The notes under the pieces: generated by a model
The model's input: the letters and a program-made list of their open reading frames with translations, nothing else
Database searches by the model: none
Told to the model about the DNA's origin: nothing
Translations under genes and position numbers: made by a program
Origin: Squalus acanthias
Taxonomy: Eukaryota
Length of the DNA: 64,000 bases
Assembly (NCBI GenBank): GCA_030390025.1
Contig: CM059432.1
Span: forward strand, 24,740,001-24,804,000
Reading direction: 5' to 3'
Part shown: piece after piece, positions 1-64,000 of the stretch
How positions within the stretch are numbered: the first letter of the stretch is position 1
Layout of the letters: each line of letters opens with the position of its first letter

Positions 1-171
1 GCCTTTCCCGCCTCCAGGAGACGGTACCCGAAGCTGCACATCTTCCCGCCTCCTGGCAAAAGGGCATGGAGGCGGGATGGGGGCGGCTTTGCCTTCCGCC
101 CCCACTTTCTCCGAGTTTACCGGCTGTCCCGCCTCCATGCCCGCCTCCTCGGGGCTTGGAAAATCCAGCCC
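1..171. mobile_element. Right end of a PIF/Harbinger-type MITE (continues left of window)
   Basis: Ends in AAAATCCAGCCC followed by AAT. Its reverse complement (GGGCTGGATTTTCCAAGCCCCGAGGAGG) resembles the left end of the MITE at 15154. Confidence 0.65.
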
Positions 172-1104
172 AATCTCTGAAAAGAGTGGGATTGATGTGC
201 CTTTTCTTGAGGTTTTTTTGCTTTTATTAGCCTTAAATACAGAAAACGAAAGTAAGTACCGAGAGACAGATATCACTCTTTATAATATGGTAGTTTGGAT
301 CAATATCTTTAAGAAGCTTCTAATAGACTTTAAAAAATTGGCCTTGAACTCGGATTGTCACAAGATAAAGGGGAGATGAATTTGGCAGCTGCGTCAGCTC
401 CATTCTTAAAGATAGAAAATGTAATCAGTGATAATGATAATTGCTTTTGACTAATCATTTCTGGGAATGCTGCAGAGTAATTGTAGCCTCACCACCTGAG
501 GTGAGACAGTAATTCCACAGTGAACGATGCTTAGGAATTTATACTTGTCACATCAAGATGTGCTCGAGGACCAAGAGGTATTCGCCCATCCATGACATGA
601 AGTATACCATTCCGCTGGAGCAAATCGTCTTTAAAATAGAATTTGATTCACTCATTCTGAAGCCATCAAAAATGAAGTTGGCATTTTCCAAATAACATAG
701 CTCTATCATGGGCTTTGAAAGTACGCTGTGCAATATTTGCCTGACAACGATTTTGTTAAAACAAGGAATACGTTGTGGTAACATCGTTATAAGATACTGC
801 TTTCCTTTAACTATTAAAGGATTCTCAGAAGCTCAGTGCATTCGTAAGGAAGTATTTTGTCTATTATTTTAAAAGAAGTATTAACAAATAGGTTATTAAA
901 GCGGCAGATAAAGGAATTTGATACGAACATATCAATTGTTTGTACACTATTATCTTTATGGTACAATTCCTATACTTTATCTTTAAGGGCATCTCTTTGC
1001 TACTGATTTGTGACTGTACATGCCACTCACTGGCCTCTAATTGCCGATTAAATTTTAATGTCAACACAAAGCCAGCTGCCCCATATGTTAACCTTAAAAA
1101 AGAA

Positions 1105-1380
1105 AAAACGTAAGAACCTGCATTTATATAGCATCTTATCACATCTCTCAGTGAGCGCTTTACACACAATGAATTACTTCAACGTGTTGTTATGTAGGCA
1201 AACATGGCAGCCATTTTGCTCACTGCAAGATCCCACACTAGCAAGGAGATGAATGACCAATTAATCTATTTTTGGTAGTATTTGTTGAAGGGACATTATC
1301 AGTCAGGATTCTGGCAGAACTTCCTGCTATTATTCCAATAGGGATCTTTAACATCCACCTGAGCCACTGAAACAGGCAGA
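1105..1380 (-). mobile_element. Deu-SINE (SacSINE1-like), degenerate 3' part
   Basis: Reverse complement of the SINE tail (TGCATTTATATAGC) and of the body seen at 2362-2800. Confidence 0.65.
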
Positions 1381-1400
1381 CGTAGTTTTAAAAAGATTTA

Positions 1401-1829
1401 GGGAAGAAATTGGTCCACGTTACACCCGTTTTCTGGGCGTAAAACGGGAACAAAAAGGACCAATTTTGCGGGACTTACAAACAGCTGTAAAACGAAAGGT
1501 AAGTAGTTTTTCTTTATTTCATGTGGAGCCAGGAGGAGCAGGAGTGCTCCTCCCAGCTTCACAGCATTCCCGAGGGCCGCTGTCTACTCCCGTTCTCCTT
1601 TCCCCCCCTCGACACTTCCCTGAGGGTTGCTGTCTGTAAGACAGATGGTGCAATTTACATGGCTGGAAATGGGCGAGCTGGAAGCAGTTCGCCCGAATTA
1701 TTATAATACGGCCTGAGGCCCAATTTCAGGCACACCTCAGGCCTCCCGGTTGGGGGGGCGCACTACCTGCATGCCGTCAGTTATGCTCCCGAAAACTGGC
1801 CATAACGAATTTCGAGTCTCAATTTTCCC
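1401..1829. mobile_element. Harbinger-type MITE, degenerate
   Basis: Starts GGGAAGAAATT after TTA and ends near AATTTTCCC. The subterminal palindrome (CACCCGTTTTCTGGGCGTAAAACGGG) resembles the left end of the Harbinger at 60262. Confidence 0.5.
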
Positions 1830-2361
1830 TTTGGACTGGCTGGCGACGATCTCACACAACTTGCCTGAGTTCAATTCAGATGACTTCACACCCGAGTTAG
1901 GCTACATGGTTTGCCTCGATGTGAAGGCGAAGCCACCTTACATTCATGTATTCTGTTTTCACGTGGCTGGTCTGTATTATGTTGTGGCTTATGTTCTGTT
2001 AAAGATGATTATGCTTTGCTACAGAACTGTATTTTTAGTTTCCCTATTTTTCATACCTATTCTTAGCTTTTCGCCCTCTGCAGTGAGTAGATGAGTGTTA
2101 ATATGCTATCCAGACAGTTAGAAAGAATAAACAATGTTGCAGACATATCTGTGACCTTGTTGCAGATGCTGCCTCATAGACAGCAGGCTGACAAGAGGCA
2201 GGTTGTCATGGGAGGAGGCAAGGGTGCGGGGGGTAGAGTGGATACAATTCTTGAAGACAAAATGTCTACTCGCAGCAATATAACTGAGAAAGCTAATTAT
2301 GTGCAAAGCAGTATGGTTTAATGCTGAAAGGTATATATCTCACCACATCCTATAACTGCAG

Positions 2362-3192
2362 TGTCAGCTGTGGCTCAGTGGGTAGCACACTCGCCTCTGG
2401 CGTCAGAAGGTTGTGGGTTCAAGTTCCACTCCAGGGACTTCAGCACATAAAGCTAGGCTGACACTCCAGTGCGGTGCTGAGGGAGTGCTGCACTGTTGGA
2501 GGTGCCGTCTTTCAGATGAGACGGTAAACCGAGGCCCCGTCTGCTCTCTCAGGTGGATGTTAAAGATCCCATGGCACTATTTCGAAGAAAAATAGGGGAG
2601 TTATTCCCAGTGTCCAATAATTATCCCTCAACCAACATAACAAAAACAGATGATCTGGCCATTATCACATTGCTGTTTGTGGGACCTTGCTGTGCACAAA
2701 TTGGCTGCCGTGTTCCCCACACTACAACAGTGACTCCACTTCAAAAAATACTTCATTGGCTGTAAAGTGCTTTGAGACATCTGGTGGTTGTGAAAGGTGC
2801 CATATGAAGAAGAATAGGGGAGTTATCCCCAGTGTCCAATACTTATCCCTCAACCAACATAACAAAAACAGATGACAACTTTAGCTACATCATTAAATAA
2901 ATTTACAACAGAAATAGATAGTTTCCTAGAGGTAAAGGGAATTAGGGGTTACGGTGAACGGGCAGGAAATTGGACATGAGACTGAGTTCGGATCGGTCAA
3001 GGCCCTGTGGGTGGCGGAGCGGGCCCAGGGGCTGAGTGGCCGGGTCCTGCTCCTACTTCTTGTGTTCTTTAGATTTGAGGTTAGGATCAGATCAGCCATG
3101 ATCTTATTGAATGGCGGAGCAGGCTCGAGGGGCCGATTGGCCTACTCCTGTTCCTATTTCTTATGTTCTTATATAAATGTAAGTCTTTCTTT
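2362..3192 (+). mobile_element. Deu-SINE (SacSINE1-like), full length, tail interrupted by a CR1 fragment
   Basis: tRNA-like head with A box (TGGCTCAGTGG) and B box (GGTTCAAGTTCC), Deu-domain core (GGAGGTGCCGTCTTTCAGATGAGACG...AAGATCCCATGGCAC) and L2-like tail GAAAGGTGCCATAT...ATAAATGTAAGTCTTTCT. Confidence 0.85.
2883..3172 (+). mobile_element. CR1 LINE 3' fragment
   Basis: Closely matches the ORF2 end and 3' UTR of the CR1 at 12890-13221. Ends in TTCTTATGTTCTTAT. Confidence 0.9.
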
Positions 3193-3904
3193 CAACCTGT
3201 GGAGTCAGGCTATTTGGAAGCATGTCAGCCTTGGCTCAATAGTAGCATTGTCGCTTCTGAGTCAGAAGGTCATGGGTTCAAACCTTGCCCGAGGGACTTG
3301 AGCACATAATCCAGACTGATACTTCTGAGGGCCAAGAGCAGGTGTGCAATTTTTCCATAGTGTAAACAACGTGGCATTTGGTGAATCAACAACATCACAA
3401 GCGATGATGTTGCAGCCACCAGTTTCATTAAAGTGAACGGGGGAGGAAAACATGTTTGCATTTCGATCTCCATGGAGCACAGCGAGGCTACAGAAACCGG
3501 CCTCTGATGAATATAAAAGGAAGAAAGTGGTGCATGGTGATCACTCTCCCCGAACAGGAGCAGTAGTCCAATAAGAGCACCTGTCGTGGCACCATATCAA
3601 ACCCTGGTCTCAGAGGTGCTAGGGCTGGGAACTAGACCATTGCACCAACCCAGTGTTCTGCCACTTTAATGATTTGGAATTTTATCCATCATGAATATGT
3701 TTTCAGCTACAATATTTTTGGTTTTCAATAAAATATTCAGTGCAAACAAACATTTGTTCTGGAGAATTATAATGATATAATAAATTAAACATCATGAGTA
3801 GGGAATTAAATTACTGAATAATTTACCTGGAAATAATGAAGTATATCTCCCTAACTAAGGTGGCTAGAGTAATTGCATTTCACTTACAGTCTCCTAAACC
3901 CATT

Positions 3905-4607
3905 GGCCCCGATATTTACTCGGGGCTTTGAAAAGAGGGTTGGGGTGGGAGGGAGGATTTCCAGACGGGAAACACAGAAGTACGGGTGAAGGACGTCTTT
4001 TAAATTTTTTCAGCAGGTTTCCCGCTCAACAGCCAGCCTGATTGACAAGCTGGCTGCCTGTCGGGCAGGAAAGCAGCCGGAGAATGGATGGCAGGTAAGT
4101 AGGAGATCGCGGGGAGGGTTGGGGTGTCGGAGATCGCGAGGGGTGGGGGGGAATCGGAGATCGCAGGGGGTTGGGGAAATCAGAGATCGTGGGGAGTGGA
4201 GTGCGAGTCCCCTGATGTGTAAAGAGTTTAGCTTGTTGGGCCTGGGGGAAAAACTCCTGCTCCTCCTGGTCCACAAGCAGTGCTGTAAATGCACTCACCT
4301 CTTGGATCCGGGCCTTCTCACCTTCTTTTATCTGCTGGGATTTCCGAATCCAATGAAATCCAGCATCCATGGTTTAAAAATTTTAATCCTGTTAAAATGG
4401 AGGCACACAGCCTCCTTAAAAGATTTTACTGGCCGACCCGTCTCCTGAGAGCGGATTGGTCGCCCACCTCCTGACCCGCCACTGTTAAACTGGAAGTGGG
4501 CGGGTTGGAGCTGGGTTTGGGTAAGGTTTGGGATTTAAAAGATTTTTACCTTCCAACTGCACCCAACCCACCCGACCTTTGGGGGGGAGGGGGGGTAAAA
4601 TTCCCCC
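3905..4607. mobile_element. Harbinger-type MITE
   Basis: ATT on both flanks (3902-3904, 4608-4610) and imperfect GG..ATTT / AAAATT..CC termini. Internal similarity to 38750-39558 in opposite orientation. Confidence 0.65.
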
Positions 4608-4869
4608 ATTGGATCTCAAATGCTATCGGAAAAATTATCCAAGTGTCAGTAAATATTTCTTCTGTGTTTCCACCATTTGGAAATTGTTTTTCACCCTTTT
4701 TGTTTTGTGAACTTTGTACTCATCAAAGTAAAGGACGTTTGGGCTGAGGAATGAAACATTTTCTATCTTGGGTACCCAAGATGAGTCAACATCGCATGCT
4801 CCCATGTTAACTACACCATGGTTAGATGCAGGGTAAAGTTCCCTCTACACTACTCCAACATCAAAAAGA

Positions 4870-4945
4870 GCACAGAAACAGAAAATGCTGGAAACACTCA
4901 GCAGCTCAGTCAATATCTGTGGAGAGAACAGTTAAGCTAATGTTT
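4870..4945 (-). mobile_element. Penelope-type short repeat fragment (same family as 17011-17170, ribozyme core missing)
   Basis: AAACAGAAAATGCTGGAAACACTCAGCAG...ATCTGTGGAGAGA is the reverse complement of the 3' part of the 17011-17170 insert. Confidence 0.65.
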
Positions 4946-6169
4946 TAACAATGGACTAGTCGTCATAACTGCTGCACTAGTGTCATATTTTTCTGTTTTC
5001 CACATCCGCCCATTCTATGGACTCACTGGGTGAGATTTTCAATTTAGTGACAAGTTAGGGACAGTTTGAGTTTTGTGTCCACGTCAGCTAGGAATTGGAT
5101 TGAGCCTGCCCCAACTTATTTTACATTTTGAGCAGAAATCTGGCTTTTGGCTAAACTTCCCCCAATCTATTAACTTGACACATAAAAGATTCTTCTCTTT
5201 TTTCAAAAATTCTCCTCATCTCCCCCTGGCTTTTTTTTTAAACAACTGTCTTCAATCTGTGTCCTCTGATTACCGACCCTCCTGCCAGTGGAAACAGTTT
5301 CTCCCTATCTACTCTATCAAAACTCCCAAATGGCAGTTCTATTGCATTGCTGCGTTATAGGGAATGGGCATCTTTGCACAATGTACTTCTAAAAAAAAAA
5401 AAATGTGTCACATGGAAGATTAGCTGTGGCGTTAGTCACCGCAAGTCAGAAGACACGCTGTTGTACAATGGCAGGAACATTATGCCGTGTAACGTACCAT
5501 GTACTATTCTGGTGCGAATGTGGAGCTGTGTATTATCTGACCTACCCCTTTAAAGGCACACAGTCACAGAGCTGGAAATAGCCACACTCTGAAGTTAATT
5601 AGGGGTTAAGCAAGCCTTGAGGTAAATTAAAAGGTAATTGTTTTCCTGTAGATTGTCAGCAATCTGTAAATCTCTAGCTGCTCCCTAAGGTCATTAAAAC
5701 CAGAAGAAAATGATAGTTTTGTTCCCTTTTTTTATACTTTGAAGTGTGATAAATGCAAACTAGATTTATTTTTACATAGATAGATTATAAGTGATAAATT
5801 TGTGAACCAGAACAATCTGAAAAACATACTGTGGTAATATGTAAATGGAGGCAAGGACCCAGAGAACAAAGAGAACTACAGGGAACAGATAACTCCAGTA
5901 GCTGTTGGCAATTGCACTTCAGGTTACACTGCCAAGTTCAACTGTTGCAGGAAGTGGGAACCACAGCCAAGGCCGACTCTGCCCTCAGCACCTCCTTATC
6001 AAATAACGTGCTGACATTCACCGTCTAGGCTCGCATGGACACCAGAGCAAGCATTGGTGGCAGGAGCTCTAGAGTTGGTTTTAGCTTGGTTTAGGGAGGA
6101 GGTGAATGAGCCAGCGTTCCCACATCCTATCCAGTGACCTGTTGGAAAATGCGCACCAAAGGCAACTGC

Positions 6170-8890
6170 TAACCGTCTCCTTAAACCCCTCTCCCCTCCA
6201 CCCTCAGCTCCAATGATAAGAGGAGCAAATGGACTTCTTAATCACTAAGATTGGGACCATCTGTCCAACTGCCTCGACTGCATTCTCCACCCTTCTCCTT
6301 ACCCACCAAGCCAAATTTCCCATATGGTTGCACCCTGCCCTACCTTTGAACCCTGCATCTTTCTCTGGTTTATCTCCTGTCTCCCCTCATGCCCTCTCTG
6401 AGCTCATCTTTTTCATAAGACTCACCTCCTACTCTCTCAACCCTATTCTTACTAAACTGCTGACCACCCAGCCTCCCTTTTTGGCCCCGATGCTAGTTGA
6501 CATTATAAATAGTTTCCCTCTCCTTGAGTACTATTATCCCTTTCAAAACTGCCTCGCTACTCAAAAGACCCACTCTCAAAACCCTCTGCCTTTGCAAACT
6601 ACCGCCCATTTCTAACCTTCCTTTCCTCTCCAAAGTCCTTGAACATGTTGGGGGAAAAATTCAGTATCGCCCCGTTTGGGGCGCCATTATCGGCCGTGCG
6701 CAAAGTTTAGTGCCTGGCGCTAATTATCGCCTCCGACTGCAAACTTGACTTTTATCGCCCCTGGAGGTGATTGGGGCGCTAAATCAGGCGCTACACACCT
6801 GTCTTAAGGCGCAAAGGCCGAGCAGTGAGGCGCTAACTCAGAGCGCGGGCACAGCGCAGGTGCTGTCAGTTAGATATGGAGCACAGACACACTGGCGCCG
6901 GCCAGTTCTTAAAGGGGAGGGTTAATTTTGCTCTCCATCCACATCCTGCTCATTGCAGCCTTGAATCTCGGCCTGGAGAGACCTGTACATCAAATCTGCT
7001 GGAAAGAACAATGGAGAGTACCAGGGAAAGAGCTCAGAGTGCAGCCCTCACAGTCTCTTTTGAATCGATACAAGGAAGGGCAAATCAAAATGAACCTGCA
7101 AAGTGCTGCTCAGTACCCAAAACTCCTTCACACAGCGTTGAATCTCTCCAGAAGTCTCTCTCTCTCTCTCTCTCTCAGAATGCATGGCGCAAAAATGTCA
7201 CCAACAAAAAAAGGCAGGAAGCGGTCGCCTTTAAATAGCGATCCCCCAGTCCCTTCCTGACTGCAAAACACTCCCCTCAACCTGTCGTTGCTAGCGGCAG
7301 GCGGTAAGGTAGGGGGCGCCACTCAATATCCGGTCCGGGGCGCTACCGGGGCATTGCGCACTCGACTGACGTCACGATCTGCCGGCGCAGGAGATCGTGG
7401 CAGTAGTGTTTAGTGCCGCCGCAAAATGTCTGGTTAATTTCGTGAGCGGCGCAAACATCGCCGCGCACGGGCGCTAGTTGCTTTGCGCCCCATTAGCGCC
7501 CTCTTAAGGCGCTAACGGTAGGCACAAACCAACTGAATTTTTCCCCCGTTGTCTCTTCCCACATCTGTACCCATCTTTACCGCAACTACATGTCTAAATC
7601 CTTCCAATCAGGTTTCTGTTCCTGCCACATCACTGAAACAACCCTAATCAAAGTCACAAATGACATTCTCTGTGATAGATCCTCATGCATTCTCTCTCCT
7701 CATCGTTCTCGAACTCTCTGCAGCCTTTAACACTGTCGACCACACCATCCTCAACCAAGGCCTCTGCACCGTTGACCAGCTGAGTGGGACTGTCCTCGTT
7801 TGGTCCAACTCTTACCTATCCGATTGTAGCAAGAACATCTCCTGCAATGACTTCTCTTTCTGCTCCAGCACCATTAGTCTAGAGTCCCCCAAGGGACTCC
7901 TTGGCCTCCTCCTCATCTACATGCTGCCCCTCAGTGACATCATCAAAAGACATGGCATCAGCCTCCACATGTATGTTGATGACAGCCAGCTGTACCTCTC
8001 CACCATCTCTCTAGACCACTCCACTGCCTCTGTGTTGTCAGTCTGCTTGTCTGACAGTCAGACCTGGATGATTGCCTCCAATTATACATTGAAAACACTG
8101 AAGCCATTGTCTTTGGCCCCCACCACAAACTCTGTTCCCTAGCCACCAATTCATCTCCCTCTCCAGCTACTATTTAAGGCTGAACCAGACTGTTAGCAAC
8201 CTTGATGTTCCATTTGAACCTGAGCTGAGCTTCCAACTCCATGTCCGCTCCATCACAAATCTCGCCTACTTTCACATCCATAACATTGCCTGTCTCTGCC
8301 CCTGCCTCAGCCAATCTGCTGCTGAAACTCTCATCCATACTTTTGTCACCTCCAGACTGGACTATTCCAATGCTCACCTGGTTGGGCACCCATCCTTCAT
8401 AAACTTGAGTTTATCCAAAACTCTGCTGCCCGCATCCTAACCCGCACCAAATCCCACTCACCCATCACCCCCTGTGCTCACTGATCCACATTGGCTCCCG
8501 ATCCACCAACCCCTCAAATTTAAAATTATCATTGTTTTGTTCAAATCTCTCCACGGCCTCACCCCTCTCTATCTCTGTAACTTTCTCCAGCCCTAGGAAC
8601 CCCCGAAAACTCTGCATTTTTCCAACTGTGGCCTCTTGTGAATCCTTTACTAGCTTCGCCCACTATTGGTGGTCGAGCCTTCAACCGACTAGGCCCAAAG
8701 CTCTGGAATTGAATCCCAAACCTCTCCACCACTCCATCTCTCTCTCCTCGTTAAAACCTACCTCTTTGACGAAGCTTTTAGCCACCCTCCCTTTATATCT
8801 CCTACCTTGGCTCAGTGCCAATTTTTGCCTGATTGCACTTCTGTGAAGCTCCGTGGAATGTTTTACCATGTTAAAGGTGCTATATAAATA
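6170..8890 (+). mobile_element. L2 LINE, decayed ORF2 (RT) plus 3' end, split by a MITE
   Basis: Frameshifted RT motifs PISNLPFLSKVLE, LELSAAFNTVDH and HMYVDDSQLY. Tail TTAAAGGTGCTATATAAAT. Confidence 0.9.
6650..7547. mobile_element. PIF/Harbinger-type MITE (898 bp), copy 1
   Basis: Perfect TIR GGGGGAAAAATTCAGT and TSD GTT (6647-6649 / 7548-7550). The L2 sequence rejoins across it. Second copy at 46326-47218. Confidence 0.92.
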
Positions 8891-8976
8891 TGAGAAGTCG
8901 CACAACACCAGGTTATAGTCCAACAGATTTATTTTAAATTACAAGCTTTCGGAGCTGTTGCCCCTTCGTCAGATAG
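8891..8976 (-). mobile_element. Penelope-type terminal-repeat fragment carrying a minimal hammerhead motif
   Basis: Same family as 9970-10193. The minus strand reads CUGACGA-A-GGGGC-AACA-GCUCC-GAAA-GC-UU. Confidence 0.7.
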
Positions 8977-9969
8977 AGTTACAATGAGGGAATCTACAAT
9001 ATTTCACAGTATAAATATAGTATAAATATAGTTGTTGTCATTGTTGTTGATGACAGACGGAGTCAAGCTTGGTTGTGACACACTCCCAGAGGCAAATGGC
9101 CTGCCGGCACTCTGGGGGTTCAAGTGGGGTACTCTGTCGCACTGGTGCAACTTCGGCAAAACAGGCAAGGAAGCCCTGGATAAACAAGCACGGGTGGTGG
9201 AAGAAGAAACCCTAATCGTTTTCAAGAAGGAACTAAACTGGCTCTTGTCAGCAAATGGGATACAGGGTTATTAGAAACGTAACGAGGGAATACTCTGGAT
9301 AGATGGACTGGAGGTCTTCTCCTGCCTGAAACTGCTACTAAAGTTACGGTGTATGAGCAGAATAAAGCGGCGTGGAAATGCATCTCTTCACTCTCACACA
9401 TGAAAAATGCCCATTATAACGAATTATTGGAAGGCAGCCAGTATCCATGGAACTGTATCCCAACAGTTCAGTAATGGACGGGAGAAAACTGGAGAAAAAG
9501 CTGCAGAGAATATTCTCATTATGTTGGGCTATGATGCAGCAATAACCACCTTCATGCTGTTTGCCTCCAGATATGTAGAGTACAAATCAATATTGGCAAA
9601 CGTATAATAAACCGCATGGACATCTGCCAGGAGTAGAAAATGTACTGCACATTTATTCTTACATTTGCTTGTAAGAATTCTGAGTCTTTAGTGAAGGATT
9701 ATTTTCATTTGGTATCTCTGTAAGAGAAAGATCCCCTCACTCCCTAAAGTTGGGACTGTTGGTGCCACATAGCAACCCACAAAGGAAACAAAAACACTTC
9801 CACTGTACTACAGCAGTTGGATTGAATATGAAAGGGAGCACATTATCTTTTACTCCCTCTCATTTTCTGCTGCCCTCCTTGCTGCTACTTGCTGGGGTCT
9901 TTTTTCTTTTTCTTTGGCATTGCATCAATAATCGTGTAAGATTATTTCTCAGCCTAAAAAAAAGTAGCC

Positions 9970-10193
9970 ATGATGCGGAGATGCCGGTGTTGGACTGGGG
10001 TGGACAAAAGTGAGAAGTCGCACAACACCAGGTTATTATCCAACAGCTTTATTTGAAATCACAAGCTTTCGGAGCGCTGCTGTGCCCATATGTATTTCTT
10101 CACTTCACCTGACGAAGGAGCAGCGCTCCGAAAGCTTGTGATTTCAAATAAAACTGTTGGACTATAACCTGGTGTTGTGCGCCTTCTCACTTT
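9970..10193. mobile_element. Penelope-type inverted terminal-repeat remnant
   Basis: Arms of about 75 bp (10007-10081 and 10119-10193) are inverted repeats, and a hammerhead core overlaps the right arm. Inverted pseudo-LTRs carrying hammerheads are characteristic of Penelope-like elements. Confidence 0.75.
10105..10141 (+). ncRNA. Minimal type-I hammerhead ribozyme motif
   Basis: UCAC-CUGACGA-A-GGAGC-AGC-GCUCC-GAAA-GC-UU-GUGA: stem I (UCAC/GUGA), conserved core, perfect 5-bp stem II and palindromic minimal stem III. Confidence 0.75.
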
Positions 10194-10459
10194 AAAAAAA
10201 AAGTAGATTGGAGTTTTAAGATTGTCCATGTCTTTGATAAGCATTTAGATGGCTTTGTAAACCAATCCTAGAGAGACATACTTTACCACAACACTCATAT
10301 ATCCCAGTTGATGGTGTAGTCACAGCAGATGGACATTCTTTCCTCTGTCTATGTTTCCCTTCTTCTTTGGCAATCCTAGCTTGTTCAAACTCGTTAACAT
10401 CCTGAATCTCCTACTCTGGCCTACTCCTGCTCCTATTTCTTATGTTCTTATGTTCTTAT

Positions 10460-10700
10460 CCACACGGATCACCACAGTTTGCAGTCTTTGATGGATTCCT
10501 CCCATGTATTGATGCCAATCTCATATTTCTTCAGAGTGGATTTTAAACTATCCTTATATCTCTTTATCTGGCTGCCAACACCGCTGTGGGTGGCTCTCAG
10601 TTTGAAATAAAAGAGCTGTTTTGGGAGTTTGGAGTCATCCATTCGGTATACATGGCCAGACCAGCAACGTTGGGCTTTGATATCCATAGCTTCAATACTG
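10460..10700 (-). mobile_element. RTE-clade LINE, ORF C-terminal fragment
   Basis: WSGHVYRMDDSKLPKQLFY...RYKDSLKSTLK resembles the RTE/BovB C-terminal motif (RWxGHVxRM...PKxxxYGEL). Confidence 0.8.
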
Positions 10701-11338
10701 GTACAACTGGTTTTTGAGTAAATAAAACTTGCTGGGGTATAGTTATATGGGCAGCAGTAGCTCTACAGTATCTCACCCAATTGGCCACCCATCATGTGTG
10801 ACTGTTGACAGTGGAAAATAGAAAGATTACATTTATATAGCAGCTTTCACGACTTCAGGACATCCCAAAGCGCTTTAAAACCAATGAAGCACTTTTGAAG
10901 TGCAGTCACTGTTGTAATGTAGGGAAATACAGCAGCCATTTGCTGCAAAGCAAGCTCCCACTAAAACAAAAATTAAATAAATGACCAGATTATTTGTTTT
11001 AGCTGTTGGTTGAGCGATAAATATTGGCCAGGACACCAGGAAGAACACCCCTGCTCTTCTTCGAATAGTGCCGTGGGATCTTTTATGTCCACCTGAGAGG
11101 GAAGACAGGGCCTTGATTTAATGGCCCAAAAATTCGTGAGGAAGCCTTTGTGCGAGGGTAAGGCCTCCCCACGATCTCTCACTCCGCGTTGGCTTTTTCA
11201 GTTCCAGCTCGCACGAACTTGATGTTCTGGACAGCTGCTGTGCTGGGCTTGCGTATCCCACCGGCGTAGTTAATTTGTGCGAGCTGTGGGATCACGTGAC
11301 TCAGTTAGAGCCAATGGCAGCACACCATCTTCCATTCA

Positions 11339-13221
11339 CACTGAATGAATATTTTGTATCAGTCTTTACAGTAGAAGACACTAAGAATATCCCAACACTG
11401 GACAAACAGGGGGCTATAGGGGGAGAGGAGCTAAACACGATCAAAATCACTAAGGAAGTGGTACTCGGTAAAATAATGGGACTCAAGGCGGATAAATCAC
11501 CTGGACCTGATGGCTTACATCCTAGAGTCTTGAAGGAAGTGGCGGTAGGGATTGTAGATGCATTGGTAATAATTTTTCAAAACTCCCTGGATTCCGCTAA
11601 GGTCCCGGCAGACTGGAAAACTGCTAATGTAACACCCTTATTTAAAAAGGGCAGTAGACAGAAGGCTGGTAACTATAGACCGGTTAGCCTAACATCTGTG
11701 GTAGGTAAAATTTTGGAGTCCATTATTAAGGAAACAGTAACAGGACATTTGGATAATCATAATTTAATAGGACAAAGTCAGCATGGTTTTACGAAGGGGA
11801 AGTCATGTTTGACAAATTTGCTGGAGTTCTTTGAGGAAGTAACATATAGAGTGGATAAAGGGGAACCAGTGGACGTAGTGTATTTAGACTTCCAAAAGGC
11901 ATTTGACAAGGTGCCACACAAAAGATTATTGCTTAAGGTAAAAAATCACGGAATTGGGGGTAATATTCTGGCATGGATAGAGGATTGGCTATCTAACAGA
12001 AAGCAAAGAGTTGGGATAAATGGTTCATTCTCAGACTGGCAATCAGTAACTAGTGGTGTTCCACAGGGGTCAGTGCTGGGTCCCCAACTCTTCACAATCT
12101 ATATTAACGATTTGGAGGAAGGGACCAAGTGTAACATATCAAAATTTGCAGATGATACAAAGATGGGAGGGAAAGTAGTGAATGAGGAGGACATAAAAAA
12201 CCTGCAAGGGGACATAGACAGGCTAAGTAAGTGGGCAGAGATTTGGCAGATGGAATACAACACTGGAAAGTGTGAGGTGATGCACTTTGGCAGGAAAAAT
12301 CCTAGAGCAATTTATTATCTTAATGGCAAGAAACTGGAGAGTACTGAAGTGCAAAGGGATCTGGGGGTCCTGGTGCACGAAACTCAAAAGGTTAGTATGC
12401 AGGTGCAGCAAGTGATTAAGAAGGCAAATGGAATGTTGGCTTTCATTGCTAGGGGGATAGAATATAAAAATAGGGAGGTATTGCTTCAGTTGTACAAGGT
12501 ATTGGTGAGACCGCACCTGGAATACTGCATACAGTTTTGGTGTCCTTACTTAAGGAAAGACATCCTTGCTCTCGAGGCAGTGCAAAAAAGGTTCATTCGG
12601 TTAATCCCGGGGATGAGGGGGTGGTCATATGAGGAGAGGTTGGGTAGATTGGGACTCTACTCATTGGAGTTCAGAAGAATGAGAGGCGATCTTATTGAAA
12701 CATATAAGATTGTGAAGGGGTTGGATCGGGTGGATGCGGGGAGGATGTTCCCGATGACGGGTGAGACGAGAACTAGGGGACATAGTCTTAGAATAAGGGG
12801 CTGCTCTTTCAAAACTGAGATGAGGAGGAACTACTTCACTCAGAGGGTGGTAGGTCCATGGAATATGCTGCCACAAAAAGCTGTAGAAGCTACAACATTA
12901 ATTAAATTTAAAACAGAAATAGACAGTTTCCTAGAAGTAAAGGGCATTAAGGGTTACGGGGAGCGGGCAGGAATTTGGACATGAGTCTAGGTTCGGATCG
13001 GTCATGGCCCTGTGGGTAGTGGAGCGGGCCCAGGGACTGTGTAGCCTAATTCTGCTCCTATTTCGTGTGTGCAATTCTGTTAGATGCAGGAGATGGTTCT
13101 GTGATAGATAGTAGATTGGCGGTTAGGATCAGATCAGCCATGATCTTATTGAATGGCGGAGCAGGCTCGAGGGGCCGATTGGCCTACTCCTGCTCCTATT
13201 TCTTATGTTCTTATGTTCTTA
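11339..13221 (+). mobile_element. CR1 LINE, 5'-truncated, young
   Basis: Intact RT ORF, CR1 3' UTR and a (TTCTTATG)n tail. Confidence 0.95.
11341..12984 (+). CDS. CR1 ORF2 reverse-transcriptase domain and C-terminus (5'-truncated, no endonuclease)
   Basis: Uninterrupted frame with KSPGPDG, NYRPVSLTS, QHGF, YLDFQKAFDKV, GVPQGSVLGP, KFADD and RPHLEYC. The first ~22 codons of the track ORF (from 11275) come from the flanking MITE. Confidence 0.93.
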   Translation: MNEYFVSVFTVEDTKNIPTLDKQGAIGGEELNTIKITKEVVLGKIMGLKADKSPGPDGLHPRVLKEVAVGIVDALVIIFQNSLDSAKVPADWKTANVTPLFKKGSRQKAGNYRPVSLTSVVGKILESIIKETVTGHLDNHNLIGQSQHGFTKGKSCLTNLLEFFEEVTYRVDKGEPVDVVYLDFQKAFDKVPHKRLLLKVKNHGIGGNILAWIEDWLSNRKQRVGINGSFSDWQSVTSGVPQGSVLGPQLFTIYINDLEEGTKCNISKFADDTKMGGKVVNEEDIKNLQGDIDRLSKWAEIWQMEYNTGKCEVMHFGRKNPRAIYYLNGKKLESTEVQRDLGVLVHETQKVSMQVQQVIKKANGMLAFIARGIEYKNREVLLQLYKVLVRPHLEYCIQFWCPYLRKDILALEAVQKRFIRLIPGMRGWSYEERLGRLGLYSLEFRRMRGDLIETYKIVKGLDRVDAGRMFPMTGETRTRGHSLRIRGCSFKTEMRRNYFTQRVVGPWNMLPQKAVEATTLIKFKTEIDSFLEVKGIKGYGERAGIWT

Positions 13222-15153
13222 TAACTTTCACATAAGTGCTGTGAAAGTTATGAATACTATAGCCCCCCAAAAGAACCGCTAAACCTCAATTAAATTTTTA
13301 AAAAAAACCATCACATTAATAAAATAAGTATAGTTAAATAAATTAACCATTTTAAATAAAAAGTAAATTTTTGAAAAAATTTAAAATCTTTTAAAAAGTT
13401 ATAAAAATAAACTTACCTGTCTTTAAAGTCTCTAAAAAAGATATACCTGTTAAAAAAAATTCAAAATAATACTTAATTCACTACTTACCTTGTTAAAAGT
13501 GGGTCTTACTCCTCCTTTTTTTATGTCTAGAATCTTCCGTACTTACCTGCGCGTTGAAACCACTAAGTGCACAGCGTGCGTGCAGCCTGTAGCGCGCACG
13601 CGGTTCACCTAGGACCCGCCCCCTTTTCCATTCACCAAATGCCGGTTTACAGCGCATGCGCAGTGCATGCAGAAAACCGGCAATTGGAGACAGAATACGC
13701 GAGAGTACACAGTGCGTACTCTCGCGTAGTGGGACTAATTTTTGGGCCATTGTCTTATCTGAAAGACAACACCGGCAACAGTGCAGCACTCCCTCAGTAC
13801 TGCACTGAAGTGTCAACCTAAATTATGTGCTCAAGTCTCTGGCGTGTGGCTAGCTGCCACAACCTTGTGACTCAGAGGCAAGGGTGCTACCGCTGAGCCA
13901 CAGTTGACACTGAATCACAGTCGAGCCTCATTCGGTCCTTACCCAACATCCACACATACAATTTCCAGTAGAGGTCACTGGATACTAATCAGGAACAGGA
14001 GCCCGTGCTGATTATTTGCCCTCCCCTACTCCCTAGCCCAAGTATGCTGATTCCAATCCCACCACATCAACTGCTACCCCAGCTGAAATCAGATAACTTT
14101 ACCAGCTGAGTCATTGGGGGAATGCATCAACAGACTAATTGATTAACACATAAAAGGATGAGACCAACAAAGCTTACTGAGCCACTCGGGGCCAGCAGTG
14201 CGATGCCCCAACAACAAAATAAGTGAGTATGTTATTTAAATTTTCTAAATCATTGAGGAATCAATGTGAGACAGGTCACTGTGGCAACAGAACAAAAAGA
14301 AAGAAGCTAAAGAAAAGTGTGTTCATAATAAATTTTAGGTGCTGCATTATTCATGCTGATGCACAGGTAGCTGTTGAGCTGGTAGAATTAAGCAGAATTG
14401 ATCTTCTGCTTTTATGCTCAGACATATCAATACTATTTGTACTTCCACTCCTCAGACCAGATAAATTATTGATTAACTTCAAAAGAACATGTGTTTCAAT
14501 GTACAATGTGGCCCTGCTGATAGCTTGCAGTTGTAACCAAGTCCTTGAATTCTTCAAGTTCAAATTCCCTTTTGATCTTGAAAGATTTGATTTAACTCTG
14601 TAATTTCAGCTGCTATTGTGAGCCTAAGTAGATAAAGGTTCACAAAAAAAACAATTGCACAGTTTTTCAATGGCTCAATTGCTACTGCCTCATGTGGTAC
14701 TGAGCCCCATACATCAGGTAAACTCTCCCTCCTCATCTTTCTCAACTTGTCTGCAGTCTTTGACATGGTTGACCACTCCTTCCTCCTTCAATGCCTCACC
14801 ACCCTCGTTCAGCTGGGTGGGACTGCACTCACCTGGTTCCATTCTTATCTATCTAATTGTAGCCAGAGAATCACCTGCAACAGCTTCTCTTCCCGCTCCT
14901 GCACTGTTACCTCTGGTGTCCCCCAAGGATTTAGCCTTGGCCCCCTCCTATTTCTCATCTTCATGCTGCCCCTTGGCGACATCATCCGAAAACACAGCGT
15001 CAGTTTCCACATGTGCACTGACGACACCCAGCTCTACCTCACCACCACCTCTCTCGACCCCACCAGTCTCTAAATTCAGTCTGCTTGTCTGACATTCAGT
15101 ACTGGATGAGCAGAAATTTCCTCCAACTAAATATTAGGAAGACCGAAGCCATT

Positions 15154-15564
15154 GGGGTTGATTTTGCCAGGCCCGAGGAGGCAGGAATGGAGGTGTGTGG
15201 GGTGTTAAAATTGCAAAAAATGGCGGGCGGGCCCGACCCCGCCTCCAGCCCACCTCCGAGCAATTTTCCCAAATACGTGGTTTCTGATCCCGTCTCCGTC
15301 CCGCCTCCAAGAGGCGGGATAGGCCCTTAAGGCTCTTAACCACTTAATTGCCTCTATAATCCCATTTTGAGGGGCCTTTCTGATTTTAACACTTTTCCGA
15401 CGTGATGCACGCCTCCTCTGAAACACGACAGTGAAACCTGGCGGTAGCACACTTGAATTGCTGACTATCAGCTGCAGGTCCACCATTAAGAAGGTGATTT
15501 GATCAATCATCATTCTGGGGGAACTTTTAGCAGTCATAACCATTGTTGTGGAACTTTGGAGCCT

Positions 15565-15610
<46 letters not shown>

Positions 15611-15921
15611 CGGTGGTACAAAAAAATTCTGGAAACAGACTAAGGTCTCCTGCTGCTCATTTTGCCTCCAGGTCCCTCTCACAGCAAAGACCAAAAGCTT
15701 CCCAGTCTTTGCAGACCTTAAATGCAGCAGCAATGATGACATCATCAGAGGTGACTTTCAGACTGAAAAAACTAATTGGGTCACGGGTTCCCACATGCTG
15801 GAACTCAATTGCCCAATTAGGGGAAAATTGAATAATTCTCCCACATCCAATTGGAGTCGGGTGGCTAACAAGAAAAGCGGATGACACGACCCCAGCCCAC
15901 CCCAATGACAAAATCGAGCCC
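15154..15921. mobile_element. Harbinger-type MITE (768 bp)
   Basis: TIRs GGGGTTGATTTT / GGGCTCGATTTT and TSD ATT (15151-15153 / 15922-15924). Confidence 0.88.
15567..15608. repeat. (AGT)14 microsatellite inside the MITE
   Basis: Read directly from the sequence. Confidence 0.95.
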
Positions 15922-16099
15922 ATTGTCTTCGGTCTCCGCCACAAACTCCGTTCCCTAGCCACCGACTCCATCCCTTTCCCTGGCAACTATCTGAGGCTGA
16001 ACCAGATTGTACGCAACCTCGGTGTTGTATTTGTAACCTATTCCACATGGTGGGTGGGGCCTATATCACAAAATTTCAATCTGCCCCTGAATTATGGAT

Positions 16100-16900
16100 G
16101 CATATGTGCCTTTACATTGGGTGCAGCTGACCATAAAAGGGGAGTCCGTGCTGGCAGAAAAGTGGCATCCTTGTACACAATGACACAGTGGAGACATGTA
16201 AGGAATTATTATGCTGAAGCATTGCAGATCCTGTTGCAGCAGGTACACCAAAGGAGGGTGGCCTTATTTGGGGTGGAAGGCACAGATGCCAACTGCATGG
16301 AGGGAGGTCACCTCCCAAGATAATGTAGTCACCAACAGGAGTGACCAACATGCTGGTACCAGGACAAGGTGACAGTCAGTACAATTCCCACAAGGAGGTG
16401 CCAATTAATGCACTGTGCACAACCACTGTCCTTTGCACCCACTTGCCTCATGGAGCTTACTTCTTGAGGGTAAAGCTGGCAGCCAAGAAATGGCAAACAG
16501 ATGAAGAGGTGTCCAGGTCAAGGTAGTCCTCTGCTGTTAATGGACTTTTTAAGCTGGGTCAGCCATGGGTGCAGAGGATAGCCCTGTTCCCCTATGAGCT
16601 ATCCATCCAGTGTTTTTCTCCTTCACACAATGTGGGCACTATGAACTAGTGCACAATGAAGGCATCATGGCTGCTTCCTGGATAAAGACCACTGACATGC
16701 ATGATGAAGCTCCTGTTGTCAGATACCAGTTGAATATTAGTTGGGTATAAGACATTTCTTGTATGAAAAGCTCTGATACCCACGTGGGCTCCATGTGTGA
16801 CTCTTTTCACTCAAGGGAACCCTGTCAACTGGTGAAAGCTGTTCATCCTGTCCAGCTGTGGTCTCCTTTCCACAGGAATACTCGTTTGCAACTTTTTGTA
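16100..16900. pseudogene. Old Harbinger remnant: Myb/SANT-like fragment (+, ~16180-16380) facing a transposase fragment (-, ~16550-16900)
   Basis: Plus strand gives EALQILLQQVHQRRVALFG. Minus strand gives YPGSSHDAFI and GEQGYPLHPWL, which are Harbinger/HARBI1-type DDE motifs. Confidence 0.72.
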
Positions 16901-17010
16901 AGGTGTGTCTTCAAAGGCAGCAGCAACCAAGCATAAAAATTTAAGAAAAGTCATAGGAACATTGGAATCGCTAGACGAAGAAAGACCAAGGCCCATCTAG
17001 TTCACCTTCT

Positions 17011-17170
17011 GTTCCATTTCCTGCTTTTTTCCAGTTCTGACGAAAGGTCATCGAACTGAAACGTTAACTCTGTTTCTCTCTTCACAGATGCTGCCTGACC
17101 TGCTGAGTATCTCCAGCATTTTCTGTTTTTACTTCAGATTTCCAGCATCTGCAGTATTTTCTTTTTGTTG
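17011..17170 (+). mobile_element. 160-bp Penelope-type non-autonomous retro-insert carrying a hammerhead motif
   Basis: Flanked by the exact 13-bp direct repeat TAGTTCACCTTCT (16998-17010 / 17171-17183). Related copies at 4870 and 62867. Confidence 0.8.
17033..17069 (+). ncRNA. Minimal type-I hammerhead ribozyme motif
   Basis: AGUU-CUGACGA-A-AGGUC-AUC-GAACU-GAAA-CG-UU-AACU: stem I AGUU/AACU, stem II with one mismatch and a palindromic AACGUU stem III region. Confidence 0.72.
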
Positions 17171-17929
17171 TAGTTCACCTTCTACTTTCCTGGTAACTGC
17201 ACGATACAATGATAATGGAGTTGTTGACTAATTATAGCAATCAGTCTCCATCAATTATTCTACAGCAGGCCCAGCCATGACGCGAGGAAAACCCGAGTGG
17301 TGGAAAGCTTTGGGAACCATAGGTCCAAAGTGACCTGTTCCTTCTAAGCATGCTACACTCACCACATGTCATATCTCAAATTACTCACCTATGGTATCCC
17401 AAAATGTTATTTAGCAGGGGAAAAAAATGCAAAAATTGGAGGAGTACCCTGCAAAATTAATCAATGCATGTAACAAAATGCAGCTAAGGAAATAGGGAAA
17501 TGCATAACCTTTGCCCTTTAAGAGGCCCACTTGAGTAGATGAGGTCTCCACGACTCTGATGTGCTCAATGCTTATGGGCGAGGCTCGTGCTGTGGGTGTA
17601 GCCTCACGCAAACTCGTAAAATTCTGTGGGAGGCCTGAATGGCCTAATTTAAGTATCATGAGGCCCATGCATATTGGTTGCACAGCCTCTCTAAACCACT
17701 CAAAATGGCACCTTATAAAATTAAGCAAATTGGGCACACAAGGTTGCTCACCTGATTTTACAAACTGCAGTCACTGCACACAAGGCCTAACAAAATCAGG
17801 GCTCGTAGTTTTAAACTAAGCTTCTCGGTCTCTGGCAGCTTTATGAGGAGATCTGTCAGATCATCAGATTTCTGCAGTTTTCCATATTTGTTGGCTTACT
17901 AGAATGTTTTTTTTTTTCTATTGCTCTAC

Positions 17930-18215
17930 AGCAAGGGGACATAATCTTAAAATTAGAACCAGGCCATTCAGGAGTGAAATCAGGAAGCATTTTTTCTCAC
18001 AAAGGGTAGTTAAAATCTGTCATTCTCTCCCCCAAAAGATTGTGGATGCTGGGACAATTGAAAATTTCAAGACTGAGATGGATAGATTTTTGTTAGTTGA
18101 TGGCATCAATGGATATGAGCAAAGGTGGGTAAATGGGGTTGCAGTCAGGTCAGCCATAATCTAATTGAACAGGCTTGAGGGGCTGAATGGCCTACTCCTG
18201 TTTCTATGTTCCTAT
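17930..18215 (+). mobile_element. CR1 LINE 3' fragment
   Basis: RGHNLKI...RKHFFSQRVV motif followed by the GGCCTACTCCTGTTTCTATG tail. Confidence 0.88.
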
Positions 18216-18689
18216 GCAATAAAAAATGTATTTTGCAAAGATAACAATTTTCCTTTGTGTAGCTGACACTGTCTTTCAGAAGTTAGAATGGTTCCGAGGA
18301 ACATAACTTCTGCAGGGTATCCACAGGAATATGCCAATACTTACAAGAATGTCACAGAAATATGTCAATGTTTGTAGGAGGTCTCGGGTAATGTATTACT
18401 ATCTATATCAATATCTACCTGGAATACACTGCATGAAAACAGATTCAAAAGGAAAAAATATGGGACTAATTGGATTGCTCTTTCAAAAATAGGCCGAATG
18501 GTCTTCTTCTGTGTTGTATGATTCTATGATTATATGATAGTGGTTGTTCGATAGTCCCCAGAAATATGCAAATATTTGCAAAGTTCTCTGGAAGTGTGCC
18601 AATATTTGGAGGGGTTTCCCAGAAGTGAAGAGTTGTGTGATGACATAGATTTTGCAGGATGGAGGGGTGGAGACTGTTGAAAGGAAGCC

Positions 18690-18900
18690 AATGACCATGT
18701 TAGCATGCAGCAGATTGAGGAGAAGTGAGGAGCTTGGTCAAAATGGGATCGAGGGCGCAGGAGGTGGGTAGGGGGTTAGAGTGATCTCCGATACTGAACG
18801 CTGTGGAGAGGTGATATGAAGGGGAAAAAGGGAAGAGAAGCTGCAGGTTGTATTGGGGATCAGGGTAGGAGAATGTGGGGGTGCTGAGGCAGCCAAGCAG
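18690..18900 (-). mobile_element. L2 LINE fragment
   Basis: PTSCALDPILTKLL, the same L2 motif as at ~6420-6470. Confidence 0.6.
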
Positions 18901-18933
18901 ATAGTCTCGATCTTCATGATGCAAAAAATCCAG

Positions 18934-19056
18934 TGCTGGGAATTTCCTCGGGGCTTTTCCCACTGTAACTTCGACAGTGGCCCTGAAAGTGGGCTTTCCG
19001 CCACACTTCTGCTGAAGCTACGGCAGCAGAATGGGAGAGGCCCCAGGAAATTCCCA
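18934..19056. mobile_element. Short palindromic MITE
   Basis: GGGAATTTCCT / AGGAAATTCCC inverted ends. Internal sequence similar to 21763-21918. Confidence 0.55.
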
Positions 19057-19879
19057 TTCAGGAGTTGCTCACAGTTCATGCCGGAGGTAAGCTTATGTGG
19101 GCCAAATGTACTTTTCCCATCCTTGGCTCTTCCTACATAACAATCGCTGCACTCCAAAGGTGATTAATTGTGTGAAGCATTTTATGGTGCTATATGCAAG
19201 TCTTTCTTTCTCTGTAATTCCACGTATTTTTATTTCTTAATGTTATTAAGTAAGTCTGGTTCACTTACATCTACAAGCACTAATCCTACTGGTTCTGCCT
19301 TTGCTTGTGTATCTCAGAAATAGGACAAAATGAGCTAACGTTGGCCTTCCCTCCTTTTCTAAAATTGTCAGACATCTACATGAAGGATGGAAATTTACAG
19401 CGAGAGATATATATATTCCTGATAGATCATGATGTGCCCCATCTGTGTTGTGAATCATCCTCCCACCATCACCCCAAACACACTATAATTCTAATATAAT
19501 TTTACAGTGTTCCTGTTGTGATCAAGTCTGGCAAAACCTGTCACTGTCTCCTAGGACAAGCATCTGTTGATAAGTGATATCAGCCTTTGCAGTCTGCAAC
19601 GTTGTAATTCTTCCCAATAAATGAGCGGTTCGGAGATACTCGGAAAATTATGAAATTGCACAAAGTCCTCTGGAATGATCTGATTGTTAGGCAAAAGTTC
19701 ACAGGGTGGCTTGTCATGAATCATGTTTATTTTTATGTAAAACAGCAATGGACAGGATTATGATGATCGCCATATGTTAACTGACACCATTCTAGCACCT
19801 GGTTACTTTTTACAATAACATTCTCTCTCATCTCGTGAAAGCACTGACACATGTCGGGATACAAGGTAGACAAAGAGCA

Positions 19880-20705
19880 GATACAACAACAACAACCTGT
19901 ATTTATATAGCGCCTTTAATGTAGTAAAAAGTCCCAAGGCGCTGCACAGGAGTACTGTAGACAAAATATTTGACACCGAGCAGCATAAGGATAAATTAGG
20001 GCAGGTGACCAAAAGCTTGGTCAAAGAGGTAGGTTTTAAGGAGCGTCCTAAAGGAGGAAAGAGAGGTAGCAAGGCAGTGACGTTTAGGCAGGGAATTCCA
20101 GAGCTTAGGACCTAGGCAACAGAAGTCACAGCCACCAAAGGTTGAGCGATTATAATCAGGGATGCTCAAGAGGGTAGAATTAGAGGAGTGCAGATATCTC
20201 GGGAGGGGGGTGGGGAGGGGGGTGGGGGGGGTGGTTGTGGAGCTGGAGAAGATTACAGAGATAGGAAGGGGGCGAGGCCATGGAGGGATTTGAAAACAAG
20301 GATGAGAATTTTGAAATCGAGTCGCTGCTTAACCGGGAGCCAATGTAGGTCAGCGAGCACAGGGGTGATGGTTGAACGGGACTTGGTGCGAGTTAGGACA
20401 CGGGCAGCCGAGTTTTACGTAGGTGGTATGTGGGAGGCCAGCCAGGAGTGCGTTGGAATAGTCAAGTCTAGCGGTAACAAAGGCATGGATGAGGGTTTCA
20501 GCAGCGGATGAGCTGAGGCAGGGGCGGAGACTGGCGATGTTACAAAGGTGGAAGTAGGCAGTCTTTGTTATGCCGCGGATATGTGGTCGGAAGCTCATTT
20601 CAGGGTCAACTATGACACCAAGGTTGCGAACAGTGTGGTTCAGCCTCAGACAGATGTTAGGGAGAGGGATGGAGTCAGTGGCTAGGGAACGGAGTTTGTG
20701 ACGGG
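19880..20705 (-). mobile_element. L2 LINE 3' end
   Basis: AETLIHAFVTARLDYSNALL on the minus strand, with tail AAAGGCGCTATATAAATACAGGTTGTTGTTG. Confidence 0.92.
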
Positions 20706-20778
20706 GAATTATATACCTTGCTCAACATGACTATTCTTCATGTGGTAGTCTGGACAGTGAGGAGTATCAATTCATCAT

Positions 20779-20927
20779 GGGCGGTAGTGCAAAACGAGCG
20801 ACAGCGAATCGGCAGCCGATTTTGCCCGCTGCCCGATTTATCTTTTTCACCGACTTCAATGGACGAGAAAATTGACAGAGATGTAAAACTGGCTGCCGAT
20901 CGCTATTGTTCATTTTGCACTCCGCCC
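20779..20927. mobile_element. Palindromic MITE-like element
   Basis: Nested inverted arms: GGGCGGTAGTGCAAAA...TTTTGCACTCCGCCC and ATCGGCAGCC...GGCTGCCGAT. Confidence 0.6.
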
Positions 20928-21762
20928 AAGTCGAAATCATACTCATAAGTATTGGCCAGTTCTTTGACTATTGAAACGTCACATCAAAGATTGATTCTGC
21001 CCTCGCCTCAAATCCTTGAACGTGCACTTTCCATCAAGGATCACTGGACAACAGTCAGAAGTGGGCATTTTGCCTCTCCTAGGAGTTAGCATTATTAATA
21101 GTTGGGGAAGGTGGTGCATGAGGCTCCACCATCCAATGGCTAGTTGAGCATTGAATGACCTTGTGCTCATTTCTTGCCCTTTTTTTTGTATGCTTATATT
21201 TTGCCCCTCCCTAATCCACTGAGGCCACCAGTAGTGTGCCTATCGCCACTCCAGGAGAGATCGGGTAATTTGACATTAACCAGGAATTGAACCCAGGATC
21301 TTCTGCCTCTATATAGCTCAATTTCACACCGGGCGGTATCGTCACCAACTTAACTACCAAGGGATCAAGCAGGAACAGATCTTTAAGGGCATTACCTTTT
21401 GATAATTTGATTATTTGTTCAATTAATCAACTTGTTATCATTTGTGCACTGATAATTTATTTCTGGTTTGCATCAGAATTTCACCCATATGAGTTTATAA
21501 AGATGGAGGCAAACACTATTAGCACCTGACCATTAAATTTAATGTTTGTTCCCAGTTTCTGGTTCAACCATTTTTCATGGCTGATTCCTATTTTCACAAA
21601 TTTGTCACATTTCGGATGAAATCCTGGGGGGCCAGAAATGATTATTTGTTTTTCCATATAACTTGACAGCATTCGATATATTTCCATTGGATAAAACTTT
21701 TAGCAATCTAAATCTTAAGAATGTAAGAAAAAATACAGAAAGCGAAAAGGTCAATTAAACTT

Positions 21763-21918
21763 AGACAAGAATTTCCTCAGAGCTGCTCCCCCGCTCCGCT
21801 GTTGTAACTTCGCCGGAAGTGCGGCGGAAACCCCGTTTGCACGTAAACGGGATCCCCACCGCACTTCTGGCCAAGTTACTGCTGCGAGGCAGAAGCAGCT
21901 CCAAGGAAATTCTTGGCC
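21763..21918. mobile_element. Short Harbinger-type MITE (156 bp)
   Basis: TIRs (A/G)G(A/C)CAAGAATTTCCT. Internally palindromic. Confidence 0.7.
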
Positions 21919-22305
21919 TTTGTCATGGATTGTAGCCCACCTTTTATTTTGTTGAAAAGTTAAGTGAAGGACCAAGGTGTGTAGTGTGGGACATCACCAA
22001 GAGTGAAGAGTTAAAAAAATGAATAAAATTAAGTAATGCATAAGTGGTGCGAAGCGTGGGTTTTAGGAGGACCGTTAAGGGAGGTAATTTCTCCCTGATC
22101 CCCAAAGAAAATGAAGCCAAATATTGATCCTTCCTTATGCTTTCCACAGATGATGTTTTTTTTGGTTCAAGCAGCACGGGGACTTTCATTTCTTGTTTCA
22201 TTATTTCTACTTACTCCAACAATTGTCAGCCTTGTTCATAACCAAAAATTTACCCAGTGTTTTATTTTTGAAGTAGCGTAAAAATGGTCCAGCAAAACAA
22301 ACTAA

Positions 22306-22489
22306 AGAGGCAGGACACGCGACCAGAGGCAGGACACGCGACCAGAGGCAGGACACGCGACCAGAGGCAGGACACGCGACCAGAGGCAAGACACGCGACC
22401 AGAGGCAGGACACGCGACCAGAGGCAGGACACGCGACCAGAGGCAGGACACGCGACCAGAGGCAGGACACGCGACCAGAGGCAGGACAC
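22306..22489. repeat. Minisatellite, 19-bp unit AGAGGCAGGACACGCGACC x ~9.7
   Basis: Head-to-tail units with a single G>A variant and no spacers. Confidence 0.97.
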
Positions 22490-23549
22490 TTGAGCCGCTG
22501 CAGTTCTTTCATAGTACAACCTACTTGGTTTAGCTTCGACAGCATTTGCTTGGGTTGTCTGAAAAAAATCTGGTCTCAACTAGATTTCTTTGCAATAAAA
22601 GTAAATGGAGTAAATTTTCAAATTACTGCCCAGGCGTAAAACTAGCTGCCCATTATAGAAACCGTTCAATTTCATTTCCATATATCTACCCCCATATTTT
22701 CCACTTGCCTCTGTGTCTCATGATGTAGAGGTGTTAATTATTAATGTTATTAAGATTTTCAATGAATTTTCCTCAGCGGCCAAGTAAGCCTCTAAACTCT
22801 AGCTTTAATCCCAGTATCCTTCTGCTCTGCCCTGGCCCTATCCAGTTTTATACTTGGCAAAGTATGACAGCTCCACTTCCATACTAAACAAAGCTGACAT
22901 TCAAAAGTTGTGACCACCTGCTTGTTGTTCGTCACACTGTGTCTTTCCTTGTGTGACGAAGATGTCCTATTGTAATGTGCCTCTTAGCCAGTGCTGTACT
23001 GGCCTTGGTATACCATATGTCTGATCTCCCTTGATTTTGAAAGATAGGAGGAAGGGTCATCTTGGTAACCCTGTCATCTTTCCAATCCCAGATCTGTCCT
23101 ACCTTTTTTTTTTACATCTGCTTCAAGGATTATTTAATTTCCATACCATGTCCTTGAGTTCTCTTCTCCCCATGGATCCTTCACCTGACTGTCCTTCAGT
23201 CATTGACAGAGTGACTTGGAGGCCAAATGTAAACAGGTTGTGGCTGAGGAGCCTTATGTTCAAGGTACTTCATTAGCATTATAACACCAAAGAGCAGGGG
23301 ACAGTAAATATTTGTGTTGAAGTACTAAATACAGGTTCATTCTTAAAGTTTCACCAACACAGAAACAAGCTAAGCTTCTCAATGCTGTTTTTTTATTTTA
23401 ACTTTTTTTTCTTTCCTCCTTTACCTGTTAAATTTCTCCTCTTCTCTCCTGATGGGGGTTATATTGCTTGCTGGGGTCAACTAAATGCTGATTTTTTCAT
23501 GTATGAGCCCCATTTTTCACTGCTGCCTATTGAATAGCACTCAGAACCA

Positions 23550-23945
23550 AAACAACTTGCATTTATATAGTGTCTTTAACATAGTAAATGTCCCAAGGTG
23601 CTTCGCCAAGGCAAATATGAATGGTAAGCAGTAGTAAGAAAACATTTAGGGTTGACTAACGGTATGGTTAGAGGGGTAGGTTTTGAGGAAGATGGGGAAG
23701 AGAGGTAACATGATGGAGGGATCTAGGGAGAGAGTTCCAGAGTGTCGGCATAAGATGGGTGAATACTCTGCCACTGAAGGTAAAATGAAGACAAGCAAGG
23801 GAGGCTAGAGTTCAAAAAGTGGAGGCTATAGCCTGGACGAGGTTTCAGAGTTAGAGTGGGAATGGCCACAGAAGGATATGAAAACAAATGTGAAGATTTT
23901 GAATTCAATTCATCTGTGCCATGGATTCTATGGATGTCAGGAAGG
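23550..23945 (-). mobile_element. Old L2 3' fragment
   Basis: AACAACTTGCATTTATATAG tail and degenerate similarity to 19880-20350. Confidence 0.6.
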
Positions 23946-24319
23946 ATAGTTGGTGCTTTGCAAATTGCAATTTAAATTGCACGGGGCAGAAATTTAGATC
24001 TTTGGGGATTTTGATAAAGGAACAGGAACCCTGGTCTATTTCCTCCTTCTAACTTCGGGGCACTTTAGCCAATTATGATGCCACAATCATCACTCTGGCT
24101 CAGGTAATTTAACCCAGCATAAAACTGGGAATCAAATCAGGGAACTTTCTGATCCTACATATCTTCGTTTCTGACGTAACTACTTGGGCATTAGGGTGTC
24201 CATGCAGTATCTTATTATTTTTTAACTAAGGTAAACACAATGGTCCTCAATTTGCAGTCGGTATGATGGCGAACTGTCAGAGTACGCCTTCATGCGCTAA
24301 AGCCCGAATTTGCGATCTG

Positions 24320-26440
24320 TCAACAATATTGGCAAGCAATGATGTAGAACAGCAATGGGAAACATTTAAAACAGTGTTCAACAGAGTGCAGGAACAATAT
24401 ATTCCGCTAAAAGGAAAGAACAAACTAAACATTAATGAGACTCCAAGGATGAATAAACCCATAAGGGAACAATTGAGGGCAAGGAAAGAGGCACGCATTA
24501 ATTACATAGACAGCAGGGGAGTGCATGATAAGAGAGAATATGAAAAGATTAGGAGAGAAGTCAAAAAAATAATTAGGAAGGCAAAGAGTAACTATGAAAT
24601 TAAATTATCAAGGAACATAAAACAAAATAATAAAATATTTTATAGGCACATCAATAAAAAAAGGAAGTTTGGTATGGTAATAGGGCCATTAAGGGATAGA
24701 TAGGATAATACCACAGGTAATGATAGCGAGATGGCAGAAATATTAAAAAATTATTTTGCTTTAGTATTTACCAGGGAGATAGAACAGGTGGACATGACAT
24801 TGGATGATGAGATTAGTAATGAGATAAGTGCATTTAAAATAAAAACAGGAGATATATTAAATAAACTAATCAAACTCAAAGAGGATAAGACCCCTGCATC
24901 CACACATTTTAAAAGAATTTAGGGAAGAGATAGCAGAGGCATTACTATGCATTTTCAATAATTCGTTAGAAAAAGGTGTAGTGCCAGAGGACTGGTGGAT
25001 AGCTAACGTAATACCGATATTTAAGAAGGGGGATAGAACATGTCCAGGGAATTATAGACCAGCCAGCTTAACATCGGTGGTAGGAAAAATAATGGAATCC
25101 CTACTAAAGGAGAAAATAGAAGAACATCTAGAAACCAAAAACATAGTAATGAATAGTCAACATGGATTTCAAAAGGGAAAGTCTTGCTTGACCAACCTCA
25201 TTGAAATTTTTGAAGAGGTAACGGAGGGAGTAGACAATGGTAATGCAGTAGACGTAATTAATCTAGATTTTCAAAAGGCCTTCCATAAGGTACACCATAA
25301 TAGACTAATGAACAAGGTCATAGAATGCAGAGTCAGGGGACAAGTCGCACAATGGATCGCTAGCTGGCTTCAAGACAGAAAGCAGAGAGTAGGGGTAAAA
25401 GGTAGCTATTCACAGTGGCAGAAGGTGGGTAGTGGTGTTCCACAAGGATCAGTGCTGGGACCACTGTTATTCACAATTTATATTAACGATTTAGACTTTG
25501 GAATCAAAAACACAATTTCTAAATTTGCGGATGACACCAAATTTGGGGGGATAGTCAATACTAAGGAGGACTGCAACAAGTTACAGGAGGACATTAATAA
25601 ACTTGCAGAATGAGCATATAATTGGCAAATGATGTTCAACACAGATAAATGTGAGCTATTACATTTTGGTAGGAAGAATAGGGAGGTCACTCATTACTTG
25701 GAGGGTGCGAGTCTAGGTGGGGTAGAGGAACAAAGGGATCTCGGAGTACAAATACACAAATCACTAAAAGTTGCGACACAGGTTAGCAAGGCCATAAAAA
25801 AAAAACCAAGCACTAGGGTTTATTTCTAGAGGTATAAAATTGATAAGTAGGGAAGTTATGCCAAACCTGTATCGAACCTTGGTTAGACCACACTTAGAGT
25901 ACTGCGTACAGTTCTGGTCGTCATATTATATAAAGGATATAGGGGCACTGCATAGGGTGCAGAGAAGATTGGCAAGGATGATACCAGAAATGCGAGGGTA
26001 TACATATCAGGAAAGGATGAATAGGCTGGGTCTCTTCACTCTTGAAAAAGAAGGCTGAGGGGTGACCTAATAGAGGTCTTTAAATTATGAAAAATTTTGA
26101 CAGAGTGGATACAGAGAGAATGTTTCCACTTGTAGGGAAGAACATATCTAGAGGCCATCAAAATAAGATAGTCAACAAGAAATCCAATAGGGAATTTAGA
26201 AGAAACTTCTTTACCCAAATGTGAGAATGTGGAACTCGCTACCACAGGGAGTGGTTGAAGCGAATAGTATAGATGCATTTAAGGGGAGGCTAGACAGGCA
26301 TATGAGGGAGAAGGGAATAGAGGGTTATGCTGATAGATTTAGATGAGGAAAGATGGGAGGAGGCTCGAGTGGAGCATAAACGCCGGCATGGACTGGTTGG
26401 GCCAAATGGCCTGTTTCTGTGCCATATATCCAATGTAATG
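24320..26440 (+). mobile_element. CR1 LINE, 5'-truncated, decayed ORF2
   Basis: NYRPASLTS, QHGF, LDFQKAF, GVPQGSVLGP, KFADD and RPHLEYC, with stops and frameshifts. 3' UTR ends CCAATGTAATGTAA. Confidence 0.93.
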
Positions 26441-27636
26441 TAAAGTTACGACTACACAGAGGCTTCACTGCATCTTTCAACTCCTGATAGGAATCAACAT
26501 GCTGGCGAAAAGTTGGGCTAATTGCACAGATACTCCGAAGTAATTACGCTTTCAATTTTTAAGTCTTGTGCAAACAGGGGCAGGAAGCTGTTGCACAATG
26601 TAAGGGGACCGGATGAAAAAATTGAAATAACAAAAGTTCTTGTCAATGATTTGTAACAGCAGAGTACACAGTACTGAGGCTTGTCATGACAAAGGGGAAG
26701 ATTTGTCCGAGACAGCAAAATCATAAATACATTTATAAAGTGCATTCATGATTTTGCGACACGTAGTGAACAGAACAAATCTTCCCACAAAATTAGTTAA
26801 CAGTTTTAGCTTTTAGTAACAGAGTCATGTCTTCATTTTTTCTGCAGAATACGTTCCATTTAATTTTAATTGGTAAAATGACAAAAATGGCAAGTGTGTT
26901 GCATATTGGCTCACCTACATTTTCACTTTTTCGCCAGTAATAGACATCGATTAGAAAGACACGTGAAGCTTATTTAAATGTGGAACACAATTGTTAATGA
27001 TGTCATTCTAATACATTGTCTCAGTTTCATTGATCTTTAGTGGAGACCAAATGATAATCAAGCCAATCTCGAGGTGGTAAATAATTTTAAAATAACGTTC
27101 CTGTTGTCCAAAAAGTTATACATGGAAAGCTTAAACATGTCATAAGTGTTTCACTTACAGCAATTGCACCTTGAAGTGGTTATACATTTTTCTTCTCCCC
27201 ATTTATTTTCAGTTACCTTAACGTTCCATTTTGTCACTAGATCGACAACATTGTTGATATTTGCTTCTTATTGCTGACCCTGTTCTACTGTCATAAATGT
27301 ATTGGTGAAGGTTTCATTTCCATTCTTAGCCTATATGAGTGAATCCCTCTCTTGTCACTTTGCACTTAAGGGCTCAGCTGTAGCTTATAGGCTAAGAATC
27401 AGGAACTAAAAGAACCACCGCCCCACGTGATCCCAGGTTCACATACGAACAACGGTGCGCTCCTGGGCTCCGTGAGGGAGTATGCTGTGCGGAACTCTGC
27501 AGCGTTTTAAAGGAAGTTCTCGCAGGGAGGATTGCATGAGGTATGTGCGGATTTACTCGCGATGTCGACAGCGTACTCCTTAGCTTCGCCGCCGACCGCA
27601 AATTCAGGCCCAATATGACAAACGACCAGCACTATT

Positions 27637-28491
27637 GGCCTATAATTTGCTGTCAAAATAACAGTGAGGCTAATAGCGCTCGCTGTTATTTATGCGCAAA
27701 TGCTACAGCAACTTCGGGCAAGGGCAGGTGCGTGGTTAAACGCAGAAATCCAAAAGTTGCTGTCCAGGATACACCGCTCCGCCATTAGCTTGGCGAAAAG
27801 GGCATCTCAATGACCAGCTCACCATTGAAATGCATTGAGCAGCATTAAATTGCTGTACTTGCAGAACATATGAACTAAACTCTCCACAGAACATTAGAGC
27901 TAGTCTGATGTGATGCAAGGAGTCTGTTTTGGAGACATTTAAGGTCCGCGCATATTTATTTAAGCCTGGATTAGCTATCGTATTTTCTTTCATCGATGTG
28001 CTAATTGTTAATTACTGCCAATTAACCACTCTGGCACTGAAAATTAACTACTTATTACAAGTGTGAAGTTTCATTCCTTCAGGTTTTAATTGTTGGAGAT
28101 TTTAAAACTGTGAAATTTAAAATTAAAAATGTTATATTTTTATATTTCCATTCTGTCTCATTTTTCTCTCTCTCTTAATCCAGCTGTTCTTTTCCTCTCT
28201 TTATTTCCCTTTCTGTACCTAATTTGGCATTGAATTCATTCACACTAATTTACATTTTCTTCTCAGTCCTTGTGCTTTTAATTTCACAATCCTTCAATCT
28301 GATTGGTTAAAGAGATATACAGTTGCTTTCCCTGTTCACTCAGGTCCCAGGTGCTCGGTTTCCCTCGCTGCGACGTTATCAGCTCGCACTTTCAGCAACT
28401 TGCGCAAAATATCATCACGATTAAATGGGCAAGGGCAAGTCTAACGAATGGCAGACGCCATTAGATTCACTCCGACAGCAAATTATGGCCC
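27637..28491. mobile_element. Harbinger-type MITE (855 bp)
   Basis: TIRs GGCCTATAATTTGCTGTC / GGGCCATAATTTGCTGTC and TSD ATT (27634-27636 / 28492-28494). Confidence 0.85.
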
Positions 28492-28979
28492 ATTTTCTTT
28501 TTTTAAACAAATAGAAATGGAACTATAGTCTAAAGCTTCTTTACGTGTCAGCCTTGGCTCAGTTGTAGCACTCTCATCTGAGTCAGTAGGCTGTGGGTTA
28601 AAACCCTACTCCAGAGACATTAGCACATAATCTAGGCTGGCACTTCAGTGTAATACTGAGGGAGTGCTGCATTGTCAGAGGTGCTGTCTTTCAGATAAGA
28701 CATTAAACCAAAGCCCTGTGCCCCCTCATGTGGATGTAAAAGGTTGCATGGTACTACTCAAAAGAGATTAATTTCTTTGAATAGTACCATGCGACCTTTT
28801 ACATTCTCCTGGTGTCCCGGTCAATATTTATCCCTCAACCAACAATGCTAAATAAAATAGATTATCAATCTATAATCTCATTATTGTGGTGTCGGAGGTA
28901 GGGCTTTAGATTATTGTTTGTGCGGCTTGGCTGTGCGCAAATTGTCGGTCGTGTTTTACCTACATTAAAACGGTGACTA

Positions 28980-29473
28980 TAGATTCAATAGTTAGGGGAG
29001 CAGACAGGCATTTCTGCAGCCGCAGACGTGACTCCAGGATGGTATGTTGCCTCCCTGATTCCAGCGTCAAGGATGTCACTGAATGGCTGCAGGGCATTCT
29101 GAGGGGGGAGGGTGAACAGCCAGAGGTCATGGTCCATATCGGTACCAACGACATAGGTAGAAAAAGAGATGAGGTCCTGCAGGCAGAGTTTAGGGAGCTA
29201 GGAAAGAGGTTAAAAAGCAGGACCTCAAAGGCAGTAATCTCTGGATTACTACCAGTGCCACGTGCTAGTGAGTACAGAAATAGGAAGGTAGAGCAGATGA
29301 ATGCGTGGCTGGAGAGATGGTGTAGGAGGGAGGGCTTTAGATTCCTGAGGAATTGGAACCGTTTCTGGGGGAGGTGGGACCTCTACAATCTAGACGGGTT
29401 GCACCTCAACGGGAACGGAACCAATATCCTCACGGGAGGGTTTGCTAGTGCTGTTGGAGAGGGTTTAAACTAG
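28980..29473 (+). CDS. CR1 ORF1 C-terminal SGNH/GDSL esterase domain (5'-truncated)
   Basis: DSIVRG, VMVHIGTND, ISGLLP and DGLHLN blocks in an open frame. Confidence 0.8.
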
Positions 29474-32400
29474 CTTGGCAGGGGGATGGGAACCTAAGAA
29501 TAGAGTCAGTAGAGAGGGAAGAAAAACTGGAATTGGAAAACAAAAACATAGAAAGTAAATTGGAAGGACAGAGGAATCAAGGGCTAGATAGTAGTCAACA
29601 AGGAGGTTTGCCTGTACTAAATGGTATATACTTCAATGGAAGGAGTATAGCAAACAAGGCAGATGAGCTGAGGGCACTTGGGACTATGATATTATAGCTA
29701 TTACAGAGACATGGCTGAAAGAGGGGCAGGTATGGCAGCTCGACATTCCTGGAAACAGGATTTTCAGACGGGATAGAGAGGGAGGTAAAAAGTGAGGCGG
29801 TGTCGCGGTATTGATTAAAGAAACTATTCCAGCTGTGAGGAAGTATGATATGTTGGAGGGATCATCAAACGAGGCCATATGGGTCGAATTGAAAAACAAA
29901 AAAGGGGCGATCACACTGCTGGGAGTGTACTACAGACCCCCAAATGGTGAGAGGGAGATAGAAGAGCAAATATGTAGACAAATTTCTGAGAAGTGCAAAA
30001 ACTATAGGGCAGTAAAAGTAGGGGATTTCAACTACCCCAATAGTAACTGGGATAAAATTAGTGTGAAGGGTATAGAGGGTGCAGAATTCCTAAAATGCAT
30101 CCAGGAGAACTTTTTTAGCCAGTATGTAGCAAGCCCAACAAGGGAGGGGGGTGGTTCTGGACTTAGTTTTAGGAAATGAAGCTGGGCAGCTAGAAGGCGT
30201 ATCAGTGGGGGAGAATTTTGGTGCTAGTGACCATAAGTCAGTTAGATTTAAGGTAGTTATGGAAAAGGAAAAGGATAGACCAGGAATAAAAATTCTAAAT
30301 TGGGGAAAAGCAAATTTTGCTAGGCTCAGAGGGGATTTAGCCACAGTGGACTGGAAACAGCTACTTGAAGGTAAATTAGTGTCGGAGCAGTGGGAGGCAT
30401 TCAAGGAGGAGATCCGGAGGGTTCAGACCAAATATGTGCCCTTAAAGAAAAAAGGTGGGACTAAAAAATCTAGAGCCCCCTGGATGTCTAGGGACATACA
30501 GGGTAGGATAAAAAAAAGGGAGGCGTATGACAGATACCGAGGGCTAAATACTCCAGAATCTTTGGAGGATTACAGAAAGTGCAGGGGTGCAATTTAAAAG
30601 GGTATTAGGAAAGCAAAGAGAGAGCATGAAAAATTCTTGACAAATAAAATCAAGGAAAACCCAAAGATGTTTTATAAATATATTAAGAGTAAGAGGATAA
30701 CTAAAGAAAGGGTAGGGCCTATTAGAGATCATGAGGGTAATCTGTGTGTGGAGGCGAGAGACGTCGGTAGGGTTCTTAATGAATACTTTGCATCTGTTTT
30801 CACAAAGGAGAGGGGCGAAGCAGACATTGCTATCAGGGAGGAGGAGTGTGAAATATTAGTGAAAGTATTAAGGGGTTTAGCAGCTTAAAAAGTGGACAAA
30901 TCCCCAGGCCCGGATGAAATGTATCCCAGGCTGTTAAGCAAAACAAAAGAGGAAATAGCAGAGGCGCTGACCATCATTTTCCAATTCTCTCTGGCTTCAG
31001 GTGTGGTGCCGGAGGACTGGAGGACTGTTAATATGGTACCCTTTTTTAAAAAGGGAGAAAATGATAGACCGAGTAATTACAGGCCAGTCAGCCTAACCTC
31101 GGTGGTGGGAAAATTATTGGAAAGAATTCTGAAGGACAGGATAAATCTTCATTTAGAAAGACACAGATTAATCAAGGATAGTCAGCACAGATTTGTTAAG
31201 GGAAGGTCGTGTCTGACAAACTTGATTGAATTTTTTGAGGAGGTAAGAAGGAGGGTAGATGAGGGTAGTGTGTTTGATGTAGTGTATATGGACTTTAGCA
31301 AGGCTTTTGATAAGGTTCCACATGGCAGACTGGTCACGAAGTTAAAAGCCCATGGGATCCAGGGCAAAGTGTCAAGTTGGATTCAAAACTGGCTCGGAGG
31401 CAGGAAGCAGAGGGTAATGGTTGACGGGTGTTTTTGTGACTGGAAGGCTGTTTCTAGTGGGGTTCCTCAGGGCTCAGTACTAGGTCCCTTGCTTTTTGTG
31501 GTATAGATCAATGATCTAGACTTGAATATAGGGGGTATGATTAAGAAGTTTGCAGATGATACTAAAATCGGCTGTGTAGTTGATACTGAAGAAGTTAGCT
31601 GTAGACTGCAGGAAGATATCAATAAATTGGTCAGGTGGGCAGAACAGTGGCAAATGGAATTCAATCCAGAGAAGTGTGAAGTAATGCATTTGGGGAGGGC
31701 TAACAAGGAAAGGGAATACACATTAAATGGTAGGACACTGAGTAGTGTAGAGGAACAAAGGGACCTTGGAGGGCATGTCCACAGGTCCCTGAAGGTAGCA
31801 GGCCAAGTAGATAAGGTGGTTAAGAAGGCATACGGAATGCTTGCCTTTATTAGCCGTGGCATAGAATACAAGAGCAGGGGGGTTATGCTTTAACTGTATA
31901 AAACACTAGTTAGGCCTCAGCTAGAGTACTGCGTGGAGTTCTGATCACCACATTACAGGAAAGATGTGATTGCACTAGAGAGGGTACAGAGGAGATTTAC
32001 AAGGATATTGCCGGGAGTAGAGAATCTTAGCTATGAGGAAAGACTGGCTAGGCTGGGTCTGTTTTCCTTGGAACAGAGGAGGCTGAGGGGAGACCTTATT
32101 GAGGTGTATAAAATTATGAGGGGCCTAGATAAAGTGGATAGAAAGGACCTATTTCCCTTAGCAAAGGGGTCCAAAACCAGGGGGCACAGATTTAAAGTAA
32201 TTGTTGGAAGGTTTAGAGGGTATTTGAGGGGAAATTTCTTCACCCAGAGGGTTGTGGGGGGTCTGGAACTCACTGCCTGAAAGGGTGGTAGAGGCAGAAA
32301 CCCTAACCACATTTAAAAAGTACTTGGATGTGCACTTGAAGTGCCGTAACCTGCAGGGCTACGGACCAGGAGCTGGGAAGTGGGATTAGGCTGGATAGCT

Positions 32401-32478
32401 CTTTGTTGGCCGGCGCGGACACAATGGGCCGAAATGGCCTCCTTCTGTGCTGTAACTTTCTATGATTCTATGATTCTA
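28980..32478 (+). mobile_element. Near-full-length CR1 LINE: SGNH-esterase ORF1 remnant, APE endonuclease and RT (decayed)
   Basis: ORF1 motifs HIGTND...DGLHLN. Endonuclease motifs AITETW, GVYYRPP, GDFN and SDH. RT motifs GVPQGSVLGP and KFADD. (TATGATTC)n tail and flanking TGACTA repeats (28974-28979 / 32479-32484). Confidence 0.95.
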
Positions 32479-32749
32479 TGACTACACTTCAGATGTATGT
32501 TGTTGCCTGTGAAGCACTTTGAGACATCTTGAGGACATGAAAGGTGCTATATAAATGAAGTATTTCTTCATTCATTTGTTCAAACTACCTGGGTATCCAG
32601 TAATGTATTTCTTTAACTGCTGTGTTGTGCATTGTTAATAATTCATTGTGTGTTTTAATGTAAGTGTTTCATCACTAACGTGTGATCCTTGTGAATACAG
32701 TGTGCAATCTAATGTTTGTTAACATCCAAACCCCAGAATTTTTTTAGGG

Positions 32750-33345
32750 CGAAGACTTTTATTTATATAGCACCTTTTCACATTTCTCAATGTATTAAGG
32801 GCTTCGTATGCATGAATAAACCTCTGAAGTGTAGCGGCTATTATATGGGTGAACACAGCCACCATTTTACACACAAACAAGATTCCACCAGCAGTAATAC
32901 CCAGTCAAATATGTTTTTGGTGGTGTTCGTTGAGGGAGAAATGTTGGATGGGACACCAAGAGAACGATCTGCTCTTTTTCAAATAGTATCATGGGATCTT
33001 TAACATCTAGCTGACCCGCTGGATTAGGCACCCTAGGATTGATCCCTGTGTCCAGTTCGAGGGCAGGCAACACTGCCAATTTCACCCCCATTAACTGTTA
33101 TCCCTTTTCCCTCTTAATTATTTGCTGCCTTTTTAAATTTTATCTTTAATTTCTCTTTTACCTAATCTAACCTTTCCCATAATCTGTAAGGTACAAAGGT
33201 TTTCATTTCCTTTTATTGTCCAATGCAGCACTCCCTCGGCACTGCACTAGCATGTCAGCCTAGATTAAGTGCTCAATTCTCTGGATTGAAGATTGACGCA
33301 AACCTTCTGACTCAAGGGTGGAAGTACAACCAACTGAGCCAGAGT
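32750..33345 (-). mobile_element. Degenerate Deu-SINE
   Basis: ATTTATATAGCACC tail, ATGGGATCTTTAACATC core and CAACTGAGCCA head. Confidence 0.6.
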
Positions 33346-34491
33346 GACACCAAGCCAATAAGTGTGGAGGCAGACCAATTTCGGGAAGGTCTCCTGAAAC
33401 AGGTGTTGGCGCATTTGCATATACAGAGGGCCTAACGTCCATTTCAGGAGTAGGCCCTGGACAATTATGCTTCAGCTTTTACCAATATGGTAGGTGGCAG
33501 TCTTCTGGCGCAGAATGTGAACCGCTCACACCACCCGCCATATTGAAATGTTAGGCACCCATTGTACGCCTGTAAAACGGGTGCGGCATCAACAAATGTG
33601 TTGAACTGGTTTTATTATTGTGTGCAATTTGGTTGTCCAGGGTCAGTGTTCTAGTGCTATTCCTGAGTAGCTTTATTACTGTAATGTTAGTAGTTATTCC
33701 ACTGCTTCAGTGCTTGAGCTGGAAACAAACTAAACTGATCAACCCAAGCAGATAGACATTTTCCTGAATCTTAGTGGTCATTCCACGATATTGCCATGTA
33801 CAAAAAGTAGATGGGATGTTGAGTGATGTACCTCATAGTCACTGTTATCTACTGGAGCTCATTGTTGATCGCCATTCGGGATCGGAGATGAATTTCTTTG
33901 AATTGTTTTTCCCCGAATTGCCCTAGGGTTTTTCTTTTAATCTGTTTTTATTTTTGCCTCTCATGGCTGCTGGTGGGTGGGGAGCACTGAGTGTCTCCTT
34001 GCTTTGTTGCAACATAACAGAATGGGACAGACCAGCTGGTCTTTTTCTGTCGGTCTTTTCCGTGTGTAGCACACTCTAAAGGGTTACCCCTCTTGCAGTT
34101 TCAAAGCAAATATTTTTTTAACTGGCTGAAAGTAGCCATTATCTGCTTTGGACAGGAATCTGATAATTATGATGTCACACGGCTTGCTGTTTCTGACTAA
34201 TCTCACAGGGAAAATATAAATGACGGTATGTGGGTATTGGGAGTGTTAGACTGGTGATTTTATATGAACAGGTATTTACTATATCTCCCCTGATGGCTTA
34301 ATGGATAAATAAACCAGCAGGTGTGGTATTGTGGATATACAGAACAAGAAGGTCTCGTGTTTGATGAGTTAGCTCCACTCTGTCGTGCTGGCAATAAGGA
34401 TACAACAACTGGCGTCAGAACCCCCTGGGATGAGAAGGATACAAAAAAAATTGCTTTCTGTCCTGATCGCTAATTCTGCCAGAAAGTTTGA

Positions 34492-36283
34492 AAGCTGAAT
34501 TTTGCCGGCGCTCAGAGTGCGGGTTTGGAGGCGGATCCGCTGTCAAAATCGAAATGATTGACAGTGGGTTGGGAACCCGCTCCGAACCCGCCTCCATGTA
34601 AGTTTCCAAAGTGTCGGGTCTGTGATTTCAGAACAGACCCGACACCAAGCGGCGGGGGAGGCATTTAAGATGGTTAAATGCTTGTTAAACGCTTGTTAAC
34701 TACTATTTTGCCAGCCTATTTCTATTTTCCCACTTTTTTAACAGGGTTCACATCATTCAGAGAGCACGTCAGGTAAATAGGTCGGGTTCTCTAAAACGCC
34801 CTATTGCTGTGAATAGGTGACAGCTGCAAAAGTGGTATGAAAACTACCATTTCACAGCTGTTTACTTTCCAATGTCAAAAGCTTGAGCCTTCAGGACTTG
34901 GAAGACACTTTTGAGCTGTATGCAGTTTGGAAGTGTTTGGAGTAAACTCTCTATCCACTGTCACCTCCTTGAAGCAACCTCTCTCATCATTGACAGATTG
35001 CTTCTGTCATCTCAACTTCAGCTGCCATCTATTCCATTAGCATCGGTGCCCTTGAAAAACTCTTACCCTGGTCCTCTGAATCCTTCCATGATCAGCCCCA
35101 ACACCAACATCACCAGACACACCAACATCACAACAACAATACCAACCTTCTCCGCCATCACCTGATGCTGCACAGGACACAGGGCATCAGCTCTCAACAA
35201 CATTGCTGTCTGGGAGGCCAGCGATGGTATCACCATGACCAGATTTACTTCACTTGACGCTATACACCCTGGCTGCCACATGATGTGCCAGGTTGGCAGC
35301 ATCCCACACCAGCACCATAAAGCATCCCTACAATGTCCAAGCCATTCCTTTCACACTCATCACAATTGGCGGGGGGCGGGAAGTTATGTCTCAATATTCA
35401 CTGGAACTCACTAAGACACTTCCAAATGTGAGCACAGATTTGTCCAATAAGGTAAAGTGTTGAAAATATAGATTTCAATGTTTGACAACACATTAACAGA
35501 AACTTCACACTAACATTGGCTAAACCACCCAGGTGACTACCCTTGTGTGTTGTTAGTTGGTATGCTTGCAGTAGATTGAGGGTGAATGTGAAGGGTGGAT
35601 AGTGAGATGGGGAAGTGATAATGTAGATAGAGAGGGATGGGTGGAGGTGCAAGGTAAGTGGGTGTGAGTAAGGATGTGCAGGAGTAGGGTAGGGAAGGCA
35701 GAGTGATGGGGATGTGATGAGTGGCACAGCAGGATGTGGTTGAGTGTGGCTTGGCAGTAACCTTTTGTGATCTGCTCAGATCATTGAATGGTTTGTGCCA
35801 CTGCAGCCTGGTCCTCCTGACAACATCCCTGCTTGTGTCCTCCTGTGCAATGTGCAACCAGGCTGCGTTGATCTCCTGGGGAGTTCTCTTTCGCCTATGG
35901 GAAGGGAAGAGAACCTCCCTGCGTGCTGTAACTCCCTTCATAAACATATGGAGGGAGTCATGGGAGAGCCTGGGTGCAGCTGTGCACCTTTGTACAGTGC
36001 TTGTCAGTGTTTGCAGCACCTCAATGCTGTAGAACACTGACAGCAGAACTGTCAAAATCAATTTGGACATGGCCCCTTTAAGGAAACCGGCTGATGACGC
36101 ATCATCAAATGACGTCATTAGACCCGCTTCGTATTAATTGGCTGGGAACCTTGCTGGGCGGGCTTAACAAGCCCAATCAATGAAAAATCGCTTGGAGAGT
36201 GCGGGCTGCAGCAGGCAGCGGGCTGGGACCGTGACACCGACCCCGGCCGCCCCGGACCCACCTCAGTTGGTGAAATCGTGGCC
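34492..36283 (-). mobile_element. Non-autonomous Harbinger with Myb/SANT ORF (copy 1)
   Basis: Minus-strand ORF 35537-36118 has PRLSHDSLHMFMKGVTARREVLF...WLHIAQE...RTRLQWHKPFNDL. Right end GAAATCGTGGCC; left TIR degenerate. Confidence 0.85.
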
Positions 36284-36699
36284 TGCATGTTTGTGGACAC
36301 CAGGTGAAGACAGGACAGGGCTTGACTTTGATTGCCCATGGTTGAATAGCTGGCTGACCCTCACTATCTGGACTCAAACGTGTACAAGCTACAGAGGGGC
36401 ACACAGCACAGCACTGGTGCAAGTGCATCTTAGAAAGAGTTCGCACTTTCAGGATGGTAGAGGGAGGGGGAAGCACTGGGGGGAGAGAAGAGAAAAGAAT
36501 TGAAGAAGGACAGGTATTTGTTAACGATTGAACTGAAGAGGTGCATTCTTGCACACTGGTGAGTTTTTTTTTAACCTAACACGTAGAACTCTAAAGATTT
36601 CCATGTAATTTTATCCAGCAACGAGGACAGTCTGACATCCTGATCCAGTGAAAAGAGGCTGCTAACGATCTCTCAACTGCGATCGATGGCTCGCAGTAA

Positions 36700-37275
36700 G
36701 TGGAAAGCATCCACTTTGAAACTTGCTTTTATTGTGCGGATGAAATGATAAAAGTGAGTTACTGCTGGAAGCTAGATACTCGAAGAGTGTTCTGTGTATA
36801 TATAGAAAAAAATTATTTGAAGCATAGAGTTCATCTTTAAGTCAGACCCAGTGAGTTGCAACAGTACTTTAGTGGTTGCAGGAGAAAGATATGCTCTTAA
36901 AAGCAACTTTAGAGCAGCATTTAATTGTAGAGATCAAGCAATTTGACCTCCTGAAGGGATCAGAAAAGGTTTGTAGCTGGCGAAAGGGCTGAAAATCATC
37001 CCTTCCATATAAAAGAGTGATCCTGCTGATCTCAGCTTGCATCATAATAACATCATTTGATAAAAACACAGGAGGTGACTTTCACGAGGGTTCTCCCGAT
37101 TGTCCATCACACGTTGGCAGAAGGCCCATAGCGACTCCATAAGAACAATGCAAACACCCTTGCAGGAATTCATCCCCACACGCACATCGCTCAAGGAACA
37201 TGACTTGGTTTGATTCACAGAAGAATGGATCAACTAACTAGTTGAAAGTATTTAAAGGCAATATACAAGTGGATA
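36700..37275 (+). mobile_element. Very degenerate RTE-like LINE fragment
   Basis: Only remnants, such as NFRAAFN (compare DFxAAFD) and LVES-like segments. No intact frame. Confidence 0.4.
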
Positions 37276-37320
37276 GATTGAGGTGATGGGACGAGGTAGA
37301 ACTAGGGCCCACCCATTTAC

Positions 37321-38295
37321 ATTGGCGACATCATTCGAAAACACAGCATCATTTTCCACATGTACGCCGATGACACCCAGCTCTACCTCACTACCTCTTC
37401 TCTCAACCCCTCCACGGTCTCTAAATTGTCAGACTGCTTGTCCGACATACAGTTCTGGATGAGCAAAAATTTTCTCCATTTAAATATTGGGAAGACCGAA
37501 GCCATTGTTTTCGGTCCCCACCACAAACTCCGTTCCCTAGCCACTGACTCCATCCCGCTCCCTAACATCTGTCTGAGGCTGAACCACACTGTGAGCTTCC
37601 GACCACATATCCTCAGCATAACAAAGAGCGCCTACTTCCACCTCAGTAACATCGCCCGTCTCCACCGTTGCCTCAGCTCATCCGCTGCTGAAATCCTCAT
37701 CCATGCCTTTGTTACCTCTAGACTTGACTATTCCAACGCACTCCTGCCTGGCCTCCCACATTTCACCCTATGTAAACTTGAGGTCATCCAAAACTCGGCT
37801 GCCCGTGTCCTAACTCGTACCTAGACCCGTTCGCTCATCTCCCCTGTGCTCGCTGACCTACATTGGCTCCTGATTAAGCAGCGCCTCGATTTCAAAATTC
37901 TCATCCTTGTTTTCAAATCCCTCCATGGCCTCGCCCCTCCCTATCTCTGTAATCTCCTTCAGCCCCACAACCCCCCGAGTAATCTGCGCTCCTCTAATTC
38001 TGCCCATTTGAGCATCCCGATTATAATTGCTCAACCTTTGGTGGTCCTGCCTTCTGTTGCCTAGGCCCTAAGCTCTGGAATTACCTGCCTAAACCTCTCC
38101 GACTCACTATCTCTCTTTCCTCCTTTTAAGACGCTCCTTAAAACCTACCTCTTTGACCAAGCTTTTGGTCACCTGCCCTAATTTATCCTTATGTGGCTCG
38201 GTGTCAAATTTTTTGTCTATAATACTCCTGTGCAGCGCCTTGGGACGTTTTACTATGTTAAAGGTGCTATATAAATACGTTGTTGTTGTCGTTGT
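37321..38295 (+). mobile_element. L2 LINE 3' portion
   Basis: MYADDTQLY, LIHAFVTSRLDYSNALL and LHWL motifs. Tail AAAGGTGCTATATAAATACGTTGTTG. Confidence 0.93.
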
Positions 38296-38749
38296 AAAAG
38301 CAGGGAGTGAGATCGGATGTGCAAAAGTTCTATTTTTTCATAGAGGGTGGTTAATCAGTAAAACAGCATTCCAAAGGTGATAGGATTGACTCCTTCCAAT
38401 CCTTCAAGAAGGTGTGAAGACTCATTTATGAAAAACTATGAAATCACAGCAGGAGGAATTGGGTAACAGCCAACTGGTTTGGGACTTCTTGAGCCTTGTC
38501 TGATCGGCTTAGATGGGGTGGAGAGCAATTTTTGAGGGAGGTTTTCTCAGTTGGCCACAGTCTCCTTTTCTTGCTTCTCCCAAGAGGTTGCGGGGTAGCG
38601 GGAGAACGAAGGGTCAGTTATGGAAACCAGTGGAGTAAGAAATATGTTGAGCATAGATGGACATGAAGACTTAAGGAGAGGTATTCAGTTGTTTATATAA
38701 ATGTTAGCCTATTTCTAACACCTATTTAAATAGCAAATTTAGTACCTAT

Positions 38750-39558
38750 GCGGGGTGGGAGTGAATTTTAAACCCAAAAAACGGGTGGATTGGGGTTGGG
38801 TGGGAGGTTGAAGTGTTAAAAATCTGAATAACGACCCCATCCCATCTCTAACCCGCCCACTTCCGGTTTTAACGGAGGCGGGGAGGGCAGCCAACCCGCT
38901 CCCAGGAGGTGGGTTGACACTTTAAATGTAACAATGAGGCAGCACGCCTCATTTTGAATCTTCATTTTAAATTTAACTCTGGCTGGCCGGGTTTTGCAGG
39001 CCTCGTGAAACCCGTCAGCTAAAGGAAGGCGAGGACTGTTGGATCCAGGAAGCAAGTGCCTTTCCACTTATCTGCTGGATCCAGCGGCCCTGCCTTGCCA
39101 AGCCCCTGCAATCAGACACACCCCAACTTTTCCGATCTTCCCCTGACTTCCCACCCTGAGGCTTCCAACCCGCTCCCTCCCCCCGCCTCCCGCCACGAGG
39201 CCTCCGATCTCCAATCCCCCCTGCCCCCCCCCGCCACGAGGCCTCCGATCTCCAATCCCCCCCGCTCCGGCCTTCTGACCACACTCGGCCTCCGACTCCC
39301 CTCTCCAGCCTCCGATTTCCCCCCTCCAGCCTCCGATCCCCGGCCCCCAATTCCCCCTCCAACCTCCATCCTTCAGACCCCTTTTGATGATTTCCAGCCT
39401 TCCAAACCCCTCCAACGCACTCCAGCCTTCAGACCCCTTCAGATGATCCCGGCCTTCCAACCCCCATCCCCTTTCCTGATCCCAGCCTGTTCTCCCAGGT
39501 TTCCCGACCACATTCCAGACCCCTGCTTCCTACCTGCCTCCAAGTTAAAATTCCGGCC
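38750..39558. mobile_element. Harbinger-type MITE related to 3905-4607, with internal C-rich CCTCCGAT repeats
   Basis: Shares CCACTTCCGGTTTTAAC...CAACCCGCTC with the reverse complement of 4445-4500. Ends AAAATTCCGGCC. Confidence 0.65.
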
Positions 39559-39883
39559 TATGTGTTTACTATTCTAACTCAATGACAAGAGCAACTTACA
39601 TTTATTAGCAGCTTTTTAATGTTGAAAAATGTCCCAAAGTGCAACACAGAGGTGTAAGGAGAACAATGGATGTCAAGCCAAAGAAGGAGGTATTAGGAGT
39701 GGTGACCAAAAGCTTGGTTAAAAGTGTGATCAGAGAAGCTTGATATGAATTATTAATTTGAGGCACTGTGTGATGCTCTACATATGGAACCTAAGAACAT
39801 TAGGAACAGGAATACCCCATTCAGCCGCACAGGCCTGCTCCGCCATTCAATTAGATCATAGCTGATCTGCACCTCAACTCCAT

Positions 39884-42790
39884 GGGCTAAATTTTGCCGG
39901 TGCTGAGAGGGCGGATTCGGAGGTGGGTCCACTGTCAAAATAGAAGAGATTGCAGCGGGTAGTGAACCCGCTGTCATCCCGCCTCCACGTGAGTCCCATA
40001 GGTGTCGGATTACATAGGATTACATAGTAAATACGGCACAGAAACAGGTCATTCGGCCCAATCAGTCCATGCCAGCATTAATGCTCCACATGAGCCTCCC
40101 CCAGTCTTTCCTCATCTAAATCTATCAGCATAACCCTCTCTCCTAATCTCTTCATATTCTCCCTTATCATGCACTCCCCTGTGTAGTTAATGCATGCCTC
40201 TTTCCTTGCCCTCAATTGTTCCCTTATGGCTTTATTCATCCATGAAGTCTCATTATTGTTTAGTTTGTTCTTTCCTTTTAGCAGAATATATTTTTCCTGC
40301 ACTCTGTTGAACACCGTTTTAAATGTTTCCATTGCTGTTCTACATCGTTGTTTGCCAATATTGTTGCCCATTTTTTCCCCCCCAAGTTCTATTCTCAGCC
40401 CCTCAAAATCAGCTTTTCTCCAATCTATTACCCTGGTTTTGGTCATACTTATGTCCTTCTCAATCATCATCTTAAAGCATGTTATATTATGGTCACTATT
40501 GTCTATATGTTGCCCTACTTTTACTTCTCTTATCTACTCTGGTTCATTCCCCATTACTAGATCCAATAGCGAATCCTCCCTTGTTGGGCTTTTTACCTAT
40601 TGGGTTAGAAAGGAGTCCTGTACACATTGTAGGAACTCCATTCCCTTATCCCCTTTACCTACCTCTTCTGTCCAATTAATATTGGGGTAGTTGAAATCCC
40701 CATGATTATTATTCTATATTTTTTCCTCATTTACCTAATTTGTCTGCATATTTTTTCCTCCACCTCCCTTCCACTATTAGGTGATCTATAGACTACACCT
40801 ATTAGTGTGATTGATCCTTTATTATCTTTTATCTCTATCCATATGGATTCTATTTTTGTCTTGCTGACATCTGCATCACTTTTTTCTACTGCCATTATAA
40901 GTATCCCTAATAAGTACAGCTACTCCACCTCCCCTTTTTCCCTCCCTGTCTTTTCTAAATATGTTATACCCTGCAATGATTAATTCCCAGTCCTGATTTT
41001 TCTGTAGCCATGTCTCAGTAATCCCCACTATGTCTGGTTCCTCGCAATGCATGATTGCCTCCAGCTCCCCTGTTTTATTATGGACACTGTGTGCATTGCT
41101 GCACAGACAGTTTAACTCATATTTAATAGGATTTCCTCTCACTTCGTCGCTGACCAGGCCCAACACCAAGCGGCGGGGGAGACAATTGACATAATTAAAT
41201 GGATTGTTAACATCCAATTAAGTATTATTTTATGCCTACATTTCAATTTTACGTGCTCCCCCATGGGTTACCCGTTGCTCGGCTTAGCATGTCGTGAGTG
41301 GATTCAGCATTGAATTATCTCATGATCTGACAGCTGCTAAAGTTGTATAAAAGATCCCATGTTACAGCTGTTCACTTTCAAAGCTCAGAAACTGTTGGTT
41401 ACAGCATTTGGAAGACATATTTCGGCAGCTTGCAAGTATTTGGAGCCAACTCTCTATCCAGTGCCACCTCATTGGAACAACCTCTCTCACCATTGACAGA
41501 TCGCTTCTGTCATCTCAATCTCACCTGCCATCTATCCCAGCAGCATCGTTGCCCTTGAAAATATCTCACCTTGGTCCTCTGAATCCCACCAAGATCAGCC
41601 CCAACACCTGCATCACCGGGCACATGAGCAGCACCAACAACATCAACCTTCTCCGCAATCAACTGCTGCTGCACAGGGCATCAGTACCTGACCGCATTGC
41701 TGCCCGAGAGGCCAGGGATGGACTCACCATGGCCAGATTTACTTCACTTGATGCTGTACACCCTGGCTGCCACATGATGTGCCAGGTTGGCACCACCCCA
41801 CACTAACACCATAAAGCATCCCTACAATGCCCAAGCCATTCCTTTCACACTTGTAACCATTGCAGGGGGCAGGAGGGTGGGGGGAGCCGGGGTGCGGGTA
41901 CTGTTATGTCTCACCATTCACTACAACTCATGCTTCCAAAGGTGCACACAAATCTGTCCAAGAACGCAAAGTGCTGAAAATAAAGATTTCAATCTTTGAC
42001 AGCACCTTAACAGAAACTTCAAATGAACATTGGCTAAACTACCCAAGTGCCTACCTTTGTGTGTTGTTAGTTGGTATGCTTGCAGTAGGATGAGAGTGAG
42101 TGTGAGGGGTGACTAGCCAAATGGGGAAGTGATAATGTAGATAGAGGGATGGGTGGAGGTGCAAGTTAAGTTGGTGTAAGTAAAGATGTGCAGGAGTAGG
42201 GTAGGGAAGGCAGAGTGATGGGGATGTGATGAGTGGCACAGCAGGATGAGGTTGAGTGTGGCTTGGCAGTAACGTTTCGTGATCTACTGAGATCATTGAA
42301 AGGTTTGCGCCACTGCAGCCTGGTCCTCCTGACGACATCCCTGCTTGTGCCCTCCTGTGCAATGTGCAACCAGGCTGCGTTGATCTCCTGGGAAGGTCTC
42401 TTCCACCTATGGGAAGGGAAGAGAACCTCCCTGCGAGCTGTGACTCCCTCCATAAGCATATGGAGGGAGTCATGGGAGAGCCTAGGTGCTGCCCTGCACC
42501 TTTGTGCAGTACTCCTCAGTGTTTCAAGCATCTCAATGCTGTAGAACACAGAGCACAGAACTGTCAAAATCAATTTGGACATGGCCCCTTTAAGGAAACT
42601 GGCTGATGACGCATCATCAAATGACATCATCAGACCCGCTTCCTTTTAATTGGCCGGGAACCTCACAGGGCAGGCTTAACAAGCCCAATCAATGATAAAT
42701 CACTTGGTGAGTGCGGGCTGCAGTAGGCAGCGGGCTGGGACCGTGACACCGACCCCGGCCGACCCGGACTTGGTCGGCGAAATCATGGCC
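39884..42790 (-). mobile_element. Non-autonomous Harbinger with Myb/SANT ORF (copy 2), containing a CR1
   Basis: Ends GGGCTAAATTTT / GAAATCATGGCC with TSD CAT (39881-39883 / 42791-42793). Minus-strand Myb ORF at 42166-42630. Confidence 0.88.
40008..41135 (-). mobile_element. CR1 LINE with endonuclease region joined directly to its 3' UTR (RT deleted)
   Basis: APE motifs (NAHSV, DIVGITETW, RGGGVA). The tail matches 26320-26430, with the junction at ~40137-40140. Confidence 0.88.
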
Positions 42791-44606
42791 CATGATCCTG
42801 CCTTTGCTCCATATCCTTTGATACCCTCACCTAACAAAATCTAACTATCTCAATCTTGAAAGCTCCAATTGACCCTTTAGGGAGAGAGAGTTCCAGATTT
42901 CTACTACCCTTTGTGTTAAACAGTCCTTCCTGATTTCGCTCCTGAATGGCCGAGCTCTAATTTTAAGGTTATGTCCTCTTGTTCTTGATTCCCCCACCAG
43001 AAAAAAGTTTCTCCATATCTATCCTATCAAATCTTTTTAACATTTTACGCACCTTAATCAGTTCACTTCTTTATCTCCTATACTCAGGGGAATATGCTTT
43101 TAAGGTATAGCGCCTATGAAGGTACACTGGATGTGAGATTTTTAATTAGATACTAGTATATCACAGACACGATTATATCGATGTAGAATGCATGTGACCC
43201 ACTTTTGAAACTTTTTGGGAGAAATAGTGCGCGATATAGTGAGAGATTTAAATGATATTTTTCATCTAACCACTGCCACCAGCTCATCTCAGCCCCAGTT
43301 AAGTCGGCACAGACAGAAGATTGAACCTGGGAGCTTTCTGGCATCAGGACTGAATGAACAAAGAATTTACTGCAAGGATTTAGTTTCAAAGGGAAGTTCC
43401 AATCAATTTTACTGCACAGATTTCCTTTACCTTCAACCAAACAATCGTGCCATCTTTAACTATAATTACTGACTGCTGCTTCAGGAGAAAACCGGGGACC
43501 GTCAGTTGAATCATGCTGCAGATTGCAATAGATATTAGGCAATATGAAGTACCTTAGAATAGTAAAAAGGATGTACCATCTGCCTTCCGTGGTGATGCGG
43601 CTCTCTGCAGCAGACTGCCTTTCTCTGCCTGACTCATTCTGCAGAGTACATGGCAACACTACTTAACATCATCTAACAGGCTAAACAGAAGTTAGGTCGC
43701 TGAAGTTGGACTCAGCAACCCCAGGATAGAGAGGGGTCGGGGGAAGACTTTTGCCGACTGGTCTGACCCTGCCATGAACCCCCCCAACCAATTTTCCAGG
43801 GTCAATCACATATAGAGGGCAGGTTCCCATCTGTATCTTCATTCTTCAGAGGGAATCCATCACTGCTGTGGAGTGGAAAAGTCACGATGCTACAGCGGGG
43901 CACTTGCAGCTGGTGCAGCACCAAAAAATCCCGAGCAAAATAGATCACCAATATGAATAATTATGCAACTCACCACAAGGAAATTCTAAGTCCTCGGGGG
44001 TTAAATTTGGGAACATTGTGCCTGTTTGTCAGGTGGCCTAAGGGCCCAAAATGGCAGGAAGGAAGCGCTGTCCGCCATATTGGGAAAGGATAAAACACCA
44101 CACCAGAAGCAGGTATATGCAAATAAGTGGCCTAATACCTGCTTCAGGTCCTCACAATTTGTGCGTGAGGGAATATTGACGCGTGCGGGGGGGGGCGGGG
44201 GAGCGGAGCCCAAAAGTGAGCGCAAATCGAACCTAACCCCCTTCATCTCTTAACACTCTCAGATACATTCCAGCTCGGTCTGATGCTTTTTTTTTGCACC
44301 TGCCAATTTTCTTCTCTCACCTCCTTTCATAAAGACATAGGTAACTTCAGCAGAAGAACCGTGGAAACCCTGGCGGAATGGCGCAAACGCTGTTCACGCC
44401 ATTTTTCCAGGTTTTCTGCAGCTCTTCCCGCCGACGTTATGGTGGGCAAGCAGGAGAATCCCCTGTTGAAATGAACCCTCCTTCAATTCATTGCTAAGGT
44501 AGAATCCCAAAAGCAGCAGTCGCCGTTCTGCACCTCACTCAATGTGAAAGGGATATCACAGCTGAGCCAAAACTCTTCCCACTCAAGGTACGCACACACA
44601 CATGTT

Positions 44607-45075
44607 GAAAGAAAGACTTGCATTTACATAGCGTCTTTCATGACCTCAAGGCGTCCCAAAGCACTGTACAACCAATGACGTACTTTTGAAGTGTAGTCTC
44701 TGTTGCAAATGTAGGCAACGAGGCAGCCAATTTACGCACAGCAAGGTCCCATAAACAGCAATGAGATAATGACCAGATAATCTGTTTTTAGTGATGTTGG
44801 TTGAGGGATAAAGATTGGCCAGGACATTGGGAAGAACTCAGCTACTCTTCTTCGAATCGTGTCACGGAATGTTTTATGTCCAGCTGAGAGGGCAGGCGGG
44901 ACCTCGATTTAATGTCACACCCGAAAGACGGCACCTATGACAGTGTAGCGCTCCCTCAGTACTGCACCGGGAGTATCAGCCTGGATTTTGTGCTCAAGTC
45001 TCTGGAGTGGGACTATGAGCTCACCACCTTCTGACTCAGAGGCGAGAGTGCTACTCACTGAGCCACAGCTGACAC
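44607..45075 (-). mobile_element. Deu-SINE (SacSINE1-like), full length and uninterrupted (~470 bp)
   Basis: Complete reverse complement of head, Deu core and L2-like tail. Confidence 0.9.
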
Positions 45076-46064
45076 CTGAAGTCAATGGCGAGTAAAATCG
45101 GGCAGGATGTCAAACCGATGTTTGACTCGATCCAGTCGGCAGGGCAGGTTAGGTTAAAGTTACCCCCTGTGTACTGTCTCCAGACACGTCTTGAGCTGCC
45201 GCTGGGATAATTCGTGACCTGCCCGCCTTCAATTCCTGAGCCGACACCCAACCTGCGCATCCTAAATTCCCGGTGAGGCAACTGTCAATCAGCCCACCTT
45301 AAATCCCCATGCACTGACTCGAATTATTGGTGTGCGCAATTAACTTGTAATTTTAATGTGTAATGAGAAAAAGGGAGCAAGTAAATTTTCAATTAAAAAA
45401 ACGTACATGCACACACAAGAGGATTTATTTTGTTCAGCAGAACTTAATCCCCTGCAATGTTTTTCTCTCTCCTTCAGTCCTTGACATTTTCTAATGTGGA
45501 GCAGGGTGATTCAGACTCAGCAGTCATTAGACTATACCGACTATTGAAAGTATTTCCAAACAGCTTTCTTTTCCCCTTTTCCTTCACGGCAGGCTTAAAT
45601 ACAGGGGCCCCTGAATTTACACCTTGGGGTTTACTTTAAACAAGCTTAAAGCCTCATTTAAAATAGAAGGGTCTCAGATGAGCGTGTTAAATTGTTTTAC
45701 TCTCATGCATAATCTTGTGAATGTTCCTTTGTAAATGTTGCATTATGCATGTCCAGTGTATGGATACATCTTCTACTTATATAAAAGTCTTGCATCTAGC
45801 ACACAGCTGCCATACATCACATATCACACTCCAAAGTGTCAAAAGCGTAAAACAGGAAAGAAAGGAAGTCATTTCATGCTGATTTCTTTTTGACCTACAG
45901 CTGGAATTTTACAAGAAATAAAGGCATGAAAGATCTTGCATTTATAAATCTTTTCCCATCCTCAAGACCCCAAAACGTTGCCCAGCCAATGAATTACTGG
46001 TAGTTACTGTGGTTATGTAGCTGCCTGCTAATCTGTAAACTTCCCTCAACAATAGCATTTAACC

Positions 46065-47365
46065 TCTAATTGCAGTGTGGCGGTCATGGTACTCGATTAA
46101 CAACCCAGGGGTCGTAAGTTCAAATCCATCGCAGCAAGTTATGAAATTAAATTCAATACATTTGGTGAGTAGTGGGCTGGCATCAGAAAGAAAGTAATCA
46201 GGAGAGCTGTTGATGGTTGAAAATACCCAACTGATTCATAATGCCCTTTAGGGAAAGTAATTACCTGCCCCTACATGGTCTGGCCTAGGCATAACTCCAG
46301 TCCCACACGATGTGGTTTACTCTTAGGGGGAAAAATTCAGTCGCGCCCCATTTGGGGCGCAAATATCGTCCGGGCGCAAAAATTAGCGCCTGGCGCTAAT
46401 TATCGCCACCGACTGCAAACTTGACTTTTATCGCCCCTGGAGGTGATTGCAGCGCTAAATCAGGCGCTTCACACCTGTCTTAAGGCGCAAAGGCCGAGGA
46501 GCGAGGTGCTACCTCAGAGCGCTGGCGAAGCTCATGTAATGTCAGTCAGCAATGGAACACACACACAATGGCACGGGCCAGTTCTTAAAGGGGATGGTTT
46601 ATCTTGCATTCCATCCACATCCTGCTCATTGCAGCCTTGAATCTCGGCCTGGAGAGACCTGCACATCAAATGTGCTGGAAAGAACAATGGAGAGTACCAG
46701 GCAAAGAGCTCAGAGTGCAGCCCCCACAGTCTCTGCTAAATCGATACAATGAATGGCAAATCAAAATGAACCTGCAAAGTGTTGCTCAGTACCCAGAACT
46801 CCTTCACACAATGTTGAATCTCTCCAGAAGTCTCTCCCTCTCTCTCTCAGAATGCGTAGTTCAAAAATGGCACCAACAGTAAAAGGCAGGAAGCGGTCAC
46901 CTTTAAATAGCGCTCCCCCTTTCCCTTCATGACTGCAGAACGCTCCCCTCAACCTGTCGTTGCTAGCGTCAGGCGGTAAGGCAGGGGGCGCCACTCATTA
47001 TCCGCTCCGGGGCGATACCGGGGCGTTGCGCACTCGAGTGACGTCATGATCTGCCGGCGCAGGAGATCGCGGCGATAAAGTTTAGCGCCGCCGCAAAATG
47101 TCTAGTTAAGTTCGCGTGCGGCACAAACATCGCTGCGCCCGGGCGCTAGCTGCTTTGCGCCCCATTAGCGCCCTCTTAAGGCGCTAACGGGAGGCGCAAC
47201 CAACTGAATTTTTCCCCCTTAGTGCCTTCTAAAATGGTTCAGTAAGCTGGTCAGTTGCACAAAAAAAACCACTTTAGAAGGCTAAAGAGAGCCTACTCAG
47301 AGCAGCTAGGGCTGGGCAATAAACGTGAGCTTGCCAGCATTGCCCACATTCTGAAAGAATTTAAA
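46065..47365 (+). mobile_element. Degenerate tRNA-type SINE with a LINE-like tail, split by a MITE
   Basis: B-box-like AGTTCAAATCC near the start and tail GGGCTGGGCAATAAA...TTGCCAGC...GCCCACAT. Confidence 0.5.
46326..47218. mobile_element. PIF/Harbinger-type MITE (893 bp), copy 2 of the 6650 family
   Basis: Perfect TIR GGGGGAAAAATTCAGT, TSD TTA (46323-46325 / 47219-47221), colinear with 6650-7547. Confidence 0.92.
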
Positions 47366-49494
47366 TTAAACATCGACGAAATTCAGTGCCTCATGGCTTG
47401 AGAATGAAATGACTTTGGATCTGACCGTGCCATTACATAATAAAGTAACTTCTTTTTAAGTCCTGAAAGTTTGTACCATCTTCTTCCCCTGGGATCTCCT
47501 GGACCAAACTCATAGCACGACACCAGCAAATATTCAGCAAGATGCAACAGATAAGATTTCCCCATCACCAAGAAGATTACTTCAACAGCAGCTAGCTGTA
47601 GGATTATCAATTGTCTGTTTCAGTTTTCTTCTGGGTCAATGTGACATCTTTAGCATTATCTCACTGACAGGGCTTCCTGTTACTTAACCATTAGAGAGGT
47701 TCTGTCAGACAAGCCTAAAGGATTACATTAATGATTGTGCCATGTTGCAGTTTGGGATAGGAGCTGACATTTTCTTGCTACAAGTGAAAATTAAGGGAAG
47801 GATATAATTTCAGTGGCTTACAGCAGTACATTGCCACCAAAGGTCCTACCGAGACATTAGCTAGTTAATCAGGTCCATGTGTGATGCTCCTAGTAGTTCT
47901 CTGCTAACCTGAAATTCTATCAGCATGAGCCCTCTTGGGCACCAACTCAGTTCACACATCGAAAATGGCACCAGACACTGCAATAAAGATGCATTAAAGG
48001 AGCACAGTTTGTTTTATTAGGATAGAAAGGTTGTATGTACACTTTTAGATCTATTGACGTTCCAACTGCACTTCACAAGATGACGAACCTCTCTGAGTAG
48101 TGCAAACAACATTGGAAAACCAAATACCAATTATGAGGGATGGGCCTACTTATCTGTAATTTAGTTGAAATACACACATAGTACTGTAACATACCATTAG
48201 GAGATGGCATGACAAATGTGGGTTTGAATATAAATTGGTTAGCTTTATTTTTAAGAGAATGACAGCTCTACATTGATTAACCATTGACTGCCCCTCTCCC
48301 CCACTACCACCACCACACAGGCCATATTAAGTTTCTATTATGATATAACTGTAATGAATATGATAAACGATTTCAGTCTTGCTTTGTGACTTAGGCTAAA
48401 CTCTTTATGTAATTAGTGCGCTAGTTTTTTCTAGGCTCTCATATTGACTGGAGTTACCCTACTGGTAACAGCTTGCTACCAGTGCAGTTGCTGCACTCTA
48501 CCATGGAGGGAGGTCTCAGGTACTGACCAATTATGAGACCATTGAAAACCTGACACGAGAAATTGCAGCTCCCACCTGCAGTTCTCTTGTCTCACAATTG
48601 GTTTAATTGGTATTAGGTCGTACATTTTTTAATTGTGCAAACTAAGTGAAGAGTCGTGTCAGAACCCAGGCTAAAAAGAGTTGGAGAGAAGATGAGGTAA
48701 ACCAAGAAGTATGGTTAGGTGATGACAAGTTTGTATGTTAAAGAAGGAAGGGAAGACTGAGGAGAGTCCGGGAGTTCCACAGGTTATAGGTCCTGGGAAA
48801 GAATGTTTTGGAGTGGAAGCCGATGTGATGACCCTTGAGTTCAACACAGTGGCAGGGAGAAAGGCGAGTGTGTAAGATAACATAAAAAGCATATAACATG
48901 GAAAAAGATGTTTGGCCGACAAAGCTGGTTCCTCCTGGTGAACCATTGTAATGGACTTGCCCATATTATTTAACTCCCTGAGGGAAGTAAATAACCACAG
49001 GTAAAGCCTCTAACAAGATAACTCAAATTTCTCCCAGACCTCAAAGGTAGCTGAACAAAAACTCCAAGATATCAATTTACCAACCAACCTACATTCTTCA
49101 AGACTGAACAGTTGCATTCCACAGATACTGCTCAAGTGGCACCACTGGGCGAGAACCAGTGTAACTCATGTCGATTAATACTTTCCTTTTTAACTTCACT
49201 TGCTGTTTACCAGAACATTTCTTCCAGATCATTTTGATTTGGGATCGAATCTGACCCCTCCCATTCTCTGACTCAGGAATTGATACAATTTCCTGTAAAT
49301 GCTTCAGCCAAGCCAATTTTTAATGCACTGTGTGCAGTCTGCTCCACAGGCAGGCGAAGTCAAGACACTGGCAGCGTAGATATTTGATCATGTCTGAAAA
49401 TTGGTGCGCAGGGGGCTGCGTACGTCTGATCACATGGTCTGAGGCAGCATGTTAAATTCGTGCTGGGAGCTCGTTAAAATTCAGCCGTGCAGCC

Positions 49495-49710
49495 AGTGCT
49501 GCCCAATATTTATCCCTCAATCAACATCACTAAAACAGATTAGCTGGTCATTCTCACATTGCTGTTTGTGGAACCTTGCTGTGTGTAAATTGTTTGCCGC
49601 TTTCCCTATATTACAACAGTGACTACGCTTCAAAAGTACTCAATTGGCTGTAAAGTGCTTCGGGACATCCTGAAGCCATAAAAGGCGCTAGATAAATGCA
49701 AGTCTTTTTC
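49495..49710 (+). mobile_element. Deu-SINE 3' half
   Basis: CCAATATTTATCCCTCAA...AAAGGCGCTAGATAAATGCAAGTCTTT. Confidence 0.85.
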
Positions 49711-50928
49711 ATAATGCTTAGCTTCCTTGGGTTGCCGTGCCAAATAACCCAGAAAATAACTAACAAAGCATTCTTTCCACTTGTGGCACACTCATGACGT
49801 AAAACGCTTGATGGACAGCCTTCAGTCCCCGTTCTGTGCTGTGTAGCTTAATTGGGAACTACATCAAAGTATCTAGTGGTGCATGCATAGCAGCCCCAAG
49901 GCAAAATGTACAACTCATGCAAAAAGTGAACTGATGTTGTGGTTTTCTACCCAAGGCTATAAGTCTATTTCTGCTTTGAATACACAGTAAAGTATCAAAA
50001 ATATGAATTAACTACTTAAATAGGGGGAAGCTCAATGCTCAGCAGCTCTCGTGCTGGACCACTATATTCCTATTTAGAAACCAATCAGTCAAATCCCAGA
50101 CTTCCTTGTTATTCAAACTCAGTTCCAGTTAATGGACAAGCACTTCACCAGCTCTCGGCAAGGTCACGAGATGGAAGTATAATTACTCATTTAGGAAGGG
50201 GATGGGTAGAGTTTCCGATTTGGGTGCGATCCAGAAACTGCGCTTGAAATTGCGCTGTTTGGGTTACGCTTCAGGCTTCCGCTAATAGTCATTTGCATAA
50301 TCACAAACGTAAAATCTTCCATGAACCAGCGCAATTCGGCCGCGTACTAGAACGTAATTGTTTCTTTTTTCTCCCCCTTTCCATTAAAAAGTATTCCTTG
50401 ATGTATTTAAGGGTGGTAACCTGGTGCACTTTTATTAATACAGCTGAAAATGGGTTTCTCACCAAAGATAAGAATTTTTAATAAAAGTGTCCAGCCCGCC
50501 ACCTAAATCACTGAAAATGACTTAAAAAAAAGCCTATACTGAACCATTTAATAGTTGAATTGGTATACATTGGTTTCTTAGTATATTAAATCTTTCTTGG
50601 TATCAAAAATATGTTAAAAACATGCCTACTAGTGCCTGTGCACCTATGAAAATGAGCACAATTTGAAGAGCCTTCCTGAAACCTCGGGGCGTGGCCAATT
50701 TTGTGGGTGGGGCCTGCCTCGGGCGAATTGAATTTTGAAACAGCGTAAAAGATCGTGGAAAACATGAGTTTTGGGCATAACACAGGCATGATGGGCGAAA
50801 TGGCCTCCTTCTGTGCTGTATTGTTCTATGATTCTACAGTACCTTTTTATTTGCTTCTCGCTTGCTTCCTTGAGAGTTAGTGATGTTCAAAATAGAAACT
50901 AATTTTGCTGATTTTCTTCGAATTTATT

Positions 50929-51672
50929 GGCCCAGAAATTGATCTCGCTCTGTTCCCGCGGGGGTAAGCCTTCCCCGCGATGTCTCACCTCGCTTATGCT
51001 TTTTCTGATCCAGCTCGCACGAACTTGATGTTCCAGACATCAGCTGTGCTGGGCTTGCGTATCCCAGCGGCGTAGTGAATTCGTGCGAGCTGTGGGATCA
51101 CGTGACTCAGTTAGAGCCAATGGCAGCACACCATCTTCCATTCATAAGTCTCACAGCATGGCTGTGAGACTTATGAATCTTACACCCCCCCAAAATAACA
51201 GCTAAACCTCAATTAAATTTTAAAAAAAAACCATCACATTAATAAAATAAGTATAGTTAATTAAATTAACCATTTTAAATAAAAAATTAAATTTTTGAAA
51301 AAATTTAAAATCTTTTAAAAAGTTATAAAAATAAACTTACCTGTCTTTAAAGTCTATAAAAAAGATATACCTGTAAAAAAAAATTCAAAAAAATACTTAA
51401 TTCACTACTTACCTTCTTAAAAGCGGGTCTTACTCCTCCTTTTTACATTTCCAAAATCTTCCCTACTTACCTGCGCGTCCAAAGCATGAAGTGCACAGCG
51501 TGCGCGCAGCCTGTAGCGCGCACGCGATGCACCCAGGCCCCGCCCCCTTTTCAGAAGAGCAATTGCCGGTTTTCAGCGCATGCGCAGGGCATGCAGAAAA
51601 CCAGCAATTGGAGTGGGAATACGCGAGAGTATGCAGTGCGTACTCTCGCGTCCCGGGATCAATTTTCGGCCC
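50929..51672. mobile_element. Harbinger-type MITE (744 bp), uninterrupted sister of 11123-13748
   Basis: TIRs GGCCCAGAAATT / GGGCCGAAAATT and TSD ATT (50926-50928 / 51673-51675). Confidence 0.9.
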
Positions 51673-51869
51673 ATTAGTTTTTGAGCTCCAATTTTTTACC
51701 TTTGATTTTTTTTCTCGGTTTTTGATTTTAAGAACTGAACAGAGCCAAAAAGAAAACAGGTTTTTCAATCAGCAATAAAAATTGATTTTAATGATCACTA
51801 CACTTCTTTCAGGACACCCAGAACCAATGTTAGGCTTGCTGGTCTGTAGGTCCCTGTGCCCCTTTTGTT

Positions 51870-52290
51870 AAGAAAGAAAGACTAGCAACCTTCATGACCT
51901 CAGGATGTCCCAAACTTTTTGAAGTGCAGTCACTGTTGTAAAGCAGGAAACACGGCAGCCAATTTGCGGACAGCAAGCTCTCACAAGCAGCAATGTAATA
52001 ATGATCAAATAATCAGTTTTAGTGATGTTGGCTGAGGGATAAATGTTGGCCAGGGCCTGAGGAGAATGACACTTCTGTTATTCGAATAGTGCCATGGAGT
52101 CTTTTACATCCACCTGAGAGGTTGGATGGGACCTAGTTTAATGTCTCATCTGAAAGACGGCACCTGAGCCAGTGCAGCAATCCCTCAGCACTGCACTGAA
52201 GTGTCATCCCAGATTATGTGCTCAAGTCTCTTTGTGGGACTCAAACACAGACCTTCTGATTCAGAGACGAGAGTGCTATCACCGAGCCAA
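51870..52290 (-). mobile_element. Deu-SINE (SacSINE1-like)
   Basis: Colinear with 44607-45075, with small deletions. Confidence 0.85.
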
Positions 52291-52294
52291 AGCA

Positions 52295-53130
52295 ACTCTG
52301 ACCAAGTTCCATCTTTAAACTGAGGACACTCTCCATCGTGTCATGTGGCACCACCACTGAGCTACATGGGATAGATTGAGAACAGATCTAGCAGCTCAAA
52401 ACTGGGCATCCATGAGACTATGTGGGCCATCAACAGCAGCAGCACTGTATACAACCACAATCTAATCTTATGGACTGGCACATACCTCACTCCTCCATCA
52501 CCATCAAGCCACATGACCAACCATGGTTCATCGAAGAGTGTAGAACAACATGCCTGGAGCAACACCAGGCATACCTGAAAATTAGGTACCAACCTGGTGA
52601 AGCTACAACACAGGACTACAAGCATGCTAAACAGTGAAAGCATCATTCTATAGACAGAGATAAGCGATCCTACAGCCAATGGATCAGGTCAAAGCTCTGC
52701 ATCCCTGACATATCCAGTTATGAATGTTGATGGACAATTAAGCAACTAACGGGAGGAGGCTCCATGAACATCCCCATCCTCACCAAAGGCAGAGCCCAGC
52801 ATATGAGTGCAACAGACAAGGTTGAAGCTTTTGCAACCATCTTCAGCCAAAAGTGCTGACTGGATGATCCTTCTCAGCTTCATCCTGAGGTTCCTACCAT
52901 CACAGATACCAGTCCTCATCCAATACGATTCATTCCACATGACACCGAAAAATGGCTGAGTGTACTGGGCACAGCAAAGGCTACAGGTCCCAACAACATC
53001 CCAGCTGTAGTGCTAAAGAGCTGTGCTCTGAACTAACCATGCCCCTAGCTAAGCTGTTCCAGTACAGCGACAATACTGGCCTCTACCCGACAATGTGGAA
53101 AATTGCCCAGGTATATCCTGTCCACAAAAC
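52295..53130 (+). mobile_element. Decayed non-LTR retrotransposon ORF2 fragment (CR1/Jockey-group, distinct from the other CR1s here)
   Basis: QPWFIEEC, KATGPNNIP and PLAKLFQYS...WKIAQVYPVHK, i.e. the linker and start of the RT domain. Confidence 0.8.
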
Positions 53131-53419
53131 AACAGGACATATATGGCGATATATGTCCAATTGCCTTTCACTGCACACTGAGCAACTTCTAGTAGTTTCC
53201 ATTGGCATTTACTGTTAATTGTGAGGTGCTGTTCTTTGTGCTTGACATTGTCGGCCAGCACGGACAAGATGGGCCAAATGGCCTTCTTCTGTGCTGTAAA
53301 TTTCTATGATTCTATGATGATTGCTGACAGTCCCTTTTGGAAAATGCTCATTTGGAGATTCTGGGGATGGGATGACCCCATTTGTCAGATCAATCCTATT
53401 AAGCAACATCCGCTTGGAC

Positions 53420-53902
53420 TGATTAATATACTGTACATTGAGAATCCAGAAAGTACCTTCGGAAATATTCCCTATCAGAGAATGCCTCTTGCTAACCACA
53501 TCTCCAGTAATTGGCAGCAACTAAATATTAGAGTGTTCTGCAAAGAAAATTCAGTCGTCATCAGAGTAAAATTGATTAGGATTGAGTGAACTGGCTTAAT
53601 TTTGGCTGTGTTTAAATCGCAAGCTATTCAATACCATGTTTAAATCTTTCTTTCAGCTTCCCTTTGTGCAGACCATAGCACTGCTTCCACTGAAATAGTA
53701 TCCTTGAATTTGGAGGCAGAGTGATACCATTACCCATAGATTAAGTCAGGAGTACTCATTAAACTGCCCACAAGCAGCTGGTGTTGTTGTTGATTATAAT
53801 TCAGTACAGTGAAAAGCCAGAACATTTCTTAGGAAGTTTTCCCTATAAGAGAATGTCCTTTGCTAACTACATCTCCAGTGATTGGCGACAGTCAAACATT
53901 AG
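53420..53902. repeat. Diverged ~110-bp direct repeat (53420-53531 and 53791-53902)
   Basis: Ungapped alignment at offset 371. The core is 42/48 identical by manual count. Confidence 0.85.
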
Positions 53903-55520
53903 GGCCGCGATTTTACTTACCTCAGCGGGTCTGTGGCGGGCGATGTCGGTGGCGGGTCCCGACCCCGCTGCTGGCTCCATCCCGCTGTCTGAAATGAATT
54001 TTCATTGATTGGGCTTGTTAAGCCCACCCAGCATGTTACCCGGCCCAATTAGAGAAAGCGGGTCTGATGACGTCATTTCATGACGCGTCATCAGCCGGTT
54101 TCCTTAAAGGGACCATGGCCACATTTGTCTTGACATTTGTGCTGTCAGTGTTCTACAGCATTGAGGTGCTGCAAACACTGACGATGACTGCACAGAGGCA
54201 GAGGGCTGCACCCAGGCTTTCCCTTGACAGTCACAGCACGCAAGGAGGTCCTCCTTCATTCCCATGTGGAAGTGACCTCCCTAGGAGACCAAGACAGCCT
54301 GATTGCACATTGCACAGGAGGCACAAGCAGGGATGTCATCAGGCTGCAGTGGCGCAAACCTTTCAATGGTCTCATTAGATCACAAAACGTTAGTACAAAG
54401 CCACACTCACCTTCATCCTGCTGTGCCTCTCATCACATCCCCATAACTCTGCCTTCCCTACCTGCACATCCTTACTCACACCAACTTACCTTGCAGCTTC
54501 ACCCATCCCTCTCTATCTATATTATCACATCCCCATCTCACTAGCCACCCATCACACTCACCCTCATCCTAGTGCAATCATACCAACTAACAACACACAA
54601 GGGTAGCCACTTGGGTCTTTTATCCAATGTTCATGTAAAGTTTCATGAAACCTTTATTTTCAACACTTTGCGTTCTTGGACAGATTTGTGTGCACCTTTG
54701 GAAATGTCTTAGTGAGTTGCAGTAAATGGTGAGACCCCCCGCAATGGTGGTGAGTGTGAAAGGAATGGCTTGGACATTGTAGGAATACTTTATGGTCTTG
54801 GTGCGGGGTGGTGCCAACCTGGTGCATCATGTGGCAGCCATGGTGCACAGAGTCAAGTGAAGTAAATCTGGCCATGGTGAGGCCATACCTGGCCTCCCGG
54901 GCAGCAATGTGCTCAGGTGCTGATGCCCTCTGTCCTGTGCAGTTGTTGTTGTTGTTGCTGCTGGTGTTGGGGCTGATCGTGGTGGGATTCTGAGGACCAA
55001 GGTGAGACAGTATAAAGGATACCCATGTTGATGGAATAGAGGGCAGGTGATGTACAGATGACAGAAGCATTCTGTCAATGGTGAGAGAGTTCTTCCAAAG
55101 AGTGGATGGAAAGTGGAAAGCCTGCAGAATCTGTGCTGGAAATGGACTGAGATGCAGCTTGTGGCTGAGGAAAGTGATGATCTGTCAGGTGGGAGCTTTT
55201 ACTGTACATTTGAAGCTGTCAAGGAATCAGCTGGAGCAATGACCACTGAACCCCCGCCTCAGGTTGACAGTCATGGCCCCCGAACAGTGCAGTTCCCATC
55301 GCCATGAAGTTAAAGTGAAAAGGTAAGTTAAAACAGCCTGTTCATGATCTGTCAACAAGGCAATAATGAGATTAATTAGGCCCACTGCCGCTGCCTATTG
55401 GGTCTGCTCAGCACTGACAGACCCGACATTGGGAAAGGCACGTGTCGACAGGTTAACAGCAGGGTCCAGACCCGCTGTCAAAAAAAAAACACTTTCCCAC
55501 CCGATCCACCACCGAACCCA
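53903..55520 (+). mobile_element. Non-autonomous Harbinger with Myb/SANT region (copy 3; Myb frame broken, far end lost)
   Basis: Starts GGCCGCGATTTT, colinear with 62900-64000 and inverse to copies 1, 2 and 4. Confidence 0.85.
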
Positions 55521-55539
55521 CCCATTGATCCTCATAATC

Positions 55540-56027
55540 TTAGCTCACACCAAATCCCATTCAGCCATCACCACTGTACTCGCTGACCTACATTGGCTCC
55601 CGGTCCACCAACTCCTCAATTTTAAAATTCTCATCCTTGGGTTCAAATTCCTCAATGGCCTCGCCTCTCTCTATGTCTGTAACCTGCTCCAGCCCTACAA
55701 CCCTCCAAAAACTCTGCGTTCCTCCACCTCTGGCCTTTTTTGCTTTCCCGACTTCCTTCACCACACTATTGGTGGCCTTACCTTCAACCATGTAGGTCCT
55801 AAGTTCTAGAAGTCCCTCCCCAAACCTCTTCACCTCTCTGCTTCTCTCTCCTCCTTTAACATGCTGCTTAAAACCTACCTCTTTGACCAAGCATTTGGTC
55901 ACCAGTCCTAATGTCTCCTTCTTTGGCTCTGTGTCAATTTTTGTCTGATTACACTCCTGTGAAGCGCCTTGGGACATTTTACTACGTTAAAAGTGCTATA
56001 TAAATGCAAGTTGTTCTTGTTGTTGAT
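55540..56027 (+). mobile_element. L2 LINE 3' end
   Basis: VLADLHWLPV motif and tail AAAGTGCTATATAAATGCAAGTTGTT. Confidence 0.9.
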
Positions 56028-56084
56028 GTATTTGCACATCTCTGTTACAGGCCTTAGACTGCATCAGATTAGACAGTGTATCCA

Positions 56085-56655
56085 TTGGTGAGACCACACC
56101 TGGAGTACTGCGTGCAGTTTTGGTCTCCTTATTTAAGGAAGATATACTTGCATTGGAGGCAGTTCAAAGAAAGTTCACTAGGTTGATTCCTGAGTTGAAG
56201 GGGTTGTCTTATGAGGAAAGGTTGAGTAGGTTGGGCCTATACTCATTGGAGTTTAAAAGAATGAGAGGTGACCTTATTGAAACAGATTCTGAGGGGGCTT
56301 GACAGAGTACATGCAGGGAGGATGTTTCCCCTCGTGGGGGAATCTAGAACTAGGGGGCATAATTTCAGAATAAGGGGTCACCTTTTTAAAATGGCGATGA
56401 GGAGGAATTTCTTCTCTCAGAGGGTCGTGAATCTTTGGAATTCTCTACCCCAGAGAGTTGGGGAGGTGGAGTCATTGAATATATTCAAGGCGGAGATAGA
56501 CAGATTTTTGAACTACAGGGAATCAAGGGTTATGGGGAGCGGGCAGAAAAGTGGAGTTGAGGCCAAGATCAGATCAGCCATGATCTTATTGAATGGCAGA
56601 GCAGGCTCGAGGGGCCAAATGGCCTACTCCTGCTCTTATTTCTTATGTTCTTATG
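56085..56655 (+). mobile_element. CR1 LINE 3' fragment
   Basis: RPHLEYCVQF, YEERL and RGDL motifs, with a single 3' terminal motif and TTCTTATG tail. Confidence 0.92.
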
Positions 56656-57057
56656 TAAATATGCTATTAGCAAGATTAGGTACATGTGGCTGCTTTATTG
56701 TGGGTGTGTGAGAGTGGCAATCGTGCAGTTCACTACTACTTGATGAAAGTTTAGTGAGTTTCCGTGGTTTAAGTGAAAGTTTCCTTTTTGTTGGCCCGAT
56801 ATGGTTTGTACAGAAGATTTGGATGGTTTTATTTGGGACAAGTGTTGTATTTGAATCTGCTGTATGTGGAATAAGACTAGCTATTTAACCATCAACACTC
56901 TTGTCTCCTTTTGTTAAGCTATGTGTTGCTCATATAAATGTTGCTTACAAAATTTCAATGAAGCCATTTTTGTGAGTGTGGTGTGATTCCTCTATATTCC
57001 AGAGGTATTAGCTTGAGGGGAAAGTTTTGCACCAAAAAATGTAAATGCAGCCTCTTA

Positions 57058-58825
57058 GGCCGGAATTTTCCGGGGTAGTAGCGGCCACGAACGGTGGCGG
57101 GTCAGGTGGGAAAGTTGTTATTTTTGACAGTGGATCGGGTACCCGCTGTCATCTCGCTCCCACACGCCTTTCCACCAGGCATATCTGTCATCGCGGAGCT
57201 GACCCGACTGGTTGGCGACCCAATTGAGATGATTAACAGCTAGTTGTCAGACACTTAACAGGCTTTTTTAACTTACTTTTTAAATTTAACTGCATGGCCA
57301 CGGTAACCACACCGCTCGGGAAGCACGCCTGTCAACCTGAGGCGGGAGTTCCATGGCCATTGCTCCAGCTGATTAGTTGATAGCATCAAATGCACAATAA
57401 AAGTGACAGATAATCACTTTCCTCAGGCAGAAGTTGTTGCTCAGTCCATTTCCAGCACTGATTCTGCAGGCTGCAAGTCTTTCCAGCAAAGTCTTCATCC
57501 AGTCTCACCTCAATGGAAGAACTCTCTCACCATAGACAGAATGCTTCTGTCATCTGTACTTCACCTGCCATCTATTCCATCAACATGGGTGCCATTTATA
57601 CTGTCTCACCTTAGTCTTCAGAATCTGACCATGATGAGCCCCAACACCAGCAGCACCAACAACAACAACACAAAACCTTCTCCGCAATCACCTGATGCTG
57701 CACAGGGCACAGGGCATCAGCACCCGAGCACATTGCTGCCCGGGAGGCCAGGGATGGCCTCATCATGGCCAGATTTATTTCACTTGATGCTGTACACCCA
57801 TACGGCTGCCAAAAGATGCGCCAGGTTGGCACCACCCCACACCAACACCATAAAGCATCCCTACAATGCCCAAGCCATTCCTTTCACACTCATCACCATT
57901 ACGGGGGGTACCGTTATGTCTCACCATTCACTGCAACTCACTAATCCACTTCCAAAGGTGCACACAAACGTGTCCAAGATGGGAAAGAGGGGAAAATAAA
58001 GATTTTTATATTTGACACTATATTAACAGAAACTTTACATAAACATTGGATAAAACACCCAAGTGGCTATCCTTGTGTGCTGTTAGTTGGTATGATTGCG
58101 CTAGGATGAGGGTGGGTGTGAGGGGTGGCTAGTGAGATGTGGAAGTGATAATGTAGATAGAGAGAGAGGGATGAGTGGAGGTGCAAGGTATGTTGGTGTG
58201 AGTGAGGATGTGAAGGAGTAAGGTATGGAAGACAGAGTGATGGGGATGTGATGATAGGCACAGCGGGATGAAGTTGAGTGTGGGTTTGTAGTCATGTTTC
58301 TTGATCTAATGAGAGCAAATAAAGGTTTGCGCCACTGCATCCAGGTCCTCCTGACCACATCCCTGCTTGTGCCCTCCTGTGCAATCTGCAACCAGGCTTT
58401 TTTGGTCTCCTGGGGAGGTCTCTTCCACCCATGGGAAGGGACGAGGACCCCCCTGCGTGCTCTGACTCCCTCCATAAGCATATGGAGGGAGTCATCGGAG
58501 AACTTGGGTGCAGCCCTCTGACTCTGTGCAGTGATTGTCAGTGTTTGCAGCACTCCAATGCTGTAGTGCACTGACAGCACTATGTTAGATTAAACGTCAA
58601 GTCTAATGTGGCCATGGTCCCTTTAAAGATCCCAGCTGAAAACGCATCATGAATGACGTCACCAGACCCGCTCCATTTAATTCATCCGGGTAACGCGCTG
58701 GGCGGTCTTAATAGGCCCTATTAATGTAAGTTAATTTTCAGCAGCAGGATGGAGCCAGCAGTGGGGTCACGACTTGCCCTGGCCACCGCCCGCTCCGGAC
58801 CGCCCAGGCAGGCAAAATTCTGGCC
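57058..58825 (-). mobile_element. Non-autonomous Harbinger with Myb/SANT ORF (copy 4, both ends intact)
   Basis: TIRs GGCCGGAATTTT / GGCCAGAATTTT and TSD TTA (57055-57057 / 58826-58828). Minus-strand ORF PKFSDDSLHMLMEGVRARRGVL...RRTWMQWRK. Confidence 0.9.
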
Positions 58826-59109
58826 TTAGTGTCAAATTGACAGCAAGATCCCAGAAACAGTAGTTAAATTAATAACTAGTGAATCTGTTTTGGTGATGTT
58901 GATTGAAGTAGGAATGTTGGCCATGCTCACCAGAAAAATCTCTTTATTCCTCGTCAAGTAGTGTTATGGGATTTTAAACATGCACCTGACCTTGGTTTAA
59001 TGTCTTATATGAAGAGCATCACCGAATGTCAACCTAAATCATTTGCTCAAATCCTGCAATGGACTTGAACCCACAACTTCCTAACTCAGAGGCATTAGCC
59101 GCAGGCCCC

Positions 59110-59508
59110 TTGAGTATAGAAGATTGCGGTGTGATCTGATCGAGGTGTTTAAAATGATGAATGGATTTGATAGAGTAAAGACAGCAAAATTATTTCCTCT
59201 GATGGGGGAATTAAGAACGAGGGTTCACAATCTTAAAATTCGAGCTAGGCCATTTAGGAGGGAAATCAGGAAGCACTTCTTCACACAAAGGGCAGTAGAA
59301 ATCTGGAATGATCTCCTTGAAAAGGCTGTGGGTGCTGGAACAATCGGAGCTTTCAAGACTGAGATCGGTAGATTTTGTTAGGTAAGGGCATCAAGGGATC
59401 CGGAGCTAAGGCAGGTAAATGGATTTGAGGTACAGATCATCCATGATCGAATTGAAAGGCGGAGTAGGCTCAAGGTGCTAAATGGCCTACTCCTGTTCTT
59501 ACATTCCT
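59110..59508 (+). mobile_element. CR1 LINE 3' fragment
   Basis: RCDLIEVFK...RKHFFTQR and the GGCCTACTCCTGTTC tail. Confidence 0.88.
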
Positions 59509-60771
59509 AATAGGACACTTTGATGTTGTGTAATTTTAGACTGCATCACTTGATGATTACATTGACAAAAGAATTTGAGCAAATATTAGAAATGGAGCCA
59601 TATTTCTTCATAACATTTATGGCTGAAGTCCTCCTGTCTATAATAATATATTTTTTAAATCTATTAGTGCCTGGAAATTGTTTTTTTTAAGCATTAAATG
59701 CATTTTCCATGCTTTGCTATTAAGTTTCATTCTGAAATGTAAATGAATTGCTGTCATTAAGCGTGACTACAGAAGCAAAATACGAGCAATTAACTGAGGA
59801 GCAGGATGGACAGAAATAAGTACAGAATAAGTGTCACATTTTAAAAACCATTTCTACATCTAAAATATATTTGAACTGAGGATTAAATCTTCCTGTCCTG
59901 AAGAGAGGTACCTAGTCACAAATCCACTATATGTATATTCTGCTACTGATTCAAGCACTATAGCCCCAATTTCAACCCTGCCCAGCTGACGGGAACAGTC
60001 CCCAGTAGTCAGTAGGTGCTTATAATGGGGAGTGGGAGGGTACTGTGGTTGGGGAGAGGGGAAAGGGAAGCCTGGGACAGGGAAGGCACACGGTTTCCTT
60101 TTCGGACCCCGAGGAGCACACCTGCTCCTCCTGACTCACAAGGAAACAAAAAAAAACTTAAAAATAGGCTTGTATTCCCTTGAGTATAGAAGATTAAGGG
60201 GTGATCTAATTGAGGTGTTTAAGATGATTAAAGTATTTGATAGGGTAGCTGGAGAGAAACCGGCCTAGAATTTGGTTCCGTAGCACCCGTTGTTTGGGCG
60301 CTACGGGTGCCAAATTATGACCAAAATGGTTGCCAACCATTGCACGCACACTTCAGGTGCCAGCTGCGCTGGACGCCATTTTGGTGAGGGCAGTAGGGTG
60401 GCCCATTAGGAGCATGCGCTAGAAGTATGGTAAGTAGGGAGATCGTGACGTCAATCCGTGTGCAACGCTGATTTGATGCCAGTGCTGCCATTTTCATGTC
60501 ATCGCTGGAACTAACGCCCTCTCTCAACCTCGCACAGCTGAACATGCGTTCAGCAGCAAGAAGGACACCCCATCAGCGCTATTAATGGGATCATCAACAA
60601 CATTCAGGTAACTTGCTTTTTTATTTCTACTGGCTCTGTGTAAGTTTGTGGAACTGTTTGGAGCTTTCTATTGTTCTTTAAAGTTGGTGTGGTGGCAGGG
60701 AGTGGTGCTGCAAGTGGAGAAGGCCTTGCTTCTGAATTCAAGGGTTCTGGTCAGACCACGTGCTCCCAATC

Positions 60772-61941
60772 ATGGGTGCTGTAGTTGCTTACCCCCTTGG
60801 CCTGCAGCATGACAGGGAGATGGAGCAGAGGCAGTGAAGAAGAGGACAAGCTGCTCGCAGAGGGAGGAGGAGGAGGGGGAGAAGGGCTCTCAGCAGGAGG
60901 CCTTACGCACCTAGAGACTTCCGAGAGCAATTCTCTTACCTCAACCTGAGCCAAGAGCAGTGTCTGAGACATTTGCGATTTACGAAGGAGGTGCTCACAG
61001 AACTCTGCTACCTCTTGCAACCAGACCTGCAGCCTCTCTCCAGGGCAAGGACAGCGCTGCCAGTAGCTGTGAAGGTGACTGGGGCTCTGAATTTCTTCGT
61101 GTCAGAATCCTTCCAGGCTGGAGCAGGCGACATCTGTAACATCTCCCAGTTTGCAGTCCCCTGCTGCATAAGAGAGGTAACAGAAGCTCTTTATGCTCGT
61201 AGAGCGGACTTCGTTGTTTTTTCTGACCAGAGAGAAGCAGACGGAGCGTGCACGTGGCTTTGCCAGGTAAGCGGGCTTCCCCATGGTGCAGGGCGCTATC
61301 GACTGCACGCACGTGGCTTTGCAGGCACAGTAGACAAATGCTGAGTTGTATTGCAACCGCAAAGAGTACCGCTCGCTGAATGTGCTGTTGGTGTGTGACC
61401 ATGCTCGGCACATCATGATGGTGAATGTTCAGTATCCTGGCAGCAGTCATGATGCTTTTATTCTGCGCTAGTCCACTATTCCCACAGTCTTTGAGCCGCC
61501 AAGACAAACCAGAGAGTGGCTAACGGGCGACAAGGATTATCCTTTGACCACCTGCGTCATGACTCCACACGTGGGCAGCATATTTACAACGAGCACCATG
61601 CTGCCATATGAAACATCATAGAGCAGACCATTGGCATCCTTAAACAATGCTTCTGCTGCCTCGACTGCTGTGGAGGAGCCCTACGTTACTCACTGGAGTG
61701 TGTGTCCTGATTCGTCGTGGCCTGCTGAATCCTTCACAACTTGGACATCATGAGAGCACAGCCCTTGCCACCAGGGATACGGCCACCAGCTCAGGAGCAG
61801 GGGGAGGAGAAAGAAGAGGAGGAGGAAAAGGAGGAGGAGGTGGAAGAAGAGGAGGCAGAAGCGGAAGGAAGGAGGCAACCCAGACAGCCCCTTTCTGCCT
61901 GGGATATCTGGGATCGAATCATCCGGCTGCGGTTCGATTGA
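60772..61941 (+). pseudogene. Harbinger (HARBI1-like) DDE transposase with stops and frameshifts
   Basis: RFTKEVLTELC, VQGAIDCTHV, YPGSSHDAFI, WLTGDKDYP, IIEQTIGILK, an acidic tract and RIIRLRFD*. Confidence 0.92.
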
Positions 61942-62177
61942 ACGCAACCCCACTTCTCCATTCAACATTAATCCCACACCTTACCTTCCTCTGTTACTGA
62001 CCATCACAGCATCATCTTGGCCACAATGTTGAAATAAAAGCCACCACAAAGCAAACTTTCCAATCAAACTTTATCCATATATGCATCCAATACTACATCA
62101 AAAATTTAACTAATCACCCTTGTACATTCCCTTAGTGACTATCATGCCTTTTCCTATCCTAGTGCTCCTATGCAGTG

Positions 62178-62655
62178 CTACCCCATTGGCTGCAGCATGG
62201 CTGGTGGAAGGCTGCTGATTTTCAGTGGGGAGAATGCAGATAGCCTTGCAGGATGAACTCGAGGAGCTCTGGGTCTAGTAGGCTCGACTTCGGACAGCAC
62301 CACCTCTGCATCGGTGGCAGCCGTCTGGGCTGGCTGGCTGACGGGCAACAGCAAGGGCACTGGTGGAGTGACAGTGGTGGGAAGATGAATGCTGTCATCC
62401 TGAGAGGACAGCAGGGTCAGCCTCCACAGATCCATTGCCACTCCCCAAGGGCAGTGCCTCAGCAATCCTAGTAATCTGCTGGAGTACAGACTGCTGGACT
62501 GCTGTGACACCTTGCAAGCCCCTTTCCACACTGCTAAACCCAGCCATGATGGCACCAGTCTGTGCTTGCATGACTTCAGTCTGAGCTTCCATTGCAGCAC
62601 TCAGACATTGGATGGCTTGTGCTTGTGCTGCAATGGAAACTGAGACTTCAGCCAT
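62178..62655 (-). pseudogene. Probable C-terminal remnant of the Harbinger Myb-like partner gene
   Basis: Low-complexity, coiled-coil-like frames convergent with the transposase inside the TIRs. The Myb domain itself is absent, so the call rests on position. Confidence 0.5.
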
Positions 62656-62866
62656 CAGATGCTACCTAATTTTTAGGCCATTATTTTCTCCAGTGGAGGA
62701 ATCCAGAACAAGAGGGCATAACCTTAAAATTAAAGTTAGGCCATTTGGGGTGATGTCAAGAAGTATTTCTTCACACAATGGGTAGTCAAAATCTGCAATT
62801 CCCTCCCCCAAAAATATGTTGAGGTTAGGTCAATAGAAATTTCAAAACTGAGGTTGATAGATTGAC

Positions 62867-62899
62867 AGTTCTGATGAAAGGTCATCGACCTGAAATGTT
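62867..62899 (+). ncRNA. Truncated hammerhead motif (17011 family), cut by a Harbinger insertion
   Basis: AGUU-CUGAUGA-A-AGGUC-AUC-GACCU-GAAA-UG-UU, followed directly by the TIR GGCCGTGATTTT. Confidence 0.7.
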
Positions 62900-64000
62900 G
62901 GCCGTGATTTTACTAACCTCGGCGGGTCCATGGCGGGCGACGTCAGTGACGGGTCCCGACCCCGCTGCTGTCTTCATCACGGCCTCTGAAATGAATTTCC
63001 CCTGATTGGACTTGTAAAGCCAGCACAGCGCATTTGCCGGCCAATTAGAGGAAGCGGGTCTGGTGACGTCATTTGATGACGCGCCATCAGCCAGTTTCCT
63101 TAAAGGGACCATGCCCAAATTTAGTTTGACATTTGTGCTGTCAGTGTTCTACAGCATTGAGGTGCTGCAAACACTGACAAGCACTGCACAAAGGTGCAGG
63201 GCTGCACCCAGGCTCTCCCATGACTCCCTCCATATGCTTATGCTTATGGAGGGAGTCACAGCATGCAGGGAGGTCCTCTTCTCTTTCCATGGGTGGAAGA
63301 GACCTCCCCAGGAGATCTACACAGCCTGGTTGCACATTACAGAGGAGGGCACAAGCAAGGATGTGGTCAGGAGGACCTGGGTGCAGTGCCACAAACGTTT
63401 CAATGATCTCTGTAGATCACGAAACATCAGTACAAAGCCACACTCACCTTCATCCTGCTGTGCCTCTCATCACATCCCCATCACTCTGCCTTCCCTACCC
63501 TACTCCAGCACATCCTTACTCACATCAACTTACCTCCACCCATCCCTTTCTATCTACATTATCACATCCCCATCTCACTAGCCACCCCTCAAACTCACCC
63601 TCATCCTAGTTCAATCATACCAACTAACAACACACATGGGTAGGCACTTGGGTGTTTTATGCAATGTTCATGTAAAGTTTCTGTTAATGTGGTGTCAAAC
63701 ATTAAAACCTTTATTTTCAACACTTTGCGTTCTTGGACAGATTTGTGTGTACCTTTGGAAGTGGCTTAGTGAGTTGCAGTGAATGGTGAGACATAACAGT
63801 ACCCCCTGCAATGGTGATGAGTGTGAAAGGAATGGCTTGAGCATTGTAGGGATGCTTTATGGTGTTGGTTGGGTTGGTGCCAACCTGGCGCATCATGTGG
63901 CAGCCAGGGTGTGCAGCTTCAAGTAAAGTAAATCTGGCCTCCCGGGCAGCAATGTGGTCGGGTGCTGATGCCCTCTGTCCTGTGCAGCATCAGGTGATTG
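62900..64000 (+). mobile_element. Non-autonomous Harbinger with Myb/SANT ORF (copy 5, runs off the window)
   Basis: TIR GGCCGTGATTTT. ORF 63063-63581 has PRLSHDSL...WLHITEE...RTWVQCHKRFNDL, the best match here to the Myb/SANT-like RTxxQCxKRWxDL motif. Confidence 0.88.

Follow-up and report, generated by a model that had tools for sequence, protein, structure and literature searches.

In the 64,000 nucleotides of Squalus acanthias DNA analysed here (GenBank assembly GCA_030390025.1, contig CM059432.1, positions 24,740,001 to 24,804,000; hereafter the window), a minimal hammerhead ribozyme motif lies within a long foldback. Such a layout raises the question of whether the inverted arm belongs to a functional RNA that controls the ribozyme, or whether it records the way in which the sequence arrived at this place. 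The evidence favours the second answer. With a probability of about 0.86, we take the segment 9968-10192 to be a single insertion, dead on arrival, of a high-copy Penelope-like retrotransposon (PLE), and its long hairpin to be a decaying by-product of integration.

Anatomy and decay of the insertion

The foldback had drawn attention in a sequence-only reading, which described inverted arms of about 75 bp in a unit of about 190 bp. The arms, 10007-10081 and 10119-10193, have this length and are complementary at 71 of 75 positions without gaps, the longest among the 25 inverted repeats of the window with arms at most 400 nt apart. The region 9970-10230 folds into one long hairpin of -139.9 kcal/mol (z -15.2), a value matched by none of 200 shuffles. 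The hairpin therefore stands as described; its extent does not, the unit being 225 nt long (9968-10192) and lying inside a target-site duplication (TSD; Table 1). The two TSD copies measure 13 and 14 nt, and their 12-nt exact match is equalled nowhere else when 9,096 slot pairs of the same spacing across the window are compared, this locus being the only one to reach it; the match being of low complexity, its position was weighed as much as its length.

Table 1. Features of the foldback insertion and of its sister copy (window positions)
Feature	Position	Strand	Basis or remark
Left target-site duplication, T-A8-GTAG	9955..9967	+	12-nt exact match to right copy; low complexity (A run)
39-nt 3' tail of the element, left copy only	9968..10006	-	Family-level depth begins in bin 9939-9997; family end near 9970
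Left arm: antisense 3' end of the putative pLTR, reaching back into hammerhead stem II, without the CUGAnGA core	10007..10081	-
4-nt microhomology TGCT at the head-to-head junction	10078..10081		Left arm end and sense copy start
Sense, 5'-truncated copy of the putative pLTR, 115 nt, with short tail-less 3' end	10078..10192	+	Contig pieces, loose ends
Minimal type-I hammerhead motif	10105..10141	+	Motif parse; predicted cleavage between 10137 and 10138
Right target-site duplication, T-A9-GTAG	10193..10206	+	Match to left copy
Sister-subfamily copy, non-inverted, tail-less, sharing hammerhead core and 3' end with the foldback element	8891..9020	-	8-nt direct repeat at ends

Between the TSD copies, a left copy of 114 nt (antisense 3' end plus 39-nt tail) faces a right copy of 115 nt, which is sense and tail-less. 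The 37-nt loop of the hairpin (10082-10118) is the upstream part of this sense copy, and pieces of the latter occur in contigs of two sequencing runs (10078-10179 in X6, 10078-10167 in X5). The tail is absent both from the right copy and from the copy at 8891. The insertion holds no ORF, and the stretch from the hammerhead to the short end has a stop in every frame. The only ATG, in sense direction, terminates the tail at its outer end (9968-9972, minus strand), and the ORF of the element may begin with it.

These asymmetries also bear on a two-step origin, in which a template switch during replication or repair made an inverted duplicate of a solo pLTR that was already in place. The junction microhomology would fit repair too. 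Yet the tail is found on the left only, the upstream sequence on the right only, and one TSD surrounds both; a single integration explains all three, and we give the two-step origin only a very remote chance.

The arms have begun to decay. Each of their four mismatches breaks a pair (U-C, U-U, A-C, C-A), none being G-U or compensatory. Their divergence of 4/75 (5.3%, 95% CI 1.5-13%) does not differ from that of the orthologous flank, at 50/935 in organism C and 57/935 in organism B (Fisher P 1.0 versus the arms for both). Nothing suggests that pairing has been maintained, and the arms diverge like neutral DNA, four mismatches making for a weak test.

Orthologous contigs of organisms B and C align over exactly 9021-9955, that is, between this insertion and its sister copy, and continue beyond these points with other letters (75 in run X7). 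From these alignment end points, the insertion appears to be absent at the orthologous site of both organisms, and the 8891 site seems likewise to be empty there; no empty-site joint is found among the best 15 of 359.

In organism A, single-copy contigs of two samples cross the left edge (9300-9990 in X2, 9730-9986 in X5). No listed contig bridges the central or the right junction, and the former point is what an assembly or library artefact would have in its favour. Set against the four arm differences, the TSD and the left edge crossed in both organism A samples, an artefactual foldback is hardly conceivable.

A dispersed repeat family with variable junctions

The contigs of four runs (organism A twice, B and C) were aligned to 8700-10450. 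In all four runs and all three organisms, the summed contig depth over 9939-10174 exceeded the flank depth by a factor of about 10^4 to 10^6, which is not a copy number. The repeat is thus dispersed and very high-copy. No match to it was found in viral contigs, metagenome contigs or prokaryote genomes.

The contigs also delimit the family. In run X5, the flanks of 70 contigs are unlike one another before 9970 (agreement 0.38), so that a family end lies there. In run X2, 55 contigs diverge in this way before 8886 (agreement 0.36); they mark a second 3' end, near 8886-8891, which corresponds to the short end at about 10190. Before 10078, 72, 43, 112 and 24 contigs in the four runs share one upstream sequence (agreement 0.62-0.91); the loop therefore belongs to the family, and 10078 is where the sense copy is truncated at its 5' side.

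Over 82 nt, the copy at 8891-9020 is 91% identical to this element (E 1e-27). On its hammerhead side, bin 8936-8994 has a depth of 171 in organism C, where the A and B runs reach about 10^6, and the sister subfamily seems to be rare in organism C. This minus-strand copy sits at the edge of another high-copy repeat.

The junctions of other copies show how often the head-to-head layout recurs. Among the best 15 of 359 joints, 14 are head-to-head (antisense, then sense) and one is a partial tandem. The joints were ranked by support, so that deep ones are over-represented; their sides span only 19-28 nt at a likeness set at 85, and short joints of this kind often stem from repeats or from other organisms. 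The 14 listed head-to-head joints have 14 different breakpoint pairs. A whole hammerhead is found in either arm in two of them and is missing in the other 12, the CUGAnGA core being kept in three. We also considered that both cDNAs might always be of equal length, as the 114 and 115 nt of this insertion would have it; this gained no support, the arm-end offsets ranging from -17 to 95 in the 14 joints (outer ends unseen).

Some joints are deep or shared: depths among those listed run from 11 to 898, versus 3-59 in single-copy flank bins, and 6 of the 14 occur in at least two runs, five of these in two organisms. They may mark hot spots, insertions that are old and shared, or foldbacks of which a few were mobilised again. 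Another reading would make the foldback itself the mobile unit, a MITE-like non-autonomous PLE derivative whose fixed palindrome is copied whole. The same depths and sharing would be the argument for it, certain junction forms being perhaps multi-copy, or else hot spots. A fixed palindrome would fit poorly with 14 joints with 14 different breakpoint pairs, drawn from a support ranking that over-represents the deep ones; the sole sister copy in the window is non-inverted, and contigs matching from 10078 run upstream as ordinary sense family sequence. We hold a mobile foldback to be improbable.

The arm ends of the listed joints are unevenly placed. The interval 10117-10141, which opens with stem II and closes with stem I, holds 13 of 28 arm ends, where 5.3 or 6.9 are expected (P 0.0008 or 0.010 under two uniform nulls); stem II holds 7 of 28 (P 0.016 or 0.060), and 10135-10141, within 3-4 nt of the predicted cut, holds 5 of 28 (P 0.014 or 0.041), all for windows picked post hoc, on a support-ranked subset of joints and under a null that ignores the natural distribution of truncation lengths. 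The left arm of 9968-10192 likewise ends in stem II.

In other copies, several head-to-head joints have the stem II hairpin at their centre (10075 to 10120 or 10124, 10076 to 10125) or begin near the predicted cut (10136-10141).

One reading of the clustering would make the mini foldbacks twin-primed products of a PLE dimer, with a cDNA begun at each of two reverse-transcription start sites, and with the points where cDNAs stop and join set by the stem II hairpin and by the 5' end of the cleaved RNA. We regard this as doubtful, and the clustering at stem II and the cut site as a weak lead for an assembly-wide census. If it were true across the assembly, the insertions would preserve, as fossils, a record of how the hammerhead folded and cut in vivo. 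In the parts of Frangieh et al. (2024; PMC11167929) compared here, in vivo hammerhead cleavage went undetected in RNA reads.

The hammerhead motif and the arm that would trap it

The hammerhead of the foldback had been taken for a complete minimal one, belonging to a second family distinct from a motif at 17033. The motif can be parsed into stem I (10105-08/10138-41, 4 bp), the core CUGACGA (10109-15) with an extra A at 10116, stem II (10117-21/10125-29, 5 bp with a 3-nt loop), GAA (10130-32) and AGCUU (10133-37). The parse holds as first given, but helix III amounts to one A-U pair that encloses a GC loop, so that "complete" applies only in the sense of a minimal motif of the dimer type. CUGAnGA and GAAA boxes, helices I and II, an extra nucleotide after A9, a G10.1-C11.1 pair and a palindromic 15-16 region are all present. 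As far as parse and letters can tell, this is a genuine minimal type-I hammerhead motif, as first supposed.

A core scan found four motif loci in the window (8972-, 10109+, 17037+ and 62871+), versus 0.10 per simulated window, and the strict form (stem II of at least 5 bp, stem I of at least 4 bp) at one of the four, versus 0.01; the background came from 100 first-order Markov simulations of the window. Two families emerge, the motif at 10109 grouping with that at 8972, and the motif at 17037 with that at 62871, which bears out the distinction drawn earlier. Except at N7, the core letters are invariant in 4/4 motifs, a conservation comparison that rests on these four. The element's sole core is on the plus strand, its minus strand having no CUGAnGA core.

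The plus-strand copy of the other family (17011-17170) is non-inverted and flanked by a perfect 13-nt direct repeat (16998-17010 and 17171-17183); one of its stem II pairs is broken. Fragments of the same family lie at 62866-62899 (+) and 4876-4927 (-).

Rfam returned no hammerhead model among its seven matches over the whole window (E up to 1), and none among its two matches over 10082-10192 (E up to 10). The miRNA-precursor matches over the hairpin (mir-3660, MIR7696 and MIR396) were dismissed: they score far below their gathering thresholds and reflect pairing only. Taken alone, the 47-nt motif forms its stems with a probability of 0.85-0.99, and its fold is no better than that of shuffles (z -0.74). 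For the other three motifs (8972, 17037 and 62871), the minimum-energy structure is not the full hammerhead fold. This counts against reading each of them as active, and is as expected for decayed or dimer-dependent motifs.

The left arm changes the predicted folding. In the whole element, the hammerhead fold would cost 36.6 kcal/mol, with a pairing probability below 0.001 for stems I and II; in a transcript ending at 10141 it would still cost 25.1 kcal/mol. Without the left arm, the cost falls to 2.2 kcal/mol, and stem formation is predicted at about 20%. The comparison of 36.6 with 2.2 kcal/mol agrees with the earlier proposal that the left arm would trap the ribozyme in a read-through transcript, so far as folding models go.

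Whether such trapping has a function is another matter. The sequence-only reading had seen in it either self-inhibition or a dsRNA substrate, and a functional RNA module would silence the hammerhead, or feed siRNA or A-to-I editing pathways, in a read-through transcript. A plus-strand transcript would, on modelling, form the 75-bp hairpin with hammerhead stem pairing below 0.001, and incidental dsRNA is plausible, given that rotifer PLE copies are a source of small RNAs in the sections compared of Arkhipova et al. (2013; PMC3846280). No RNA dataset was listed as covering 9400-10900.

The weight of evidence nevertheless opposes a module. The arm mismatches include no compensatory or G-U change and stand at the neutral level, and the insertion is apparently missing from the orthologous site of two organisms that are about 5-6% diverged. 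Foldbacks are common in the repeat family and mostly lack a whole ribozyme, which is hard to reconcile with a device for silencing one. No host-gene domain appears in the 150 open frames scanned, a scan that would miss short exons. A lone minimal motif would require a partner in any case: a single minimal hammerhead motif showed no cleavage in what was available of PMC4209133, and the anole motif was cleaved only with protein in the corresponding part of PMC11167929. There may thus be little activity here to inhibit; by the same token, absent cleavage of a monomer would refute nothing. With a published type of PLE integration product, varied junctions that cut through the ribozyme and neutral-like arm divergence, the functional interpretation finds no support, and we consider a module highly improbable. 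As part of the PLE-insertion explanation, the hammerhead is very likely an ordinary motif of the element's pLTR, passively carried.

Probable Penelope-like identity, possible route of insertion and known systems

A 5'-truncated inverted pLTR, a tail at one end, an A/T-rich TSD and a dispersed, multicopy distribution are structural traits of PLEs, and all are found here. From them we infer the identity of the element, an RT/GIY-YIG ORF being unlinked to it. The earlier lead towards Penelope seems to have been well chosen, since the inverted truncated pLTR, the tail of 30-40 nt, the TSD and the minimal hammerhead all match by analogy. Of the 321 window frames of at least 62 aa, the 150 longest were scanned against Pfam without a GIY-YIG match; the matches were confined to transposon domains (RT, endonuclease, GDSL/OSK and Myb/SANT).

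Other mobile elements populate the window. At 11140-12984 (+), an open frame of 614 aa contains RVT_1 (E 4e-31) and is presumably CR1-like; further RT fragments lie at 14636, 24870, 30889, 31507 and 37306, and a GDSL-type frame at 28910. A repeat with a Myb/SANT-like frame, which we take to be Harbinger-like, has copies at 35540-36133, 42169-42645, 58104-58589 (-) and 63018-63578 (+), three of the four with a PF13873 match. At 22306-22495 stands a young tandem array of about 10 units of 19 nt, 96-100% alike. An isolated hairpin at 28727-28811 (36-nt arms, z -8.3) scores 38.5 bits with the let-7 model against a gathering score of 53.5; it has either a precursor-miRNA-like shape or is a small foldback remnant.

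As for the route by which a PLE would leave such an insertion, we lean slightly towards twin priming from both cut strands. The element's endonuclease would make a staggered cut in an A/T-rich target, the 3' overhangs providing two primers and, in the end, the TSD of 13/14 nt. The plus-strand primer would be extended into a 114-nt antisense cDNA from the outer (tail) start site, and the minus-strand primer into a 115-nt antisense cDNA from the inner (short) start site. The 3' ends of the two cDNAs, complementary over 4 nt, could then be joined head to head by microhomology. Twin priming would, in our own inference, account together for the asymmetry of the tail, the microhomology and the TSD.

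Snap-back self-priming of a single cDNA, with one tail trimmed, is favoured less and has well under even odds; the minus strand does read as a cDNA that used those 4 nt to fold onto itself. Self-priming was proposed for inverted junctions in the text compared of PMC3846280, and endonuclease resolution was suggested for the tail in that of Craig et al. (2021; PMC8557442). Among the titles listed for Penelope inverted insertions and twin priming, none concerns the PLE mechanism, and a search on shark Penelope hammerhead ribozymes listed one review; neither result shows the subject to be unpublished.

The segment 9968-10192 belongs to the great number of truncated copies that a common retroelement has left, and its layout has been known from descriptions since 2013. 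Its interest is that of a compact teaching case, with TSD, tail, microhomology and hammerhead within 250 bp. Going further, a census of junctions in this genome could test twin priming against snap-back, as well as the cutting of the template by the hammerhead in vivo.

Dimeric PLE hammerheads have reportedly been described by Lunse et al. in 2017. The minimal hammerheads of PLEs, in the main-text parts of PMC4209133, regularly have an extra nucleotide that separates positions 9 and 10.1, a G10.1-C11.1 pair and a palindromic helix III region, and are mostly single and in truncated copies. Helix II counts 5 bp at 10105-10141, versus 7-8 bp in the Schistosoma families described there. The present family goes unmentioned in those main-text parts, and the supplements may list it.

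The Poseidon element PAc of Anolis carolinensis offers a biochemical counterpart. According to the portions of PMC11167929 at hand, its protein, a predicted dimer, cuts and extends both strands and prefers A/T-rich DNA, two start sites bound the tail, and insertion in vitro is independent of hammerhead cleavage. PAc and this element are alike in their two 3' end points bounding a tail downstream of the hammerhead and in their A/T-rich target. They differ in coding capacity, the PAc ORF running from stem II through the tail, where this element has stops in all frames.

Non-LTR retrozymes, as presented in the parts compared of PMC7229834 and bioRxiv 10.64898/2026.07.22.740005, resemble the insertion in that a short, non-coding repeat, akin to PLE pLTRs and flanked by a TSD, carries a type-I hammerhead. 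Their units are arranged head-to-tail, each with a hammerhead, whereas 9968-10192 is head-to-head with one core, on the plus strand; a tandem retrozyme was ruled out on this ground.

The closest parallels are the insertions of EN+ PLEs. An inverted 5'-truncated copy with a 30-40-bp tail at one end is typical of PLE insertions in the text consulted of PMC8557442, and that of PMC3846280 describes inverted pLTRs, a 31-bp tail and TSDs of 8-10 bp in rotifers. Compared with the examples in these excerpts, the TSD is longer here (13/14 nt versus 8-10 nt in rotifer PLEs), the junction shorter (4-nt microhomology versus a 15-38-nt overlap or palindrome), and both copies, at about 115 nt, are without ORF. 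In the head-to-head truncated copy, the overlap at the junction, the tail at one end and the TSD that encloses the whole, the insertions described in these two sources and 9968-10192 are alike.
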